Part shown: positions 1 through 64,000 of the stretch, piece by piece | How positions within the stretch are numbered: the first letter of the stretch is position 1 | Layout of the letters: every line of letters begins with the position of its first letter | Source: an uncultured delta proteobacterium | GTDB taxonomy: Bacteria > Desulfobacterota > Binatia > UBA9968 | Length of the DNA stretch: 64,000 nt | Reading direction: 5' to 3' | Assembly (NCBI GenBank): GCA_963847445.1 | Contig: CAWJZV010000016.1 | Coordinates: 34,814-98,813, forward strand | Position numbers and translations under genes: made by a program | Notes under the pieces: generated by a model | Told to the model about the DNA's origin: nothing | The model's input: only the letters and a program-made list of their open reading frames with translations | The model's database searches: none

Positions 1-108
1 CGCTGATCGTTAGCGTGCAAAACCACCGCCTGGATAGGCCGACCGGTAGTCGCCGATGCTTATGGCAGGTCACTTAACAGATTTCGCTTATTGTGCCAGA
101 GGTACCGC

Positions 109-136
109 TTGACGTTGTACGGCGTAGCCGTATAAT
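109..136 (+). promoter_or_regulatory. sigma70-like promoter with internal palindromic operator for the TA operon
   Basis: TTGACG (109-114), 16-nt spacer, TATAAT (131-136). Inverted repeat TACGGC-gta-GCCGTA (118-132) lies in the spacer. ATG at 144 is 7 nt after the -10, so the mRNA may be leaderless. Confidence 0.7.
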
Positions 137-143
137 CAATTCG

Positions 144-458
144 ATGTACAGCTTCATCGAGACCAAGTTATTCACTCGCTTGGCGAATGACCTTCTCTCG
201 GATGACGAAATGCGGGAACTCCAATCTGCTCTTATCGACAATCCCGAGGCCGGAAACGTTGTTCCGGGTTCGGGAGGTGTGCGAAAGCTTCGCTGGCGAG
301 CGCCTGGGCGAGGAAAGCGCGGCGGGTATCGCGTCATCTACTTTGCGAAGCTCGCTCAGGGCATTATTTGGATGCTGACAATTTATCCAAAGAACGTAGC
401 GGAGAATATTCCTGCACACATCTTGCGCCAGATTCGTAAGGAGGTAGACGATGCCTAA
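144..458 (+). CDS. higB: RelE/HigB-family type II toxin
   Basis: MYSFIETKLF...PEAGNVVPGSGGVRKLRW...GKRGGYRVIY...MLTIYPKN is typical of HigB2/RelE; overlaps the downstream HTH gene. Confidence 0.85.
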   Translation: MYSFIETKLFTRLANDLLSDDEMRELQSALIDNPEAGNVVPGSGGVRKLRWRAPGRGKRGGYRVIYFAKLAQGIIWMLTIYPKNVAENIPAHILRQIRKEVDDA

Positions 459-723
459 GAGCAAACGAAATATCGGTCTGGAAATTCTTCAAGGGCTGCG
501 CGAACTCAAACGCGGAGAATATGGCCGCGTGACGACGGTTCCAAGTGTAGCAAGTATTCGAGAAAAGACTGGCTTGTCTCAGGCAAGATTCGCTCAACTT
601 CTGGGAGTGTCCGTCCGAACACTGCAGGACTGGGAGCAAGGTCGTCGAGCCCCCTCCGGCGCTGCAAAAACCCTGCTCATGGTTGCTCACAAGAATCCGC
701 GCGCACTTCTTGAAGTTGCATGA
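451..723 (+). CDS. higA: XRE-family HTH antitoxin (HigA-like)
   Basis: IREKTGLSQARFAQLLGVSVRTLQDWEQGRRAP HTH_3 motif; toxin-first gene order. Confidence 0.85.
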   Translation: MPKSKRNIGLEILQGLRELKRGEYGRVTTVPSVASIREKTGLSQARFAQLLGVSVRTLQDWEQGRRAPSGAAKTLLMVAHKNPRALLEVA

Positions 724-1950
724 CCGAAAATCCCTTGCGCCCGGGATAAGCCAACCGGCATTTGTCGCCGCCTACGATGGGTCACTTAATAGTTGGGTGG
801 CACGAGAGACGCTTGACCTAATTGGAGACTAATCCGCAACGACCATGCAGCGCGGAAGGCGAGACCAAATCCTTGTTGATAGGTGTGCGGATTATTGACT
901 CAGGTGCCGCGGATGTTTCGCTCGATTTTGGCCGGAGGCTGTTGGAGGTTGCCAATGTCCAGCCTGGCACGCTCGTCTGGACATCGCCTCCGGGGCGAGG
1001 CGCGGTTGAACGCTTTGCAGGCCGGTCCACAACGCTGAACCGGCAGGGACGGCTAGTCAGGGGTTGATCTGGCTCGTCTGCGACGGACCGCCTGACCAGC
1101 CAGGAAGCGGCAAGTCGTGGACTCAAACGGCGCGTGTGACGTAATGGATGCGCGCAGAACTAGATCTCACCCCGCGATGCGGCTTTCGATTGCGATGACT
1201 TGCCGGTATCGGCATCACGTTCCTCACTGACCAGGCATCGCGGCCTCGCGCAATGCGGCGGCGTGCTCAAACCTGGCGGTTGTCTTGCCGATCTACTTGG
1301 AGGGTCACGCAAGGCGACGGCTGAGACCGGTTCCGAGTGCGAAGGAAGTCCTCCAGGTCGCAACGCCGGCTGGGATCGCTCGAACCGGAGATTCTCGAGG
1401 CCTAAGGTCGCGCCGAATGGGGTCACGGGAACTGGCGTAACGATCTCTTCCGATGGAATGTCTCGCCACGCTGATGCTGCAGGAAGTCTGGCACTTTACA
1501 GGGCACAACGACTGGCCCTCCTACGTCCCGAGACTCGTCGAATGCACGCCGACGGTCGCGAAGCTGGTTATACCCAGACGCATGTCGCTCGGCACAGCTA
1601 TTACCATGTGGTGTGTAATATTCGGTCACCCCAAGGCGTCGACGCGGGTCGTGCGCTCACCAAGAATCTGCGCGGCTTACTAGAGAAAGCATGGAAGTCT
1701 TGGTTCGTCACAATCGAACGTAGACCAGATGACCTTACGATCGAGGTCTTTTAAGATGCCGCCTAGTCGTAGGACGTTAAACGGCTGAGCTATCTCGCCC
1801 CATAAACCCAACTGCCGTACTCTGACAGATCGCGCAGAGATTCGATTTGCCCCGCTTGATGAGTATTGCGATTGGTGACGCTAGCGCGTCGTAAGCTTAG
1901 CGTGGGCAGAGACGCCTTGTGGTTTGTCGAGGTCTGGAGCGCGGCTCTGC

Positions 1951-2737
1951 CTAGCCGACGATCGCTTTGACCTTGGCTTGCGCTTCCAGGCCCTTCTCTT
2001 TCATCAGCGGCAGATAATTCGCATTAAACCATTTCTCCAGCGCTTCGCTGTAGGCGCGGCGCTCGCGCAACCGGTCGTACCACTCGGGAATGTGCGGACG
2101 CTTGTCCCAGAGAAATTGCAATTGTAGGTGGTCGAGCCGGGTGACGTACGGGGCGAACCCAATGTCGGCCAGGGAAAATTCTGTGCCGGCCAGCCATGGC
2201 GAGTCCGCTAATGTCGTTTCCATGTCGCTGAGTAGTTTATCGAAGCGTTTTATCGCTTCCGGAAAAAATCGCGACTCAACTCCTTTGGTAACATTCTCCC
2301 AGCTTTTTTCTCGTTTCACCGGATCGGGCATCTTCTTGTGAAACTCTTCGAGCGCCTCCATGCCGATGGCGAGTTTTTGATAGCGAAAGGCGATCGCCGA
2401 GCTCACCACACTGGTCGCCGCGTGCACCCCTTCGTCGAGCTGCTTGGTCCACAGCCGCATGCGCGCGCGCCCGGCGGCGTCTTTCGGCTTTAGGCGTCGG
2501 TTCGGGATAGGCGTCGTCGAGATACTCGCAGATCACCGTCGACTCGATGATCACCGTGCCGTTGTCGACCAGCGTCGGCACCACCGCGTTGGGGTTGAGC
2601 TTTAGATACTCCGGCTGCTGCTGATCGCCGGCGCGCAGATTTAAATGATGACTCTCCCAGGCGAGCTTTTTCTCAGCCAGGACAAAGCGCACTTTCTGAG
2701 CGCACACCGACATATCGTTGTGATAAAGTTCGATCAT
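1951..2737 (-). CDS. glutathione S-transferase family protein (one frameshift near 2490)
   Basis: N-domain (SVCAQKVR...LNPNAVVPTL...ESTVICEYLD) in ORF 2276-2737 and C-domain (WLAGTEFSLADI) in ORF 1951-2460. Confidence 0.85.
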
Positions 2738-3127
2738 CGCCGCACCTTCCTTATTGTCTTAAGTTCGTTAGGCTTTCCTGTGGATAATATGACCTAGAAG
2801 CCCGAGGAAAATTATTTTGGTCACATGTCACCTCATGGCTAACGAATCAATGGGATTACTTTGTGGGCGCAACTTGCCAATCTTGGAATGGCTTCCCTAT
2901 AGGCGCGACCGCTTGTTTACGACAAATTGGTCGATTGGACAAGTGTCGTTACCTGGATCTCACCTCAAGATTGATTGAGTGAAGTGTCAATACCTGTGTG
3001 TCGAAGCGGCGACCCAGCGTAAACACAACAATTGTCCCCCTTGGCTCGTTAGCGGAGATGAGCTATATGAAAACCGCCACGCTGTGGTCAAAGATGGCAC
3101 CGGCCACTATGCTGAAGGAGGCGGAAA

Positions 3128-4204
3128 ATGGCACCACCCCAAACCGTCGACGGCTTTCGCTTTATGCAGTTTGCTTTATGCGGGCTGCTACTCGCAATTT
3201 TTTTTGCGGCTTGTCAAGTTCACGCTCAAACTCATTTCTATAAAGATAAAACGATTACGGTTCTCGCAGCCACCAATCCCGGCGGCACCGCCGATATGCG
3301 CATCAGAACCGTCGTTTCGGTGCTGCAAAAGCATGTTCCCGGAAATCCGACCATCGTTGTCAAGTACATGGCTGGTGGAGGCGGGCGGATGGCGGCCAAC
3401 CAGCTCTACAAATCGACGGCACCGGATGGCTTGACGATGGGCGCCATGCTTTCCTCTTACATACCCGCAGCGGTGATCGGGGATCCCGGCGCCCTCTACG
3501 ACATCCAGAAAATGATCTTTCTTGGAACGCCGTATAGCGGCCACCCGCATATTTTTATCAGCCGGCGAGGCGCGGGAGCGGACACACTGGAAAAATTGCG
3601 ATCCATACCCAACCTGCGCTTGGGTGCCCAGTCGGTTGGACACACGATCTATTATACCGGCCGAATGTTCGCCTATCTGATCGGCCTCAAGGAGCCAAAG
3701 TCCGTCATCGGCTATAGCGGTCCGGAGCTCGATATAGCCTTTCAAAGCGGCGAGGTGGACGCCAGGTCCAATCACCCCGACAACCCGATTCGGCAAGGGT
3801 TGCTGGAAAAAGGTATCGTCAATGTGCACGCGATGATCGAAGTTCCCAGGGGACACAAACATCCGCATCCACGATACGCACAGTTGCCGAGTCTCGAAAG
3901 CTTCGCAAAGTCGGAGACGGAACGGAAACTTGTGGCCTTGCATCGGACCTTTCAGCTATCCGGGGCTCCGTTCGTGCTGCCGCCAGGCACGCCGAATGAT
4001 CAGGTGACGATTCTTCAGCAAGCCATGCGCCGCACGTTCAATGATTCCGAGTTTCTCAAAGAGTACGAAAAAGTCGGCGACGACTCGCCGCCGCTGATGC
4101 CGGAAACGCTGACCCAGCTCATCCGGGATTTGCCGCGCAATGATGAAGTCGTCGACCTGTTCAAAAAACTCTTCGGAGCCGACCCCCTGCCGCCTCGGCC
4201 GTAA
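3128..4204 (+). CDS. tripartite tricarboxylate transporter substrate-binding protein (TctC/Bug-like)
   Basis: Signal peptide, FYKDKTI...PGGTAD...GNPTIVVKYMAGGGG...APDGLTM, LPPGTP. Confidence 0.8.
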   Translation: MAPPQTVDGFRFMQFALCGLLLAIFFAACQVHAQTHFYKDKTITVLAATNPGGTADMRIRTVVSVLQKHVPGNPTIVVKYMAGGGGRMAANQLYKSTAPDGLTMGAMLSSYIPAAVIGDPGALYDIQKMIFLGTPYSGHPHIFISRRGAGADTLEKLRSIPNLRLGAQSVGHTIYYTGRMFAYLIGLKEPKSVIGYSGPELDIAFQSGEVDARSNHPDNPIRQGLLEKGIVNVHAMIEVPRGHKHPHPRYAQLPSLESFAKSETERKLVALHRTFQLSGAPFVLPPGTPNDQVTILQQAMRRTFNDSEFLKEYEKVGDDSPPLMPETLTQLIRDLPRNDEVVDLFKKLFGADPLPPRP

Positions 4205-4289
4205 GGCATCTAGCGAAGCAGTCAAGCGCGCTTTAAGTATCTCCGCGTGACGAGTCAGCCGCGCTCGTCGCGATCGCGTCGCACAAGAC

Positions 4290-4838
4290 TCATGAAGGCC
4301 CGGCAATCTCCTGACCGTTGTGTATCAACTTGCCAGCAACCGGCACGGGATTTTTCAGCGAGTTGATTGTGTGGCAGCCCATCTCAATCAATTGCAGCAT
4401 TTCTTGCACCTTCTCAGACGGCGCCGGACTTTGGATTTTGAAAATGTACGTCAGCTCCTTGCAGCCCGGCGAAACATCCGCCAGCAAAAGTTTGCCGCGC
4501 GTATCGTAAGTCATGCGAATATCCATCTCGGCGTCCTCGATCTCGATGTCCAGCTGTGACGCGTACCGCGCCAATTGGCTGAACATTCAAAACCCCGTCG
4601 CCGCGACGAAGTACTGCAACGGCGATGGCGCCTGGCCGCCGCCCTTGCGCGACTTCGCCTCGTCGCACTGGATGGTGTATTCGCCGATTCGCGCCTCTTT
4701 CAACTGGCCTTCGATAAGCCGAATCACTGCGCGGGTGGTCGTGGTATATCCTTCCGGCCCTTGCTTCGCGCGCTCTTGCTGCTCGCGATGCACTTCGCGA
4801 AACGCGTCCCGGTCGATCTTACTTTCAGTCGTAGCCAT
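4290..4838 (-). CDS. OsmC/Ohr-like selenoprotein (Sec84), 182 aa
   Basis: ORFs 4587-4838 and 4290-4586 abut in frame across one TGA (4587-4589): GGGQAPSPLQYFVAATGF-U-MFSQ...MGCHTINSL. The TGA aligns to the first catalytic Cys of OsmC (paralog at ~10 kb has AASCLMM). A hairpin follows. Confidence 0.88.
4546..4586 (-). promoter_or_regulatory. putative bacterial SECIS element (OsmC-like gene)
   Basis: mRNA right after UGA: AUGUUCAGC-caau-UGGCGCG-gua-CGCGUCA-ca-GCUGGACAU (9-bp lower stem, 7-bp upper stem, loop starting with G). Confidence 0.7.
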
Positions 4839-4896
4839 AAAGTGCTTCCTCTATCAGTCCCTCTGGTTAAATTTCCACGAACAAAAACTGAGTTGA

Positions 4897-5451
4897 TTAA
4901 CCGCGCAGAAAATCATCGCCTTTGATCCCGGTGGCGTCGGCCATGCGGTCGTTAAAATTGTACAGACAGATCACGTAAACGATGTCTAAAATATCGCGGT
5001 CGTCGAAGCCGTGGGAGCGCAGCGCCTTGATATCGTCCTCGTTCGCCGTCGACGGTGCAACCGTCAGCTTGACCGCGTAATCCAACATCGCCCGCTCTGC
5101 GGAAGATAAATTCAACTTTGTGTAATCGTGCTTAATTCCTTCGACCAAAGGATCGTCGTTCGATTCGGTACGGAGAGCCTCTCCGTGCGCGGTCATTCAA
5201 TAGCTGCAGTGATTGGTCGCCGACACCACCGTTGCGATCATCTCGCGTTGGCGGCGCGTGATGCGCGATTCGCCGCGCATAATCGACACGTCGAGCGCGC
5301 GCCAGGCGGCGAGGTTGTCGGGATTGAGGCTTTGCACCTGGCGGATCATGGAAACTTTGCCGCGCTCCGCCGATGGGCCGGAGCCCGACTCGTAAATCTC
5401 CTTGAGCTTGCCGGTCGCCTCGCCCGGCGGCACTGTTTTGATATAGGGCAT
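4897..5451 (-). CDS. AhpD/CMD-like selenoprotein 1 (CxxU, Sec85), 184 aa
   Basis: ORFs 5197-5457 and 4897-5196 are in frame across TGA 5197-5199: REMIATVVSATNHCSY-U-MTAHGEAL...YNFNDRMADATG. AGAAGGAG RBS precedes ATG 5451. Confidence 0.9.
5170..5186 (-). promoter_or_regulatory. putative SECIS hairpin (AhpD-like 1)
   Basis: ACGGAGA-ggc-UCUCCGU starting 10 nt after UGA. Confidence 0.7.
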
Positions 5452-5453
5452 GG

Positions 5454-5663
5454 TCACTCCTTCTGCCCGGCCACGGCCCGACGCGCTTGCTTCTCCGACA
5501 AGACATGTCTGACCGCTTCGACGATTTCATACCGATAGCTGGCTCGGTCCGGATTGGCGCGCAGCATGTCGACAATCTTTTGCGCCTCGGCCTGCGAGTA
5601 AAACAAGCCGACGGTGCTGACAGCGCCACCGGGACCGATTTCGTTGACGTAAAGTTTTTCCAT
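5454..5663 (-). CDS. small hypothetical protein (69 aa) within the selenoprotein operon
   Basis: RBS GAAAGGTG before ATG; stop is 2 nt upstream of the AhpD-like 1 start. Confidence 0.6.
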   Translation of the reverse strand: MEKLYVNEIGPGGAVSTVGLFYSQAEAQKIVDMLRANPDRASYRYEIVEAVRHVLSEKQARRAVAGQKE

Positions 5664-5733
5664 CGATCACCTTTCCGAACTTCGCGCCTTTGCGCCTTTG
5701 CGAGAGATATTCGTTTCTGGTGACCCATTCATG

Positions 5734-6640
5734 CTAATAGGTTTTCGGCGTTTTGTAGCCGACTTGCTTGCGCTCTTTCATGAACGCCTTATAGGTTTCG
5801 GGATGAGACTTCACGATATACGGACACGCGTCGACGCAGAGATGACAGTACTCTTCGCGCAGTCGCGAGTAGGGGTAGCACTTCTCCAGATCGATCAGCC
5901 AGCGCTTGATGCCCATGGGTCATGACGTGATCCTGTGGAATCGCGTCGCCCGGGCAGTTGCGCTGGCAGACGTTGCAGTTCATGCAGAAGTCCTGCACGC
6001 CGAACTCGCGCGGCTGATCTTCCAGCAGCGGCAAATCAGTGGTCACGAAACCTGGACGAAAGCTCGCGCCGTACTTTTCGTTGATCAAGCTACCGTGGCG
6101 ACCGAGCTCGCCGAAACCGACTTGATAGAAAATCGGAATCGCCTGAACCTCGCTGGCGCCGTTATGGTGCGCGATCGCTGGATAGCCCATCTCGCGCACG
6201 TAGGCCGCTAGCGCCGTCGCGATCTCGGTGCACTTCGCGTAGGTTCGCATCGCTTCTTCCTCGACAGCGTCGGGCCCCTGAGTAACCTTTTCATAATCCT
6301 CCGCGACGCAACAAGCGATTACGAACTCATGCGGCACTTCCGAGCCGAGATCGATCATATGCGGCTGCAAGCGGCAGACACCGACCATATTGGCGCCCAA
6401 TTCCGTCGCCTTCGCTTTGATCTGCGCGGTCATCGCCGCCGGATCGCTGACCGTTACCCGCTGCGGATTAACGGGACCGTCGCGATAAGGCGCCAGTTTC
6501 ACCCAACTGGCGCGATAAGCTTGAATGGTCGGCTTCACCGCCGCGTAGTGGCGCGACTCCGTCGCCCCCGTGGCATGAACCATTTCGGCTAATACCGGGT
6601 CAGCCATGCCCTGCTCTCTTCGAGGCGTTATCCCACGCAT
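5734..6640 (-). CDS. reductive dehalogenase/epoxyqueuosine-reductase-like 2x[4Fe-4S] protein (frameshift near 5915)
   Basis: KAKATELGANMVGVC, GFGELGRHGSLINEKYGASFR, CMNCNVCQRNCP and, after the shift, CYPY...CHLCVDACP. No Tat signal. Confidence 0.75.
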
Positions 6641-6688
6641 TACATCGTCCTCCTATTCAATCGGCTCCCCATGTTGCATTGATCCCGC

Positions 6689-7132
6689 TTAGCGCGGCGC
6701 TACGCCGAAAGCCGCCGCCATGCGAATCGCGTAATTGTGATAAGCGATCGTAGTGGCGACTAACAATACTTCACTGTCGCTAAAACCTACCGCTCGCAAC
6801 TCGTCGACATCGCGCTTGCGCACCGAAGCCTCGTCGATAGTGCCTTTCTCCGTATAGGCCAGCACCGCCTGCTCCGCAGCCGTGAGCGAGAGCGCGCGCC
6901 AATCGCTTGCGGCCTGGGCGGCGAATGGTTGATCTAGCGGGCCGCGCAAGGCTTCGACGAAACCCTGGCAACGCAAGCAGCCGGCAACCACAATGCCGAT
7001 CAAGCTGTACAGGCGCGGCGTCAATTGTTCGACGAGCAGGCGGCGCATGGCAGTGTCCGCTTCGAGCGCGCCGGGCGCCGCGCTGAGCAGATCCTCAATC
7101 CCTTTACCTGCGACCATCCGCAGGCGGCTCAT
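6689..7132 (-). CDS. AhpD-like protein, apparently lacking the second catalytic Cys/Sec and His
   Basis: DWRALSLTAAEQAVLAY...LRAVGFSDSEVL...YHNYAIRMAAAFG resembles its neighbours; the active-site region reads VVAGCLRCQGF. Confidence 0.65.
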   Translation of the reverse strand: MSRLRMVAGKGIEDLLSAAPGALEADTAMRRLLVEQLTPRLYSLIGIVVAGCLRCQGFVEALRGPLDQPFAAQAASDWRALSLTAAEQAVLAYTEKGTIDEASVRKRDVDELRAVGFSDSEVLLVATTIAYHNYAIRMAAAFGVAPR

Positions 7133-7777
7133 GGGTCATCCTCGTAGAGCGAAGTCTGCAGCTGTTCGCGAGTCACGCCGAAGGCTTGCAAAATTTCCTC
7201 AGGGAAAGTCGAACTTCTCTTCCTCGACGCCGAGCAAATCGGCGATGCGGTCTACCCAGTTTCGATAACCGGCGCCCAGACCGATGGAAAGAATTTGCTC
7301 GTCGCTAAAGCCCGCCTGGCGCAGCGCTTCGATATCGGCGTCGGTGATTTGGCTCGGCGTCACGGTAAACTTCTCGGTAAACGCCAGCATCGCTTTCTCC
7401 TGATCGTCCAATTCGGCGTCACGCCAGTTGGAGATCACCTTGGCGACTTCCTCCACCGCCATCTTGCCGTCGACACGGAGAAACTCCCCGTGACCGATGC
7501 CTCAAAACCGGCAACCGCTCAGCGCCGCAACCTGGGTGGCGATAAGCTCTTCCTTGCGCCGGCCCAAACCGGAATTACCGGGCCGATAAATGCCCTTGTC
7601 GAAGCCGACCCGAGCCTCGAGCAGCTCCGGGCATAGGCTGAAGATGATCACGATGGGCGGCAGCTTGTCTCCTCGCCGCTGCCGCACCGATGGGCTCAAC
7701 CTGGCGAGGGTCCGATCATAAACATTTTTGAGTTCGCCCGTGGCTTCGTCTTCGGCGATAACTTTAATGAAACTCAT
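7129..7777 (-). CDS. AhpD/CMD-like selenoprotein 2 (CxxU, Sec92); probable 1-nt frameshift near 7202
   Basis: ELIATQVAALSGCRF-U(7502-7504)-GIGHGEFLRVDGK joins ORF 7199-7462 in frame. The corrected C-terminus FPEEILQAFGVTREQLQTSLYEDDP ends in an ATGA overlap with the next gene. Confidence 0.88.
7470..7497 (-). promoter_or_regulatory. putative SECIS hairpin (AhpD-like 2)
   Basis: UCGG-u-CACGGGGA-guu-UCUCCGUG-UCGA with a bulged U; same register from UGA as in the other two AhpD genes. Confidence 0.7.
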
Positions 7778-7804
7778 AAGTTTTGCCCTGCCTGCAGATT
7801 TGAA

Positions 7805-7838
7805 TTGACCTCCTACTACTAATCGTATAAGCAGTCAA
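7805..7838. promoter_or_regulatory. operator/divergent promoter box, copy 1
   Basis: TTGACCTCCTACTACTAATCGTATAAGCAGTCAA between divergent genes; 31/34 identical to 10364-10397. Confidence 0.8.
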
Positions 7839-7918
7839 TCCTAATTACAGTAGCGACCCATTCGGAAACTCAAGTAAGCCGAAGCCGGGACAGTCAGCAA
7901 AAAATAAGAGGAGATCCA

Positions 7919-8410
7919 ATGGCAAAACAACTCAATGCGGGAGATTTGTTTCCGGCATACCAGGTTCAGACGACAGACGGCCGAACCCTTCATCTGCCGC
8001 GCGACCTTAGCGGTGAATATTCCGTACTGATCTTCTATCGCGGCATTTGGTGACCCTACTGCCTTCGGCAGTTAGCCGACTACCAAGCACACATCGACGC
8101 TTTTAAGAACGAAAAGATCGACATCGTTGCTCTATCGGTCGATCCTCTCGACAAGGCCAAAGAAACAGTTGACAAGCTGCAGCTTACATTCCCCGTGGCT
8201 TACGGCCTCGAAGTGCCACGGGACGCGGACAAAGTGGGCGCGTTCTGGGAAGAGCGCAGGAAAATCCTTCACGCGACAAACTTCATCCTGGACTCGGACA
8301 AGAAAGTTTGCGACGCATCGTACAGCATCGGCCCCATCGGGCGAATCGTTGCCGTGGATGCGTTGAGCCATATCCAGTTTTTCAAGAAGAGAAAAACACA
8401 GAAAACCTAG
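7919..8410 (+). CDS. peroxiredoxin-like (AhpC/TSA, redoxin) selenoprotein 1 (UPYC, Sec45), 163 aa
   Basis: ATG 7919 after GAGGAG; MAKQLNAGDLFPAYQV...VLIFYRGIW-U(8051-8053)-PYCLRQL...VALSVD... continues in frame into ORF 8195-8410. The N-terminal half is missing from the ORF track. Confidence 0.9.
8065..8079 (+). promoter_or_regulatory. putative SECIS hairpin (Prx-like 1)
   Basis: UCGGC-aguua-GCCGA, 11 nt after UGA. Confidence 0.55.
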
Positions 8411-8496
8411 TTCGGGGAACCTATCGGCGTGGATGATCGTTATTGCGCATACCGACTCGATATAGCGGATCGCCATATTTGACAGAAGGAGGGTTT

Positions 8497-9138
8497 ATGA
8501 AACGAAACCCACATTCCCGGTCCGGCACACGCTCGATTTCGAATCTGCGAATTCGCTACGCCGTAGTCGTCGTATGCGGCTTTCTTGGTCTGTTTGCCTC
8601 CCTCGCCAATGCTCAATTGGGTCCTAAAGACGGCGCAAACCTAACACCCACGGATCTAGAGCGAGTCAAGGTCGGCGACACGGCACCGGATTTTACGCTT
8701 GAGAATATGGATGGCCTGAAAATCACCCTATCGGACGTCTACCGTAGCAAAAAAGTGGTTCTGGTGTTCTATCGCGGTCAATGGTGACCCTACTGCACAC
8801 AACAGCTCGGCGAGCTGAAAGGCCTGTTAAGTCCAGACGAAAAGAATCTGGTTCAGCTACTTGCGGTGAGTGTCGACAGTCACGACGATTCCAAAAAGTT
8901 TGTGCAAAAACTCAAGGAGCGATTTGCCGGCGATCTCGACTTTCCGCTTCTCGAGGACAGAGGCCACAAGGTGATCAACCGCTATGGCATTTTCAATCCG
9001 AGCAGCAAAGGCTGGCCCCACCCGGCGACTTATGTCATCGATACCAAGGGAGTCGTCCGTTGGCGCGTTGTCGAAACCGATTACAAGAAACGGCCCACCA
9101 ACGCGCAAATTCTTGAGGCGATCAGAAGATTGCCGTAG
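8497..9138 (+). CDS. exported peroxiredoxin-like selenoprotein 2 (signal peptide, UPYC, Sec97), 213 aa
   Basis: RBS AGGAGG; signal ending in ANA; VGDTAPDFTL...VLVFYRGQW-U(8785-8787)-PYCTQQL...LAVSVD...HPATYVIDTKGVVRW, in frame with ORF 8866-9138. Confidence 0.9.
8803..8817 (+). promoter_or_regulatory. putative SECIS hairpin (Prx-like 2)
   Basis: CAGCUC-ggc-GAGCUG, 15 nt after UGA. Confidence 0.6.
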
Positions 9139-9170
9139 CCGCTTTCGACGAGCGGCAGCGATTGAACAGC

Positions 9171-9842
9171 TTAACGAACTTTCCACCGATCTGCGGGCAT
9201 CGCGACACCGCGCTCCTCTGCCAACTTCGCGGCGCGCTCCGCACCGGCACGGGCGCGCTGAATCTGCCAATCGGCAACTTCCAAACCCAGCCCGTCGACC
9301 ACCCGCACGCGAAAATTGAAATAGGCACAGACGTGCACGATATCGAGGATGTCGCGGTCATCCCAGCCCTTGTCACGTAGGCCCTGTACGTCTTGCTCGC
9401 ACATGTTGCTCGGCGTCAGCGTGAGTTTTTCGGCGAACTCCAACATGGCATATTCCGCAAGGGTCAAATTCATTTCGCGCCAAGCATCTTTGACTTGCTC
9501 CACCGATAAATCATCGCCGCCTTCCTGACGCAGAAACTCTGCGTGAGCGACGGTTCAAAACCGGCAATGCAGCGTTGCTGCGGTCACCGTGGCGATCATC
9601 TCGCGCTGCGCAGTCGTCAATCGCGACTCACCGCGCATAATCTCCCACATGAGCTCGGCGGTGTGCCACATCGCTTTGGGATTGAGACTGTGCAGCATTG
9701 GCGGGCTAATCGGTGCGCCACCGTAACCGGCGTCGCGATCTTGGTTGATCTTTTCGCCTCGGCGCTGCTCGCGGATCTTTCGATATACTTCTTTCAATTC
9801 CCCGTGCGCGTCATGTTCCGGAATAATCTTGATCCACGGCAT
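9171..9842 (-). CDS. AhpD/CMD-like selenoprotein 3 (CxxU, Sec96), 223 aa
   Basis: MPWIKII...REMIATVTAATLHCRF-U(9555-9557)-TVAHAEFLRQEGG joins ORF 9171-9503 in frame (YFNFRVRVVDGLG). Confidence 0.9.
9528..9544 (-). promoter_or_regulatory. putative SECIS hairpin (AhpD-like 3)
   Basis: ACGCAGA-guu-UCUGCGU, 10 nt after UGA. Confidence 0.7.
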
Positions 9843-9909
9843 CGCCGTTCCTCCATATTCGCCGGTGGCGCCCCTGAATCGAGGGCCGGCATCGATGCGA
9901 GCGGTCGAC

Positions 9910-10337
9910 TTAGCGCCGCCCCTGGCCAAACAACAAGGCTTTTGACTCCTCGTTCACCGTCGGCTCGGGTGCCGAGATCGATCCGGTCAGCTCGATCTGG
10001 TAAATCATATCGGTGAACACCCGAGCGTCGCGGTCGTGTGCGCTCGCGCGACCATTTTGATGCTGTCGACCGGCATGGGTTTCTCTTTCAAGACGTTGGC
10101 ATACTGCATCATCAGGCAGGAAGCCGCGCCGGTAACGAAATAACCGAGCGGAGTCGGCCCCGACCCTTTGCCGCCGCGGATCTCGGGCTCATCGATCATC
10201 AGCTGGAATGCTTTTTCCTCGGTCTTGTAAGTCGCCTCGAACGTTTTGTGCTCCTGGCGCGCGATGTCGACGCGCACCGTCCGATGGGCCGGCTCGCCAA
10301 TTTGCTCGTTGGACCTTCTGCCATGATCACCTTCCAT
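9910..10337 (-). CDS. OsmC-like protein, Cys form (frameshifted; C-terminus possibly damaged)
   Basis: IDEPEIRGGKGSGPTPLGYFVTGAASCLMMQY; an alternative frame after ~10038 reads DRDARVFTDMIYQIELTGSIS. Confidence 0.65.
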
Positions 10338-10363
10338 TAGAATTATTCATCGCGTCCGCGAGT

Positions 10364-10397
10364 TTGACCTCCTACTACTAAACATATAAGTAGTCAA
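10364..10397. promoter_or_regulatory. operator/divergent promoter box, copy 2
   Basis: TTGACCTCCTACTACTAAACATATAAGTAGTCAA containing ACTACT-N9-AGTAGT; ends 1 nt before the regulator ATG. Confidence 0.8.
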
Positions 10398-10398
10398 C

Positions 10399-11142
10399 AT
10401 GCGCCTCGTTAAGCGATCCGGCTCTCCCCTACCGCTCTATTTCAAGATCATGACCGAGATCCGTGACAACATTCTTTCCGGCGCGTGGAATGACGGCTTT
10501 CAACTTCCCGGTGAAGCGGATCTCGCCCGCCGCCGCGGCGTCAGCGTCATCACCGTGCGCCAAGCGTTAGGCCAACTGGCTCACGAAGGGCTGGTCCGGC
10601 GCGAGCGAGCCAGGGGGACCTACGTCAGCTGGAGCGGACCGGTCAATCAGGCGATCAATTTAGAAATCGAAGCCGACAACCTGGTCACACTGAATCCGGC
10701 GGGCACAAGCTTTAAGCTTCTCCGCACGGAACAGATCGACGCCCCGGCCAACCTTCGCGGCGACTTCAAGTTATTAGCTGGGGAACGCATAACCCGCATG
10801 ACGCGCGTCCGTATGGCGCATCGCGAACCGCTTGCCTTCGTCTATTCCGACGTTCCGACCCGCATCGCGGCAACACTGCCACAAAAAAGCCTGCTTAAAC
10901 TGCCGCTTTCCAGCGTCATCGAAAAGGCTTTGGCGATCCGCATCACGGACGTGAAACACCTCGTCGGAGCGAAGCTCGCCGACGAGGAAGTAGCAGCCAA
11001 CCTGAACATACCGCCCGGCTCGCCGGTACTTTTCGTCGAGCGCAACTATTTCTACAAGAACGATCTGCTCTTGCGCACCGTGGGTTTCTACCGCAGCGAT
11101 CTGTTCCGCTATGAAATCAAATTAAAAACCAGCCGCCGCTAG
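10399..11142 (+). CDS. GntR family (HutC subfamily, UTRA domain) transcriptional regulator
   Basis: PLYFKI...LPGEADLARRRGVSVITVRQALGQLAHEGLVRRERARGTYV; C-terminal YRSDLFRY. Confidence 0.9.
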   Translation: MRLVKRSGSPLPLYFKIMTEIRDNILSGAWNDGFQLPGEADLARRRGVSVITVRQALGQLAHEGLVRRERARGTYVSWSGPVNQAINLEIEADNLVTLNPAGTSFKLLRTEQIDAPANLRGDFKLLAGERITRMTRVRMAHREPLAFVYSDVPTRIAATLPQKSLLKLPLSSVIEKALAIRITDVKHLVGAKLADEEVAANLNIPPGSPVLFVERNYFYKNDLLLRTVGFYRSDLFRYEIKLKTSRR

Positions 11143-11201
11143 TTTTGGCTAAGCGTGGTAACTCGCGAGCCAGGTAACCTGTGACAGATTTGGCCAGCCC
11201 G

Positions 11202-11576
11202 TTAATGCTTCGACGTACTCCCTGGCACCGTTACCGTGATATGCGACAGCGGCGAGTCCGCCGACGCGCCGTGCCAATGGCGTTCGCCGGATTTAATATG
11301 CACGATATCGCCGACGGTAATCTCGCGCTGTTCGGTTTCCGTTGCTGCGAAACCTTTGCCCGCCGTTACGACGAGAATCTGATCACAGTCATGGACATGC
11401 CAGCCGGTGGTCGCGCCGACGCGGAAGTTGACCACGTTGCAGCGAAAATTATCCGACTGCCCGTCGCCGATCACCGCCTGCCGCGTCCGGCTCACCGCCC
11501 CGCCGGTCCAACCGGCGATCGCCGTCGCCGTGTCCATTGGAGTTTCCTTGAGTTCGTTAATCTTAAGAACACGCAT
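11202..11576 (-). CDS. cupin domain protein
   Basis: WHVHDCDQILVVTAGKG...GERHWHGA. Confidence 0.85.
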   Translation of the reverse strand: MRVLKINELKETPMDTATAIAGWTGGAVSRTRQAVIGDGQSDNFRCNVVNFRVGATTGWHVHDCDQILVVTAGKGFAATETEQREITVGDIVHIKSGERHWHGASADSPLSHITVTVPGSTSKH

Positions 11577-11639
11577 AACTACCTCCTTAAATTCACAGCC
11601 GAACGCTCCGCCCCCAGAATTCAGTCATCCGAATCTGCC

Positions 11640-11662
11640 GTAGGGGCGTATTGCATACGCCC
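11640..11662 (+). repeat. GTAG-type REP-like palindrome
   Basis: GTAGGGGCGTATTGCATACGCCC; near-identical copy at 25110-25132. Confidence 0.7.
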
Positions 11663-11810
11663 GTCTCCGTATCGCCACAACTACACTGGTCGCGGCGAAC
11701 GGGTCAAGACCGTCTAGTCGTGATCGTGAGAGTCGCAAACTCTACAAGACGCGGAATCTACGGTTGACACTCCGACCTGCCAACGGCTATATCACTCGCG
11801 GAGATCGACC

Positions 11811-12764
11811 ATGCTATTCGTCCAAACCGTCTTGCTTTTTAGCATCTTCATCACGCCGCTAACCTTCGCCGCGGAGAAAATCCGCATGTCGGTCTCCGGC
11901 AGCTACAATATGATCTTTCTCGCCGCCGGCGTGGCGCATCACAAAGGATTCTTCAAAGACGAAGGTCTGGAAACCGACATCGTCGTCATGAGCGCGCCGG
12001 CGTCGATCGCCGCGCTATCGAACGGCGACATCGACTACACGCTGCTCACCGGCTCGGTGATCCGCGCCGCCATTCGTGGCCTGCCCGTCCGTATCGTCGC
12101 CGGCTTGATGAGCAGCTCCGCGCATGTTTTCCTGTCCCGGCCGGAAATAAAGACAATCAAAGAGCTCGCCGGTAAACGAATCGGACTCGCCGGCTTCGGC
12201 GACGCCACTCACGTCCTTGCGCGAATGATTCTTGCCAAACACGGCATCGACCCGGATAAAGACGTTCAGTTCATCGGACTCGGCTCCGACTCCGGCCGCT
12301 TCACCGCCCTGCAACAAAACCTCGCCGACATGGTCGTCACATCGCCACCCTGGGACTTCGAGGGGAAAAAGCTCGGCTACAACATCCTCGCCCGCGCCTA
12401 CGAGCATGTGAACTATCCGCTCGCGGGCCTCGGCGTGAATCAAAAATCTTTGCAAACCAACCGCGGCCAAGTGAAACGAGTGGTCAAATCGCTAGTGCGG
12501 GCCAACCGCTTCATGCGCGACAACCGCGAGGAGTCGGTGAAAATCTTGATCGTCTGGGGCAAAGGCAAACCCGAGCACGCCTCCGCCGCCTACGATTCCA
12601 CAGTGAAAATCATCAGCCCCGACGGCGGAATCCCGGATGACGGACTAAGACTTTTGATCGATCAAGCCAAGCGCGACCTGAAAGTCACACGCGACGTGCC
12701 GCTAAGTGAGATCACCGACTTTAGTATCTTGCGAGAAGTGCAGAAGGAGTTAGGGTTGCGCTAA
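11811..12764 (+). CDS. ABC substrate-binding protein, NMT1/THI5/SsuA-like
   Basis: Signal peptide; KGFFKDEGL, ALSNGDIDY, IKELAGKRIG. Confidence 0.85.
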   Translation: MLFVQTVLLFSIFITPLTFAAEKIRMSVSGSYNMIFLAAGVAHHKGFFKDEGLETDIVVMSAPASIAALSNGDIDYTLLTGSVIRAAIRGLPVRIVAGLMSSSAHVFLSRPEIKTIKELAGKRIGLAGFGDATHVLARMILAKHGIDPDKDVQFIGLGSDSGRFTALQQNLADMVVTSPPWDFEGKKLGYNILARAYEHVNYPLAGLGVNQKSLQTNRGQVKRVVKSLVRANRFMRDNREESVKILIVWGKGKPEHASAAYDSTVKIISPDGGIPDDGLRLLIDQAKRDLKVTRDVPLSEITDFSILREVQKELGLR

Positions 12765-12810
12765 TTGTATGATTGGATAGGCCAGGCAGGTCCCGGGCGC
12801 CAAACCTGAC

Positions 12811-14723
12811 ATGATCACCCACCCCATCCGCGTCCTATCGGTCATCCCGCCAATGACGCAGCTCAACACGCCTTATCCTTCGACGGCGTATCTCACAGGC
12901 TTCTTGCGCTCGCGCGGCGTCGATGCGGTGCAAGAAGATCTGGCACTCGCTCTAGTCTTAAAACTTTTTTCCGCCGACGGACTGTTAGCGATTCGTGAAT
13001 GCATCGAGGCGATCCCGAAGCGCAAGCGCTCGCCGAACGTCAAGGGTTTTCACCGCGACTTTGACCGCTATCTCTCGACGATCACACCGACCATTGCGTT
13101 CTTGCAGGGACGTGACCCGACCTTGGCGCACCGCATTTGCGGGCGACAATTTCTTCCCGAAGGGCCGCGCTTCAAGCCCATCGACTTCTATCTCCAAGAC
13201 GGCAACGACGACCCGTTGGCTTGGGCGTTCGGCGCACTGGGAATCGAAGACCGCGCCAAACATTTGGCCACGCTGTACCTCGATGATCATCGCCGACGTG
13301 CTGCGCGACGCGGTGGACCCGCGTTTTGAGTTTGTCCGCTACGCCGAATCGCTGGCGCAAAGCCAACCGACATTCGAGCCGCTCGCCGAAGCTTTGGCGG
13401 CACCGCTCAATCTGGTCGACAGCACACTGCGCGATCTGACTCTGGCCGCGCTGGCACGCCATTCACCGAACTGTGGTCTTACTCTCGGTGCCGTTCCCAG
13501 GATCGGTGTACGCCGCGTTTCGCATCGCCCAGACGATCAAGGCGCACGACTCGTCGATCATCACCGCGCTTGGCGGCGGCTATGTCAACACCGAGCTGCG
13601 CGAACTGAGCGAACCGCGGGTGTTCGATTATTTCGACTACGTCACGTTAGATGACGGCGAGCGGCCGCTCCTCGCATTGCTCGAGCACCTGCGCGGCGAG
13701 CGACCCGAGAGTGGTCTGGTTCGCGCTTTTGTGCGTGCCGGCAACAAATCCGCGGTCAACTACCTCGATAGCGGCGAACCCGACATCCCCTTCGCCGAAG
13801 TCGGCACCCCAACTTGGGACGGACTGCCGCTGGACGGCTATTTGTCGCTCCTCGACATGCTCAACCCGATGCACCGGCTGTGGTCCGACGGCCGTTGGAA
13901 CAAACTCACGGTTGCCCATGGTTGTTACTGGAAGAAGTGCAGCTTCTGCGACGTAAGCTTGGATTATATCTCGCGCTACGACGACATCGCCGCGGCGACC
14001 CTGGCCGATCGTATCGAGACGGTCGTCGCCGAAACCCAACAGACGGGATTTCATTTCGTCGACGAAGCCGCGCCACCGAAGGCGTTGAAGGCGCTCGCCG
14101 CCGAGATCAAGAAACGCAAGCTGGCAATTTCATGGTGGGGCAATATTCGCTTTGAGAAATCTTTCAACCCTACGCTTTGCCAAGCACTCGCCGACAGCGG
14201 CTGCATCGCGGTCTCCGGCGGGCTCGAGGTCGCTTCCGACCGCCTGCTCAATCTGATGAAAAAGGGCGTCACCGTCGAACAAGTCGCCAGAGTCACGCGG
14301 GCATTTTCCGACGCCGGCATTTTGGTCCACGCCTATTTGATGTATGGCTTCCCGACGCAGACAGTGCAAGACACGGTCGACGCGTTAGAATATGTCCGGC
14401 AATTGTTCGACGCCGGCTGCATTCAGTCAGGCTTCTTCCATCGGTTTACCTGCACGGTCCACTCGCCGGTCGGGAAACAGCCCGAACAATACGGCGTCAC
14501 GCTCATGCCCTTGCCGAAGATCTCCTTCGCGAAAAACGACGTCGGCTTCATCGATCCCACCGGCGTCGACCACGACGCTCTCGGCATCGCCCTCAACAAA
14601 GCGCTCTACAACTACATGCACGGCATCGGCCTGGACGCCGACGTGCGCAGTTGGTTTAACGGCCGAGTGCCGCGCACCAAGGTGCCGCGCAGGTATATCG
14701 CGCGGGCACTCACGTCGGCTTAA
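12811..14723 (+). CDS. B12-binding-domain radical SAM protein (two frameshifts, ~13290 and ~13470)
   Basis: PPMTQLNTPYPSTAYL N-terminus; GCYWKKCSFCD (CxxxCxxC); FVDEAAPP; GGLEVAS; YLMYGFP. Confidence 0.85.
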
Positions 14724-14795
14724 GATTATCTGTCCAGTCTATCTGGTGGCGGTATGTTATTTTCTGGGATGGTCGCAGATACAACCGAGACAAGG

Positions 14796-14822
14796 AGGGC
14801 GGGTTTAAAACCCGCCCCTACA
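14796..14822 (-). repeat. GTAG-type REP-like palindrome between convergent genes
   Basis: AGGGCGGGTTTAAAACCCGCCCCTACA; its reverse complement closely matches 24927-24951. Confidence 0.7.
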
Positions 14823-14851
14823 CAAATTCATTTAGGTTCATTGGTCTGAGT

Positions 14852-15619
14852 TTAATTGCTCCAACCGCTCTCCGACACCACAACCCGATTCCCTTCCGGA
14901 TCGTTGAATTGAATCTGCCCTTGGGCGCCGTCCGATACCGCCACACCGCCGTCCTGCAAACGTTTCTTGAGACCGCCAAGATCGCTGACCTGAATGCCGA
15001 AATATTGCACGCCGCCCTTGGGACGCACTTGCGATTTCGTCAACATCAGCGTCAGCGTGCCGTCGCTGAGGCGAATCGTCCCGTCATCACTCCATCCCGC
15101 GATCTCCAGACCGAACTGCTGTTGGTAAAACTCACACGCCGCGGCCAAATCGGGCACCTGCACGGCGAGCAGACGTACGGCGGGAAGCTTTTTTTCTTCC
15201 CTGCCGAGATAGCCGCGCGACGACAGATCGACGTTGTTGCCCCAGGGATCGATGAAACGCACTTCCGCCGGCCGCGCCGCTTCTGGGCCGGAGACGCCGG
15301 CGGATATCTGTGGGTTTGCGCCGCGGGTCAAACCGGCGGGAAGTTTCGCCACGGCGGTATCCAAATTATCGACCATGAACCCGTAATGATGAATGCCGAC
15401 AGTCAACTCCGCCTCGCTGCCGTCGTCTCGATGGGTCCCGGAGATCGCCGCCGACACCGCCGCTTGCTGCAAGAAGGCAAGATTGAACAGCGGATCGATC
15501 ACCATGCGTGAGCCGCTGGGGAAGACTTTGCACTCCTCGAAGCCGAAATATTTCTGGTAAAAATCGCTGAGCACTTTTGGCTGCTGCGAAATAAACGCAA
15601 TATGTCTGAGCTTGCCCAT
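14852..15619 (-). CDS. VOC/glyoxalase-family protein (two domains)
   Basis: LRHIAF...HHYGF...FIDPWGNNVDL; second domain ends FNDPEGNRV. Confidence 0.8.
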   Translation of the reverse strand: MGKLRHIAFISQQPKVLSDFYQKYFGFEECKVFPSGSRMVIDPLFNLAFLQQAAVSAAISGTHRDDGSEAELTVGIHHYGFMVDNLDTAVAKLPAGLTRGANPQISAGVSGPEAARPAEVRFIDPWGNNVDLSSRGYLGREEKKLPAVRLLAVQVPDLAAACEFYQQQFGLEIAGWSDDGTIRLSDGTLTLMLTKSQVRPKGGVQYFGIQVSDLGGLKKRLQDGGVAVSDGAQGQIQFNDPEGNRVVVSESGWSN

Positions 15620-15675
15620 GGGTCACCTCCGCAATTGTTAATTCGTTTATATTTCCGGAATAAAAGGTGGAGCAT

Positions 15676-15751
15676 GCTTCGACAGGCTCAGCATGAACGC
15701 TTATATTCCATCATTTCAGCTCATCTCCGTTCGTCCTGAGCTTGTCGAAGG
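15676..15751. repeat. intergenic inverted-repeat element
   Basis: CTTCGACAGGCTCAGCATGAACG ... CGTTCGTCCTGAGCTTGTCGAAG form imperfect inverted arms. Confidence 0.6.
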
Positions 15752-15796
15752 ACTCCGGGAGGATATTTCAGCAACCTGATATGAACATTATGCGCC

Positions 15797-16858
15797 CTAA
15801 CGAATCCTCGCCGCCACCTGTTCCATAAACCGGCACATTGACGCGCGCGCTTGTTGGTCGCTTAGTCCGCCCAATGCGAAGTTGCCAGCCAGGTCGGTTA
15901 AATAAAGCCGCTCACGGACGTATTCCACTTTTTCGCGAACTTCTTGTGCGTTGCCAACCAGGACGCGGTTTTGATCCACTAATTCATCGAACGTCAGCCG
16001 CTTCATTGCCGCCCGATGTTTATCGTGACTGCGGTAGGACTCGGGATCGGCCATCCCTGGTGTCAAACTATGCGCCGCCTGCGCCGCCGAGTGATATTCA
16101 TGCAACCCATGCGCAGCCGCCGCGCGCGCCTCAGCTGTGCTCTCGCCAACATAGGCGTGATACACGCCGAGTACCCGCGCGCTCGCCGGATCATGTCCCG
16201 CCGCGCGTCGCGCGTTGAAATAAGTCTGCATCTTCTCGCGCAGCTCTTCGATCTCGTTCAAGAACGGGATCAACATCATGTGGAAGCCTTGAGCGCCCGA
16301 GTATTCGAAAGACTCCACCGAAGTCGTCGCCGCCATCCACACCGTCGGATACGGCTCCTGCACCGGGCGCGGCAGCACTTCGACGCCGTGATATTCGTGA
16401 AAGCGCCCTTTGTGTTCGAGCTTCGCGTCGCGCCACGCCTTGAGAATCACCTCGAGATTTTCCTTGAAACGATCGCGCAAGTCGTCGAGCGGAATGCCGA
16501 AGGTCAGCGCTTCCCACTTGACAAAGCCATGACCGACGCCGAATTCCACCCGGCCGTTGCTCAAGCAATCGAGGGTCGCGTAATCTTCCGCGACACGCAG
16601 CGGATTGTGATAAGGCAACAGCAATACCGCGGTGCCGAGGCGCATCTTTTCCGTCCGCTGCGCGATCGCCGCGCCGATCACGGCCGGCGCGGAGAAAACG
16701 CCGGCAAACGGATGAAAGTGATGCTCGGCGAGCCAGACGGATTCAAAACCGATTTTTTCGCCGTAGGCGATTTGCTCGACGACCGTGCGAAAACGTTCGG
16801 CGCCTTCGGCGCGCGTTGCCGGAAGCGACGACGGTAAATAAAAGAGTCCGTAACCCAT
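15797..16858 (-). CDS. luciferase-like (LLM) flavin-dependent monooxygenase
   Basis: GFESVWLAEHHF, RLGTAV, NPLRVAEDYATLDCLSNGRVEFGVG. Confidence 0.9.
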   Translation of the reverse strand: MGYGLFYLPSSLPATRAEGAERFRTVVEQIAYGEKIGFESVWLAEHHFHPFAGVFSAPAVIGAAIAQRTEKMRLGTAVLLLPYHNPLRVAEDYATLDCLSNGRVEFGVGHGFVKWEALTFGIPLDDLRDRFKENLEVILKAWRDAKLEHKGRFHEYHGVEVLPRPVQEPYPTVWMAATTSVESFEYSGAQGFHMMLIPFLNEIEELREKMQTYFNARRAAGHDPASARVLGVYHAYVGESTAEARAAAAHGLHEYHSAAQAAHSLTPGMADPESYRSHDKHRAAMKRLTFDELVDQNRVLVGNAQEVREKVEYVRERLYLTDLAGNFALGGLSDQQARASMCRFMEQVAARIR

Positions 16859-17009
16859 GGCCGGACCATATGCCAGCGCGGCGAATTTGACAAGTTTTTC
16901 CGAGCGCGACGTGAGCGCACGCCCTGCCGGCAATCTTTCCCTCGACTTTCGCATCCTCGTGGGATAATGGGGTTGTCAAAACTCATTTGGCGAAAGAAGA
17001 ATTGCGCTT

Positions 17010-18722
17010 ATGTTTACCACCCGGTGGGCCACTTCGGAACGAAAGTACGATGTCATCGTCGAACGCGACGTTAAAGTCCCCATGCCCGACGGCACATTGC
17101 TCGACGGCGATATTTACCGCCCGGCGTCGGATGAGAAATTTCCTGTGCTTCTCGGCGCGCACGGCTACAACAAGGATCTTCAGTCGCCGCCAATGCGTCC
17201 GGTGGGTTTCACGCCGATGCGCGGTTACATGGAAAGCGGCGATTCGACTTTTTTCGCCCGCCGCGGTTACGTTCACGCGGTTTTCAACTCCCGCGGCACG
17301 GGCAAGTCCACGGGTTTCTACCAGCTCATGGGGCCATTGGAAGTCGAGGATGGCGGCCATCTCATCGACTGGTTGTCGGCGCAACCGTGGAGCAACGGCG
17401 CGGTTGGCATGTTCGGCGTGTCCTACTATGCGCGTCTGGCCAAAGCGGTGGCCGCCACGGGACCGAAATCGCTAAAGGCGATTTTCTCGCCATTCGCCGG
17501 CACCGACGACTATCGCCATCGCTGTTACCACGGCGGGATTCTCGCCCATGGCTTCATAACGCATTGGCGCAACAGCTTGCACAAGCCCAACTATCGGAGC
17601 CTCTATAAAGAGCGGCATGGCGAAACTGCGTACCAAGAAGCCATCGCTCAGGCGCTGCGCGACGATGAAATTGTCGCGGTGCCGGCACTGCGCGAGGCGC
17701 TGCAAAATCCCGGCGCTGGCACCAATGCGCTGATCGTCGACATGCTGCTGCATCCCTTCGACGGCCCGTTCTGGCGCGAGCGCAGCGCTAAAGATTCCAA
17801 TGGAAAAATTCCCGCGTACCTGGGCGCTTGCTGGGGCAACTACGGACTGCATTTGCCGGGCGCTTTCACGGCGTGGCGGGAGTGGCAAGGTCCGAAGAAG
17901 ATGGTCATCGGTCCGCCGGTCTATCTCGACCGTCCGGTGTATCAGTATCAAGATGAGGCGCTGCGCTGGTTCGATCACTGGCTCAAGGGCATCGACAACG
18001 GCATCATGAATGAGCCGCCGATCCGCTGCTTCATTCCGCCCACCGGCGAGTGGAAAAATCTAAGTGATTGGCCGCCTGCCGAAGCGCGCTGGACGACCTT
18101 CTATCTGCATAAAGACGGCATCTTGAGCGAGCACGAGCTCTGGCCCGCTGAGGGATCAGATTCTTTCGACGAATCGAACTTCGAGCATGGCGCTGTCACC
18201 TACACAACGCCGCCGCTGGTGGAAAATACCGAAGTGCTCGGTCCGAGCGTGGTGACGCTGTACGTCTCCGCAACCGATAGCGATGCGCTGTTGTTCGCGA
18301 CGCTGCTCTTGATCGACAAGGAAGGCAAGGAGCATGAGCTCACGCGCGGTTGGCTGCGCGCGTCGCAACGGCGATTGCGCGCGGACAGTCAACCGTGGGA
18401 GCCGATGCAGGCGCATGAATCGAGGGAGGCCCTGGAGCCGGGGAAAATCTACCAGTTGCAATTCACTATCGTCGCCACGGCGCGTTTGTTCCAGGCCGGC
18501 GAGCGCATCGCGCTGCGCATCAAGGGGTCGGATGACGAGCCGGCGGTAAACTCGTTGCAAGCGCTGGCGCGCAATCATTTACGCCGGCCGCGGCCGCTGC
18601 GCATCACGGTGCACCACGACGAGTCGCACCCGTCGCATCTCGATCTGCCGATCACACGCGGCAATATCATTGGAACGTTTTTCTCGGGCGGAGACATCAG
18701 CTCCTTTGGGCTGTCGCACTGA
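17010..18722 (+). CDS. CocE/NonD family hydrolase (peptidase S15)
   Basis: VPMPDGTLLDGDIYRP, SRGTGKSTG, QPWSNGAVGMFGVSY, RWFDHWLKG. Confidence 0.9.
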   Translation: MFTTRWATSERKYDVIVERDVKVPMPDGTLLDGDIYRPASDEKFPVLLGAHGYNKDLQSPPMRPVGFTPMRGYMESGDSTFFARRGYVHAVFNSRGTGKSTGFYQLMGPLEVEDGGHLIDWLSAQPWSNGAVGMFGVSYYARLAKAVAATGPKSLKAIFSPFAGTDDYRHRCYHGGILAHGFITHWRNSLHKPNYRSLYKERHGETAYQEAIAQALRDDEIVAVPALREALQNPGAGTNALIVDMLLHPFDGPFWRERSAKDSNGKIPAYLGACWGNYGLHLPGAFTAWREWQGPKKMVIGPPVYLDRPVYQYQDEALRWFDHWLKGIDNGIMNEPPIRCFIPPTGEWKNLSDWPPAEARWTTFYLHKDGILSEHELWPAEGSDSFDESNFEHGAVTYTTPPLVENTEVLGPSVVTLYVSATDSDALLFATLLLIDKEGKEHELTRGWLRASQRRLRADSQPWEPMQAHESREALEPGKIYQLQFTIVATARLFQAGERIALRIKGSDDEPAVNSLQALARNHLRRPRPLRITVHHDESHPSHLDLPITRGNIIGTFFSGGDISSFGLSH

Positions 18723-18989
18723 CTTCCTCGCGCTCCACGGCGAGCGATGGAAATTCATTGACTCGAAGGTTATTTCATGCCTGTTTCGGCGAAGCCGGAA
18801 ACCAAGCTGCATCGTTGGGTGAGTAACTCACGTGAAAAGACGTTTGGCTGCCGGCGGGTTGGCATGACGAATCCTGAGTTTCGACAGCGCGAGGGATTTC
18901 AACCAACCCGGAGGCGGGACGCTAAGCCTTCAAAACCGTTCATCCGAGCTTGGCGTGCAGCGCTTGCAATCGTTGATTGAGCAACCCGC

Positions 18990-20009
18990 TCAGAGCTTGA
19001 GCAGCTTCCTGGCATTGCCCTCGAGAATCAATTGCTTGTCTGTTTCGCTGCAAGGCAATCCCTCGACCTTGTCGACGCACTGCCAATCGCCGAGCTCGTA
19101 AGGAAAGTCGGTGCCGAGCAGCAAACGTTCCGCGCCGACTTTGTTTCTGAGAAAATCGAGGGTTTCCACGTCATAAACTAATGTGTCGAAGTAGAGATTT
19201 TTGAAATACCCGCTCGGCTTCGCCAAACAAGTTGGCGCAGCAGGCCGGCCGGTGCGCCGAGTTGCCCGTTGACCCGTGGTGAACTCCTGGTCGAAACGGC
19301 TCGCATGATACGGAAAAAATCCGCCACCGTGGCAGGTGCAAAGCTTTAGATTGGGAAATCGATCGAACACTCCGCTGTAAATGAGCAGACCGAGGGAAAG
19401 CGTCGTATCGGCCGGATTGCCGCAAACCAGACGCAGACCGAAAGAGCTCATCAGCTCCGTGCCAGCCGGATTGTCCGGATGCATGAAGACCAGCACATCT
19501 AGCTCCTGCGCTTTTGCCCAAAACGGATCGAATTCATCGCTGTCGTAGTAGCGATGGTTAACATTGGTCGCGATGTAGGCGCCGCGAAAGTCGAGTTCGG
19601 CAACCGCGTGCTCCAACACTCGCGCCGCGCGCGCCGGTTCTTGAATCGGCACCGCGGCCATTGCGGTAAAGCGCTCGGGATATTTCCTGAGAAACTCTTT
19701 GACGCATTCATTGTAGACGCGGCACCAGCTCTCCGCCTGTTCGCCTTTGAGGTCGTAGCCAAGAAACTGCGTGCTCGGATCGAGGGCCGCGATCGCGATC
19801 TTGCCGTCCGTCATCATCTGCAAACGCCGATCAACATCCGTCAAGCCATCGAGCAGCGGAAAGCTTGGCCCGCCGGCGAAGGAAACTCGGATGGTGCCAT
19901 CCTTTGCTTCGGCCACTTCGACGCCAAGCGCTTGACTATGCCGCTTCGCCTCGCCGATCACTTCGCCGGGAACGTAGTGATGATGAATATCGACAGCGCC
20001 TGCTTGCAT
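18990..20009 (-). CDS. amidohydrolase_2 family (ACMSD-like decarboxylase)
   Basis: DIHHH, FMHP, CHGGG, LYFDT, GTDFPY. Confidence 0.88.
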   Translation of the reverse strand: MQAGAVDIHHHYVPGEVIGEAKRHSQALGVEVAEAKDGTIRVSFAGGPSFPLLDGLTDVDRRLQMMTDGKIAIAALDPSTQFLGYDLKGEQAESWCRVYNECVKEFLRKYPERFTAMAAVPIQEPARAARVLEHAVAELDFRGAYIATNVNHRYYDSDEFDPFWAKAQELDVLVFMHPDNPAGTELMSSFGLRLVCGNPADTTLSLGLLIYSGVFDRFPNLKLCTCHGGGFFPYHASRFDQEFTTGQRATRRTGRPAAPTCLAKPSGYFKNLYFDTLVYDVETLDFLRNKVGAERLLLGTDFPYELGDWQCVDKVEGLPCSETDKQLILEGNARKLLKL

Positions 20010-20126
20010 GTGTCTCCTCCTTCAGTTCGCGTAAAATTGACTCGTTCGCTAGATGCTGACCGTAAACATTAAGCCAATGACCACGAAACCAAGATTCCTC
20101 GCAGACATGCCAAACTCCCGCACCGA

Positions 20127-21332
20127 TCATTTGTATAATTCGCTCGATCGCCGCTCATCGATCCACGACTTCTCGTCGACGATCGCGAGTGCATCCAAAT
20201 CCGCCGCCACCGCACCGGGGTCGTCCACCCACTGCCGCAGCAACTCACCGCCATTGATCAGATCGATGGCCAGCCGGTTCTTTTCATATTCATACTCAAA
20301 GTCACGCCAAAGATCATATTCCGGCTGCAACAAGCGCAGCGCTTTGAACGCCAGCGCCATCAAACGCCACGGCTTGAAAGCATTATGGTCGTAGCTCGGA
20401 TCGTCGACGTGGATCTGAATGCCGGCGCAGAGTCGTCCTGCGTGTTTGTGGAAGGTCGGCTCGAACCGGCACTCGCGCAGGCGGCAACCGCGCAGCCAGT
20501 CGGGCGCGAGGGCTGCCATTTTCTTTAATAGCGCACGCGGGTCGATATCCGGAGCACCGAATAATTCGAGCGGCCGGGTCGTGCCGCGCCCTTCCGAGAG
20601 TGTCGTGCCTTCGAGCATGACCGTGCCGGCGTAGCAGCGCGCCATCGATAAATTAGGCGCGTTGGGACTGGGATTGATCCAACTTCGTTCGCCCAGCGGC
20701 CAGCCGTAGCCTGGAGGCACTGTCGGACTCCAGCCCTCCATCTTTACCACTTGGCAATCGACATCGAGCTTCAAAGTTTGAACGAACCAGCGCGCCAATT
20801 CGCCGAGCGTCAGCCCATGGCGCATGGGCAATGGACCCGCGCCGACAAAACTCTCCCAGTCGGGGCGGAGCCGCAATCCTTCCACCGGCCGTCCCACCGG
20901 ATTGGGCCGGTCGAGAACCCAGACCGATTTCTTGTGCTGCGCAGCAGCTTCGAGAACATAGCGCAGCGTGGTGATGAAAGTATAAATGCGGCAACCTACA
21001 TCCTGGAGATCCACCAGCAGCACATCGAAGCTAGCCATCATCGCCGCCGTCGGCCGGCGCACTGCGCCGTACAAACTGAAGACCGGAATGCCATGTACCG
21101 GATCGAGAAAATCCGCCGACTCGACCATGTTGTCCTGCTTGTCGCCGCGCAGACCATGCTGAGGGCCGAACGCAGCGCTAAGCTTGATGTCCGGCAGCGC
21201 CGCCAATGCGTCAAGCGAGTGAACCAACTCGCGCGTCACCGACGCCGGATGCGCCAGCAATGCCACGCGCTTACCGGCAAGCGGTTTGCGCAGCGCTGGT
21301 TCCTCCAGCAGTCGGTCAATGCCAAATTTCAT
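20127..21332 (-). CDS. namZ: DUF1343 / exo-beta-N-acetylmuramidase NamZ-like
   Basis: FGPQHGLRG, DLQDVGCRIYTF, LDRPNP, RHGLTLGEL, PSPNAP, EGTTLSEGRGTT. Confidence 0.8.
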   Translation of the reverse strand: MKFGIDRLLEEPALRKPLAGKRVALLAHPASVTRELVHSLDALAALPDIKLSAAFGPQHGLRGDKQDNMVESADFLDPVHGIPVFSLYGAVRRPTAAMMASFDVLLVDLQDVGCRIYTFITTLRYVLEAAAQHKKSVWVLDRPNPVGRPVEGLRLRPDWESFVGAGPLPMRHGLTLGELARWFVQTLKLDVDCQVVKMEGWSPTVPPGYGWPLGERSWINPSPNAPNLSMARCYAGTVMLEGTTLSEGRGTTRPLELFGAPDIDPRALLKKMAALAPDWLRGCRLRECRFEPTFHKHAGRLCAGIQIHVDDPSYDHNAFKPWRLMALAFKALRLLQPEYDLWRDFEYEYEKNRLAIDLINGGELLRQWVDDPGAVAADLDALAIVDEKSWIDERRSSELYK

Positions 21333-21339
21333 TGTAAGT

Positions 21340-21927
21340 CTATTTTAAGCGCTCTGAATAGGAAGTGCGAGTTCGAGGGCGAAAGAATCGGCATGATGAA
21401 AGTCGGGTTCGCCCGCCGGATGCCGCAACGCCCAATACGATAGCGTGCCCTCGTTGCCTTCGATCACCGCGGTCAATCCGATCCGAAGCGTCGTGCCGGG
21501 GTGAATCAGGGACAAGCGATCTAATCGAATCGTTGTCGCAAGCGTCGAGCCGATCGGCTACCTGCTCAACAGAAATTTTGGGAGCGAACGCATCATCGTC
21601 GAGCGGCCAGCCGTCACGATACGCTCGAAATTGATAAGCCGCCCATTCGCTCGACGGCGAGAAATTAAATTCGTAGTAGGCGGGACCGTCTTTCATACCG
21701 ATAAACGCCTCAAAACAGGTGTGCTGCCACAGACCATCGATACGCCGTGATGTTGCGACGGGCGGGATGATGAACTGATTAATGTCCGCTATCAAGGTGT
21801 ACGACAAGGCCAGTGCATGGGATTCACTATTATTAACTTTCGCTTCAATCCCATGGATTGGCTGGCGGTGCGATGCCGGGCCCAAGATAAGGGCCGCGGC
21901 CGCTGAACTAGAGCGCGTCACAGGCAT
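21340..21927 (-). CDS. DOMON-like domain protein (frameshift near 21540)
   Basis: LWQHTCFEAF...YYEFNFSPSSEWAAYQF. Confidence 0.7.
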   Translation of the reverse strand: MPVTRSSSAAAALILGPASHRQPIHGIEAKVNNSESHALALSYTLIADINQFIIPPVATSRRIDGLWQHTCFEAFIGMKDGPAYYEFNFSPSSEWAAYQFRAYRDGWPLDDDAFAPKISVEQVADRLDACDNDSIRSLVPDSPRHDASDRIDRGDRRQRGHAIVLGVAASGGRTRLSSCRFFRPRTRTSYSERLK

Positions 21928-22013
21928 AAAAGACAGGCTGTAAATTCAGCCGCGCGTATAAATGATTGCGATGGCCGCATCAGAACAACGAGACAGCGCC
22001 GTCAATCCAGGAC

Positions 22014-22329
22014 TTAAATCGTCCGAATGTCCTGAGCGATGATCAGGACATCGATCTGTTTGAGCAGACGCTTGAGCCGTTCTTTGAACAGCCTGAAGAA
22101 TTTTTGCGTCTTGCGGTCCGCGCGCGCGATAATTTCAATCTTGATAATATCTTCGATAAAATCGATGCCGCTGATAGTTCCAAGCTCCTTGATACGGCGC
22201 GGCTTGAGAGCTAATCGTTCGCGCGCCGAACACGTCGACCAATTCTTGGCGAATTCGCGTGATTTTTTGCGCTTCGATCTTGGAGCCGTCGTTATACTTC
22301 AGTGGCAGATATATCTCGTACTTTTTCAT
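22014..22329 (-). CDS. small hypothetical protein (1-nt frameshift near 22175)
   Basis: MKKYEIYLPLKYNDG...APYQGAW then, in a shifted frame, GIDFIEDIIKIEII...LKQIDVLIIAQDIRTI. Confidence 0.6.
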
Positions 22330-22491
22330 AGGGCGAGTGACGCTATCGCACAAGCGTATGAGAAAACGATAAAGGCTCGCTATTTTGATGTCAAGAAAAT
22401 GTTTTCGTTGGTTTTTCGTGCAGCACCTTGACAGTTTCCTTGTCGGCCACTAGAACCGACTCATGGATTTTTCAATTTATGAGGAGCGCTC

Positions 22492-23214
22492 ATGGCTGTC
22501 ACGGACTACAAAGGACCAGCAATCGATTCCAGCGAGCTGAAAGAACTCAAAGAGAAAGTCGTCAATGGGTGTCTGATTCTTGACCGCGAAGGTATTACCG
22601 ACGGCTTCGGCCATGTCAGCTTGCGGATTCCGGAACAGGCGGCATTTCTCACCATCGCCCAGGTCAGCCCCGGCTGCGCGGCTTTCGACAAACTGGTTCT
22701 GCTTGACCTCGACGGCAACTATCTCGGCGGCGCTAAACCGGCGCCCTACGAGTGGCCGATTCATGCGTGCATCATGCGCGCGCGCCCGGATGTCATGAGC
22801 GTGTGCCACACTCACTCCAAATGGAGCGCGCTGTTCAGCGTGCTAAAAATAGGTCTCCGTCCGGCGCATATGTACGGCCGATTTCTTCCTGTTGGCGGCG
22901 CGCCCATCTATCCCAAAGCCGGCCTGATCACTTCCGTTGAGCGAGGCCAGGCGCTGGCTGACACATTGAAAGACGGCGCAGCCACTTTGTTGCGCGCTCA
23001 CGGCGACGCCGTCGTCGGCGCCAGCGTCGAGCAAGCGATCCTGCGCACGGTGCAGCTCGCGTTTCTCGGCGAGCTGTCGCACTTGGCGGCGGTTCACGGC
23101 GGGCCGGACTACTTGACCGAAGAGGAATTGGCCACTTTCGCCGGTGACCGGTCCTTTCCAGCGCGCCCATGGGAATATTTCTTGAGCCGCTTGGGTGAAC
23201 GACGCGTTGCTTGA
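22492..23214 (+). CDS. class II aldolase/adducin family protein
   Basis: GFGHVSLR, EWPIHACI, HTHS, LRAHGD. Confidence 0.88.
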   Translation: MAVTDYKGPAIDSSELKELKEKVVNGCLILDREGITDGFGHVSLRIPEQAAFLTIAQVSPGCAAFDKLVLLDLDGNYLGGAKPAPYEWPIHACIMRARPDVMSVCHTHSKWSALFSVLKIGLRPAHMYGRFLPVGGAPIYPKAGLITSVERGQALADTLKDGAATLLRAHGDAVVGASVEQAILRTVQLAFLGELSHLAAVHGGPDYLTEEELATFAGDRSFPARPWEYFLSRLGERRVA

Positions 23215-23286
23215 CAGACAGATGACTGGAAACTATTGTCGCGACAACACATCGATTCAACGCGCAATCAGTCTGAAGGAGCATGC

Positions 23287-24015
23287 ATGGCTGCCAGTCT
23301 CAGGGACATTCCCACCATCGATTCCGCCGAGCTTAAGGAGCTCACCGACAAGCTGATTACCGCCTGTCATATTCTCGACCATGAAGGGGTTACTGACGGT
23401 TACGGCCACGTCGGCGCGCGCGTGCCCGGCGCCGACGCGTTTATCACCATCGCCAATATCAGTCCGGGCGCGGTGACGCGCGAGCGCTTGATCATGCAGG
23501 ATTTTGCCGGCAACCATCTCGACGGCGCCGCGACTCCGCCCAACGAATGGCCGATCCACGCCTGCATTTTCAAAGCCCGGCCGGAAATTGTCAGCGTGGC
23601 GCATACCCATTCCAAATGGAGCACGATCTTCAGCGTGCTGCCGATCAAGCTCAAGCCGCTGCATCATTATGGCAAGTTTCTCTCCGCCGACGGCCCGCCA
23701 GTCTATCAAGGAGTCGGCTTGGTGCGCACGCTCGAACGGGGCGACGACTTGGCAGCCGCGTTGGGCAACGGACCGGCGGTGTTGATGCGCGCCCACGGCG
23801 ACGCCGTAGTCGGCGAAAGCATCGAGCAGATGATCGAGCGCACCACCCGGCTGGCGATGTTGGGCGAGTGGAATCACTTGGCCCTGCTGCACGGCCAACC
23901 GAAATATCTCAGCGCTGAAGAGTTGGAAGTGTACAACGCCGATCAACGTTTTCCCTTGCGCGGCTGGGAATATTTCGTCGGGCGGCTGAGCCGAACCAGA
24001 AATCAATTGGAGTGA
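23287..24015 (+). CDS. class II aldolase/adducin family protein (paralog)
   Basis: GYGHVGAR, EWPIHACI, HTHS, MRAHGD. Confidence 0.88.
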   Translation: MAASLRDIPTIDSAELKELTDKLITACHILDHEGVTDGYGHVGARVPGADAFITIANISPGAVTRERLIMQDFAGNHLDGAATPPNEWPIHACIFKARPEIVSVAHTHSKWSTIFSVLPIKLKPLHHYGKFLSADGPPVYQGVGLVRTLERGDDLAAALGNGPAVLMRAHGDAVVGESIEQMIERTTRLAMLGEWNHLALLHGQPKYLSAEELEVYNADQRFPLRGWEYFVGRLSRTRNQLE

Positions 24016-24080
24016 TGGAGTATTGGAGGAATGGAATACTGGGCATCTCCCCCCATCACTCCATTACTCCATCACTCCAA
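24007..24080. repeat. TGGAGTRW octamer inverted-repeat element
   Basis: TTGGAGTGATGGAGTATTGGAG...CCATCACTCCATTACTCCATCACTCCAA. Confidence 0.75.
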
Positions 24081-24110
24081 TGACCATAAATCGTTGAGGA
24101 GGATAGCATC

Positions 24111-24797
24111 ATGGCCACATCCGCAGAATTTGTCGCAAAATTAAAAAAGGATATCCAGACGTTTCCCAAGATTCGCATCAAGCATCCGTTCTTGAAAGCG
24201 GTCTGCGACGGCAGCGCCACTATGGAGCAAATTCGCGCCTGGGCGATTCAGGACTATCAATTTCGCGCCGCCGTGCCGCGCATCTGTATGCTGCGCTACC
24301 TCGCCTGCACCGATCCGGAGATCGCGCAAAAGCTCTGGGGCGTGGTCGAGGAAGAGATCCACGGCATGGACACCGGCACCGCAGGCCATAACGAGCTGGC
24401 GATTCGGTTTGCCAACGCGATCGGCCTAAGCCAAGAACAATTGGAGAACGCCGTATTGCGCCCGTCGACCGCGGCGCATCTTTATTACGTCGAGCTGATC
24501 ATTCACACATTGCCATGGTTCGTCGTCATGTCGATCCAGATTGGCGCGGAAGGGACCTTCGGACCGGCGGCTGCGGCGATCGGCAACGGCCTGCTGAAAA
24601 ACTACAAGATGAATCCCGATGACGTTCGTTTCTTTACCGTCCATTCGGAAGCCGACGAAGATCACAGCAGCCTGGCCGAAGAGATCGCCGTGCGTTATCT
24701 CCACTCGCCCGCGCTCCAGGAGCAAACCTACAAAGCGACGTTTCGCCGCATGGAACTGCTCTACGACATCTGGTCCATCGACGGCTACGATAAATAA
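24111..24797 (+). CDS. heme-oxygenase-like (TenA/PqqC/CADD) iron-containing redox enzyme
   Basis: KHPFL; EEEIHG...GHNEL; GAEG; FFTVHSEADEDH. Confidence 0.8.
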   Translation: MATSAEFVAKLKKDIQTFPKIRIKHPFLKAVCDGSATMEQIRAWAIQDYQFRAAVPRICMLRYLACTDPEIAQKLWGVVEEEIHGMDTGTAGHNELAIRFANAIGLSQEQLENAVLRPSTAAHLYYVELIIHTLPWFVVMSIQIGAEGTFGPAAAAIGNGLLKNYKMNPDDVRFFTVHSEADEDHSSLAEEIAVRYLHSPALQEQTYKATFRRMELLYDIWSIDGYDK

Positions 24798-24799
24798 GC

Positions 24800-25195
24800 A
24801 AAAACCGGCAGCGCTATACCGAAACGGAGAAGAATATTCACCACAAAGGGACTAGCGCAGCGAAGCCGCAACCGAAAAGAAGAATGGCCGCAAAGAACGC
24901 AAAAAGCGCAAAAAGAATCGGGAGTCGTAGGGGCGGGTTTGAAACCCGCCCTCTTGGCTTTGGCGCATCGAGAGATTTGCGCAAGCCGCGCAAAGTATCA
25001 CGGATAGTAGTACAAGGGTCACAAAGCAGGGGCCGGTCGTGACCGGCCCTACTCGGAAACGGATCATTAAACGCAGAGAACGCAAAGGGCGCAAAGTTCG
25101 GACATCTTTGTAGGGGCGTATGGCATACGCCCTGGGGTGGCGGCACGGCGCTGGTCCGGCGACACAGCTGACACAACCAACGTAGATTTAAACAG
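24800..25195. repeat. mosaic of intergenic repeats (three REP-like palindromes plus CGCAAAG iterations)
   Basis: Palindromes at 24927-24951, 25028-25052 and 25110-25132; CGCAAAGAACGCAAA motifs; GCGAAGCCGCAACC. Confidence 0.65.
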
Positions 25196-25203
25196 TATTG
25201 AAA

Positions 25204-26214
25204 ATGGAACAACTCACCTTAGGATTCATTTCCGCCTTTAACGAACGGGTCGAGCCGCTGATGAACGGCACCATCGAGGTTGAGGGAGTCGAATTGATTC
25301 CCACTTACTCTCATCCGGCCGAGACCTTTTGGCGCCAGTTGAAGTTCGGCGAGTTCGAAGTGGCGGAGATGTCGATGTCGTCGTTTCTGATCGCCCGCTC
25401 CCAGGGCGCCGACATGATCGCGCTGCCGGCGTTTCCGAGCCGCCGCTTGTTTCAAACCGAGCTGTCCTACCATGTCGATGCGGGCATCACGAAACCGCAA
25501 GACCTCGTGGGCAAACGTTTGGGCGTGGCCGAATATCAGCAAACCGCGGCGTTGTGGCTGCGCGGCATTCTCGAACATGACTTCGGCGTGTCGCAGTACC
25601 AGATTCACTGGTACATGGAGCGGAGCGAGGAGATGAGCCACGGTGGCGCCACCGGTTTCAAGCCGCCGCCGGGAATATCGTTTCAGCGCATCGCCGGCAA
25701 CAAGAGCCTGGCGTCGACAATTCTCGCAAACGAATTAGACGTCGCCCATGTCTCAAGCCCGTGGGTGCTGCAAGCCAACACGCTGGACCGCTCGAGCCGC
25801 ATCGCCGGCAAAGGCGATTGGAGCCAAATCAAACCGCTCTTTCCCGACCGCATGGCGGAAGGCGCGCGCTTTTACCGGCAGCACGGTTTTCTCCCGGTCA
25901 ATCACGCCTATATCATCCGCGGCGACATTCACCGCAAACATCCCTGGCTCGCCGGCAAATTATATGACGGCTTTGTCCGCGCCAAGGCCTGCGCCCAAGA
26001 TAAACTAGCGGCACAGATTCCGACGGCGCTGATCTTCGGCCAGGAGTATCTCGCCACGACCCGCGAGCTGATCGGCGACGATCCGTTCCCCTTCGGTATC
26101 GAAGCCAATCGCGCCATGCTCGACACCATCACCCGCTATTCCCATGAGCAGGGCTTGACGCCGCGCCAGATGAAGGTCGAAGAACTCTTCGCCGAGAGCA
26201 CGCTCGACACGTAA
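25204..26214 (+). CDS. 4,5-dihydroxyphthalate decarboxylase-like / PBP-fold protein
   Basis: EVAEMSMSSF, ALPAFPSRR, GKRLGVAEYQQTA, DPFPFGIEANR, HEQGL. Confidence 0.75.
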   Translation: MEQLTLGFISAFNERVEPLMNGTIEVEGVELIPTYSHPAETFWRQLKFGEFEVAEMSMSSFLIARSQGADMIALPAFPSRRLFQTELSYHVDAGITKPQDLVGKRLGVAEYQQTAALWLRGILEHDFGVSQYQIHWYMERSEEMSHGGATGFKPPPGISFQRIAGNKSLASTILANELDVAHVSSPWVLQANTLDRSSRIAGKGDWSQIKPLFPDRMAEGARFYRQHGFLPVNHAYIIRGDIHRKHPWLAGKLYDGFVRAKACAQDKLAAQIPTALIFGQEYLATTRELIGDDPFPFGIEANRAMLDTITRYSHEQGLTPRQMKVEELFAESTLDT

Positions 26215-26348
26215 TTAAGCACGAACGTTGTTTCAGCCGGGAGGGAAATCATGAAACTGATGAGCCGCGTCGCCGTCATCGCTGATCTACAACGACATTT
26301 TCAAGCTGCGTTGACTAAGGCCCGGCGAAGTAACCCGGAGGAGATGTA

Positions 26349-27362
26349 ATGGCGAAGTTGCGTCTAAACTTTATTTCCGCCTTCAACGAGCGCGTCGAGC
26401 CGCTAATGCAAGGCATAGTTCAAGCGGAAGCGATCGAGATCGTGCCGACCTATTCGCACCCATCGGAGACCTTCTTGCGCCAACTGCGAGACATGGAATT
26501 CCCGGTCGGCGAAATGTCGATGTCGTCTTATCTGATCGCCCGCGAGCGCGGTCTCGACATGATCGCGTTGCCGGTGTTTCCCAGCCGCCGGCTGTTTCAC
26601 ACCGAGCTTTCCTACCACATCGACTCTGGAATCAAAAAGCCCAAAGATATCATCGGCAAACGCATCGGCGTCAGCGAGTATCAGCAAACCGCCGCCCTCT
26701 GGCAGCGCGGCATCCTCGACCACGACTTCGGCGTGTCGCAGTACAAAGTCCACTGGTACATGGAGCGCACCGAGGACATGAGCCATGGCGGCGTCACCGG
26801 CTTTACTCCGCCCGAAGGGATCTCGTTCCAGCGCGTGCCGCCGGACAAGAGCTTGGCATCCATGCTGGTCAATCATGAATTGGACGTGGCGGCGATCAAC
26901 AGTCCCTGGAAAAACGCGCCGAGCCAGCTCGGCCGCTCGCACCAGATCACCGGGGCGGGTGGCGACTGGAGCAAAGTGAAGCTGCTCTTTCCCGACCGCA
27001 TCGCCGAAGGCAAACGGTTTTTCGACAAGTGGGGATTTCTCCCGGTGAACCATGCCTACACGATTCGCGGCGATATCTATCGAAAACACCCATGGGTCGC
27101 TTTCAACTTGTACAGCGGCTTTGTCAAAGCCAAGGAACACTTCAACGCCAAGTTGGTCGATAGCATTCCGTCCGGGCTCTTCTTCGGCAAAGAATATTTG
27201 ACCAAGACTCAAGAAATATTCGGCAGCGATCCGTTCCCCTACGGCGTCAAAGCCAATCGAAAGTTGCTGGAAACGCTCGTCGACTTTTCGCACGAACAAG
27301 GACTGATAACGAAAAAACCCAGGATCGAAGAACTATTTGCCGCGAGCACGCTAGATTTGTGA
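26349..27362 (+). CDS. 4,5-dihydroxyphthalate decarboxylase-like protein (tandem paralog)
   Basis: Highly similar to 25204-26214 (ISAFNERVEPLM, TYSHPSETF, EYQQTA). Confidence 0.75.
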   Translation: MAKLRLNFISAFNERVEPLMQGIVQAEAIEIVPTYSHPSETFLRQLRDMEFPVGEMSMSSYLIARERGLDMIALPVFPSRRLFHTELSYHIDSGIKKPKDIIGKRIGVSEYQQTAALWQRGILDHDFGVSQYKVHWYMERTEDMSHGGVTGFTPPEGISFQRVPPDKSLASMLVNHELDVAAINSPWKNAPSQLGRSHQITGAGGDWSKVKLLFPDRIAEGKRFFDKWGFLPVNHAYTIRGDIYRKHPWVAFNLYSGFVKAKEHFNAKLVDSIPSGLFFGKEYLTKTQEIFGSDPFPYGVKANRKLLETLVDFSHEQGLITKKPRIEELFAASTLDL

Positions 27363-27439
27363 CGCTTAAAGCGATGCTGTTGTCGAGGAATGCGTCGACA
27401 ACTCGTCGGTCAACGGTTCCAGCGCGAGCGCCGGCGCAG

Positions 27440-27759
27440 GTTATACTCAAGACCTCCTACGCCTCCGCCGGTGCCACCAACGCGATCTGGAACCTTGCCA
27501 AGGAGCGCGGCAGCGACAAAAAGCGTGGCCTCGATGTCGAAGTTGTTTACATCGGCGTGCTAATTTGGATGAAGCCTACCGCGCCAGCGCAAAGATTCTC
27601 GAGCGAAGTCAATATAAAACCCGCGCGGGGATGAGACTCAAACTGGAGCAAGCGCGGGCGGCCAATCCGGCAAGCACACTCAGCGTCGACGATCTCGTTG
27701 ACGACAGCATCGTGCGCGAGATAGAAAAGGAAGGCTTCATCGACCGGCTCTATCGCTGA
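27440..27759 (+). pseudogene. internally deleted NMT1-type substrate-binding protein remnant
   Basis: N-terminal-like AKERG..KKRGLDVEVVYI joined to C-terminal-like DLVDDSIVREIEKEGFIDRLYR in another frame. Confidence 0.55.
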
Positions 27760-27767
27760 GAGGAACC

Positions 27768-28763
27768 ATGAAAACTATCCTAAAGGACAACCGAGATCTC
27801 GCAGCGCGAGCTATCTTAATATTGGTCCTAGCGGTCCTATCCGTCCGATTCTCCAATGCCCACGCCCAAGAACTAAAAAAAGTCCGCATGGGCTATCCCG
27901 GCTTTCAGTCTGACCTTTCTGACTTTCTTCGTCGCCAAGGATGCCGGCATCTTCAAAAAGCACGGCCTCGATGTCGATCTGGTCCAGCTCGCCGGCGCGG
28001 TGCAGACTTCGGCGTTGGTCTCCGGCGAGATCGACTACCTGACCGGCATCACCGGCCCGCTGGTCGCCGCCGCGCGCGGCCTGCCGTTCAAGGGCATCAT
28101 GGTCACCCATGACCGCACGCTGTTCTGGCTAATCGGCAATCCCGACATCCGCCGCGCCGAAGACCTCGTCGGCAAGACTGTCGCCGTCGATCGCTTGGCG
28201 ACGTTGCAAGACATCGTCGCCCGCGATTTGATCAAACGCAAAGGCGTCAATCCCGATCAAGTGACCTACATTCAAACCGGCTCGGTGTCGAATAGCGTCC
28301 AGTCGCTCAGCCAGGGCAGCGTCGCCGCCGCCGTGCTGTCGCTGCCGCACAACGTCGTCATGGTGCAAAAGGGCTATCGCGAGATCGCCTCGGCGCCGGA
28401 GTTCAACCTGCGCTCCGCCTCCGGCGGCATGGCCACCCATGAAACGAAATTGAAGAAAGGACCCCGCTGGTGTGAAGACGGTGATCCGCGCGGTCTTCGA
28501 AGCGATGGATTTCAACCGCAAAGAAAAAACCTGGATGGTGAATTACATTCCAGAACAAATGGAAGATCCCAGCGAAGGTCGCCGAGGAGTCTTATAAATC
28601 CTGGCTCAACGGTTTCACCACGGACGGCAAGATCCCGATCAAAGAGTTGCAGGACATTTACGATCAGGCGTTCGCGGCAAAATTGATTCCGACTCCCGTG
28701 CCGGCGGCGCAGGTCATGGACTATTCACTGACCGATGAAGTATTCAAGGAAAAGAGGAATTAA
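27768..28763 (+). CDS. ABC substrate-binding protein, NMT1/THI5-like (several frameshifts)
   Basis: Signal peptide AHA-QELKKVRMGYP; AKDAGIFKKHGLDV; ALVSGEIDY. Confidence 0.75.
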
Positions 28764-28764
28764 G

Positions 28765-29433
28765 ATGGCGACTCAAGCATTTGTCGATTCATTGATCAAA
28801 GAGATCATCCAGCCCGGCGTCGACCAGTTGGTCGAACTGCCCTACTTCACCGAGCTGCGCACCGGCAAGTTGTCGACGAAACGATTGCAGGGCTGGGCGT
28901 TGCAGCATTACTTGCACAATCATGCGCTGCTCAAAGGCTTCGCGCTCTGCATGGTCAAGAACAGCCACGATCCCGACCTGTTCAAATATTTTCTCTATCA
29001 GATGAACGAGGAACAGTATCACCCCGATCTGGCGAAAAAGTTCGGCCTGGAGATCGGCCTGCAAGAAGCAGATTTTCACACCGCGACGCCGATCTTCGAG
29101 TGCCTGGCGCACACCAGCAAGACCATCCACGGCATGCTGCTCGGCTCGGCGCCGGAGAACCGCGCCTCGGCGCTGGTTAACGAAACCATGGTGTGCCGCT
29201 ACTCGGAGGAACATATCGCCGCGCTGAAAAAACACTACGGCTTGACCGACAAACAAATTCAATTCTTCACCGTCCACGCCATCGCCGACCAGGAACATAC
29301 GGCGATGGCCAGCGAACTGATCGCCAAGCACGCCAACAGCGAGCACCAACAACAACTGGTGCGCGAAGCCGCCGCCCATATGGTGCGCTTCAAGATCGCC
29401 AAGTTCCAGGGCATTTATAACGCCTACGCGTGA
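28765..29433 (+). CDS. heme-oxygenase-like (TenA/PqqC/CADD) iron-containing redox enzyme (paralog)
   Basis: NEEQYHPDL; VNET; FFTVHAIADQEH. Confidence 0.78.
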   Translation: MATQAFVDSLIKEIIQPGVDQLVELPYFTELRTGKLSTKRLQGWALQHYLHNHALLKGFALCMVKNSHDPDLFKYFLYQMNEEQYHPDLAKKFGLEIGLQEADFHTATPIFECLAHTSKTIHGMLLGSAPENRASALVNETMVCRYSEEHIAALKKHYGLTDKQIQFFTVHAIADQEHTAMASELIAKHANSEHQQQLVREAAAHMVRFKIAKFQGIYNAYA

Positions 29434-29438
29434 CCAAG

Positions 29439-29510
29439 ATTGGAGTGATGGAGTGATCGAGGGATTCCGGCTACCCACCACTCCAACACTCCACTACTCC
29501 ATCACTCCAA
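29439..29510. repeat. TGGAGTRW octamer inverted-repeat element
   Basis: TTGGAGTGATGGAGTGAT...CCACTCCAACACTCCACTACTCCATCACTCCAA. Confidence 0.7.
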
Positions 29511-29533
29511 CTGTCCACTCACGGAGCTAACCC

Positions 29534-30532
29534 ATGGCACTGCTAACCCTCGACCTCGGCTGCGGCGATTACGACATTGTCCGCCCTCTGAAAGACGGCG
29601 CCGTGAGCGCCGAAGGGCTGGAGATCAACTTCATCACCATCAACCGCCCGCCGGAAGTGCACTGGCGCATGGGCATGCACCAGGAATTCGACGCCGCTGA
29701 AATGTCCTTCGGTAGCTTCGTCGCCGGCAAAGCGCGGGGAGACTATCCGTTCGTCGGCATTCCGGCATTCGTCTATCGAAAGTTCCGCCACTCCTGCGCC
29801 TACGTCAATGTCAACGCCGGCATCGATAAACCCGAGGACTTGAAAGGCAAACGCGTCGGCATTCCCGAGTGGCAGATGACCGCCACGGTTTGGCTGCGCG
29901 GCTTCTTGCAAGACGATTACGGCGTGAGTCCCAGCGATATTCACTGGCTCACCGGCGGACTGGAATCGTCGGAACGCAAAGAAAAAGTAGCACTGAAACT
30001 GCCGCCGGAGATCAAGATTGAAAATATTCCCGCCGGCAAGAATCTCTCCGACATGTTGGTCACGGGGGAGATCGACGCGTTACTGACCGCCCAGGTGCCG
30101 GCGCCTTACGTCAAGGCGCGTCGCCCAGGTGCGCCGGTCTATTCGCCGATCCGCGCGCGGTCGAGACCGATCATTTTCGCCGCACTGGAATCTTTCCGAT
30201 CATGCATGTCATGGTGCTGCGCCAGGAACTATTCCAGCGCCATCCCTGGATCGCCCAGAGCCTTTACAAAGCCTTGCTCGACGCCAAACAACATTGCATC
30301 GATGGGATTTTCCGCAACGACGCCATTCATTCGGTCATTCCCTGGACGGCCAATCATGCCGAAGAGACGCGCCGGCTCATGGGCGATGACTTTTGGCCCT
30401 ACGGCGTCGAGGCCAATCGCCAGACTCTGGAAACCTTTCTCCGCTACGCCGCCGAGCAAGGTCTAACGCGAGCGAAAACTGAGAATTGACGAGTTGTTCC
30501 CGCGCCAAAGCCTCGATACCTTCAAAGTCTGA
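29534..30532 (+). CDS. 4,5-dihydroxyphthalate decarboxylase-like protein (frameshifts after ~30115)
   Basis: LGCGDYD, FDAAEMS, KFRHS, GKRVGIPEWQMTA, GIFPIMH, DDFWPYGVEANR. Confidence 0.78.
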
Positions 30533-30900
30533 TTTCTCCACCCCAGACCGATGTCTCTGTATCCTTTCGTTGACATTGGACGTAACCACAGTTACCGGCA
30601 GGCAACACCGGCTTCATTGTCACCGCTCGCGCTGGCGTCTGGCGTAGCCGCCTTTAACGGCGAAGCCTCCCCAAAAGTGCCCGGGGTTAATCGGTAGCCG
30701 TCGTTGTAAGTCTTTGACAACTAAATAGTTTTCTGTTCCCGGCGACTAGCACCACCAAGGGGCTCCAGGGATAGGCCACCTGGCACTTGTGACCGAATTC
30801 AAGATTCATCCCAGTTGCGCCGGTCGTCCGTGCCCCTCTGTTTGGGTCTGAATTTGGTAAAATTCACGATAGTCTGAAGCTACTGGTCACTTCCAATTCC

Positions 30901-30916
30901 CGGCACGGCTCCTGCA
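30901..30916 (+). promoter_or_regulatory. possible sigma54 (-24/-12) promoter
   Basis: CGGCACGGCTCCTGCA has GG-N10-GC spacing and follows a ~370-bp non-coding stretch. Confidence 0.5.
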
Positions 30917-31013
30917 CTATGAGAGTATTCACAAGCGGCAAACGGGGACGGAGATGAAGATACGGCTGGGAAAATTAGATCGACTCATTAAGAAGAAAAA
31001 GGAGAACCGAAAT

Positions 31014-31211
31014 ATGAAAACAATGGATAACGCCCACAGAGAAACCGAGTTACTGGCAACTGGTATTCGCGCAGAGCAAAGTAAATGGCGCCAAGCTACT
31101 TCGGCGAAGAACTTCCCGGCTGCAACTGGAGCTGGCCCACGGACACCTATCTGCAACGGCGTCGGCAACGCGACAAAGGAGTTCCAACCAAGCAGCTCTA
31201 ACATGAATTAG
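31014..31211 (+). CDS. small hypothetical protein (65 aa)
   Basis: AGGAG RBS at ~31000; flanked by the sigma54-like motif and a terminator. Confidence 0.4.
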   Translation: MKTMDNAHRETELLATGIRAEQSKWRQATSAKNFPAATGAGPRTPICNGVGNATKEFQPSSSNMN

Positions 31212-31292
31212 TTAGCCGCGTCCCGCGCTGCCTCCTTCAGCACAGCTCCCACGGGACCAGCGGCGCCACTGAGCCCCCGTCACCTCAGTGGC

Positions 31293-31330
31293 AAGAGGCC
31301 GGATTCACAAGAATCCGGCCTCTTATTTTT
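31293..31330 (+). terminator. rho-independent terminator
   Basis: AAGAGGCCGGATTC-acaa-GAATCCGGCCTCTT followed by ATTTTT. Confidence 0.8.
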
Positions 31331-31466
31331 ACCGATCAGGAGTAATAGTTTACGGCGCTAACGCACCGCTCAATTCTATTGTGGCATGGAGGATTGCCGG
31401 AGGGCGCGGGCGAGAAACGTGCCCTAACAGTCTGGTTGCCGTGAGAGGCGTCGAGAAACCCGGGTC

Positions 31467-31919
31467 CTACTTCACAGCGTCCTTGGTTGGTTTTTGCTGC
31501 TCCGGCGCCTTCGCTTTCGGGTTCGGCGTGCTTGGCTTGGTTTTAGTCTGCGGCAATTTCACGCGCCGCAGTGAGGTAGCCGCGAGCTTGCCATCTTTTT
31601 CCGAATATTGAACCCGCACACGGTCGCCCACCGCGAGCCGCTCCAACGCATCTTTGGCAGCATCTTGGGTGATGAAACTCTTATTGCCGGCTGATCCCTT
31701 GACCGATACCGCGCCGGTCTTGGTATCGACGGAAGAAATATTACCGACGAATTTTTGCTTTTTCGGCTTCTTAACCTTTGTGCTCTTCTTTTTCGCTGGC
31801 GCTGTCTTAGCACTCTCCTTTGCCGGCTCCTTGGTCGATGGCGTCTCAGCGCTAAATGCCAAGCCCGACAACAATAGCGCAAACAACGGTGCCGCCAATA
31901 GCTGGTGGATTCTACTCAT
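31467..31919 (-). CDS. exported Lys-rich small protein with an OB-fold-like core
   Basis: Signal peptide ending AFS-A; FVGNISSVD...LAVGDRVRVQY. Confidence 0.65.
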   Translation of the reverse strand: MSRIHQLLAAPLFALLLSGLAFSAETPSTKEPAKESAKTAPAKKKSTKVKKPKKQKFVGNISSVDTKTGAVSVKGSAGNKSFITQDAAKDALERLAVGDRVRVQYSEKDGKLAATSLRRVKLPQTKTKPSTPNPKAKAPEQQKPTKDAVK

Positions 31920-31974
31920 GATCGATATCCCCCAAGAGCTTAGACGCTTGGTATTGCAAACTGATGTCACGCAT

Positions 31975-33396
31975 CTAACTAAACAGCTGCTTTTTCCATT
32001 TCGCAATGACCGCCTGCTGGCGTTCCGGGCTAATATGCGCCGCCGGTGGAAACTTGTCGCGCCACTCAAAGGGCCGGCAAGCGTCGATGATCATGCGTGA
32101 GCTGAACCCCTTGCGCTCTTTAGGAATGATCGGATCGAGCGGGCCGCTCCAGCAGCGCCGGATGATTTCGGCGGAATCCACCGGATCGGCGCGGCTGCAC
32201 ATCGCCCAAAGCACATCGTTGATATCGTAGGCATCGATATCGTCGTCGACGACGACGATGTAGCGGCCGAGATAGGCCGCAGCCCTGGCATTGGCTGGCG
32301 ATCAAACCCGGCCTGGCGCGCATGGCCCGGATAGCGCTGCTTGATCGCCAGGACCGTAAGAAAGCGGCGAAAGTAGCTGGCCACGGCGGTGACATCCGGC
32401 ACGCCGGCTTTTTCCACTTGATCGCGGATATAAGCCGCGCGCAGCAGTTCATAACAGTGCTCCGCCCGCGCCGTCGGGCGATATTCCGGCGAGGCGGTAA
32501 TGATCGGATCGTGGCGATGGTACAGGCGATGGACTTTGATCAGCGGCTCGATTTTTTCACCGCTGGCGTAATAGCCGGTCCACTCGCTGAACGGACCTTC
32601 TTCTTTGCCCTGATCCGGCAGAAACTCGCCTTCGATGGCGATCTCCGCATAGGCGGGAATCGGCAGGCCGGTCAGTTCACCGGTAATCACTTCCATCGGC
32701 GCGCCTTTGATGCCGCCGACGGCATCGAACTCGCTTCGGCCATAGGGCTCGGGACGGGTGGCAAACATATGCAGCAGCGGGTCGACGCCGAAGCAGCACA
32801 CCACGGGACAGGGCTTACCGCGATCGAAATATTTCTGCCGGTGCATGCGGCCATGCTTGCCAGGAGATATGTTCATGCCCATGGTGTTGCGGTCATGAAC
32901 CATCACCCGGTAGCAGCCGACGTTGACCCAACCGTCATCGGGATCGCGGGTAATCACCACATGGCCGGTGCCGATATATCGCCCACCGTCGCGCTCATGC
33001 CAAAACGGCACGGGGAATTTGAATAAGATCGATATCGTCGCCGGTGAAAACGTTTTCTAGAATCGGCCCACTGGCAACTGTCACCGGCGGAATCGACGCC
33101 GGCTTGGCCAAGCGCTCGCGCCACGCCTGGATGAAACCGTCACGGCTGATATCGAGCGGCAAATTGGTCGTCAACGCCGATCGTTTGAGGCTTTCGAAGA
33201 AGCCCACCAGGATCCGGTAACCGGCCGGGTAATCTTTGATCTTGTCGAAGAGCAACGCCGGACTGTTTTCTTTGTGCTTGGAGGCCAATACCGACAACGC
33301 GCCGATTTCAAGATTCCAATCGGCGCCTTCAACGACTTTCAGCTCGCCCATTTCTTGGACTTTTTGAATCCACTCGCGCACGTCTTTATAGCTCAT
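31975..33396 (-). CDS. UbiD family (prFMN-dependent) decarboxylase (frameshifts ~33015 and ~32290)
   Basis: ADWNLEIG, PALLFDKIKDY, HERDGGRYIGT, NVGCYR, EGPFSEWTGYY, VLWAMCSRADP. Confidence 0.88.
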
Positions 33397-33774
33397 GCTT
33401 ACCTCTGCCCCGGTCATTTCAGCCAGAACTACGAGTTTCAATTCGGCTTTGCAAGCAGGCCTTGCTATTGCTCCTGCCAACGTTCAAGGATGAGCTACGG
33501 AACGCGCCGGCTTTATCTCATTTGCCGAGATAAAATCTGGCTGCTCCAAGAATGGGATGGAAGAAGCCGACAAAATCTTGTCGACGCCTTGGCCCAGGAC
33601 GGCTGCGCCGAAGACAGCCCGTTGCCAGCCGCCATCGACGAAGCCATGACCCTAGCGATGATCACGAATTCGATTACAAAGTCCGCCATCGTCGACTACC
33701 GCTTTCTGCGCGCGGCGGTAAAAAAAACCGTAACCCAAAAACTAGTTTCCCTGCCAGCCTTTGAGAAACAGTTT

Positions 33775-34960
33775 TCACCTATGTGGAAGTATTGCGATAA
33801 AACTCCAAAAAAAATAGAGAGTGAACACGAAACCGAGAACCGTCAGCAGTTTGAACCGCGCCGGTAACGAACCGCCATGGAATCCATTGCGCGCGATCAA
33901 AAAGATCACGACGGGTAGAAAATCCAACGAAAATCGATAGCCCAATTGGAACTGACCGTTGGAACGCCAGGCAAGCACTGTCACCAGCACAACCAGGCAA
34001 TTCACCAGAGCAACAAAAGCGAACCGGTCCAGCTTCAGCGATCCGAGATAGCATAACCAGGGCGAAAGCAGGAAGACGCTCATGCCGATGGCTTGGGTGA
34101 TGACAAACGGAAATTTGTCTGACAGGGCCGGCGGTCCGAAAAGAAACAGATTCAGGTGCGGCAACACGTTGGCGAGCGATGTTGACGGGAAGTCTCCCGG
34201 TCCCGGCGGCTGCAAACCGTATCCGGTTTCTAGAACTGAGTCGAATCGAGCAAAGTTGTATACGGCCAGTAACGCGATTGGCATGGCGAAGCCCAGCGTC
34301 AGCGACAGCAAAGCTCTTTTTCTAGCCTGGGGCTCGGTCATCAACGCTGCGGCGGCGAATAAGCCGATATTCAAACCAGCGGACAGACGGGTGGCGGCCG
34401 TCAAACCCAAGAGGAGTCCGATGACCAGCCAACGCTTCTGGCCAAGCCACTCATGCAGGGCAAGAAAAAGCAGATGGATCGCCACCACCTGGGCAAACGG
34501 CCAACTCATCGAGATCGCCGCGACGCTGGGATAAGATGACGCGCCGCAGAACGCCAGCGCTAGCCAAGTCGATTCTAGCTTTACTGCGGCCGCACTTTGA
34601 CGCTAATCGAAAAATTAGCCAGCTCGTCCAAAGCGATAGCGGCAGCGACGCATAGGCCTGGTAAAATTCAACGCCGATCCAACGGCAGACCAGCACAAAA
34701 GGCATCAGCAGCACCGCAGGGAACGGCCCCAGCGGCCAATAATATCGACCGCCGTAGAGCGCGGTGTCGTGCAAATGCTCGGGCAGCTCGACAAGCAGAT
34801 GGAGTTTTCCGGTGAGAAAAGATTCGGCCAGCCGGACGTATTGTTGCTCATGACGAACCAGCAACAAGCTACCGAACATCACCACTAGGCCCAGCAGCGC
34901 TACACAGCCGACCAAGAGCACGCGCTCCGCCGACTGGAACCGATGGAGTTGTAACCCGAT
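33775..34960 (-). CDS. multi-pass membrane protein, possibly GT-C-type glycosyltransferase (frameshift near 34550)
   Basis: LAESFLTGKL, GRYYWPLGPFPAVLLMPF, YNFARF...ETGY, GYRFSLDFLP. Confidence 0.6.
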
Positions 34961-35024
34961 GATCGACTACCGACATTTTGCGCAATCTCTATGAATTAGC
35001 GTGAGCAAGATAACCAGCGGTTCG

Positions 35025-35975
35025 TTAGCGGAGCGCTTCGGCGCCAAGGGAAAAATCGAAAACCTTCTCCAACGCGACAGGCTCTTTAATGCGCAGCGCT
35101 TCCCTGGCGGTGTCGAGAATCTCGCGCGTCGCGTCGTTGCTTAAGATCCCGGTGAGTGAAATGACCTCGCGGTCCTCGTCATACATGCGCCGCGCCATTT
35201 TGGCATCGCTGACCGCCAGTTTCTTTTGAATATAGGGAATCATGGTTTCGGGATTGTCCTGATAAAATTTTAGCGCGCGGTTCCAGCCGCGTAGGAATCG
35301 AACGATGTTGGCGCGTTTCTGTTTGATCGCCGCATCGGTCGCCACCACGCCGGTTTGTAAATAGCGAATATGATCGCGGCCGCGCGCCATGGTGCGAAAA
35401 CCGCGGTCCACCGCTAGATAAGTTGTCGGCGGCGTCACCAACCCGGCGGCGACCCGGCCACTCAAGAGCGACTGCAACCGCGCCGGCGAATCCATGCTGA
35501 GCAGTGTCACGTCTTTCTGGGCGTCGAGTCCCTTGGCCTGCAATACCCGCCGAGCGATCACCGCGGCGGTCCCCTCCAACGAGCCGACGGCGATCGCTTT
35601 GCCCTTCAAGTCGCCCGGCGTCACGATGGACGGGTGGACGATCAGGTCATGCACCGGCCGGTCGTGGGTGACGTTGACGATCTTGATCGGCAAACCGCGT
35701 AGCGCCGCCGCCAGACCGCTGCCGGCGTGGCAGGTGACATCGATCTCGCCGGACATCAAGCTGCTCAAGCCAATCACGCCGCGCACCACCAAAACTTGCA
35801 AGTCCAATCCTTCCTGAGCGAAGAAACCGCGCTCTTGGCCATAGTAAAGATGAGCGTAACTGAGCGTCGGCCCAGGAATGCTGATGTAGAAACGCTCCGC
35901 CGCCGATGCGCTTCGGCTTGCGCAAAGTGCCAGAGCGAATATCAGCCCAACGCTGTGATAGCGAATTTGCCGCAT
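35025..35975 (-). CDS. ABC substrate-binding protein, NMT1/THI5-like
   Basis: Signal peptide; RGFFAQEGL; AALRGLPIK; DLKGKAIAV. Confidence 0.85.
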   Translation of the reverse strand: MRQIRYHSVGLIFALALCASRSASAAERFYISIPGPTLSYAHLYYGQERGFFAQEGLDLQVLVVRGVIGLSSLMSGEIDVTCHAGSGLAAALRGLPIKIVNVTHDRPVHDLIVHPSIVTPGDLKGKAIAVGSLEGTAAVIARRVLQAKGLDAQKDVTLLSMDSPARLQSLLSGRVAAGLVTPPTTYLAVDRGFRTMARGRDHIRYLQTGVVATDAAIKQKRANIVRFLRGWNRALKFYQDNPETMIPYIQKKLAVSDAKMARRMYDEDREVISLTGILSNDATREILDTAREALRIKEPVALEKVFDFSLGAEALR

Positions 35976-36011
35976 ACAACCTCCTCGGATTGGGTTAGTT
36001 ATCGAAACCAT

Positions 36012-37742
36012 TTACTTCGCCGCCAACGCGGCATAAGGGCCGGCGCCATAGACAATCCGCCCGCCAACCATCGTCAGCAGTGAGCTCAAATTGCGAATCT
36101 GCTCCTCGGGCACGGTTAAGTAATCGTCATTGAGCACCGCTAGGTCGGCGAACTTACCGACTTCGATGGAACCCTTGCGTCCATCGTCCGCGGTCATCCA
36201 GGCGCTGCCGATGGTGTACAGCCGCAGGGCCTCGGCGCGGCTGACATTTTGACCGGGATCGCGAATTGCCGACCCCGCCACCGTCTTGCCCGTGATCAGC
36301 CACCACAACGACAGCATCGGCGAATAATTCGCCGAACGAAACGCGTCGGTGCCGGCGCCGACCGGAATGCCGCTGTCGAGCATCGTCCGCAGCGGCGGCG
36401 CTTGGCGCGTCTTCGCTTCGCCCCATAGCTCAATATTGCGCTCGGCGGTGAGGACCAAGCGGTCCTGCACCGCGATGCCGCCACCGAGACGCTTGATCCG
36501 CGCAAGGGTTTCCGCCGTCGCGTCTTCGAGATGGGCAAAAACGATGCGCTGGCGCGACAACGGCGTCGTCGCATGGACCTGCTCGATCACGTCCAACAAC
36601 TGGCGCGCCGTGTTGTCCTGGGTCGTGTGTAAATGAAAGCTATGACCCGCCTCGGCGAAGTAGCGCAAGATGCGGCGAAATTTCTCTTTCGCTTCAGGAG
36701 AAATCTGCACGCCTTGCGGATTCGACAAGACATCGCCGTCGCCGCTGCCGCGCACCAGCGTCTCGGCGAATCCGGCGAAGCGAAACAGCTCATGATGGCC
36801 GAGGCTTTTAATCTCCTCGGCGGCCAACTTCAATTGCTCCAACTCGTCGCCGGGCTCGTTGGGCGCGATGTAGTAGTTGACCCGCAGACTGAGATCGCCA
36901 GTGCGCGCCATGTCGGCGAGCAGGCGCCGATGGGCGAAATTTACTCCGCCGGTGTGGAGGTCGCCCACCGAAGTCACTGCCAATCGATTCAATTCACGAA
37001 AACAGTTGCGCAGACTCTGGCGCGCTTCGCCTAGAGAAAGGCGGGGGATTTTGTTGTAGGCGAACTCCCACGCCGCGACGCCTTGCAACCAGCCGGTGAG
37101 AACTCCGGTATTGGGATTGCGTTCGAACTTGCCGCCAGCCGGGTCGCCCGTCTTACTCGTAATGCCGAGCGCGGCCAACGCGGCGCTATTGAGCAGCGCG
37201 CCTTGCCGCAGGTATTGGATGTACACCGGATGATTCGGCGCCAGAGTGTCGAGTTCGTCCCGCGTCGGGAATCGCCTCTCGGCGAACTGCGTCGGCACCC
37301 AACCACCGCCGACCACGATCCAATTGCCCGGCGTTTTGCCCTTGGTCGCCGTGGCGATTTGCCGCAGGCCATCGGCGAGGGTGTGATTGAGCTCCCAGTG
37401 CAGCTCCGCGTCCCAGCTCAACCCCGCCACGGTCGCGTGAATATGCGAATCGATCAATCCTGGGATCACCGTGCGCCCGAGCAAATCGATGACGCGAGTT
37501 CCCTGGCCGATATAGTCGCGGATCTCGCCATCGCTGCCGACGGCGACGAAGCGGCCATCCCTGATCGCCACAGCTTGTTTGATCGAAAAGGCGCCATCGA
37601 CAGTGACAATCTTGCCGCCGCGCAAGACGATATCGGCGGCGCTCTTAACCGCCAGCGAGCGAGCGTACTCGGCCTCGGGCCCCGAGCAGCCGATGACAAC
37701 GAATAACAACGCGACGAGTTTCAATTTCACAGCTGATTTCAT
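36012..37742 (-). CDS. amidohydrolase_3 (YtcJ-like) protein, probable lipoprotein
   Basis: VVIGC lipobox-like; PGLIDSHIH; GTDA; GSIEVGKFADL. Confidence 0.85.
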   Translation of the reverse strand: MKSAVKLKLVALLFVVIGCSGPEAEYARSLAVKSAADIVLRGGKIVTVDGAFSIKQAVAIRDGRFVAVGSDGEIRDYIGQGTRVIDLLGRTVIPGLIDSHIHATVAGLSWDAELHWELNHTLADGLRQIATATKGKTPGNWIVVGGGWVPTQFAERRFPTRDELDTLAPNHPVYIQYLRQGALLNSAALAALGITSKTGDPAGGKFERNPNTGVLTGWLQGVAAWEFAYNKIPRLSLGEARQSLRNCFRELNRLAVTSVGDLHTGGVNFAHRRLLADMARTGDLSLRVNYYIAPNEPGDELEQLKLAAEEIKSLGHHELFRFAGFAETLVRGSGDGDVLSNPQGVQISPEAKEKFRRILRYFAEAGHSFHLHTTQDNTARQLLDVIEQVHATTPLSRQRIVFAHLEDATAETLARIKRLGGGIAVQDRLVLTAERNIELWGEAKTRQAPPLRTMLDSGIPVGAGTDAFRSANYSPMLSLWWLITGKTVAGSAIRDPGQNVSRAEALRLYTIGSAWMTADDGRKGSIEVGKFADLAVLNDDYLTVPEEQIRNLSSLLTMVGGRIVYGAGPYAALAAK

Positions 37743-38128
37743 GATCGTTCCCGACGGACGTGCGTCTACTCTCGGACCCGCATATTTGCGAGCTTCATGC
37801 GAGCGGCTGTCTGCTTCGGGCTTGAGAATTATCGCGCCATGCAACCAATGAAACAAATCCGAAATGAATATGAAATCCGAAACACAGTCAAATTAATTCG
37901 AACGGAAAACCCAAACACCGAATCCGACTCCTGGGAATTGGCATTTCGGCAATTTGAATCTGTTGAATTTCGTGCGGGCTTTGCGTGCCGAACATCGTGC
38001 AGGTGCCGCGTCTGCGCGAGAAGTTCTTTTCCGACCGCCACTCATTTGCGCTGCGCCGATGCGTTACGTCAGCTATAGTCCAGAGAAAATTTCGCCGCGA
38101 CATTGAGAACGCTCTCGCGAGGTGAACG

Positions 38129-39373
38129 ATGCAACCAGTTCAACTATTCTGCTGGCATTTCATGGCCTATCCCTATCTCGACAAGGACTTCGACAAGTCG
38201 GGACATAGCGGTTGGGTGACCATGCCCAATAAACTCTGGGACAACAATCAGGCCCGCGGCCTCTATCAAGAGTATATCGATCAGCTCGCGCTCGCCGACG
38301 AGTTCGGCTTCGACGGCATGGTCTTGAACGAGCACCATCAAAATATCTACGGATTGATGCCGTCGCCCAACATCATCGCCTCGGCGCTCACTCAGCGCAC
38401 CTCGCGCGGCAAGATCGTCATCCTGGGAAATCTCTTGCCGCTGCATTTGAATCCCATGCGCGTCGCCGAGGAGTACGCCATGCTCGACCAGATGAGCAAC
38501 GGCCGGTTGATCGCCGGCTTCGCCCCCGGCGGCGGCCCGGAGACGTTCAACTACGACGTGCCGTCGGCCAACACCCGGGAAAAATTCTGGGAAGCGGCGG
38601 ACTTAATCGTGCGCTCGTGGACCGACGACGGACCGTTCGCCCACGAGGGACGCTACTATCCGCTGCGCTATGTCAATCTCTGGCCCAAGCCGCTGCAAAA
38701 ACCCTATCCGCCGGTGTGGATTCCCGGCTCGCGCAGCCCGTCGACCATGATCGAAGTCGCCAAGCGCGGCTACTGCTATTTTCTCTCGTCGCGCAGCCAT
38801 GGCGGCGAGACCCATCGCGCCCAGCAAGAGTTCGCCAAGGTCTTGGAAGATCACGGCGACAAGTATCATCCCTTCAGGTTTGGCATTTTGATGTCGGTCT
38901 ACGTCGCCGACACCGACCAGCAGGCGCGCGCCGAGTGCGAAGAAGGCGTCTGGTATTTCTTGAAGAACTGTTTGAAGGGCCACCTGCGCAAGGAAGGCCG
39001 CCAGCTCACCTACGGTCCCGGCGTGCCCTACATCCCCGCCGCCGCCTGGCGCGAATATATGAAAGGCTACAAGCCGGGACGCAAGCTCCTGGGCGACGTC
39101 GAGAACTGGGAAGAGCTGGAAGCTTCGCAATCGATCATCGTCGGCAGTCCGGAGACCGTGACCAACCGGATCCGCGCATTGATCGAAAAAGCCAAGGTCG
39201 GCAATCTGTTGATTCAATTCCAGTTCGGCAACATGCCGGACCATCTGGCGCGCAAGAACATGAAACTGTTCGCCGAGAAAGTCGCGCCGATCCTGCGCCA
39301 CGACTCGCAGAAACAGTTCACCAAAGAATTCCCCGGCATCAACATCGAGCAATCGGCACAGGCGGTGCAGTAA
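38129..39373 (+). CDS. luciferase-like (LLM) flavin-dependent monooxygenase
   Basis: GFDGMVLNEHH, NPMRVAEEYAMLDQMSNGRL, PKPLQKPYPPVW. Confidence 0.9.
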   Translation: MQPVQLFCWHFMAYPYLDKDFDKSGHSGWVTMPNKLWDNNQARGLYQEYIDQLALADEFGFDGMVLNEHHQNIYGLMPSPNIIASALTQRTSRGKIVILGNLLPLHLNPMRVAEEYAMLDQMSNGRLIAGFAPGGGPETFNYDVPSANTREKFWEAADLIVRSWTDDGPFAHEGRYYPLRYVNLWPKPLQKPYPPVWIPGSRSPSTMIEVAKRGYCYFLSSRSHGGETHRAQQEFAKVLEDHGDKYHPFRFGILMSVYVADTDQQARAECEEGVWYFLKNCLKGHLRKEGRQLTYGPGVPYIPAAAWREYMKGYKPGRKLLGDVENWEELEASQSIIVGSPETVTNRIRALIEKAKVGNLLIQFQFGNMPDHLARKNMKLFAEKVAPILRHDSQKQFTKEFPGINIEQSAQAVQ

Positions 39374-40188
39374 TGAGCGGTCGCATCTTGGAAGTGAACG
39401 GCAGAAAAGTTTGGCTCCTGGAAAACGGCAGCGGCGCGCCGCTGCTTTACTTGCACGGCTTTGCCGACGTGCACGCGGTCAAAGAGAGTTGGCTGCCGTT
39501 TCACGAACAGCTGGCGAAAAGCGCGCGCGTCATCGCCCCCGCTCATCCCGGCTGCGCCCAGAGCGATGAGAACAAAGACATCGATATTATCGAAGACGTG
39601 GTCTTTCACTATCTTGAAGTCATCGATGCCTTGAAGCTCGACAAGTTCGACCTCGTCGGCCACTGCCTCGGCGGCTGGATCGCCGCCGAACTCGCCGCGC
39701 GCCATCCGGAGAAAATCCGCAAGCTAGTCCTGATCGGCGCCTCCGGCCTGTTCGTCGAAGGCGCGCTGATCGGCGACATCTTCATGAACGCCCAGCCCGA
39801 GTTCGGCGAAAGCTATGCCACCCTGCGCGAAATGCTCTTCGCCAGCGCGACGCAGGCCAATGCTCTGGACATGTTCCCCGACGGCAAAGGCGAGATCGAA
39901 GACGAAGTGCGCCGCTATCAAATGCTCCGCCTCAGCTCGCGCATCGGCTTCAAGCCGCCGTACTTTTACAACCGCCCGCTCAGAAACCGCCTGCACCGCA
40001 TCACCTCCCCCGCGTTAATCATCTGGGGTGAAAAAGACGGCTTCGTCCCGCGATCTCATGGCGAGACTTATGCGAAGCTGATTCCCAACAGCGGTGAATT
40101 GAAAGTGATCGCTGGCGCCGGACACAGTGCGCATGCGGAGAAGGCGGAGGAGACGGCGAAGTTGGTGGCGGATTTTCTCGCGAACTAG
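39373..40188 (+). CDS. alpha/beta fold hydrolase (Cys at the nucleophile elbow)
   Basis: TAATG overlap with the LLM gene; LHGF, VGHCLGG, WGEKD, AGHSAH. Confidence 0.85.
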   Translation: MSGRILEVNGRKVWLLENGSGAPLLYLHGFADVHAVKESWLPFHEQLAKSARVIAPAHPGCAQSDENKDIDIIEDVVFHYLEVIDALKLDKFDLVGHCLGGWIAAELAARHPEKIRKLVLIGASGLFVEGALIGDIFMNAQPEFGESYATLREMLFASATQANALDMFPDGKGEIEDEVRRYQMLRLSSRIGFKPPYFYNRPLRNRLHRITSPALIIWGEKDGFVPRSHGETYAKLIPNSGELKVIAGAGHSAHAEKAEETAKLVADFLAN

Positions 40189-40318
40189 CCAGTCTGCGAT
40201 TCTCGTTCACGAGCTTTTTAACGAACCGAAAACTAAATCCATCCTGAGTAACGTTGGAATTCAGCGGCTGCCATAGGCGGTCCGATGGAACGAAGGGTTA
40301 GCCCGCACTACGGCAGCA

Positions 40319-40822
40319 CTACTCAAGCTTCCTATCCTCACGTTTGGCTTCAGCCATGGCTTCGGGCTCAAGCTCTTCTGCATAGCGATTCAGGCGTATG
40401 AAAATACCCCAGGCGGCAAGCAGCACGCCAGCTGCGACCAAAATGCTGGCCGCGTAGATCAGCTGCGCCGAATCTTCATGTGCTGCGCGGAAGGTCGCCA
40501 CGAGTCCTTCGATCGCAATTGCCACAACGACTACGACCAGGAACCTAGATAGGAAGCGGCGTACACGAGTGGGTCCGCTGATATGAGCATCGCGCACGAC
40601 CTCTTCTTCAACGATCGTCTGCGCGATCTGGAGCGCCACGACTGCAGCAGCCAGCAGTCCTAGGGCTTCAATGATCTCCTGTGCGGCCGCCCGGTCCATG
40701 CCACCGGCAAAGGCAATCCAGGCCGCTTTCGTCGCAATGGTGATGAGCATGAGCGCAGCGCAAGCGAAAAGTGCCGCCATACATCCGTGGACAATTGAGA
40801 AGGCGAGGGTGAGCAGTTTCAT
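40319..40822 (-). CDS. 4-TM membrane protein of unknown function
   Basis: Hydrophobic helices; TIVEEEV, TRVRRFLSRF, AIEGLV. Confidence 0.7.
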   Translation of the reverse strand: MKLLTLAFSIVHGCMAALFACAALMLITIATKAAWIAFAGGMDRAAAQEIIEALGLLAAAVVALQIAQTIVEEEVVRDAHISGPTRVRRFLSRFLVVVVVAIAIEGLVATFRAAHEDSAQLIYAASILVAAGVLLAAWGIFIRLNRYAEELEPEAMAEAKREDRKLE

Positions 40823-41053
40823 TGGCAGATCGTAACAGAGACAGCGGTGAAGTGGAGTTCGTGCGCCCTAAAACAACCGTTTTTCAGCGAAATCCGTTCA
40901 CGCGAAATTTCAACATACTCGTACAATGCTCCATAGGCATCTTTGCGAGATCTCTGACTGTCTGCTCGACTCATCACTCACTGCTGGCCGAGGACATGGT
41001 TTCTGCGGCGAGCCATCTCAGGTTTCGACTGAAGACGGCTTGCACTATCCGCG

Positions 41054-42124
41054 TCACCGCGCCGGCAGCGGATCACCCCCAGCAACCTTCTGATACAGCT
41101 GCACGACCTCTTTTTCCCGCGGCAATTCTTTGATCGCGCGCTCCAGTTCTTCTCCGTTTAGCGGCGCGGGGCCGTCGCCCATTAATTTTTTAAACTCGAC
41201 GGGAAATTCCGGATCGGCGAAGGACTTGTTCATCGCTTCGCGGATGATCTGTACGCGGTCTTTGGGCGTGCCGGGAGGAAAGATGTAGGGCCAGCGCGGA
41301 TATTGGAAGGCGCGGAACATGTCGAGCAATTTGCGCTCGGTATCGGTCTTGGCAAAGCTGCCAAATTCCGGCAGTTGAGCGAAGCTTGGATGATGGCGGC
41401 CTTTGGGAACCGTCAGCGTAGCGTGGAGATGGATCTGCTTCTTTTCGATCCACTCCGGTTTTTCGATGACGAATCGGGCCGCGCCGGTGGCATGGGCATC
41501 GAGTTCGCCGCGGTCCATCGCTATGTAAATTTCCGGACCGGTGAAGCCGGTGACGAACTTGGGATCTTTCAGGCCGAGGAGATAGGCGATGATGCGCCCT
41601 GTGACATAGACCGGATGGCCGACCGAGTGGGCGCCGAATCTGACACCGCTGGCAGCCCGGAGTTTGGCGAGTGAATCCAAACCCACATCCCCTTTGGTGT
41701 AGAACACATAGGGATCTCCGCCGTCGGTCGAGCCCAGGTATATAAACTTGTCGAGGTCATAGGCGCTGCCCGGCAGTCCCAAGATTGGCCCGACCACCAG
41801 TCCGGCGCCGATGGAGCCGATGGTCAGTCCATCGGGCTTGGTCGTGCTGTAGATGACGTTGGCCGCTTTTCGTCCCGCCGCGCCCTCGATGAATTCAACA
41901 ATGATATGCGGCTTGCCGGGAATGTACTTTTCGAGAAACTTCACCAGCGCTCTGGTCTGAAACTCGCCCGAGCCGCCGGGGCCGCCGCCGCGGACGACCT
42001 TGATGGTTTTGCCCTTGTAGAAATCGGCTTGGGCAAACGCCTGACCCGCGAACAAAATCACCCCGAGCGCGATCAACAACCCATGCGCGCAACCGCGGTG
42101 TGCCAACTTTATGAGCGTATTCAT
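41054..42124 (-). CDS. TctC/Bug-like substrate-binding protein
   Basis: AFAQADFYKGKTI, KPDGLTIG, PPGTPKDRV; paralog of 3128-4204. Confidence 0.8.
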   Translation of the reverse strand: MNTLIKLAHRGCAHGLLIALGVILFAGQAFAQADFYKGKTIKVVRGGGPGGSGEFQTRALVKFLEKYIPGKPHIIVEFIEGAAGRKAANVIYSTTKPDGLTIGSIGAGLVVGPILGLPGSAYDLDKFIYLGSTDGGDPYVFYTKGDVGLDSLAKLRAASGVRFGAHSVGHPVYVTGRIIAYLLGLKDPKFVTGFTGPEIYIAMDRGELDAHATGAARFVIEKPEWIEKKQIHLHATLTVPKGRHHPSFAQLPEFGSFAKTDTERKLLDMFRAFQYPRWPYIFPPGTPKDRVQIIREAMNKSFADPEFPVEFKKLMGDGPAPLNGEELERAIKELPREKEVVQLYQKVAGGDPLPAR

Positions 42125-42421
42125 CAACACCTCCAAATACTTAGTTCAGTAAAATATCAGATCACTTTGCTATTTGCTCTTTAAATTACCCTGTTTCCGA
42201 TATCGCTATCATGCGTTAAGTTATTGCGAAACCGAGGCGCCGCTTGCAGCGAATCGCCGAAACCACGCTAACATAGCTGCTTTTTCGAGCAACCTGGCTC
42301 CCCCGCTCAGTGAAATCTCCCATTATTCTCGGTCAAGCGTCAAGCCGCTGGGGACAAACGCCATAAAGAATTCCTTGGGGCCGCCGATACTATTTCAGAG
42401 TGATATCACTGGCCGCTCGTC

Positions 42422-43639
42422 ATGATCAAAAAAATCAAAGTTGAGCAACTAAAACCTGGGGTATTTGTCCACGATTTCAATTGCGGATGGTTGCATCATC
42501 CGTTCCTCACCGACCGCACCAAGCTCAAGACTGACAAACAGATTCAGAAAGTTGTCGGCTACGGCATCCGAGAACTGTACATCGACACCGACAAGGGGGT
42601 GGACATCGATGACGCGCCGACACAGCGGGAAGCGGATCAGGAAATTCAACGCGAGTTTGTCCAACTCAACGCCCCCGCGGCGGGACCGAGCGATAGCAGC
42701 GGTTTCAAAGCAGAACTTATCCGGGCGAAACAGCTGATCGCCGAGGCAAAACTAACGACCCAAAAGCTCATGCAAGACGTCAGGCTCGGCAAGCGCATGG
42801 AGATGAACCAAGTTGAGCGTACAGTCGACAAAATGACCGAATCGGTCTTGCGCAACAAAGACGCGTTGGCCAGCCTGCTACGCATCAAAGAGGTCGATGA
42901 GTACACCTATTTGCACTCGATTTCGGTGTCCGCCCTGTGCATCTCCTTCGCTCAAGGCCTTGGTCTCGATTCCACAAAAATCAAGCAAATCGGTATCGGC
43001 GGCTTACTTCATGACATCGGGAAAATGAAAGTGCCTCTAAATATCCTCAATAAACCGGGACCTCTTTCGGAAAAAGAATTCGAAATAATGAAGCGCCATG
43101 TCAAAGACGGCGAGTCTACGCTGCTACAGTATCCCAACCTCGATCGAAGTTGCACTTGTGTAACCTCACATCACCACGAGCGCTTGGACGGCACTGGCTA
43201 CCCGGACGGTTTAAAGGGAGACGAAATCAGTGAATTTGGTCAGATTGCTGCGATCGTCGATATCTACGATGCTCTAAGCTCTGAACGGTGCTACAAACAC
43301 GCCATGCCGCCCACCGAGGCGCTAAAAAAATTGTATGAGTGGAGCCACAGCTACTTGAATCGCGAGCTGGTCGAGAAGTTTGTCGCGCATCTTGGCATCT
43401 ATCCGATCGGCAGCCTCGTCCGTCTGGAAAATTCCTTGTTAGCTGTAGTGGTCGACCACGGCGCAAAAAACCTGCTTCACCCCATCGTGCGCGCAGTTTA
43501 TGACGTCAAAAAAGCCTCGAAGCTTGAGCCCTACGATATTGTCCTTGCTGGTCAAATCAACGCAGGGAATCCCTACGGCATCGTCGCTTGCGAGTCCCCG
43601 GATAAATGGCAGATCAAGCCGATGGATTACTTGTATTAG
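42422..43639 (+). CDS. HD-GYP c-di-GMP phosphodiesterase with DUF3391-like N-terminus
   Basis: IKVEQLKPGVFV; YTYLHS; LLHDIGK; HHERLDGTGYP; YPIGSLV. Confidence 0.9.
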   Translation: MIKKIKVEQLKPGVFVHDFNCGWLHHPFLTDRTKLKTDKQIQKVVGYGIRELYIDTDKGVDIDDAPTQREADQEIQREFVQLNAPAAGPSDSSGFKAELIRAKQLIAEAKLTTQKLMQDVRLGKRMEMNQVERTVDKMTESVLRNKDALASLLRIKEVDEYTYLHSISVSALCISFAQGLGLDSTKIKQIGIGGLLHDIGKMKVPLNILNKPGPLSEKEFEIMKRHVKDGESTLLQYPNLDRSCTCVTSHHHERLDGTGYPDGLKGDEISEFGQIAAIVDIYDALSSERCYKHAMPPTEALKKLYEWSHSYLNRELVEKFVAHLGIYPIGSLVRLENSLLAVVVDHGAKNLLHPIVRAVYDVKKASKLEPYDIVLAGQINAGNPYGIVACESPDKWQIKPMDYLY

Positions 43640-43736
43640 CCGGTTCGAATTCCGCCCATATCATCATTCGTATCTACGACAACCTAGCGAGTGCGAACAG
43701 CGGTAGAGCGATGTCGTAAAACCAGATCGTTCAGAT

Positions 43737-44714
43737 TCATCGACCCCAAAGCTTTTTCACGAATCCTTCTTCTTCCAGCCGCTTAAGATAGCGATCATTG
43801 ACATAAACCTTAGCGTCGATGCCACGCGCTTTGGGATTGCTCTCGGCGATCTGGGCGACGACCGCTTGCATCGCGTCCACCGAGGGATAGGGAACATTCG
43901 CCAGCTGATTGACGAAGTAGTCGTAGCCTTCTTGCAGCGCTTTGAGATTGTTGACCCGCGTGAACTGTCCCAACGCCTTAACCGAATACTCCCGTTCAGT
44001 TTTGAGAATCTTGATCGCTTCAAGATAGGCGCGTAGGAAGTTCATCACTCTGGCGTCCTGCTTGTCGAGAAACCGCCGGCTGCCCAGCAGGCCGGTGTTG
44101 AAAAAAGGTATATTCATCTTCACCGAGTCGGCGAGCACGCTGAGCTTCAAGCGCTCGGCCTCGCTGCTGAACGGCGCGTTGACCACCGTGCCGTCGACAT
44201 TGCCGGAAGTGATCGCGGCGATGCGCGCCGGCTCGTCGCCGATTTGCAGGATCGTCGCTTCTTTCACCGGATCGATGCCGACGCGCTTGAGCATGGCGCG
44301 CATGCCGAAGTCGGCGGACGAACCGTAGCGGCTAACGGCGAATTTCTTGCCCTTCAATTGCTCGATCGACTTGATATCCGGGCGGGCGATCAGCTGATAA
44401 TTCAGCTTGTCGAGCAAGCCGGCGAAGTAAACGATATCGGCGCCTTCGAGATTGGCCGCCACGCCGGGCGCGCCGCTCAATTGCGACAGATCGAGATTGC
44501 CGGAGACCAGCACCTGGACGTTGGTCGAGCCGCCGGGAATATAGATCGCCTCGGTAGTGAGTCCATACTTGGCGAATAAGCCGCGGTCCTTGCCGATATG
44601 CACCAGCCCCGACTGCAAGCTGATGGAGCCCAGACCGACGCGGATCTTGTCTTGGGCCTGCGTTTGGCTAATTGTTACGAGCGGAATTAGCAGCAATAAA
44701 AACAATTTCTTCAT
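43737..44714 (-). CDS. ABC substrate-binding protein, NMT1/THI5-like
   Basis: Signal peptide; RGLFAKYGL; QLKGKKFAVSRYGS. Confidence 0.85.
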   Translation of the reverse strand: MKKLFLLLLIPLVTISQTQAQDKIRVGLGSISLQSGLVHIGKDRGLFAKYGLTTEAIYIPGGSTNVQVLVSGNLDLSQLSGAPGVAANLEGADIVYFAGLLDKLNYQLIARPDIKSIEQLKGKKFAVSRYGSSADFGMRAMLKRVGIDPVKEATILQIGDEPARIAAITSGNVDGTVVNAPFSSEAERLKLSVLADSVKMNIPFFNTGLLGSRRFLDKQDARVMNFLRAYLEAIKILKTEREYSVKALGQFTRVNNLKALQEGYDYFVNQLANVPYPSVDAMQAVVAQIAESNPKARGIDAKVYVNDRYLKRLEEEGFVKKLWGR

Positions 44715-44851
44715 GGCGCCCTAGTACCACAACATCCCGCCGGCTGCCAACGGACGCTTAGCCAAACATTTTCCCTTTGCGCCTAAGCGCCTTCGCGGGA
44801 TATATTCCGGTCCATTCGCTTTGATGAACCATCATTACCAGGAGGCAAAAT

Positions 44852-45055
44852 ATGGCAGTAACGGTCAAAGCACTCAAAGACGGGCCGTACGAGGTCGCCG
44901 GCGGCGCCAAGCTGCAAGATGTCAACGGCAAGGAATATGTCGAGAGCGCCCTCGATCCGCTGTACCTTTGCCGCTGCGGCCAGTCGCGCAACCGACCGTT
45001 CTGCGACGGTTCGCACAAAGACGCCGGCTTCAAATCGGACGACACGGCGAAGTAA
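44852..45055 (+). CDS. CDGSH iron-sulfur domain protein
   Basis: LCRCGQSRNRPFCDGSH. Confidence 0.92.
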   Translation: MAVTVKALKDGPYEVAGGAKLQDVNGKEYVESALDPLYLCRCGQSRNRPFCDGSHKDAGFKSDDTAK

Positions 45056-45066
45056 CGAACACAATT

Positions 45067-45135
45067 CCCATTACTCCAACACTCCAATACTCCTACGGGC
45101 AAGTACAGTTGGAGTGATGGAGTAATGGAGTGTTG
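45067..45135. repeat. TGGAGTRW octamer repeat element (arms in reverse order)
   Basis: CCATTACTCCAACACTCCAATACTCC...TTGGAGTGATGGAGTAATGGAGTGTTGG. Confidence 0.7.
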
Positions 45136-45195
45136 GTAAAACTACAAAGAGCAACCGAGAATACTCACACTAAATTTTGGCAGGGGGAATTCACC

Positions 45196-45924
45196 ATGCA
45201 AGGAAAAGTTGTCATCGTTACCGGCGGCGCCAAAGGGATTGGCAGGCACGCCGCGCACACATTGGCTAAAGCCGGCGCCAAAGTGGTTCTCGCCGACGCC
45301 GACGCCGAGCGGCTGCACAAAACTCTCGGCGAGATTCAAAAGCTCGGCGCCGCAGCGCTCGCCGTGCCCACCGACGTGCGCGACGAGAAGGACGTGCGCC
45401 AGATGGTTTACAAAGTCGCCGACCGTTTCGGCCAGATCGACGCGCTGATCAACGACGCCGGTATCGTGCCGCACTTCAATTGGGGCATCCCGCGCTGGCC
45501 GCGAGTGCGCAACCTGAGCTACGACTTTTGGAACGCGGTCATTCAAACCAATCTCGGCGGGACGTTTCTCTGCAGCAAATACGTTCTGCCGTTCATGGAA
45601 GAGCAGCGGTCGGGCAACATCGTCAATCTCTGGGGCGGCGGCCGGCCGGAAAACCACGGCGCTTCGCCCTATGTCGTCAGCAAGGACGCCATCCGCACGT
45701 TCACCAAATATCTCGCCGAAGAAGAGCGCGAATGGAACGTCTGCGTCGTCGCCTTCAGTCCGAAGCAAGCGATCGCTACGGAAGACGCGCCTGAGGAAGC
45801 ACGCCAACGTCTCCCCGCACCCGATAGCCTCGGCAACGGTTTTGTCCTCGCCGCCCAAGCGACCATGGAGATGACCGGGAAAACCGTCGAACACCGCGAT
45901 GGCCAGTTGGTGGCGGTGGATTAA
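45196..45924 (+). CDS. SDR family oxidoreductase
   Basis: TGGAKGIG; INDAG; YVVSK. Confidence 0.88.
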   Translation: MQGKVVIVTGGAKGIGRHAAHTLAKAGAKVVLADADAERLHKTLGEIQKLGAAALAVPTDVRDEKDVRQMVYKVADRFGQIDALINDAGIVPHFNWGIPRWPRVRNLSYDFWNAVIQTNLGGTFLCSKYVLPFMEEQRSGNIVNLWGGGRPENHGASPYVVSKDAIRTFTKYLAEEEREWNVCVVAFSPKQAIATEDAPEEARQRLPAPDSLGNGFVLAAQATMEMTGKTVEHRDGQLVAVD

Positions 45925-45989
45925 ACCAGAATGGGTTCACCGCGCGCCGCGCGTTTGAAGAAAAATACGGCGAGGCCTACCGGCAATGG

Positions 45990-46455
45990 TGGTCGCCGCA
46001 GATTCGACTGCGCGACATGGACAAGTATGGCTGGGACATTCAGGTGCTCTTGCCGAGCGGCAACAACGGCAACTGGAGCGTTTTCCGAAATTGCGTCTAG
46101 CGATTCTCAAATCGAACTCGGGCTGGCTGCCGTTTTGGCTTGGCCGCATGGACGACCACACCCATGGCCGCAACAGCGTCATGGGCAAATCGGAGAACTT
46201 GAAACTACGGCCGACTGAATATTTCATGCGCCAGTGCAGCGTCTCCTGCGACAGCGACGAACGCGCGCTCAAACCTGTGGTCGAAGAATTGAACGGCGAG
46301 AACATCGTCTGGAACACCGACTACCCGCATCCCGACGCCATTGAACCGGAACGCGCCCTGCCCGATTTCGATGGCCAACCGACCTCAAGTGAAGCCAAAC
46401 GAAAAATCTCTGGGACAACGCCGTCAAACTCTACGGCCCGCGAGTCGCCGGCTGA
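45990..46455 (+). pseudogene. amidohydrolase_2 C-terminal fragment
   Basis: LERFPKLRLAIL...GWLPFWLGRMD...PTEYFMRQC...WNTDYPHPD; N-terminus missing, C-terminus frameshifted. Confidence 0.65.
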
Positions 46456-46883
46456 GAGCGGCCGCAACCAAAGCTGAAAGAAAGTTTTCACCACGGAGGC
46501 ACGAAGAACACGAAGGGTTCGAATGATTAATATTTCTACCTTCGTGCTCTTCGTGCTACTATCCTGAACAGCTCGTGCAGCGATGCATCTGCGCACGATA
46601 TCGACTCTCGATGTCCGTCAATACCGGAGAAGGCGGGTTATCCAACTGCCGCACACTCGCGAATGTTCGGCGCGACGGATGCATTATCTTGAGGAGTCTT
46701 ACGTTAGGTTACGGCTTTGCGGCCTATGCGTCTTTCGAGAGAGTCAGTTCGGTTACGATCACGTTCACTTCGTGGTGAATCATTCTTTTACGCGGTTACC
46801 GCTGTGTCAACATCCGGCACCGCCAGAATCAGTTTGACCTCCACCGCTTAGTTTTGTATTAACAACACTCCAGGAGGTGACCC

Positions 46884-47300
46884 ATGATTGAGATTCTCGA
46901 CCAAATGAAAGAAATGATCGACCCGGCGCTGGCCAACGGCTGTCCCTGCATCCTCGCCACGGTTTCCGCCGACGGTGAACCGGATATTGGCTACAAGGGC
47001 AGCATGATGGTGTTCGACAAGCAGTCGCTGGCTTATTTGGAGCGCACCAAGCGGGTGCATTTGAAGAATCTCAAGGAGAACCCCAAAGTCATCGTGCTGT
47101 TCCGCGATGCCAAAACCAAAGTGGCCTGGCGCTTTCACGGCACCGCCCAATTGCATGAATCAGGACCGATCTGGGAGCAAGGCATGGCGCGCACCGTCAA
47201 AGAGGAGCTCGATAAAGATCCCGAGCGCAAGGGCATCATCGTGCAAATCCACCTCGATAAGATCAGCAACATGGGCGGCCAGGTCTTGCAAAGTCGCTAG
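46884..47300 (+). CDS. pyridoxamine 5'-phosphate oxidase-like flavin-binding protein
   Basis: ILATVSADGEPDIGYKGS, KNLKENPKV, RFHGTA. Confidence 0.8.
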   Translation: MIEILDQMKEMIDPALANGCPCILATVSADGEPDIGYKGSMMVFDKQSLAYLERTKRVHLKNLKENPKVIVLFRDAKTKVAWRFHGTAQLHESGPIWEQGMARTVKEELDKDPERKGIIVQIHLDKISNMGGQVLQSR

Positions 47301-47385
47301 TGCGGATGATCGAGCGAACGTATTCGTGGTTATGAGATCTGTAATCTGAAATTTGCCATTCGAGATCGCGCCCCAGCGCGCGATC

Positions 47386-48448
47386 TCACGCCCCCTCGCC
47401 GGCCTCTTCGCGGTAGAGCTTCAGTGCTTCCATAACCGGCAAGTCGCTTACTGAGAACAGAATCGCCTCTTCGCTTGCCGAGCGGTTCTGATGGCTGTGC
47501 CACGCCCATAACGGCACGACAAAACAATCCCCCTGCGCCCATTCGAATCGCTGCCCATCGATTATCGTCGCGCCATTGCCTCTGAAAGCGTGATAGACGA
47601 CGCTGTAATTGTGCCGGTGCGTCTGGGTCGCTTCGCTGGGGCGGAGCATTTGCATGGCACATGACATGGTCGGCATGGTGTGGCCACCCTCAGGGTTGAC
47701 GTACTCGAGCGCGACGCCGTCGAACCGACTGCATGGCCCGTCGCTAAGATGCTGCAACTTCTCGTAGGTGTCTTGCCATTTGTAATGCAGGTTATAACTC
47801 GGACGCTCGGTGGCTTTTTCCCACACCGGCCGGGTCATCCCGATGCGCGGCGCGGTATGATCGGAGCGTTCTTTGATCGGCTGGAGCCCGCCGGGATAGG
47901 CTTCCCACGTGATCGCCTGGAGCAAAAACAGCAGCGGATTATCGAGGCCGTCCAACCACACCACCGGTTCGCCGCCGTTGCGGTGGCCATGCCAAGTCAT
48001 CGACGGCGTGAGAATCAGGTCGCCTTCGTCCATGGGAATCTCTTCGCCTTCGACGACCGTGTAGGCGCCGCGGCCTTTGAGGATGAAGCGGAAGGCGGCG
48101 AAATTATGCCGGTGATCGTGGGCGATCTCGCCGGGCTTGAGCAGCTGCAACGTCATCAGCATGGTGTGCGTGGTGGTGCGCTGGCGGCGATTGTGCTGCT
48201 GCAAGTAGGCCGGATTGATCAACCGCAGCACGCGCCGTTCCGCCTTGCCGTCGAGACCGTGCATATTGGCGACGGTTTGAATGGCGTCGTAGAGCGCCGG
48301 CCATTTCCACACATGGGGCAACACGGTCGTGTGCGGGTCTTTGCTGTAGGTCGCCATGTCGGCATCGGACGCCGGCGCCCACAGCCCTTCGACGCTCAAG
48401 CTCGCGCAGCTTCTCATCGAGTTCACGCAGCAATTGTTCTTCAGACAT
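47386..48448 (-). CDS. gentisate 1,2-dioxygenase-like bicupin (frameshift near 48395)
   Basis: MSEEQLLRELDEKLREL-SVEGLW; PHVWKW; AERRVLRLINP; HRHNFAAFRF...WHGH; second HRH. Confidence 0.82.
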
Positions 48449-48469
48449 GCTCGACTCCTCGAGGTTCTA

Positions 48470-48785
48470 TGGTGTCCGCAGTCGGACTGTTCACCACGAA
48501 GGACACGAAGAGCACAGAGTTCGGTATTTTTGTCATCTGAAACCTTCGTGTCCTTCTTACTACTATCCCTGATAGTTCGCCTGGCCCCTCGGATTCGGAA
48601 ATTCCTCTCGCCAAGGCGCAAAGACGCAAAGTTCGGTGGGAAAATAACATTGCACAAACGAATTCACTTCCTCTTATCCGATCTTTGCGACTTGGCGCCT
48701 TTGCGAGAGATATTCCGAGACCGACCGGTGCGCGAAGCGCACCCTACGAAATCCTTCGTGTCCTTCGTGCCTTCGTGGTGAGATT
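48470..48785. repeat. mosaic intergenic repeat region
   Basis: CACGAAGGACACGAAG / CTTCGTGTCCTTCGTG motifs (also ~46490, ~49830); GCGCCTTTGCGAGAGATATT (also ~5692); REP-like CGGTGCGCGAAGCGCACCCTAC. Confidence 0.6.
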
Positions 48786-48819
48786 AATCTTCTCTCCATC
48801 TGACTCCATGCCCACTCAA

Positions 48820-49804
48820 CTACGGCCTTCTGATCCCCAGCTCCCGCTGGGCGTCTTGCAGCGGCAGCGGATCGACAATTTCACTCAACGGTACGTCGCG
48901 GGTCAGCTTGAGCTCAGTCTTGGCTTGCTCCAACACCAGCCGTAATCCTTCGGGCGAAATATTTCCGTCCGGACTGAAAACCTTCCAGGCCGAGTCATAG
49001 GACGCCAGCGCATGCTCGCGTTCGATCTTGGCCCAGTCGACGAGCACGCGCACCGCGCCCTCTTTGTCGTCGCGGATGAAACGATTGGCGCGCACCAATG
49101 CCTTGGTCACTCGGCGAACCTCCAGCGGCCGCTCTTTCAACGATTTGAGATTAGTCCCGACACCGAGAAACGGGAAGCTGAAATGCTCATGAGCCCGCGT
49201 CAGCACGTTGAAGCCCATCTGCCGGCCCATGGTATCCCCCGGCGGCGAGATGATCGCGACGTCCACCAGCCCTTCTTTAAGCGCAGCCAGACGGGCCCGG
49301 TCGGTTCCCAGGGCGATGAACTTGAGCTCCCGCTCCGGGTCGATCCCCTGGGCTTTGAGAATCAGTTTCGACAGCACTTCGTCGGTGCCGCCGAAGTTGG
49401 CGATGCCGACGGTCTTGCCTTTTAAATCTTTGAGCGTCTTGTACTCAGCGCGGGCGATCAACGCGTAGGTCGGGCTGTCGAGCAGACTCGCCAGCGCGCG
49501 GATCGGCAGACCGCGCAGCGCCGCGCGCACCACCGAGCCGAACAGCAGCGTGTAACCGACATCGCCGGTCATCATCGCCGTCAAAGTGGTCGGCGTGTTC
49601 ATGCGAATCACTTCCACCTCCAGCCCCTCGTCCTTGAAGAAGCCCCTTGATCGCCACGCCGACAGGCAAATAGGACAGATTGAAATTAGTCACCGCGATG
49701 CGCGCCTTTCTCGCGCGCGCGCGAATGAGGCGTGAGACCGGCGCGCAAATAAGCGACGCAAATCGTGTCAAACCAGACAATTGTTTTACCAAGTTTGTCT
49801 TCAT
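48820..49804 (-). CDS. ABC substrate-binding protein, NMT1/THI5-like (frameshift near 49645)
   Basis: GFFKDEGLEVEVI; SVVRAALRGLP; LKLTRDVPLSEI; paralog of 11811-12764. Confidence 0.8.
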
Positions 49805-49872
49805 GGCGTAGTTAGGTATTGCTCCGAACTTCGTGTCCTTCGTGCCTTCGTGGTGAAATCCTAATCCGACGT

Positions 49873-50985
49873 TCAGCTCGCCGCCTTATACACCGGCCCC
49901 ATCTGGCTCGCGACGCCGCGCTTGCCGAGCTCCGCTTCGAACATGGCGCGAATGCGCGGGTCTTCATCCTCATACTCGATCTGATCGCCGCCGAGCTTGA
50001 CGCTTTCCGAAGTGCCCCACTGTTTGCGCAAGCCGGGAAACTTGCGGCTGCTGAACGGCTTCAACGCCAGGTAGCGCGCCGGTTCGCCGCCGGCGTTGAA
50101 GTGCTGGTGGAACTGGCGTTCCGGCGGCACCATCAGAGTGCCGGCGCGCCAGTTGTAGCGCTTGATATCCTCGCCTTCCTTCCACATGACCGAGAAACCT
50201 TCGCCCTTGAGAATGATCACATGGGCGCCGGCGCCATGGCGGTGCGCCTTCTTGTACGTCCCCACGGGAAACTGCGAGATATGCGCCGACATGACGTTGT
50301 TCGACATCTCGATCATTAACATTTTACCGCCGGCGCCGCGGTCGTTGCGTTCCGGCAACTCGTAGCTGCGCACGTCGCGAATAAAGTTGGTATCGTGAAA
50401 TCCCTCGCCGGGGATCTTCGCCTGGCCACTGAAGAAATCCTCTTCGCCGGCATAGCGGTCGGCGAACCGGTAGTCGCAGTTAAAGACGAAATCGATGTTG
50501 TGGTAGAGATTGAGCACGGTCGGCGCATTGGTCATCGCCAGCAGCCGCACCGGTTTATCGCCCTGGCCGTTGAAATGCTGGTACCAAGCGTTGAGCGGCG
50601 GCGAGAACAGCGAGCCTTCGCCCCATTCGAAGGTCTGCTTCTTGCCGTCCGCTTGCCAGATGGTCGTCGCGCCATGGCCGCTGACGACGTAGATCAGCGC
50701 TTCGAACATATGCTTCTGCGGCTCGAGCGACTTGCCCGGAGCGATTTCACAAATATAGCAGTTGTTGACCCCTTCCGAGCCGTCGAGATTGAGATAGACG
50801 CCGCGCCCGCCGACCCGCGGCCAGGGCGACAAATCGACGTGATTGATGTCCTCGATATGAAAGCCGCCCACGGCCGGCACGCCTTCGCGTTCGAGAAAAA
50901 GTTGATAGGTCGTGTGCGCGCCCAGCTCGTTGCCGGCGCGGGTTAACTTGGGAGAAACACCAGCGTTCGCCATGAGATAGCCCAC
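49873..50985 (-). CDS. bicupin domain protein
   Basis: QKHMFEALIY...WYQHFN and HRHGAGAH...FHQHFN. Confidence 0.8.
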   Translation of the reverse strand: MGYLMANAGVSPKLTRAGNELGAHTTYQLFLEREGVPAVGGFHIEDINHVDLSPWPRVGGRGVYLNLDGSEGVNNCYICEIAPGKSLEPQKHMFEALIYVVSGHGATTIWQADGKKQTFEWGEGSLFSPPLNAWYQHFNGQGDKPVRLLAMTNAPTVLNLYHNIDFVFNCDYRFADRYAGEEDFFSGQAKIPGEGFHDTNFIRDVRSYELPERNDRGAGGKMLMIEMSNNVMSAHISQFPVGTYKKAHRHGAGAHVIILKGEGFSVMWKEGEDIKRYNWRAGTLMVPPERQFHQHFNAGGEPARYLALKPFSSRKFPGLRKQWGTSESVKLGGDQIEYEDEDPRIRAMFEAELGKRGVASQMGPVYKAAS

Positions 50986-51247
50986 CCTTCAATTGCCGAG
51001 AATTTTTTTAATCAACCGGGCATTTCGCGATCGGGGTATGAACCCCGCTCGCGACCAAAGGGGATGTTCAACCCCCTTTGGAAACCCCAGCAATTTTGTC
51101 CCCGCAGCAAGCTGCGGGGAATATTAGATTCACAGTCCTTCTATCTATTACGCCGATTCGAGAGCGGTCAAGGGGCTGGGAAGTGTATTCAAACTATACG
51201 AAGCTAAAAGAACCGCAGATGCTGACACTCACCGGGTTTTGCTTACC

Positions 51248-52108
51248 TCACGGCAAACGCAGCTTGGGATCGAGCGCATCGCGCAGCGAATCGCCGAAAA
51301 TATTGAAGGCGAAGACCGCCAGGCTGATAGCCATCCCCGGAAACAACGCCATCCATGGCGCGCGCTCGGCGAACTCCACCGCGGCACCGCGCAGCATTAA
51401 ACCCCATGCCGCTGTCGGCTCGGCGACGCCCAAGCCGAGAAATGACAGCGAGGCTTCGAGCAGAATCGCCTGGCCCAAGAAGGCAGTCAGCATGATCAAA
51501 TAGGGCGCCATCACATTGGGCAGCATATGGCGAAATATAATCCGCCAATGGCCGGCGCCCAAGGTCAACGCCGCTTCGACGAACAGCATCTGGCGCAATG
51601 CCAGCGCGCTGCTGCGCACCACCAAGGCGGCGCGCGGGATCATCGGTATGGCGATCGCAAAGATAACGTTCCAGACGCCGCCGCCCAGGATCGCCACGAC
51701 CGTCAGCGCCAGGACGATCAACGGAAACGACAACAAGACATCCATGAAGCGCTGCATGACCAGATCGACGCGGCCGCCGAAGTAAGCGCAGCTCACGCCA
51801 AAGATCGCCCCCAGCGTCGTGCCGAAGAGCGACGCGCAAAAGCCCACCCACAGCGCCGTGCGCGAGCCGTAGAGCAGCCGCGACAAGACATCGCGGCCGA
51901 AGGAATCGGTGCCCAACCAGTGGGCCGCTCCCGGCGCTTGAAACATCGCGCCGTAGTCGTTATCGAGCGGATCGTAGGGTGCAACCAAGCCGGCGAACAG
52001 CGCCGCCAAGATCATCAAGAGAACGATGGCCGCGCCGGCCGCACCGAGGGGCCGCTTGACGGCAAAGGTACGGATCGCGGCAAGGCAAGTATCGAATTGG
52101 GCGCGCAT
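51248..52108 (-). CDS. peptide/nickel ABC transporter permease (DppC/OppC-like)
   Basis: HWLGTDSFGRDVLSR; FVEAALTLGA; LLEASLSFLGLG. Confidence 0.92.
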   Translation of the reverse strand: MRAQFDTCLAAIRTFAVKRPLGAAGAAIVLLMILAALFAGLVAPYDPLDNDYGAMFQAPGAAHWLGTDSFGRDVLSRLLYGSRTALWVGFCASLFGTTLGAIFGVSCAYFGGRVDLVMQRFMDVLLSFPLIVLALTVVAILGGGVWNVIFAIAIPMIPRAALVVRSSALALRQMLFVEAALTLGAGHWRIIFRHMLPNVMAPYLIMLTAFLGQAILLEASLSFLGLGVAEPTAAWGLMLRGAAVEFAERAPWMALFPGMAISLAVFAFNIFGDSLRDALDPKLRLP

Positions 52109-52122
52109 CGGTTCTGAGTCAA

Positions 52123-53076
52123 CTATTGATAACGAATGCGCGGATCGAGCCAGGCATAGAGCAGATCGATCAAGAAGTTCATGAAGATAAACGCGAAGGA
52201 CACCAACAGCACCAACGCTTGGGTCATCGTATAGTCGCGTCGGCTGATCGACTCGACGAACAGCATGCCGATGCCGTTTAGGTTAAACACCTGCTCGGTG
52301 ACGACCAACCCGCCGATCAGAAAGGCAAACTCCAAGCCGATCACGGTGACGATCGGCAACAAAGCATTGCGCAGCGCATGCTTCACCACCACGGCGCGCT
52401 CCCACAACCCTTTGGCGCGCGCTGTGCGCACGAAGTCCTCGCGCAGGACTTCCAAGACCGCGGAGCGCGTCATGCGCGTGGCCATGGCGGAATATCGGTA
52501 CCCCACCGCCAGCGCGGGCCAAAAGAGCTGGGTCAAATTGGCCCAGGGATCGGTGAAAAATGACGTGAAGGTCAGCGGCGGCATCCATTGGAAGACCAGG
52601 AGAAAACCGAGAATCATGACAATGCCCAACCAGAATGACGGCATCGCCAAGCCGCCGATGGCAAAGATGCGCACAAGGTAATCGATCCAAGTATCCTGCT
52701 TGAGGGCGGCCAAGGTACCGAAAGGAATCGCAATGAGCACCGCCACCAGCGTCGCCATCAGCGCCAATTGCAGGCTTAACTCAAGGCGAATTTTAATCTC
52801 GTCGGCGATCGCCCGCCCGGTCCACATCGAAGTGCCGAAATCGAGCCGGACAATTCCCCAAGTCCAGACAGCAAACTGCTGCCACAGCGGTTTGTCCAAA
52901 CCCAACTGCGCGCGTTCTCGCTCGATCGCCGCGCGCGGCGCGAAAGTTCCGCTACCGGCGTACTTGAGCTCGACCACATCCCCCGGCGCCACGCGCAGCA
53001 TCAAGAAAACCAATACTGCGACACCGAACAGCGTCGGGATCATTAGTAACAGGCGTTTGAGAATGTATAGGCTCAT
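52123..53076 (-). CDS. peptide/nickel ABC transporter permease (DppB/OppB-like)
   Basis: LGLDKPL; EDFVRTARAKGL; HALRNA; LDPRI. Confidence 0.92.
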   Translation of the reverse strand: MSLYILKRLLLMIPTLFGVAVLVFLMLRVAPGDVVELKYAGSGTFAPRAAIERERAQLGLDKPLWQQFAVWTWGIVRLDFGTSMWTGRAIADEIKIRLELSLQLALMATLVAVLIAIPFGTLAALKQDTWIDYLVRIFAIGGLAMPSFWLGIVMILGFLLVFQWMPPLTFTSFFTDPWANLTQLFWPALAVGYRYSAMATRMTRSAVLEVLREDFVRTARAKGLWERAVVVKHALRNALLPIVTVIGLEFAFLIGGLVVTEQVFNLNGIGMLFVESISRRDYTMTQALVLLVSFAFIFMNFLIDLLYAWLDPRIRYQ

Positions 53077-53200
53077 CTTCTAACCGGTCGAGGATAGAGA
53101 ATCGAGGATGGAGGATGGCGCACGGCTACCAGGCAAGTCTCGATCCTCTCTTTTCGATCCTCGATCTCCATCCTCAATCCTCGACCCGCCTTCACTCCCG

Positions 53201-54817
53201 CTACTGTCCCAGCCAGACATCGCGCAAATCCTGATTTACATAATGGCTCGGACCGATCTTCCAGCCCTTGAGCCGGTCATTGTGCGGCACGGTGCGTTGC
53301 CACCATAGGACCGGAAACTGATAGACTTGCTCGCCGAGAAGGCGCTTCTCGATCTGCCGCAACAGCGGTAGCCGATCTTTGCTATCGAGCATGCGGCTCT
53401 GTCTTTCGAAGAGCTCATCTACGACCGGGTCTTTGTAGCGCGCATAGTTGATCGGGCTCTTGTCGCTGCTCAGATACTTGACCAAATACAAATCCGGCTC
53501 GTCCATGAACTCACACATGAAATCGATACCGACGTCATAATTACCCTGGCGAAAGTCGTTGAAGTAGGGCCCGCCCTCTTGCGGCGTATGGGTGACGTTG
53601 AGACCGATCTTGCGCCACTGGTCGACGACGAACACGCCCGTGACTTCGTAGGGCTCGCGCACGTTGCGGTTCTTGAGCACGAAGGAGAAGCCGTCCGGCA
53701 CGCCGGCCTCTTTGAGCAAGCGCTTGGCTTCAGTGCGGGCGGCGTTGATATCCTTGCCGAAGCCCGGCAGTTTGGCGACTTCCGCCGCCGGCGTCGCGAA
53801 CTCAGAACCCGGACGGTACAGCCCGCCGATAAATTTCATCACCGAGATCTGCGCCAGCGCCTTGGAAGCCTCGTTGCGGTCGATGGCCAGATTGAGCGCC
53901 CGGCGCACCCGCGCATCGCTGAACGGTTTCTTCTCGTTGTTGAACACGACCATCAGGTTGCACGCCCAGGGACTCTCTTGTACCACGGCTTTGCTACCCA
54001 GCGATTTGACCACGTCGTCGCGCGCCGCCGGGTTGAAACCGCGGAACTCAACCATCACCTGGCCGCTGCGCACCGCCGCTACCCGCGGCGCGGTGTCGCG
54101 AATGAAGATCGCCCGGTAGCTGTCAAGATAGGGCCGGCCGGGAATATAATAGTTGGGATTTTTCTTACCGGTCCAGTGCGAGCCGGCGACATATTCGCCG
54201 AAAACGAAAGGGCCGGAGCCAAGAATATTTTTCTCGTACCAACGCGGATCTTTTTTCAACTTTTCGGCGCTGTAAATGAAATTCCACGGCGACGCCAGGT
54301 TGGCGAGGAACGACGCGGCGATATGCTTGAGCTTGAACACCACCGTCAGGTCATCCGGCGCTTCGATCTTGTCGACCATCGCGTAGGACGCCTTGCGCGC
54401 GCTGGCGACACCTTCGGCCGGAAAAATAATCTTGTCATAGGTCGCCTTGACATCCTGCGCAGTCAGCGCCGTGCCGTCGTGAAACTTGATGCCCTTGCGC
54501 AACTTGAAAGTGACGGTGAGACCGTCTTTGGACGCCGACCATTTCTCGGCGACATCGCCGACGATCTTGGGATAGTTGTGCGGATCGAAGCGCAACAACG
54601 TGCTGTAGTGCGGCGCGATCGGGTGGATCATGGCGAATGTGGTTTCGCGGTGGCCATCGAAGGACGGCGGCGTCTCGGCAACCGCAAAGACCAGCTCGCC
54701 ACCCGGCCGTGGCGTTTCCGCCGCCATTGCGGCCCAGGGCAAAACTAAAAGCAATGCCACAAGTGGCAGCCAACTTGCCGTCCGTCGCGACAGACAATGC
54801 GGATAAAAATGCTTCAT
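53201..54817 (-). CDS. ABC substrate-binding protein family 5 (DppA/OppA-like)
   Basis: GGELVFA; FKLRKGIKFHDG; GSGPF; KPFSDARVRRALNLAIDR. Confidence 0.92.
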   Translation of the reverse strand: MKHFYPHCLSRRTASWLPLVALLLVLPWAAMAAETPRPGGELVFAVAETPPSFDGHRETTFAMIHPIAPHYSTLLRFDPHNYPKIVGDVAEKWSASKDGLTVTFKLRKGIKFHDGTALTAQDVKATYDKIIFPAEGVASARKASYAMVDKIEAPDDLTVVFKLKHIAASFLANLASPWNFIYSAEKLKKDPRWYEKNILGSGPFVFGEYVAGSHWTGKKNPNYYIPGRPYLDSYRAIFIRDTAPRVAAVRSGQVMVEFRGFNPAARDDVVKSLGSKAVVQESPWACNLMVVFNNEKKPFSDARVRRALNLAIDRNEASKALAQISVMKFIGGLYRPGSEFATPAAEVAKLPGFGKDINAARTEAKRLLKEAGVPDGFSFVLKNRNVREPYEVTGVFVVDQWRKIGLNVTHTPQEGGPYFNDFRQGNYDVGIDFMCEFMDEPDLYLVKYLSSDKSPINYARYKDPVVDELFERQSRMLDSKDRLPLLRQIEKRLLGEQVYQFPVLWWQRTVPHNDRLKGWKIGPSHYVNQDLRDVWLGQ

Positions 54818-55333
54818 GAAACTCTCCTTGGAACGTTCGCTGCTAGCACCGACGTACGCGCCTGAAAGTACGGGATTCGACGGCGTAAAGTCAAGGTTGC
54901 TCTCGCGACGCCGGCTTGACGGCGCGCATTTGCATACCCTACTCTGCGCCAATGGCAATTGCCGCAGATCACTTAGTTCAAATTGGCCGCGCCTGCTGGC
55001 AGCGCTGGCGCGTTGAGCAAATCTTTGGGGACAAACCTCCACTCTTGCATACCGACGAGGCCGGGTTTCACACCCGACAATCCGAATCCCATCTGCATTG
55101 CTATCCGAACACTTGCGTGGTTGCGCCTTTTGCGTTCAGAGGTCTGCGGTTGATACTCTTCGCAGGCCGAAGGTCGGAAGTTGCTACTCTTTTTTCTTCC
55201 TTCGCGCCTGTGCGCTCTGTGGCGAGATGTTTCGTCGCCTCGGTTGCGGCTGTGCCGCGCTAGGTTCTTTGCGGCTAATTCTTCCGCTCGGATGCAATCG
55301 AGGCCCCGGCGAGTTACAATGCGACTTCGAACG

Positions 55334-56290
55334 ATGCGCGCCGAGATTAGCACCCTGGAAGAGACCTTGCCGCCGCTGCGCCGGCGCAAACTGGCACCAG
55401 CGCGCGTGATGACCGGCAATGAGCGCCGTCTGATGAATCCCAATCGGGGTTGGATCAAGCTTTGCGAGCGTTACGCCGACATGGTGATTTCCCGCTTCGT
55501 CTATCCGCTGCTCGGTAGAGTGTGGAATCCCTATAGCTGGCAGTTGGAACGGCGCTTCGAGCTTGCTGAAACGAAACTTTCTCCCGCCGACTGGCCCACC
55601 GGCCTGCCGCCGCTACGCGTCCTGCTGATCACGGATATTCACGCGGGGATTTTTCTCAATCCGCAAACTCTCTGGCGTATCGTCCACCAGTTGATGGAAA
55701 TAGTGCCCGATCTTGTCGTCGTTGGCGGCGATCTCGTCACCGGCCATGTCAGCGAGGCCGAGCGGATTCTTGACTGCTTGATCCCGCTGACCCGGGCGCG
55801 CTTAGGGGCATGGTACTGTATGGGCAATCACGACTACTTCGGCGGCGACCCCGAGGAGCTGCGCGAGAATCTCGCGTCAATCGGTATCCGCACATTGAGA
55901 AACGACAGCACAGTTATCCGCCATGGCGCCGGCAGTTTCGTCTTGGGCGGCATCGACGACCGGATCATGGGCCGGCCCGATTGGAATCGCCTGCTCGCAA
56001 AACATGGCCCGCCCGATCTGTTAATGGCGCATAACCCCGATCAGTTCTACGAAGCGGAAAAACTTGCCATTCCGCTGACTCTCTCCGGCCACACCCACGG
56101 CGGACAAATCCGCTTCCGCAATGGCCCGGCGATCATCCGCCAAAGCCGCTATTGCCTAGACGAAGGGCTCTATGCGTTCGGCAAATCCCAACTCGTCGTA
56201 TCGCGCGGCTTGGGCAGTGTGTTCCTGCCGATCCGCTGGGGCGCCGACGCCGAAGCGGTCATGATTGAAATCATCCCGCCGAAGCGATGA
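55334..56290 (+). CDS. metallophosphoesterase (YkuE-like); start uncertain
   Basis: TDIH, GGDLV, GNHD, AHNPD, SGHTHGGQ, SRGLG. Confidence 0.88.
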   Translation: MRAEISTLEETLPPLRRRKLAPARVMTGNERRLMNPNRGWIKLCERYADMVISRFVYPLLGRVWNPYSWQLERRFELAETKLSPADWPTGLPPLRVLLITDIHAGIFLNPQTLWRIVHQLMEIVPDLVVVGGDLVTGHVSEAERILDCLIPLTRARLGAWYCMGNHDYFGGDPEELRENLASIGIRTLRNDSTVIRHGAGSFVLGGIDDRIMGRPDWNRLLAKHGPPDLLMAHNPDQFYEAEKLAIPLTLSGHTHGGQIRFRNGPAIIRQSRYCLDEGLYAFGKSQLVVSRGLGSVFLPIRWGADAEAVMIEIIPPKR

Positions 56291-56394
56291 TCGTTATTTA
56301 ATCCTGAAGGATCGCGCGCCGCACGGCAACTCCATATTTGACTGCGGAATTCAGTTTGACATGCTGACGGGACCCACATTCTCTGTTTTGCCGC

Positions 56395-57375
56395 TTACTG
56401 AATACCCAGCTCCTTCTGCGCCTGGCGCAGATAACTCAGATCGATATATTTTTCCGGCGCCGGCACGGCGCCCTTGATGATGCCGTCTTGCACTTGCACG
56501 TCGATATTGATCTTCAAGCCGGCCAGCGTCACATCGCCGTTGTAGGGGTAAACTTTGGTCTTGGTGTAGTAGTCGATGCCGCGGCGGGCATAGACCGCTT
56601 GCAACCCGAACTCCTTGGTCAAAAATTCGGCGGCGTCCGCCGGATGATCATGCAACCAGCGCAGCGCTTGAATATGCGCCTTGATAAATTTCACCACGCT
56701 CGGGCGATTCTTCTCGGCCCAAGCCGGATTTATATTGATATTGTTGAATTGGTAGCTCGAAATCACCTCGGTGGTATCGCCCAGCTTGGTAAAACCCTTG
56801 TCGACGGCGATATCGGAAAACGGCAAGACCAACACGGCACCCGCCACCGCGCCGCTCTCGAGCGCGCTCAAGCGCGCTGGCGTTCCACCGGCGATCACCG
56901 ACATGGAAAAGTCGCGCGGATGAAGCAGTCCTTTTGTTCGCAAGTAGGCCACCAGAATTGACGTCGCGCCGCCGCTCAGGCTGTTCACGCCAATCCGTTG
57001 GCCTTTGAGATCCTCGATGCGCTTAATGTTTTTGGCGCCAATCAGCAGATACGGCGCCGCATTGCTCGACCCGGCGGCGACTTTCAAGTTGCCGCCGGTG
57101 CGCTCGTTCCAAATAATGATGTTGTCGGCGTTGATGTTGGCGAAGTGAAGCTCACCGGCTACCAAGGCTTGCAGCTGTATGTCGCTGCGGCCGATGCTGA
57201 CCAGATCCACCGCGATCCCTTCTTTGGCGTGAAAGCCTTTTTTCTGGGCGACGAAAAACGGCAGGTAGTTCAGATCCTTTGAGATGTAACCGGTTTTGAG
57301 GGCTTGCGCCGCTGCCGGACCTGTGACCGCGAGATAGAATCCGACCGCCAACGCAGCTACGACAAATTTTTTCAT
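56395..57375 (-). CDS. ABC substrate-binding protein, NMT1/THI5-like
   Basis: Signal peptide; PFFVAQKKGFHAKEGI; DLKGQRIGV. Confidence 0.85.
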   Translation of the reverse strand: MKKFVVAALAVGFYLAVTGPAAAQALKTGYISKDLNYLPFFVAQKKGFHAKEGIAVDLVSIGRSDIQLQALVAGELHFANINADNIIIWNERTGGNLKVAAGSSNAAPYLLIGAKNIKRIEDLKGQRIGVNSLSGGATSILVAYLRTKGLLHPRDFSMSVIAGGTPARLSALESGAVAGAVLVLPFSDIAVDKGFTKLGDTTEVISSYQFNNININPAWAEKNRPSVVKFIKAHIQALRWLHDHPADAAEFLTKEFGLQAVYARRGIDYYTKTKVYPYNGDVTLAGLKINIDVQVQDGIIKGAVPAPEKYIDLSYLRQAQKELGIQ

Positions 57376-57409
57376 GCTGTCCTCGGCTTTCCCGTGCTTT
57401 GGCGCGCCG

Positions 57410-58369
57410 TCACGACGCGCTCTTGGTGCGCCACTCTTTTCGCAATCGATCGCGCTCAGCCGGCTCCAAGTGGCCGAGCGCTTGCTCGACGATGTCCAAG
57501 CCGACCATTTTGTTCCAACCCTGAATCAAACGTTTGGTGATCGGCCCGGGAGTTTCTTTCGTCGGCCTGACGCCATTGATACTTTGCACCGGCAGGATCG
57601 TCGGACTGGTGCTGGCGAGAAACGCCTCTTCGGCGTTGTAGGCGTCGTAGGGGGTGAAATTGCCGTCGACGACTTCGATTTCCAAGTTCGCCGCCAGCTC
57701 GTACAACGCCTGCTTGGTGATGCCGTCAAGCACATTTTTGTTCGACGGCGTGCACAGCTTGCCGTCAAGGACGAGAAAAAAGTTGTGCGCGTTGGATTCG
57801 CTGATGTTGCCGTCGAGATCGAGCATCAGCGGGATCGCGTGGGGATCGACCTGGCGCGCTTCGAAGATCGCCATGTTGTGATTCATTTTGTTGTTGATCT
57901 TCGCCTTGGGCTCCAGACACTGCGGCGGTATCCGTCGGGTCGACGGAATGACCAGTTTCACGCCGTCGAGATAATCCCGCGCGAATTCTTCGAAGCCGAT
58001 GGTAATACAGTAAATCGCCACCGTCGCCTTGCCGAGCGCATGATTGCCGCGCGATGTGCGCATGCCGCGGCTCACCACCTGCCAGATCGCCACCTCGTCG
58101 TCTTTGCCAAGAGATGGCCGGTTGCGTTCGAGCACTTCGAGGGTCGCCGCTTCCATCTGCTCCAAGGTCAAACCGCAGTCGATGCGCGTGTAACGCAGCG
58201 AGCGGAACAGCCGCGCCGTATGATCGCGCAGGCGAAAGGGCCGATGCGCAAATGTCCGGGTAACATCGTAAACCCCGTCGCCGGCATTGAAACCGGAGTC
58301 GAGCACCGAAACTTTCGCTTCGCTCTCCGCCACGAAAGCGCCGTTGAGATAAATGATCTTCTCGGTCAT
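57410..58369 (-). CDS. PLP-dependent aminotransferase class IV (IlvE/D-amino acid-like)
   Basis: Own RBS (GGAGGG) and ATG 58369; YLNGAFV...VSVLDSGFNAGDGVYD; LDGIT; AEEAFLAST. Confidence 0.88.
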   Translation of the reverse strand: MTEKIIYLNGAFVAESEAKVSVLDSGFNAGDGVYDVTRTFAHRPFRLRDHTARLFRSLRYTRIDCGLTLEQMEAATLEVLERNRPSLGKDDEVAIWQVVSRGMRTSRGNHALGKATVAIYCITIGFEEFARDYLDGVKLVIPSTRRIPPQCLEPKAKINNKMNHNMAIFEARQVDPHAIPLMLDLDGNISESNAHNFFLVLDGKLCTPSNKNVLDGITKQALYELAANLEIEVVDGNFTPYDAYNAEEAFLASTSPTILPVQSINGVRPTKETPGPITKRLIQGWNKMVGLDIVEQALGHLEPAERDRLRKEWRTKSAS

Positions 58370-58523
58370 GAGATCCCTCCTTCTTGTCCTGCGCGTTAAG
58401 CCGACCGGATTATTCCTAGATCCAAGCTCGATTACAACCCGAGTGCCATTTGCCGAACATTCTGTTGCATTGCGCTCAGTTTGCCATTTTGAAACCGGCA
58501 ATCTGGAAAGTTGCAGGCGCGTA

Positions 58524-59937
58524 TTAGGCGGCTTCTCAGAGCCGCGCATCGCCGAAGTGGCGATCGCCACCAGCGTCAAGACGATCGCCGCGACGAAGGT
58601 CAGATTGAGGGCGGCGACAAAGCCCTGAGCATTGTCGGTCGTCAGGCTGGTCGTCTTCACGCCGGTGTACTGCTCGAAGGCCAGGGACATGCACAGCCCA
58701 CCCAAAGCCACGCCGAAGACACTGCCAAAACCGAAGGTCACATGATTGATCGCCGAGGCGAAGCCGCGGTGTTCCTTCGGCATCATGGCGATCATCGCCG
58801 TCGAATTGGCTGGATTAAAAACGCCGTTGGTGATGGCGCCCACGACCACCAGTAGAGTCGGCAAAAGCCAATGGGAGTCCACGCGCAGCAGCCCGCCAAT
58901 GCCGAGGGAGATCACCATGAAAACCACCCCGACCGTGGCGGGAATGCGCGGGCCGAGACGGTCGGCCAGATAGCCGCTCAGCGGCGCCAACGCCACGGTT
59001 AGAATCGACGGCGCCATGAACAGCAGGCCGACCTTGGTCGGCGACAGATGCAAAATATCCTGCAGGTAAAACGGCAGGAGAAATCCGGTCAGCGAATAGC
59101 ACATGGCGACGATCAGCAAGCTGATGACGCTAAAACTGAAGCGGCGAATCTTGAACAGCTGTAAATTGACGAACGGGATTTTTCGCGCGCGACTCATGGA
59201 CGAGAAAGCCGACTAGGGACAAGAAGAAGGTGACGAGCAGAACCAGCCGCAGCGAATCTCCCACCGCCTCCTGGGTGCGCCGGTCGAAGATGAACACCAA
59301 CGTGCTGGTGATCGCGAATAGCAGCGCCGCGCCCAAGTAATCGACGGTGCCACTCTTATGTTGGCCGATCGCCGTGCGCCCGCGTCTCATATTGGCCAAC
59401 GCCAACAGCGTGCCGCCAAAGCCCACCGGCGCAAGCAGGAAAAAACTCCAGCGCCAGCTGAAATAATCGATCATCACCCCGCCGATACCGGGACCCAAGA
59501 TAAAGCCGACATGGTGCGCCGTGGTCATGAATCCCTGCGCCCTACCGGCGAGGTCCTCGCTCACCGACTCCGCCGCCAACGCCCGGCTCGACGACTGCAA
59601 CATCGCCCCGCCGACGCCTTGAATGAAACGCGCGGCGATCAATTGCAAAACCGTCTGGGAAAAACCGCAAAGCAAGGAACTGATGGCGAAGACCAAAAAG
59701 CCCAGGGCGAACATCTTCTCCCGCCCCCAAATATCCGAAATCCGCCCGAACACCACCGACAGGCCGATGTTCGAAAGCTGATACGACAGCAACGCCCAAG
59801 AAATCCCGAGCAAGTCCGTGCCCAGGCTCTGCGCCACCGTCGGCATGGAGATCGAAACGATGCGCGTCGCCGTGCCGGAAAAGAACGTGCCGAGATAGTG
59901 CGGTGGCGAGAAGCAGATAATTGATGCGCGATTCCAT
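58524..59937 (-). CDS. MFS transporter, EmrB/QacA-like (frameshifts ~59895, ~59180, ~58530)
   Basis: GRISDIWGREK; ARFIQGVGG; GFILGPGIGG; GYLADRLG. Confidence 0.85.
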
Positions 59938-60418
59938 GGTAGTGCGATTCTCACAAACGAATTTCTGAGTAATAGCGCCGAACCATCGATGGAGCAAACC
60001 TCAGCAGGGATTTGGCGACAAAATCGCGGATGCTCGGATCCGCGACAAAAACTTTAGTGCGGCGTGACTACAGCCACGGCGGGAAGTCGTTGCACTGAGG
60101 ACAGAGAGATCGCACGGTGGAAGATTCGAATTTGGACCATTAACCGCAGCGCGCACAAGACGCGCAGGAGGACCACTCGCCTTAACCGCGGAGCTCATCG
60201 AGGCCGTCGAGAAGTCGAATCATTCCTCGCGCCTGCATGAAGGGCGACTACATTCACGCTTAGCGCCGTAGGATGGGTTGAGCATAGCGATACCCATCGC
60301 TTTCTCCGTAGCGCACAGCAAGCCGAGAATTTTTCGATCCCAAACACCCTCATTCCTTGCCCTCTCCCACTTCGTGGAACGAGGGAATCGAAAAATTAGT
60401 TTTGACTTCTGACCTCTG

Positions 60419-61411
60419 TCACTTGATCAACTTGCTCGCCCGCGCCAGCACCTCCGGCGCAATCGTCACGCCGATCTGCTTCGCCGTCTTTAAATTGATC
60501 ACCAACTCGAACTTCATCGGCTGCTCCACCGGCAGATCGGCGGGCTTGGCGCCTTTCAAAATTCTGTCCACGTAATATGCGACGCGGTGGTAGCTATCGG
60601 CGAGGTCCGCCCCGTAGTACATGAGCCCACCGGCATCTACAGATTCTCTGTAACTGTACACCGACGGCAACCGGCTCTCTAACGCAATCCCCGCGATCCG
60701 TTTTTGGTTTGCATTCATTAGCGGGCTGCTGATCACGTAGAGTCCATCTAGGCGCTCCTTACTCAGCGCAGCGAATAACCTCTCCAAATCGTCCGCAGCT
60801 CGTACTTCCAAAGGCCGAACAGTCAACCCCAGCGCGCGCGCCGGGACCGGGAGACGCTCTTTCACCTCGTGTACGTGGGACGGAAGGGCCGGATCGTAGA
60901 GAACCGCGACACGGGTAACTTTGGGGACGGCTTCTTTGAGCAGCTCCAGCCGCTTCCCACCTAATTCCCTGGAAAGGAGAGTAAAGCCGGTGACGTTGCC
61001 GCCGGGACGGGCCAAGCTATCAACTAGACCTGCCGTGACAGGATCGGTGGCACCGCCCGTCATAACGATGGGAATCGTCTTGGTCGCATTGATGGCCGCC
61101 CGGATCGGTATATCCCCTCCTGCTACCAAGATGATATCAACCTTGAGCCGCACCAGCTCCGCCGCAAGCTCAGGATGCCGATCGAGCTTCCCCTCCGCAT
61201 ATCGGAATTCGGTGGCAATGTTCTGTCCTTCAATGTAGCCACGCTCGCGCAGAGCCAGCCGAATTGCCTCGGCACGGGCGGACTCAGTAGCCGGATCGGA
61301 CGACGATAGATACCCTAGCCGCGCGACTTTCTTCGGCTGCTGCGCCGGAGCTGGTAAGGGAAGAGCCAGGAGCATCGAGCAAAAAGCTCGCCGAGTGATT
61401 TTTTTGTGCAT
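60419..61411 (-). CDS. ABC_sub_bind family substrate-binding protein
   Basis: GYIEGQNI, LAAELVRLKVD, SLARPGGNVTG, ILKGAKPADLPVEQP.KFELVINLKTA. Confidence 0.9.
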   Translation of the reverse strand: MHKKITRRAFCSMLLALPLPAPAQQPKKVARLGYLSSSDPATESARAEAIRLALRERGYIEGQNIATEFRYAEGKLDRHPELAAELVRLKVDIILVAGGDIPIRAAINATKTIPIVMTGGATDPVTAGLVDSLARPGGNVTGFTLLSRELGGKRLELLKEAVPKVTRVAVLYDPALPSHVHEVKERLPVPARALGLTVRPLEVRAADDLERLFAALSKERLDGLYVISSPLMNANQKRIAGIALESRLPSVYSYRESVDAGGLMYYGADLADSYHRVAYYVDRILKGAKPADLPVEQPMKFELVINLKTAKQIGVTIAPEVLARASKLIK

Positions 61412-61508
61412 GGAGTTTCCCGCGATTGTCTTGCCCTCACCCCGGCGGCCTCTCCCACTTCGTGAGCGAGGGAGCAATTCACAGGGCGCTCTTCGTTTGC
61501 AATCCACT

Positions 61509-62750
61509 TCACTGCAACGGCAACGTCAGTAACTTTTGCTCCGGGAAAATCAGATGCTCGTGGCCGGTTTCGGTCACGGCGCAGGTGTATTCGACTTGCA
61601 CGGTGCCCCAGCCGGCTTCGTGGTTCGAGGCTTCCAGGTTCATGGTCATGCCGGGTTCGACGGGGATGTTGGTCGTGTTGGGCAGGAACGGATCGTCGAG
61701 TTCTTCGGCCGGACCGAGCAGGAATGGAAACTCGCGCGCTTCCAAGCCGATGGTGTGGCCGAGGAAGAAGTTGGAATAGTTCGGCAGGCCGTTGGCGCGC
61801 ACGCCGGCGATCATGGTTTCATAGAGTTCTTGCGGCCGGACGCCTGGTTTCAGAGCTTCCACCGACTTCAACACGCCGGCTTGGATGGCGTCGTAGCGTT
61901 TGCGGTGCTCCGCCGTCGGTTCGGCGCCGACGCAGCCGGATTTGCACACGTCGGCATGATAGCCGTTGATCGAGCAGCCCATGTCGACGCGGAAGATATC
62001 GCCCTTCTGCAGCACGTTGTCTTTGATCGCCGGAAAGTTGCCGCCGCGCGTCACCGCCATGTGCATCCAATAAACTTGCCCGCCGGCCTTGGCGATCTCG
62101 CCTTTGTAAATGCTCGCCAGCTCGTTCTCCGTCACTCTCGGCCGGCAGGCGCGCAGCATTGAGTTGATCGCCGCTTCATTGACCTCGGCGGCCTCTCTGA
62201 GCCGCTGAATCTCATCGGGCGTCTTGATCATGCGCACGTAGCGAAAAAACGTCGACGCCGGCAACAGCGTCGCCCGCGGCAGATTGGCGCGGATCTTTTC
62301 GTACTGGGTGATCGGAATGGCAAAGTGATCCAAGCCGATGCGCCCTTTGCCCATGCCTTTGTCTTGGATCAGTTGCGCCAGCGCTTTTTCCGGAGTCAGC
62401 CCTTTGGAATCGCTGCCGGCGAGCTTCACCGTGCGCTGCTCGACGGCGGAAAGCTTGGACATGTCGGCGATATGCGGATTTCTCGGCCGGCCGTAGATAT
62501 ACTTCTCTTCGATCCGCACGTCATCGATGGAAGCATAACCGACATCGCTGCCGGGAATCAGCAGCGCCGGCTTGTGCGCCGGATCGCGCGGATAAACGAC
62601 ATAGACTTGCGAGCCGCCGTAGCGATAACCGTTCTGACTCCACGACGCATGGCCGCTCAAGTAATAAATATTCTCCGGCGTCGCCGCGACCACGCCGACG
62701 AGGTCATGTTTGTCCATCAGAGCGAGTAAGCGTTCTTTGTTGTAAAGCAT
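61509..62750 (-). CDS. Xaa-Pro peptidase (M24) family protein
   Basis: ENIYYLSG; RMIKTPDEI; DMG...YHAD; GHTIGLEARE; NLE. Confidence 0.85.
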   Translation of the reverse strand: MLYNKERLLALMDKHDLVGVVAATPENIYYLSGHASWSQNGYRYGGSQVYVVYPRDPAHKPALLIPGSDVGYASIDDVRIEEKYIYGRPRNPHIADMSKLSAVEQRTVKLAGSDSKGLTPEKALAQLIQDKGMGKGRIGLDHFAIPITQYEKIRANLPRATLLPASTFFRYVRMIKTPDEIQRLREAAEVNEAAINSMLRACRPRVTENELASIYKGEIAKAGGQVYWMHMAVTRGGNFPAIKDNVLQKGDIFRVDMGCSINGYHADVCKSGCVGAEPTAEHRKRYDAIQAGVLKSVEALKPGVRPQELYETMIAGVRANGLPNYSNFFLGHTIGLEAREFPFLLGPAEELDDPFLPNTTNIPVEPGMTMNLEASNHEAGWGTVQVEYTCAVTETGHEHLIFPEQKLLTLPLQ

Positions 62751-62777
62751 GGGAAATTCCTCCAATAAATTTTCCAG

Positions 62778-62860
62778 TTGGAGTACTGGAGTGATGGAGT
62801 ACTGGAGTATGCAATCTCGCCCAACACTCCATTATCCATTACTCCATTACTCCATATTCT
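62778..62860. repeat. TGGAGTRW octamer inverted-repeat element
   Basis: TTGGAGTACTGGAGTGATGGAGTACTGGAGT...CCAACACTCCATTATCCATTACTCCATTACTCCA. Confidence 0.7.
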
Positions 62861-64000
62861 TCATACTCCAGTTCTGATCTCCACGGCCGCGGCTCCAGCG
62901 GCTTCACGGCGATTTCCAATACCGCCGGACCGGGATGAGCCAAAGCGCGCTGCAGCGCCGGCTGCAATTCCTGCGGCTTGCGAGATGCGCTCGCCGAAGG
63001 CGCCCAGCGCCCGCGCCACGCCGGCGTAGTCGCCGCGCAGCGAGATGCCGATCTCATGGCCTTTGAAGCGCTCGTGCAAGGTCTCGCGGCTGGCGCCGAG
63101 ACTTTCGTTGTTGAGAATCACCGTCAGCGTGCGGATGTCATTGCGCGCGGCGGTTTCGATCTCCATGCCGGTCATGCCGAAGGAACCGTCGCCGGTGAAG
63201 TTCACCACGGTCTTATCGGGATTGCCCAGCTTGGCACCCATCGCCGCCGGCGTCGACCAGCCCATGGCGCTGGTGCCGCCGAAACCGATGAAGCCCAGCG
63301 GATTCAACGCTTCGTAATGATGCGACACATAGGCGCGCGTCACGCCGGCATCGTGCAACAGAATGGTTTTTTTCGCATCGAGCTGATGGGTCAGATCCCA
63401 ACAGGCGCGATAGGGATTCATCGGCACTTCGTCGGAAGTCAGCCGCGGATTCCAGGAATCCAGCCACTTGTTCTTCAGTTCCTTGATCTCGGCGGCGACA
63501 TCGGCCGCCATGCCTTTGCGATAGACGGCGAGCTTTTCTTTACCCTGCGACAGCAACGCGCGCAGGAACAGTTGAATGTCCGAGAGCACCACCAGATCGG
63601 CGGGATAATTTTTGTGCAGCTCGGCAGCGTCGATATCGACCTGAACCAGTTTCGCATGGGCCGGCTTGGGCAGCCAGCTGGAAGTCGCGTGTTGACGGAA
63701 GCTGCAACCGAGCGCAATCACCAAATCCGCCTCTTCGGCGAACTTGCGCGACTGTCCGGTGCTGTAGACAGCGCGCGGGTAACCACCCAGCCCGAAGCAT
63801 AATGGGTGATCCTCGGGCATCGCTCCCTTCGCCGGCAGCGTCGCCATCACCGGCAGCGCGTAGGTCTCGGCGACTTGAACCAGATGCGTCGGTCGCGCCC
63901 GACCAGAGCGCGCCGCGGCCGACGTAGATCAGCGGCCGCTTGGCGCCTTGCAACAGTTCGATCAGCTTGTCGACATCGTCGGGGTCGGGACCGAAACGCA
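62839..64000 (-). CDS. thiamine pyrophosphate-binding enzyme (acetolactate synthase-like), 5' partial, frameshifted
   Basis: RPLIYVGRG; AKGAMPEDHPL; GDGSFGM...LNN TPP motif. Confidence 0.88.

What the first reader, a model, noticed from the sequence alone, without database searches (positions are those of the whole stretch)
4290..11142. Hidden six-selenoprotein redox island under one GntR regulator
Seen in sequence: six genes within 5.6 kb each contain one in-frame TGA (4587, 5197, 7502, 8051, 8785, 9555) with a clean reading frame on both sides. Every TGA sits at a catalytic Cys position: OsmC GF-U; AhpD CSYU, CRFU, CRFU; Prx-like W-U-PYC twice. Other breaks in this window are indels, not in-frame stops, so six TGAs at active sites are unlikely to be noise. 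Established: AhpD-like, OsmC-like and Prx-like selenoprotein families are each known. Inference: packing six of them into three co-regulated transcription units with a dehalogenase-like Fe-S enzyme points to a dedicated selenium-dependent pathway rather than scattered antioxidants. I know of no described system with this architecture. Standard annotation would split it into about 12 hypothetical fragments.
Basis: partly seen in the sequence, partly recalled or inferred. Interest (0 to 1): 0.93.

Follow-up and report, generated by a model that had tools for sequence, protein, structure and literature searches.

The report
Six-selenoprotein redox gene cluster
An uncultured soil and water bacterium keeps six selenium-containing antioxidant-type enzymes, a vitamin-B12-type reductase and a likely regulator in one conserved gene cluster; the enzyme families are known, but I found no description of this arrangement.

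Summary
Six genes between 4290 and 9842 each carry one in-frame TGA at the stated coordinates. The six are three AhpD-like (CxxU), one OsmC-related and two thioredoxin-fold Prx-like (UxxC) genes. TGA is kept at 28 of 28 orthologous sites in eight same-genus loci and at 68 of 69 sites in 29 public loci. It aligns with Cys in solved homologues. In five of six genes it is followed by the stretch of lowest synonymous variation in the gene, as a SECIS hairpin would give. selA, selB and selD are present.

The cluster also holds an NpRdhA-like reductive-dehalogenase-family protein, a conserved 69-aa ORF modelled to bind it, two Cys paralogues and a GntR/UTRA regulator. A 34-bp promoter/operator-like element occurs only twice in 7.19 Mb, once in each divergent intergenic region of the cluster.

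All three selenoprotein families are already curated, and six-selenoprotein operons of other composition are in print. I rate this a new variant, not a new kind. A dedicated selenium pathway is not shown; co-regulated peroxide/electrophile defence is more likely.

One caveat stands: intact tRNA-Sec is missing from this assembly. Its gene is split beside an integrase.

The parts
4290..4838 (-). OsmC-related selenoprotein (182 aa), Sec codon TGA at 4587-4589 in the motif ATGF-U-MFSQ; second conserved Cys in GCH
   Evidence: ORFs. Pfam OsmC E 3.6e-15. NCBIfam NF041052 'OsmC-related (seleno)protein' 146.4 bits against cut-off 95. U aligns with Cys of PDB 3cje and 2opl. TGA in 6 of 6 orthologues.
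4897..5451 (-). AhpD-like selenoprotein 1 (184 aa), HCSY-U, Sec codon at 5197-5199
   Evidence: TIGR01926 142.6 bits against cut-off 81.8. U aligns with the second Cys of the CxxC in PDB 2pfx and 3c1l. TGA in 20 of 20 public loci. The hairpin ACGGAGAG-GCU-CUCUCCGU is almost invariant in 19 distinct sequences.
5454..5663 (-). Conserved 69-aa ORF of no known family, directly downstream of the Rdh-like gene; modelled partner of that protein
   Evidence: No Pfam family. Present next to the Rdh-like gene in 22 of 22 distinct pairs. Complex model ipSAE 0.79 (median of 3 runs), best of 3 controls 0.00; runs agree in at least 60% of contacts; partner pLDDT at least 74.
5672..5712 (.). Copy of a dispersed short repeat (REP-like) between the Rdh-like gene and the 69-aa ORF; not specific to the cluster
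   Evidence: 77 further BLAST hits in the genome. Many copies in same-genus genomes. About tenfold depth and loose ends at its borders in public contigs.
5734..6640 (-). Reductive-dehalogenase-family (NpRdhA-like) protein of about 300 aa with two 4Fe-4S motifs. In the window it is broken by one extra base at 5911, which is an assembly error
   Evidence: Intact orthologue L043:195-1097 matches PDB 4ras (NpRdhA) at E 9.3e-54 and PceA at E 2.7e-22. TIGR02486 RDH scores 115.6 bits, below cut-off 160.35. Fer4_7. Base 5911 is left out in contigs of X1, X3 and X5.
6689..7132 (-). Short Cys-type AhpD-like paralogue (147 aa, GCLRC). Its start overlaps the AhpD2 stop (ATGA)
   Evidence: TIGR01926 at E 9.4e-13, below cut-off. 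The first Cys varies among relatives: A in 1 of 6, L or M in others. The second Cys, the position of U in its paralogues, is kept in the 6 contexts printed.
7129..7777 (-). AhpD-like selenoprotein 2, GCRF-U, Sec codon at 7502-7504. The C-terminal 20 or so residues are out of frame in the window because of an extra base near 7205-7208
   Evidence: TIGR01926 97.1 bits against cut-off 81.8. TGA in 6 of 6 orthologues. One base left out at 7205 or 7208 in public contigs. The orthologue in L039 reads on through ...FDFPEEILKAFGVTREQL....
7805..7838 (+). 34-bp promoter/operator-like element, copy A, between AhpD2 and Prx1 (TTGACC-N15-TATAAG inside TTGAC...GTCAA arms)
   Evidence: Only two matches in 7.19 Mb at up to 7 mismatches. 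Conserved in 11 loci of relatives in the equivalent intergenic region or next to the GntR start.
7919..8410 (+). Prx-like thioredoxin-fold selenoprotein 1 (163 aa), W-U-PYC, Sec codon at 8051-8053
   Evidence: Pfam AhpC-TSA E 5.2e-20. TGA in 3 of 3 and 5 of 5 orthologues. Lowest synonymous variation of 133 windows lies right after the TGA.
8497..9138 (+). Prx-like thioredoxin-fold selenoprotein 2 (213 aa) with an N-terminal signal-peptide-like segment, W-U-PYC, Sec codon at 8785-8787
   Evidence: Pfam AhpC-TSA E 4.3e-35. U sits three residues before the peroxidatic Cys position of BCP 2cx3. TGA in 6 of 6 public loci. The signal peptide is read from the sequence only (basic residues, then a hydrophobic run ending ANA-Q).
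9171..9842 (-). AhpD-like selenoprotein 3 (223 aa), HCRF-U, Sec codon at 9555-9557
   Evidence: TIGR01926 118.3 bits against cut-off 81.8. TGA in 12 of 12 public loci. The hairpin ACGCAGAG-UUU-CUCUGCGU carries a G-C to C-G swap relative to AhpD1.
9910..10337 (-). Cys-type OsmC paralogue (OsmC2). In the window a base is missing at 10036, and the 3' end has diverged so that the second catalytic Cys is lost
   Evidence: Pfam OsmC over the first half. The intact 175-aa orthologue L039:3413-3940 matches OsmC at E 1.5e-16. A T is put in behind 10036 in X1 and X3. The 3' divergence shows in the alignment.
10364..10397 (+). 34-bp promoter/operator-like element, copy B, ending 1 nt before the GntR start codon (suggests a leaderless GntR mRNA)
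   Evidence: The same juxtaposition to the GntR start is seen in L068, L071, L102 and L110.
10399..11142 (+). GntR-family regulator of the HutC type (winged helix plus UTRA effector domain), 247 aa
   Evidence: Pfam GntR E 8.1e-17 and UTRA E 9.7e-20. An orthologue lies at the edge of the cluster in 3 of the 4 same-genus loci that hold most of the cluster (L039-L041; not found in the part of L042 that was fetched) and in 9 public loci.

Best explanation
Window 4290-11142 is a real, conserved gene cluster of a selenoprotein-rich uncultured bacterium. Records of its relatives are titled Candidatus Binatia or 'uncultured delta proteobacterium'.

Six genes use UGA for selenocysteine at the redox-active residue:
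- three AhpD-like proteins (CxxU);
- one OsmC-related protein;
- two thioredoxin-fold Prx-like proteins (UxxC), one of which looks exported.

With them lie two Cys paralogues, an NpRdhA-like cobalamin/Fe-S-family reductase with a small 69-aa partner, and a HutC-type GntR regulator.

Proposed working (inferred). The regulator binds the 34-bp element that overlaps a promoter-like TTGACC-N15-TATAAG in both divergent intergenic regions. It releases the element when its UTRA domain binds an unknown small molecule. All four transcription units are then switched together. The products form a selenol/thiol relay that reduces organic hydroperoxides or reactive electrophiles, in the manner of AhpD with AhpC and of OsmC/Ohr. 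The Rdh-like enzyme handles a related oxidised or halogenated compound.

Shown: the genes, the Sec codons, their conservation, the RNA constraint after each UGA, the shared DNA element and the synteny.
Inferred: regulation, chemistry and substrate.
For: Sec codons:
- TGA at 28 of 28 orthologous sites and at 68 of 69 sites in 29 public loci.
- U aligns with catalytic Cys in solved homologues.
- Each UGA is followed by a hairpin.
- The 11 codons after the UGA rank 0 to 3 of 108-208 windows for synonymous variation in five genes, and 24 of 171 in OsmC.
- The AhpD1 and AhpD3 hairpins differ by a compensated G-C to C-G pair.

Machinery:
- selA 569.8 bits and selD 360.3 bits are over their cut-offs; selD itself contains one TGA. 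selB is present in pieces in the same operon.
- The operon is intact in G004, G006 and G012.
- tRNA-Sec at 73 bits or more is found in 15 of 20 relatives. That includes 7 of 12 in the same genus, one of them the unpublished G005.

Families: NF041052 and TIGR01926 are matched over their cut-offs.

Common control: the 34-bp element occurs only twice in 7.19 Mb, both times in the cluster. It is conserved in 11 loci of relatives.

Synteny: the cluster recurs in G034, G004, G030 and G012. The window's own gene order is bridged by independent contigs of runs X1 and X3.

Rdh-like protein: 4ras at E 9e-54. The partner model scores ipSAE 0.79 against a best control of 0.00. That mark was reached by 58 of 80 solved complexes and 2 of 110 mismatched pairs.
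Against: - No intact tRNA-Sec is in this assembly. Only a 23-nt 5' piece (C4:239463) and a 28-nt 3' piece (C12:77575) remain, the latter beside an integrase. All 20 ordinary tRNA specificities are present.
- selA, selB and selD carry six one-base insertions relative to G004, whereas rpoB and rpoC have none in 8 kb.
- No Rfam SECIS family matched. The hairpin stems are almost invariant, so covariation within orthologues is minimal.
- The Prx1 hairpin lies unusually close to the UGA.
- The consensus promoter scan found nothing above chance.
- Function and regulation have no direct evidence. No RNA holder was on record.
- Rdh-like orthologues in other lineages stand without selenoprotein neighbours.
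Confidence: 0.7

Rival explanations
1. One reading: the cluster is one dedicated selenium-dependent pathway built around the dehalogenase-like enzyme. It would carry out, for example, reductive dehalogenation or epoxide/peroxide repair of one class of compounds. The Sec proteins would be obligatory partners rather than general antioxidants.
For: - AhpD1(TGA) follows the Rdh-like gene and the 69-aa ORF in 20 of 29 public loci whose Rdh-like gene is 78% or more identical.
- All units share one unique DNA element.
- The regulator has a small-molecule (UTRA) domain.
- The nearest solved relative of the Rdh-like protein is a catabolic dehalogenase.
- Prx2 gives a weak hit to a deiodinase-related model, E 1.8e-6 and far below cut-off.
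Against: - Rdh-like orthologues at 68-78% identity in other lineages have none of these neighbours within 8 kb (for example L086).
- The content of the cluster varies among relatives: Prx2 is absent in some, an extra AhpD-like gene is present in others, and blocks have moved.
- The Sec proteins are paralogues of broadly antioxidant families.
- No electron donor for a cobalamin enzyme is encoded in the cluster.
Confidence: 0.2
2. In this particular strain the cluster is no longer translated as selenoproteins. selC has been destroyed by an integrated element and selAB are decaying, so the six genes are recent pseudogenes or make truncated products.
For: - The selC gene is split, and its middle 40 nt are nowhere in 7.19 Mb.
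- An integrase lies beside the 3' piece.
- There are six one-base insertions in selA, selB and selD, but none in rpoB or rpoC.
- OsmC2 has lost its 3' end.
Against: - One-base insertions are general assembly noise here: 5 in 6.7 kb of C12 against G003, and 3 indels in the cluster that public contigs do not share.
- The frames downstream of all six TGAs are intact and 84-91% identical to orthologues in the eight same-genus loci; Prx2, with one orthologue there, is 77%.
- The assembly is 91.8% complete with 6.9% contamination, and the selC locus is a mobile-element junction.
- The near relative G003 has an intact selC between the same flanks.
Confidence: 0.1
3. The TGAs are sequencing or assembly errors, or ordinary stops separating 12 small genes.
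For: The assembly does contain errors: indels at 5911, 7205/7208 and 10036.
Against: - The errors seen are indels, not substitutions.
- TGA is kept in independent short-read and long-read assemblies at every orthologous site.
- Both halves of each gene match a single protein family across the TGA.
Confidence: 0.01

Closest known systems
AhpD-like, OsmC-like and Prx-like/redoxin selenoprotein families of the marine metagenome surveys, and NCBIfam NF041052 and TIGR01926
   Same: Same families and same Sec positions: CxxU in AhpD-like, U at the first catalytic Cys of OsmC, UxxC in thioredoxin-fold Prx-like. The GOS paper reports one read with neighbouring Prx-like 1 and AhpD-like 2 genes (PMC2398784, passages seen). 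The 2026 review tabulates these families (PMC13188914, passages seen).
   Different: Here six such genes, plus Cys paralogues, an RdhA-family gene and a regulator, form one conserved cluster in a non-marine lineage. The OsmC motif is U-x-x-S rather than the tabulated U-x-x-T.
SAO (Sec-assisted organometallic) six-selenoprotein operon and the Tso operon (Haft and Gwadz 2023; Haft and Tolstoy 2025, as cited in PMC13188914 section 9; I saw only that review's passages)
   Same: Several selenoprotein genes are packed into one operon-scale unit. The review reads this as pathway-level use of Sec.
   Different: The families are entirely different. None of the SAO or Tso models appeared among the NCBIfam hits. 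SAO is linked to organometallic chemistry and ABC transport, whereas this cluster is made of peroxidase and thiol-oxidoreductase paralogues. The 2025 paper was not held, so I cannot exclude that it describes this neighbourhood.
Mycobacterial AhpC-AhpD alkylhydroperoxidase relay and OsmC/Ohr organic hydroperoxide reductases (recalled from general knowledge, not from a call)
   Same: The cluster combines an AhpD-type CxxC protein with a peroxiredoxin-fold protein and OsmC-type two-Cys peroxidases. This is the basis for the proposed peroxide-reducing relay.
   Different: Sec replaces one Cys. The Prx-like proteins carry a thioredoxin-type UxxC rather than the canonical peroxidatic context. No lipoamide or thioredoxin reductase gene is in the cluster. 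The regulator is GntR/HutC, not OxyR or OhrR.
NpRdhA, the soluble catabolic reductive dehalogenase of Nitratireductor pacificus (PDB 4ras, 6zxu)
   Same: The Rdh-like protein aligns with the C-terminal core and two 4Fe-4S motifs of 4ras at E 9.3e-54. Like NpRdhA, it has no obvious membrane anchor gene beside it.
   Different: It has only about 300 aa against 704, so it is a single core without the duplicated N-terminal domain. It scores below the TIGR02486 cut-off. It comes with a 69-aa modelled partner. Cobalamin binding and substrate are untested.

Membership tests
Bacterial selenoprotein gene (UGA decoded as Sec) | In-frame TGA aligned with Cys (or Sec) in homologues | tested here: met
   U aligns with Cys in PDB homologues of AhpD1 (2pfx, 3c1l) and OsmC (3cje, 2opl). 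In Prx2 it sits at the first position of the xxC pair. The Cys paralogues AhpDc and OsmC2 lie in the same cluster.
Bacterial selenoprotein gene (UGA decoded as Sec) | TGA conserved among orthologues, with coding sequence conserved on both sides | tested here: met
   28 of 28 sites. 68 of 69 sites in 29 loci; the one exception is a 52%-identical AhpD2-like hit in L051.
Bacterial selenoprotein gene (UGA decoded as Sec) | SECIS stem-loop immediately downstream of the UGA | tested here: inconclusive
   A hairpin is predicted after each UGA, but only 2 of 6 fold clearly better than shuffles (z about -2.2). Strong suppression of synonymous change covers the hairpin in 5 of 6 genes. One compensated pair separates paralogues.
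Bacterial selenoprotein gene (UGA decoded as Sec) | selA, selB and selD in the genome | tested here: met
   The operon lies at C14:191.4-195.7 kb. It carries six one-base insertions relative to G004. I judge these to be assembly noise, but that is not proven.
Bacterial selenoprotein gene (UGA decoded as Sec) | tRNA-Sec (selC) in the genome | tested here: not met
   There is no intact gene. Only two fragments flank an integrated element. It is present in 15 of 20 relatives. The assembly is 91.8% complete.
Bacterial selenoprotein gene (UGA decoded as Sec) | Selenium found in the protein | not testable with these tools
   This needs 75Se labelling or mass spectrometry.
AhpD-like 'peroxidase-related enzyme' (TIGR01926) | Score over the curated cut-off, and a CxxC/CxxU motif | tested here: met
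   AhpD1 142.6, AhpD2 97.1 and AhpD3 118.3 bits against cut-off 81.8. AhpDc scores 48.3 bits and does not reach it.
OsmC-related (seleno)protein (NF041052) | Score over the curated cut-off, with Sec or Cys at the first catalytic position | tested here: met
   146.4 bits against cut-off 95. In the class-wide search the window copy scores 137.9 bits with 1 TGA. In that search all 14 sampled genomes of the same order gave a match, and 13 of them a match over the cut-off that holds one TGA (G040 included; the one row that also holds a TAG belongs to G007, whose second match holds one TGA alone).
Peroxiredoxin (AhpC/TSA, PF00578) | Pfam score over the gathering cut-off | tested here: met
   Prx1 72.1 and Prx2 120.8 bits against cut-off 26.
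Peroxiredoxin (AhpC/TSA, PF00578) | Canonical peroxidatic Cys context (Thr/Ser-x-x-Cys), and a match to a curated peroxiredoxin equivalog | tested here: not met
   The Thr/Ser position is occupied by U, giving W-U-P-Y-C. No NCBIfam peroxiredoxin, ResA or SelL-related model reaches its cut-off. I therefore call them 'Prx-like thioredoxin-fold UxxC proteins', not peroxiredoxins.
Reductive dehalogenase RdhA (TIGR02486) | Score over the curated cut-off | tested here: not met
   115.6 bits against cut-off 160.35, E 4e-33.
Reductive dehalogenase RdhA (TIGR02486) | Two 4Fe-4S motifs and similarity to solved RdhA cores | tested here: met
   CxxCxxCxxxCP plus C...CxxCxxxCP, with all Cys invariant in 23 sequences. 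4ras at E 9.3e-54 and PceA at E 2.7e-22.
Reductive dehalogenase RdhA (TIGR02486) | Cobalamin cofactor and dehalogenating activity | not testable with these tools
GntR family, HutC subfamily | N-terminal GntR winged helix plus C-terminal UTRA domain | tested here: met
   PF00392 61.1 bits and PF07702 71.2 bits, both over their cut-offs.
SAO or Tso selenoprotein operons | Presence of the SaoL/B/C/P/T/X or TsoA/B families | tested here: not met
   None of those models is among the NCBIfam hits of the eight proteins searched.

The most novel reading that the evidence does not exclude
The cluster is a ligand-induced, selenium-dependent reductive detoxification module. In it a minimal NpRdhA-type cobalamin enzyme, with its 69-aa subunit, works together with Sec-containing thioredoxin-fold and AhpD/OsmC proteins on one class of oxidised or halogenated organic compounds. 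The UxxC Prx-like proteins would act in a deiodinase-like manner. This would be a bacterial pathway whose every thiol step has been upgraded to selenol, under one HutC-type switch.
Probability: 0.15. Interest if true: 0.8.

Novelty: new variant of a known kind. Interest (0 to 1): 0.5.

Why it matters
Annotation. Standard annotation cuts these six genes into fragments, so the redox capacity of this abundant, uncultured soil and freshwater lineage is underestimated.

Test bed for a general idea. The cluster is a compact, conserved case for the proposal that Sec is kept through pathway-level coordination. It offers paralogous Sec and Cys versions side by side (AhpD1-3 with AhpDc, OsmC-U with OsmC2), a candidate regulator with a defined 34-bp site, and an RdhA-family enzyme whose link to selenoproteins I did not find described.

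Side findings that can be checked. The Rdh-like protein has a predicted small partner. In this assembly selC is split by an integrated element, although the genome carries about 20 UGA-Sec genes.

Tried and rejected
- Rfam on the window found no family at gathering score. On the sel operon and on the ARAGORN 'tRNA-SeC' site it found nothing either.
- ARAGORN at lowered thresholds gave 94 spurious tRNA-SeC calls and was dropped.
- The consensus promoter/terminator scan was at chance level: 2 promoter-like sites against 3.0 expected, and 10 terminator-like sites against 8.8. It does not allow the 15-nt spacer of the 34-bp element.
- My genome-wide scan for Sec codons (coding potential on both sides of a TGA) is crude.
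  - It recovered only 2 of the 6 cluster sites and listed 253 candidates, most of them antisense or noise.
  - I sent 10 candidates to Pfam. Five were plausible selenoproteins (AhpC-TSA_2, GrdB, thioredoxin-like, GST-like, UGSC). Three were merely adjacent genes in one frame. Two had no family.
  - L113, L122 and L123 were fetched but never searched.
- Sequencing runs: no RNA holder is listed. Run X20 is only guessed to be RNA. Its contigs lie on parts of the cluster, but I draw nothing on expression from this.
- The laid runs are contigs, and 259 of 299 base differences were not shown.
- I considered a complex model of the Rdh-like protein with AhpD1 (an enzyme with a possible redox partner). 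I did not send it, because such pairs rarely pass and a failure would say nothing.
- I considered structure prediction of the Rdh-like protein and left it out, because the match to 4ras is already strong.
- I recall Tyr426, Lys488 and Arg552 as catalytic residues of NpRdhA. In the alignment they correspond to Tyr, Arg and an insertion. The residue numbers come from memory, so I make no claim on them.
- Literature. No paper in the library holds Binatia with selenoprotein or Binatia with reductive dehalogenase. One holds Binatota with selenocysteine (listing only). One holds reductive dehalogenase, selenoprotein and AhpD together; it is a general review (listing only).
- Haft and Tolstoy 2025 is not held. 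Supplements are closed. Either could describe this neighbourhood.

Full report
**What is there**

Read with TGA as U, window 4290-11142 holds the following genes.
- Minus strand: OsmC-U (4290-4838), AhpD1 (4897-5451), a 69-aa ORF (5454-5663), an Rdh-like gene (5734-6640), a short Cys-type AhpD paralogue AhpDc (6689-7132), and AhpD2 (7129-7777).
- Plus strand: Prx1 (7919-8410) and Prx2 (8497-9138).
- Minus strand again: AhpD3 (9171-9842) and a Cys-type OsmC2 (about 9910-10337).
- Plus strand: a GntR regulator (10399-11142).

Pfam and NCBIfam assign the products as follows:
- OsmC-U matches NF041052 'OsmC-related (seleno)protein' at 146.4 bits against a cut-off of 95.
- The three AhpD-like proteins match TIGR01926 at 142.6, 97.1 and 118.3 bits against a cut-off of 81.8.
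- Prx1 and Prx2 match AhpC-TSA/Redoxin.
- The regulator matches GntR plus UTRA.

**Are the TGAs real and meaningful?**

In eight loci from seven other genomes of the same genus, all 28 orthologous sites carry TGA, while neighbouring codons show synonymous changes. In 64 public loci found through the Rdh-like protein, 29 cover at least one site. Of 69 covered sites 68 are TGA, and 60 of 60 are TGA at 60% identity or more. The one exception is a 52%-identical AhpD2-like hit.

In solved homologues:
- the U of AhpD1 aligns with the second Cys of the CxxC (2pfx, 3c1l);
- the U of OsmC-U aligns with the first catalytic Cys (3cje, 2opl);
- the U of Prx2 lies three residues before the peroxidatic Cys position of the BCP 2cx3, which gives a thioredoxin-type UxxC.

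Each UGA is followed by a small hairpin. The stems hardly vary, so covariation within orthologues says little.

Synonymous variation is more telling. The 11 codons after the UGA show a mean synonymous difference of 0.13-0.26, against 0.42-0.59 for the rest of each gene. That window ranks 0, 1, 2, 2 and 3 among 108-208 windows in five genes, and 24 of 171 in OsmC-U. The hairpins of the paralogues AhpD1 and AhpD3 differ by a compensated G-C to C-G pair. I read this as a SECIS-type constraint, although no Rfam family matched.

**Independent data**

Contigs of four public runs (biofilter, estuary and soil metagenomes) were laid on the region.
- None of the 40 listed base differences touches a Sec codon. 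A further 259 differences were not shown.
- The contigs omit base 5911, omit a base at 7205 or 7208, and add a T behind 10036. The breaks in the Rdh-like gene, in the AhpD2 C-terminus and in OsmC2 are therefore errors of this assembly.
- Single contigs bridge AhpD2 to the intergenic region (X1, 7627-7918), the intergenic region to Prx1 (X3, 7809-8457), and Prx2 through AhpD3 and OsmC2 to GntR (X1, 8568-11142). The window's gene order is real.

**Sec machinery**

selA, selB and selD form an operon at C14:191.4-195.7 kb. selD itself has a TGA. The operon carries six one-base insertions relative to G004. It is intact in G004, G006 and G012.

Similar insertions occur elsewhere in this assembly. 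There are five in 6.7 kb of C12 against G003 and three indels in the cluster. By contrast rpoB and rpoC have none in 8 kb. I take the insertions as assembly noise, without proof.

selC is the weak point. No intact tRNA-Sec was found by any of these:
- Rfam, whose best hit of 45 bits is a tRNA-Ser;
- ARAGORN, whose only hit is an 82-nt false one;
- a structural scan of my own, whose positive control worked.

Only the first 23 nt, with their conserved upstream flank, are present at C4:239430-239485. The last 28 nt are at C12:77575-77602. In the near relative G003 an intact tRNA-Sec lies exactly between the homologous flanks. A tyrosine integrase sits 324 nt from the 3' piece. All 20 ordinary tRNA specificities are present.

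Fifteen of 20 relatives have tRNA-Sec at 73 bits or more. The same-genus count of 7 of 12 includes the unpublished G005. The lineage clearly decodes Sec. Whether this strain does so now remains open.

**Regulation**

The two divergent intergenic regions share a 34-bp element at 7805-7838 and 10364-10397. It is found nowhere else in 7.19 Mb at up to 7 mismatches. It is conserved in 11 loci of relatives.

The element contains TTGACC-N15-TATAAG inside TTGAC...GTCAA arms. Copy B ends one base before the GntR start codon, as it does in four relatives. That suggests a leaderless, autoregulated mRNA.

In G034, G004 and G030 the order is [OsmC2, AhpD3, AhpD2, AhpDc, Rdh, 69-aa ORF, AhpD1, OsmC-U], divergent from [Prx1, (Prx2), GntR], with one copy of the element. 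In the window the Prx1-Prx2 block, with a second copy of the element, lies between AhpD2 and AhpD3. This gives four transcription units in two divergent pairs. Common control by the GntR protein is an inference from this pattern.

**The Rdh-like gene**

The intact orthologue (300 aa) matches the core and Fe-S part of the catabolic dehalogenase NpRdhA (4ras) at E 9.3e-54, and PceA at E 2.7e-22. It stays below the TIGR02486 cut-off. All eight cluster cysteines are invariant in 23 sequences.

A 69-aa ORF of no known family follows it in 22 of 22 distinct pairs, and also in a 73%-identical orthologue of another lineage.

A complex model supports binding but does not show it.
- The ipSAE is 0.79 (median of three runs) and the best of three controls is 0.00.
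- That mark was reached by 58 of 80 solved complexes and by 2 of 110 mismatched pairs.
- The runs agree in at least 60% of contacts, and the partner's pLDDT is at least 74.
- My own alignments were used, so these counts hold only roughly.
- The modelled interface covers residues 232-252, between the two Fe-S motifs.

Rdh-like orthologues at 68-78% identity in other lineages have none of the selenoprotein neighbours within 8 kb. This argues against an obligatory coupling.

**Genome context**

The genome is rich in selenoproteins. Besides the six genes and selD, I found:
- two more OsmC-related genes with TGA;
- a Prx1 paralogue, three TPT-U peroxiredoxins and an FYRGYW-U-GKC protein;
- AhpC-TSA_2, GrdB, thioredoxin-like, GST-like and UGSC-family candidates.

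That makes at least 19. Three further GrdB-like sites rest on the motif alone. The scan recovered only 2 of the 6 known cluster sites, so the real number is probably larger. Matches to the OsmC-related model came from all 14 sampled genomes of the order, and 13 of them have a match over the cut-off that holds one TGA; in the rest of the class the matches over the cut-off hold no TGA.

**Comparison with what is known**

All three selenoprotein families are curated, and neighbouring Prx-like and AhpD-like genes have been noted. I saw this in passages of PMC2398784 and PMC13188914. The same review describes larger operons, including SAO with six selenoproteins and Tso, but these have other families.

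I found no paper that links Binatia with selenoproteins, or RdhA with these families. The most relevant paper, Haft and Tolstoy 2025, was not held, and supplements are closed.

**Verdict**

The cluster is a new variant of the known kind 'multi-selenoprotein gene cluster'.

Its most likely role is a co-regulated selenol/thiol defence against organic peroxides or electrophiles. The role of the Rdh-like enzyme is unresolved. A single dedicated pathway remains possible but is not shown.

Noticed in passing
outside the window: G000 C4:239430-239485 and C12:77575-78258: The tRNA-Sec gene is split. Its 5' 23 nt, with the conserved upstream flank, lie on C4. Its 3' 28 nt lie on C12 next to a tyrosine integrase. 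At least 49 kb lies between them, and the middle 40 nt are absent from the assembly. The near relative G003 has the intact gene between the same flanks.
   Followed up: partly
outside the window: G000 C14:191400-195800: The selA-selB-selD operon carries six one-base insertions relative to G004, and none of them lies in a long homopolymer. rpoB and rpoC have none. The assembly's indel noise is mostly insertions and is unevenly spread.
   Followed up: partly
window 5454-5663 (-): A 69-aa ORF of no known family always follows the Rdh-like gene, also in distant Binatia without selenoprotein neighbours. It is modelled to bind between that protein's two Fe-S motifs: ipSAE 0.79, best control 0.00.
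   Followed up: yes
window 5672-5712: This is a short dispersed repeat with 77 further BLAST hits in the genome and many copies in same-genus genomes. Depth is about tenfold in public contigs.
   Followed up: partly
window 7778-9170 compared with L039, L040 and L041: The Prx1-Prx2 block, with a second copy of the 34-bp element, has moved from between OsmC2 and GntR (as in G034, G004 and G030) to between AhpD2 and AhpD3. The new order is confirmed by independent contigs.
   Followed up: yes
window 9843-10036: The 3' end of OsmC2 has diverged from its orthologues and lacks the second catalytic Cys. The Cys paralogue may be decaying while the Sec paralogue is kept.
   Followed up: partly
outside the window: G000 C17:213652, C24:75271, C32:4644, C42:220741: Four GrdB-like genes (glycine/sarcosine/betaine reductase B family) have TGA in an LT[SA]T-U-G motif. 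One was checked by Pfam (E 4.7e-102). C32 and C42 share an identical 25-aa context, so they may be a duplicate.
   Followed up: partly
outside the window: G000 C24:35784, C30:194094, C46:273330, C4:24410: Four further Sec gene candidates: UGSC family, GST-like, thioredoxin-like (W-x-x-G-U-x-x-C) and AhpC-TSA_2.
   Followed up: partly
L043:3948-4547, and the equivalent in L061, L068 and L069: Some relatives carry a fourth AhpD-like Sec gene (KCSY-U) and an NMT1-type binding protein between AhpD1 and OsmC-U. Their clusters therefore hold up to seven Sec genes.
   Followed up: no
window 12765-14723 (+): A long frame with a radical-SAM-like CxxxCxxC (…CSFCDVS…) appears to be broken by frame changes. 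It lies beside an NMT1-type binding protein (11811-12764) and a cupin (11202-11576).
   Followed up: no
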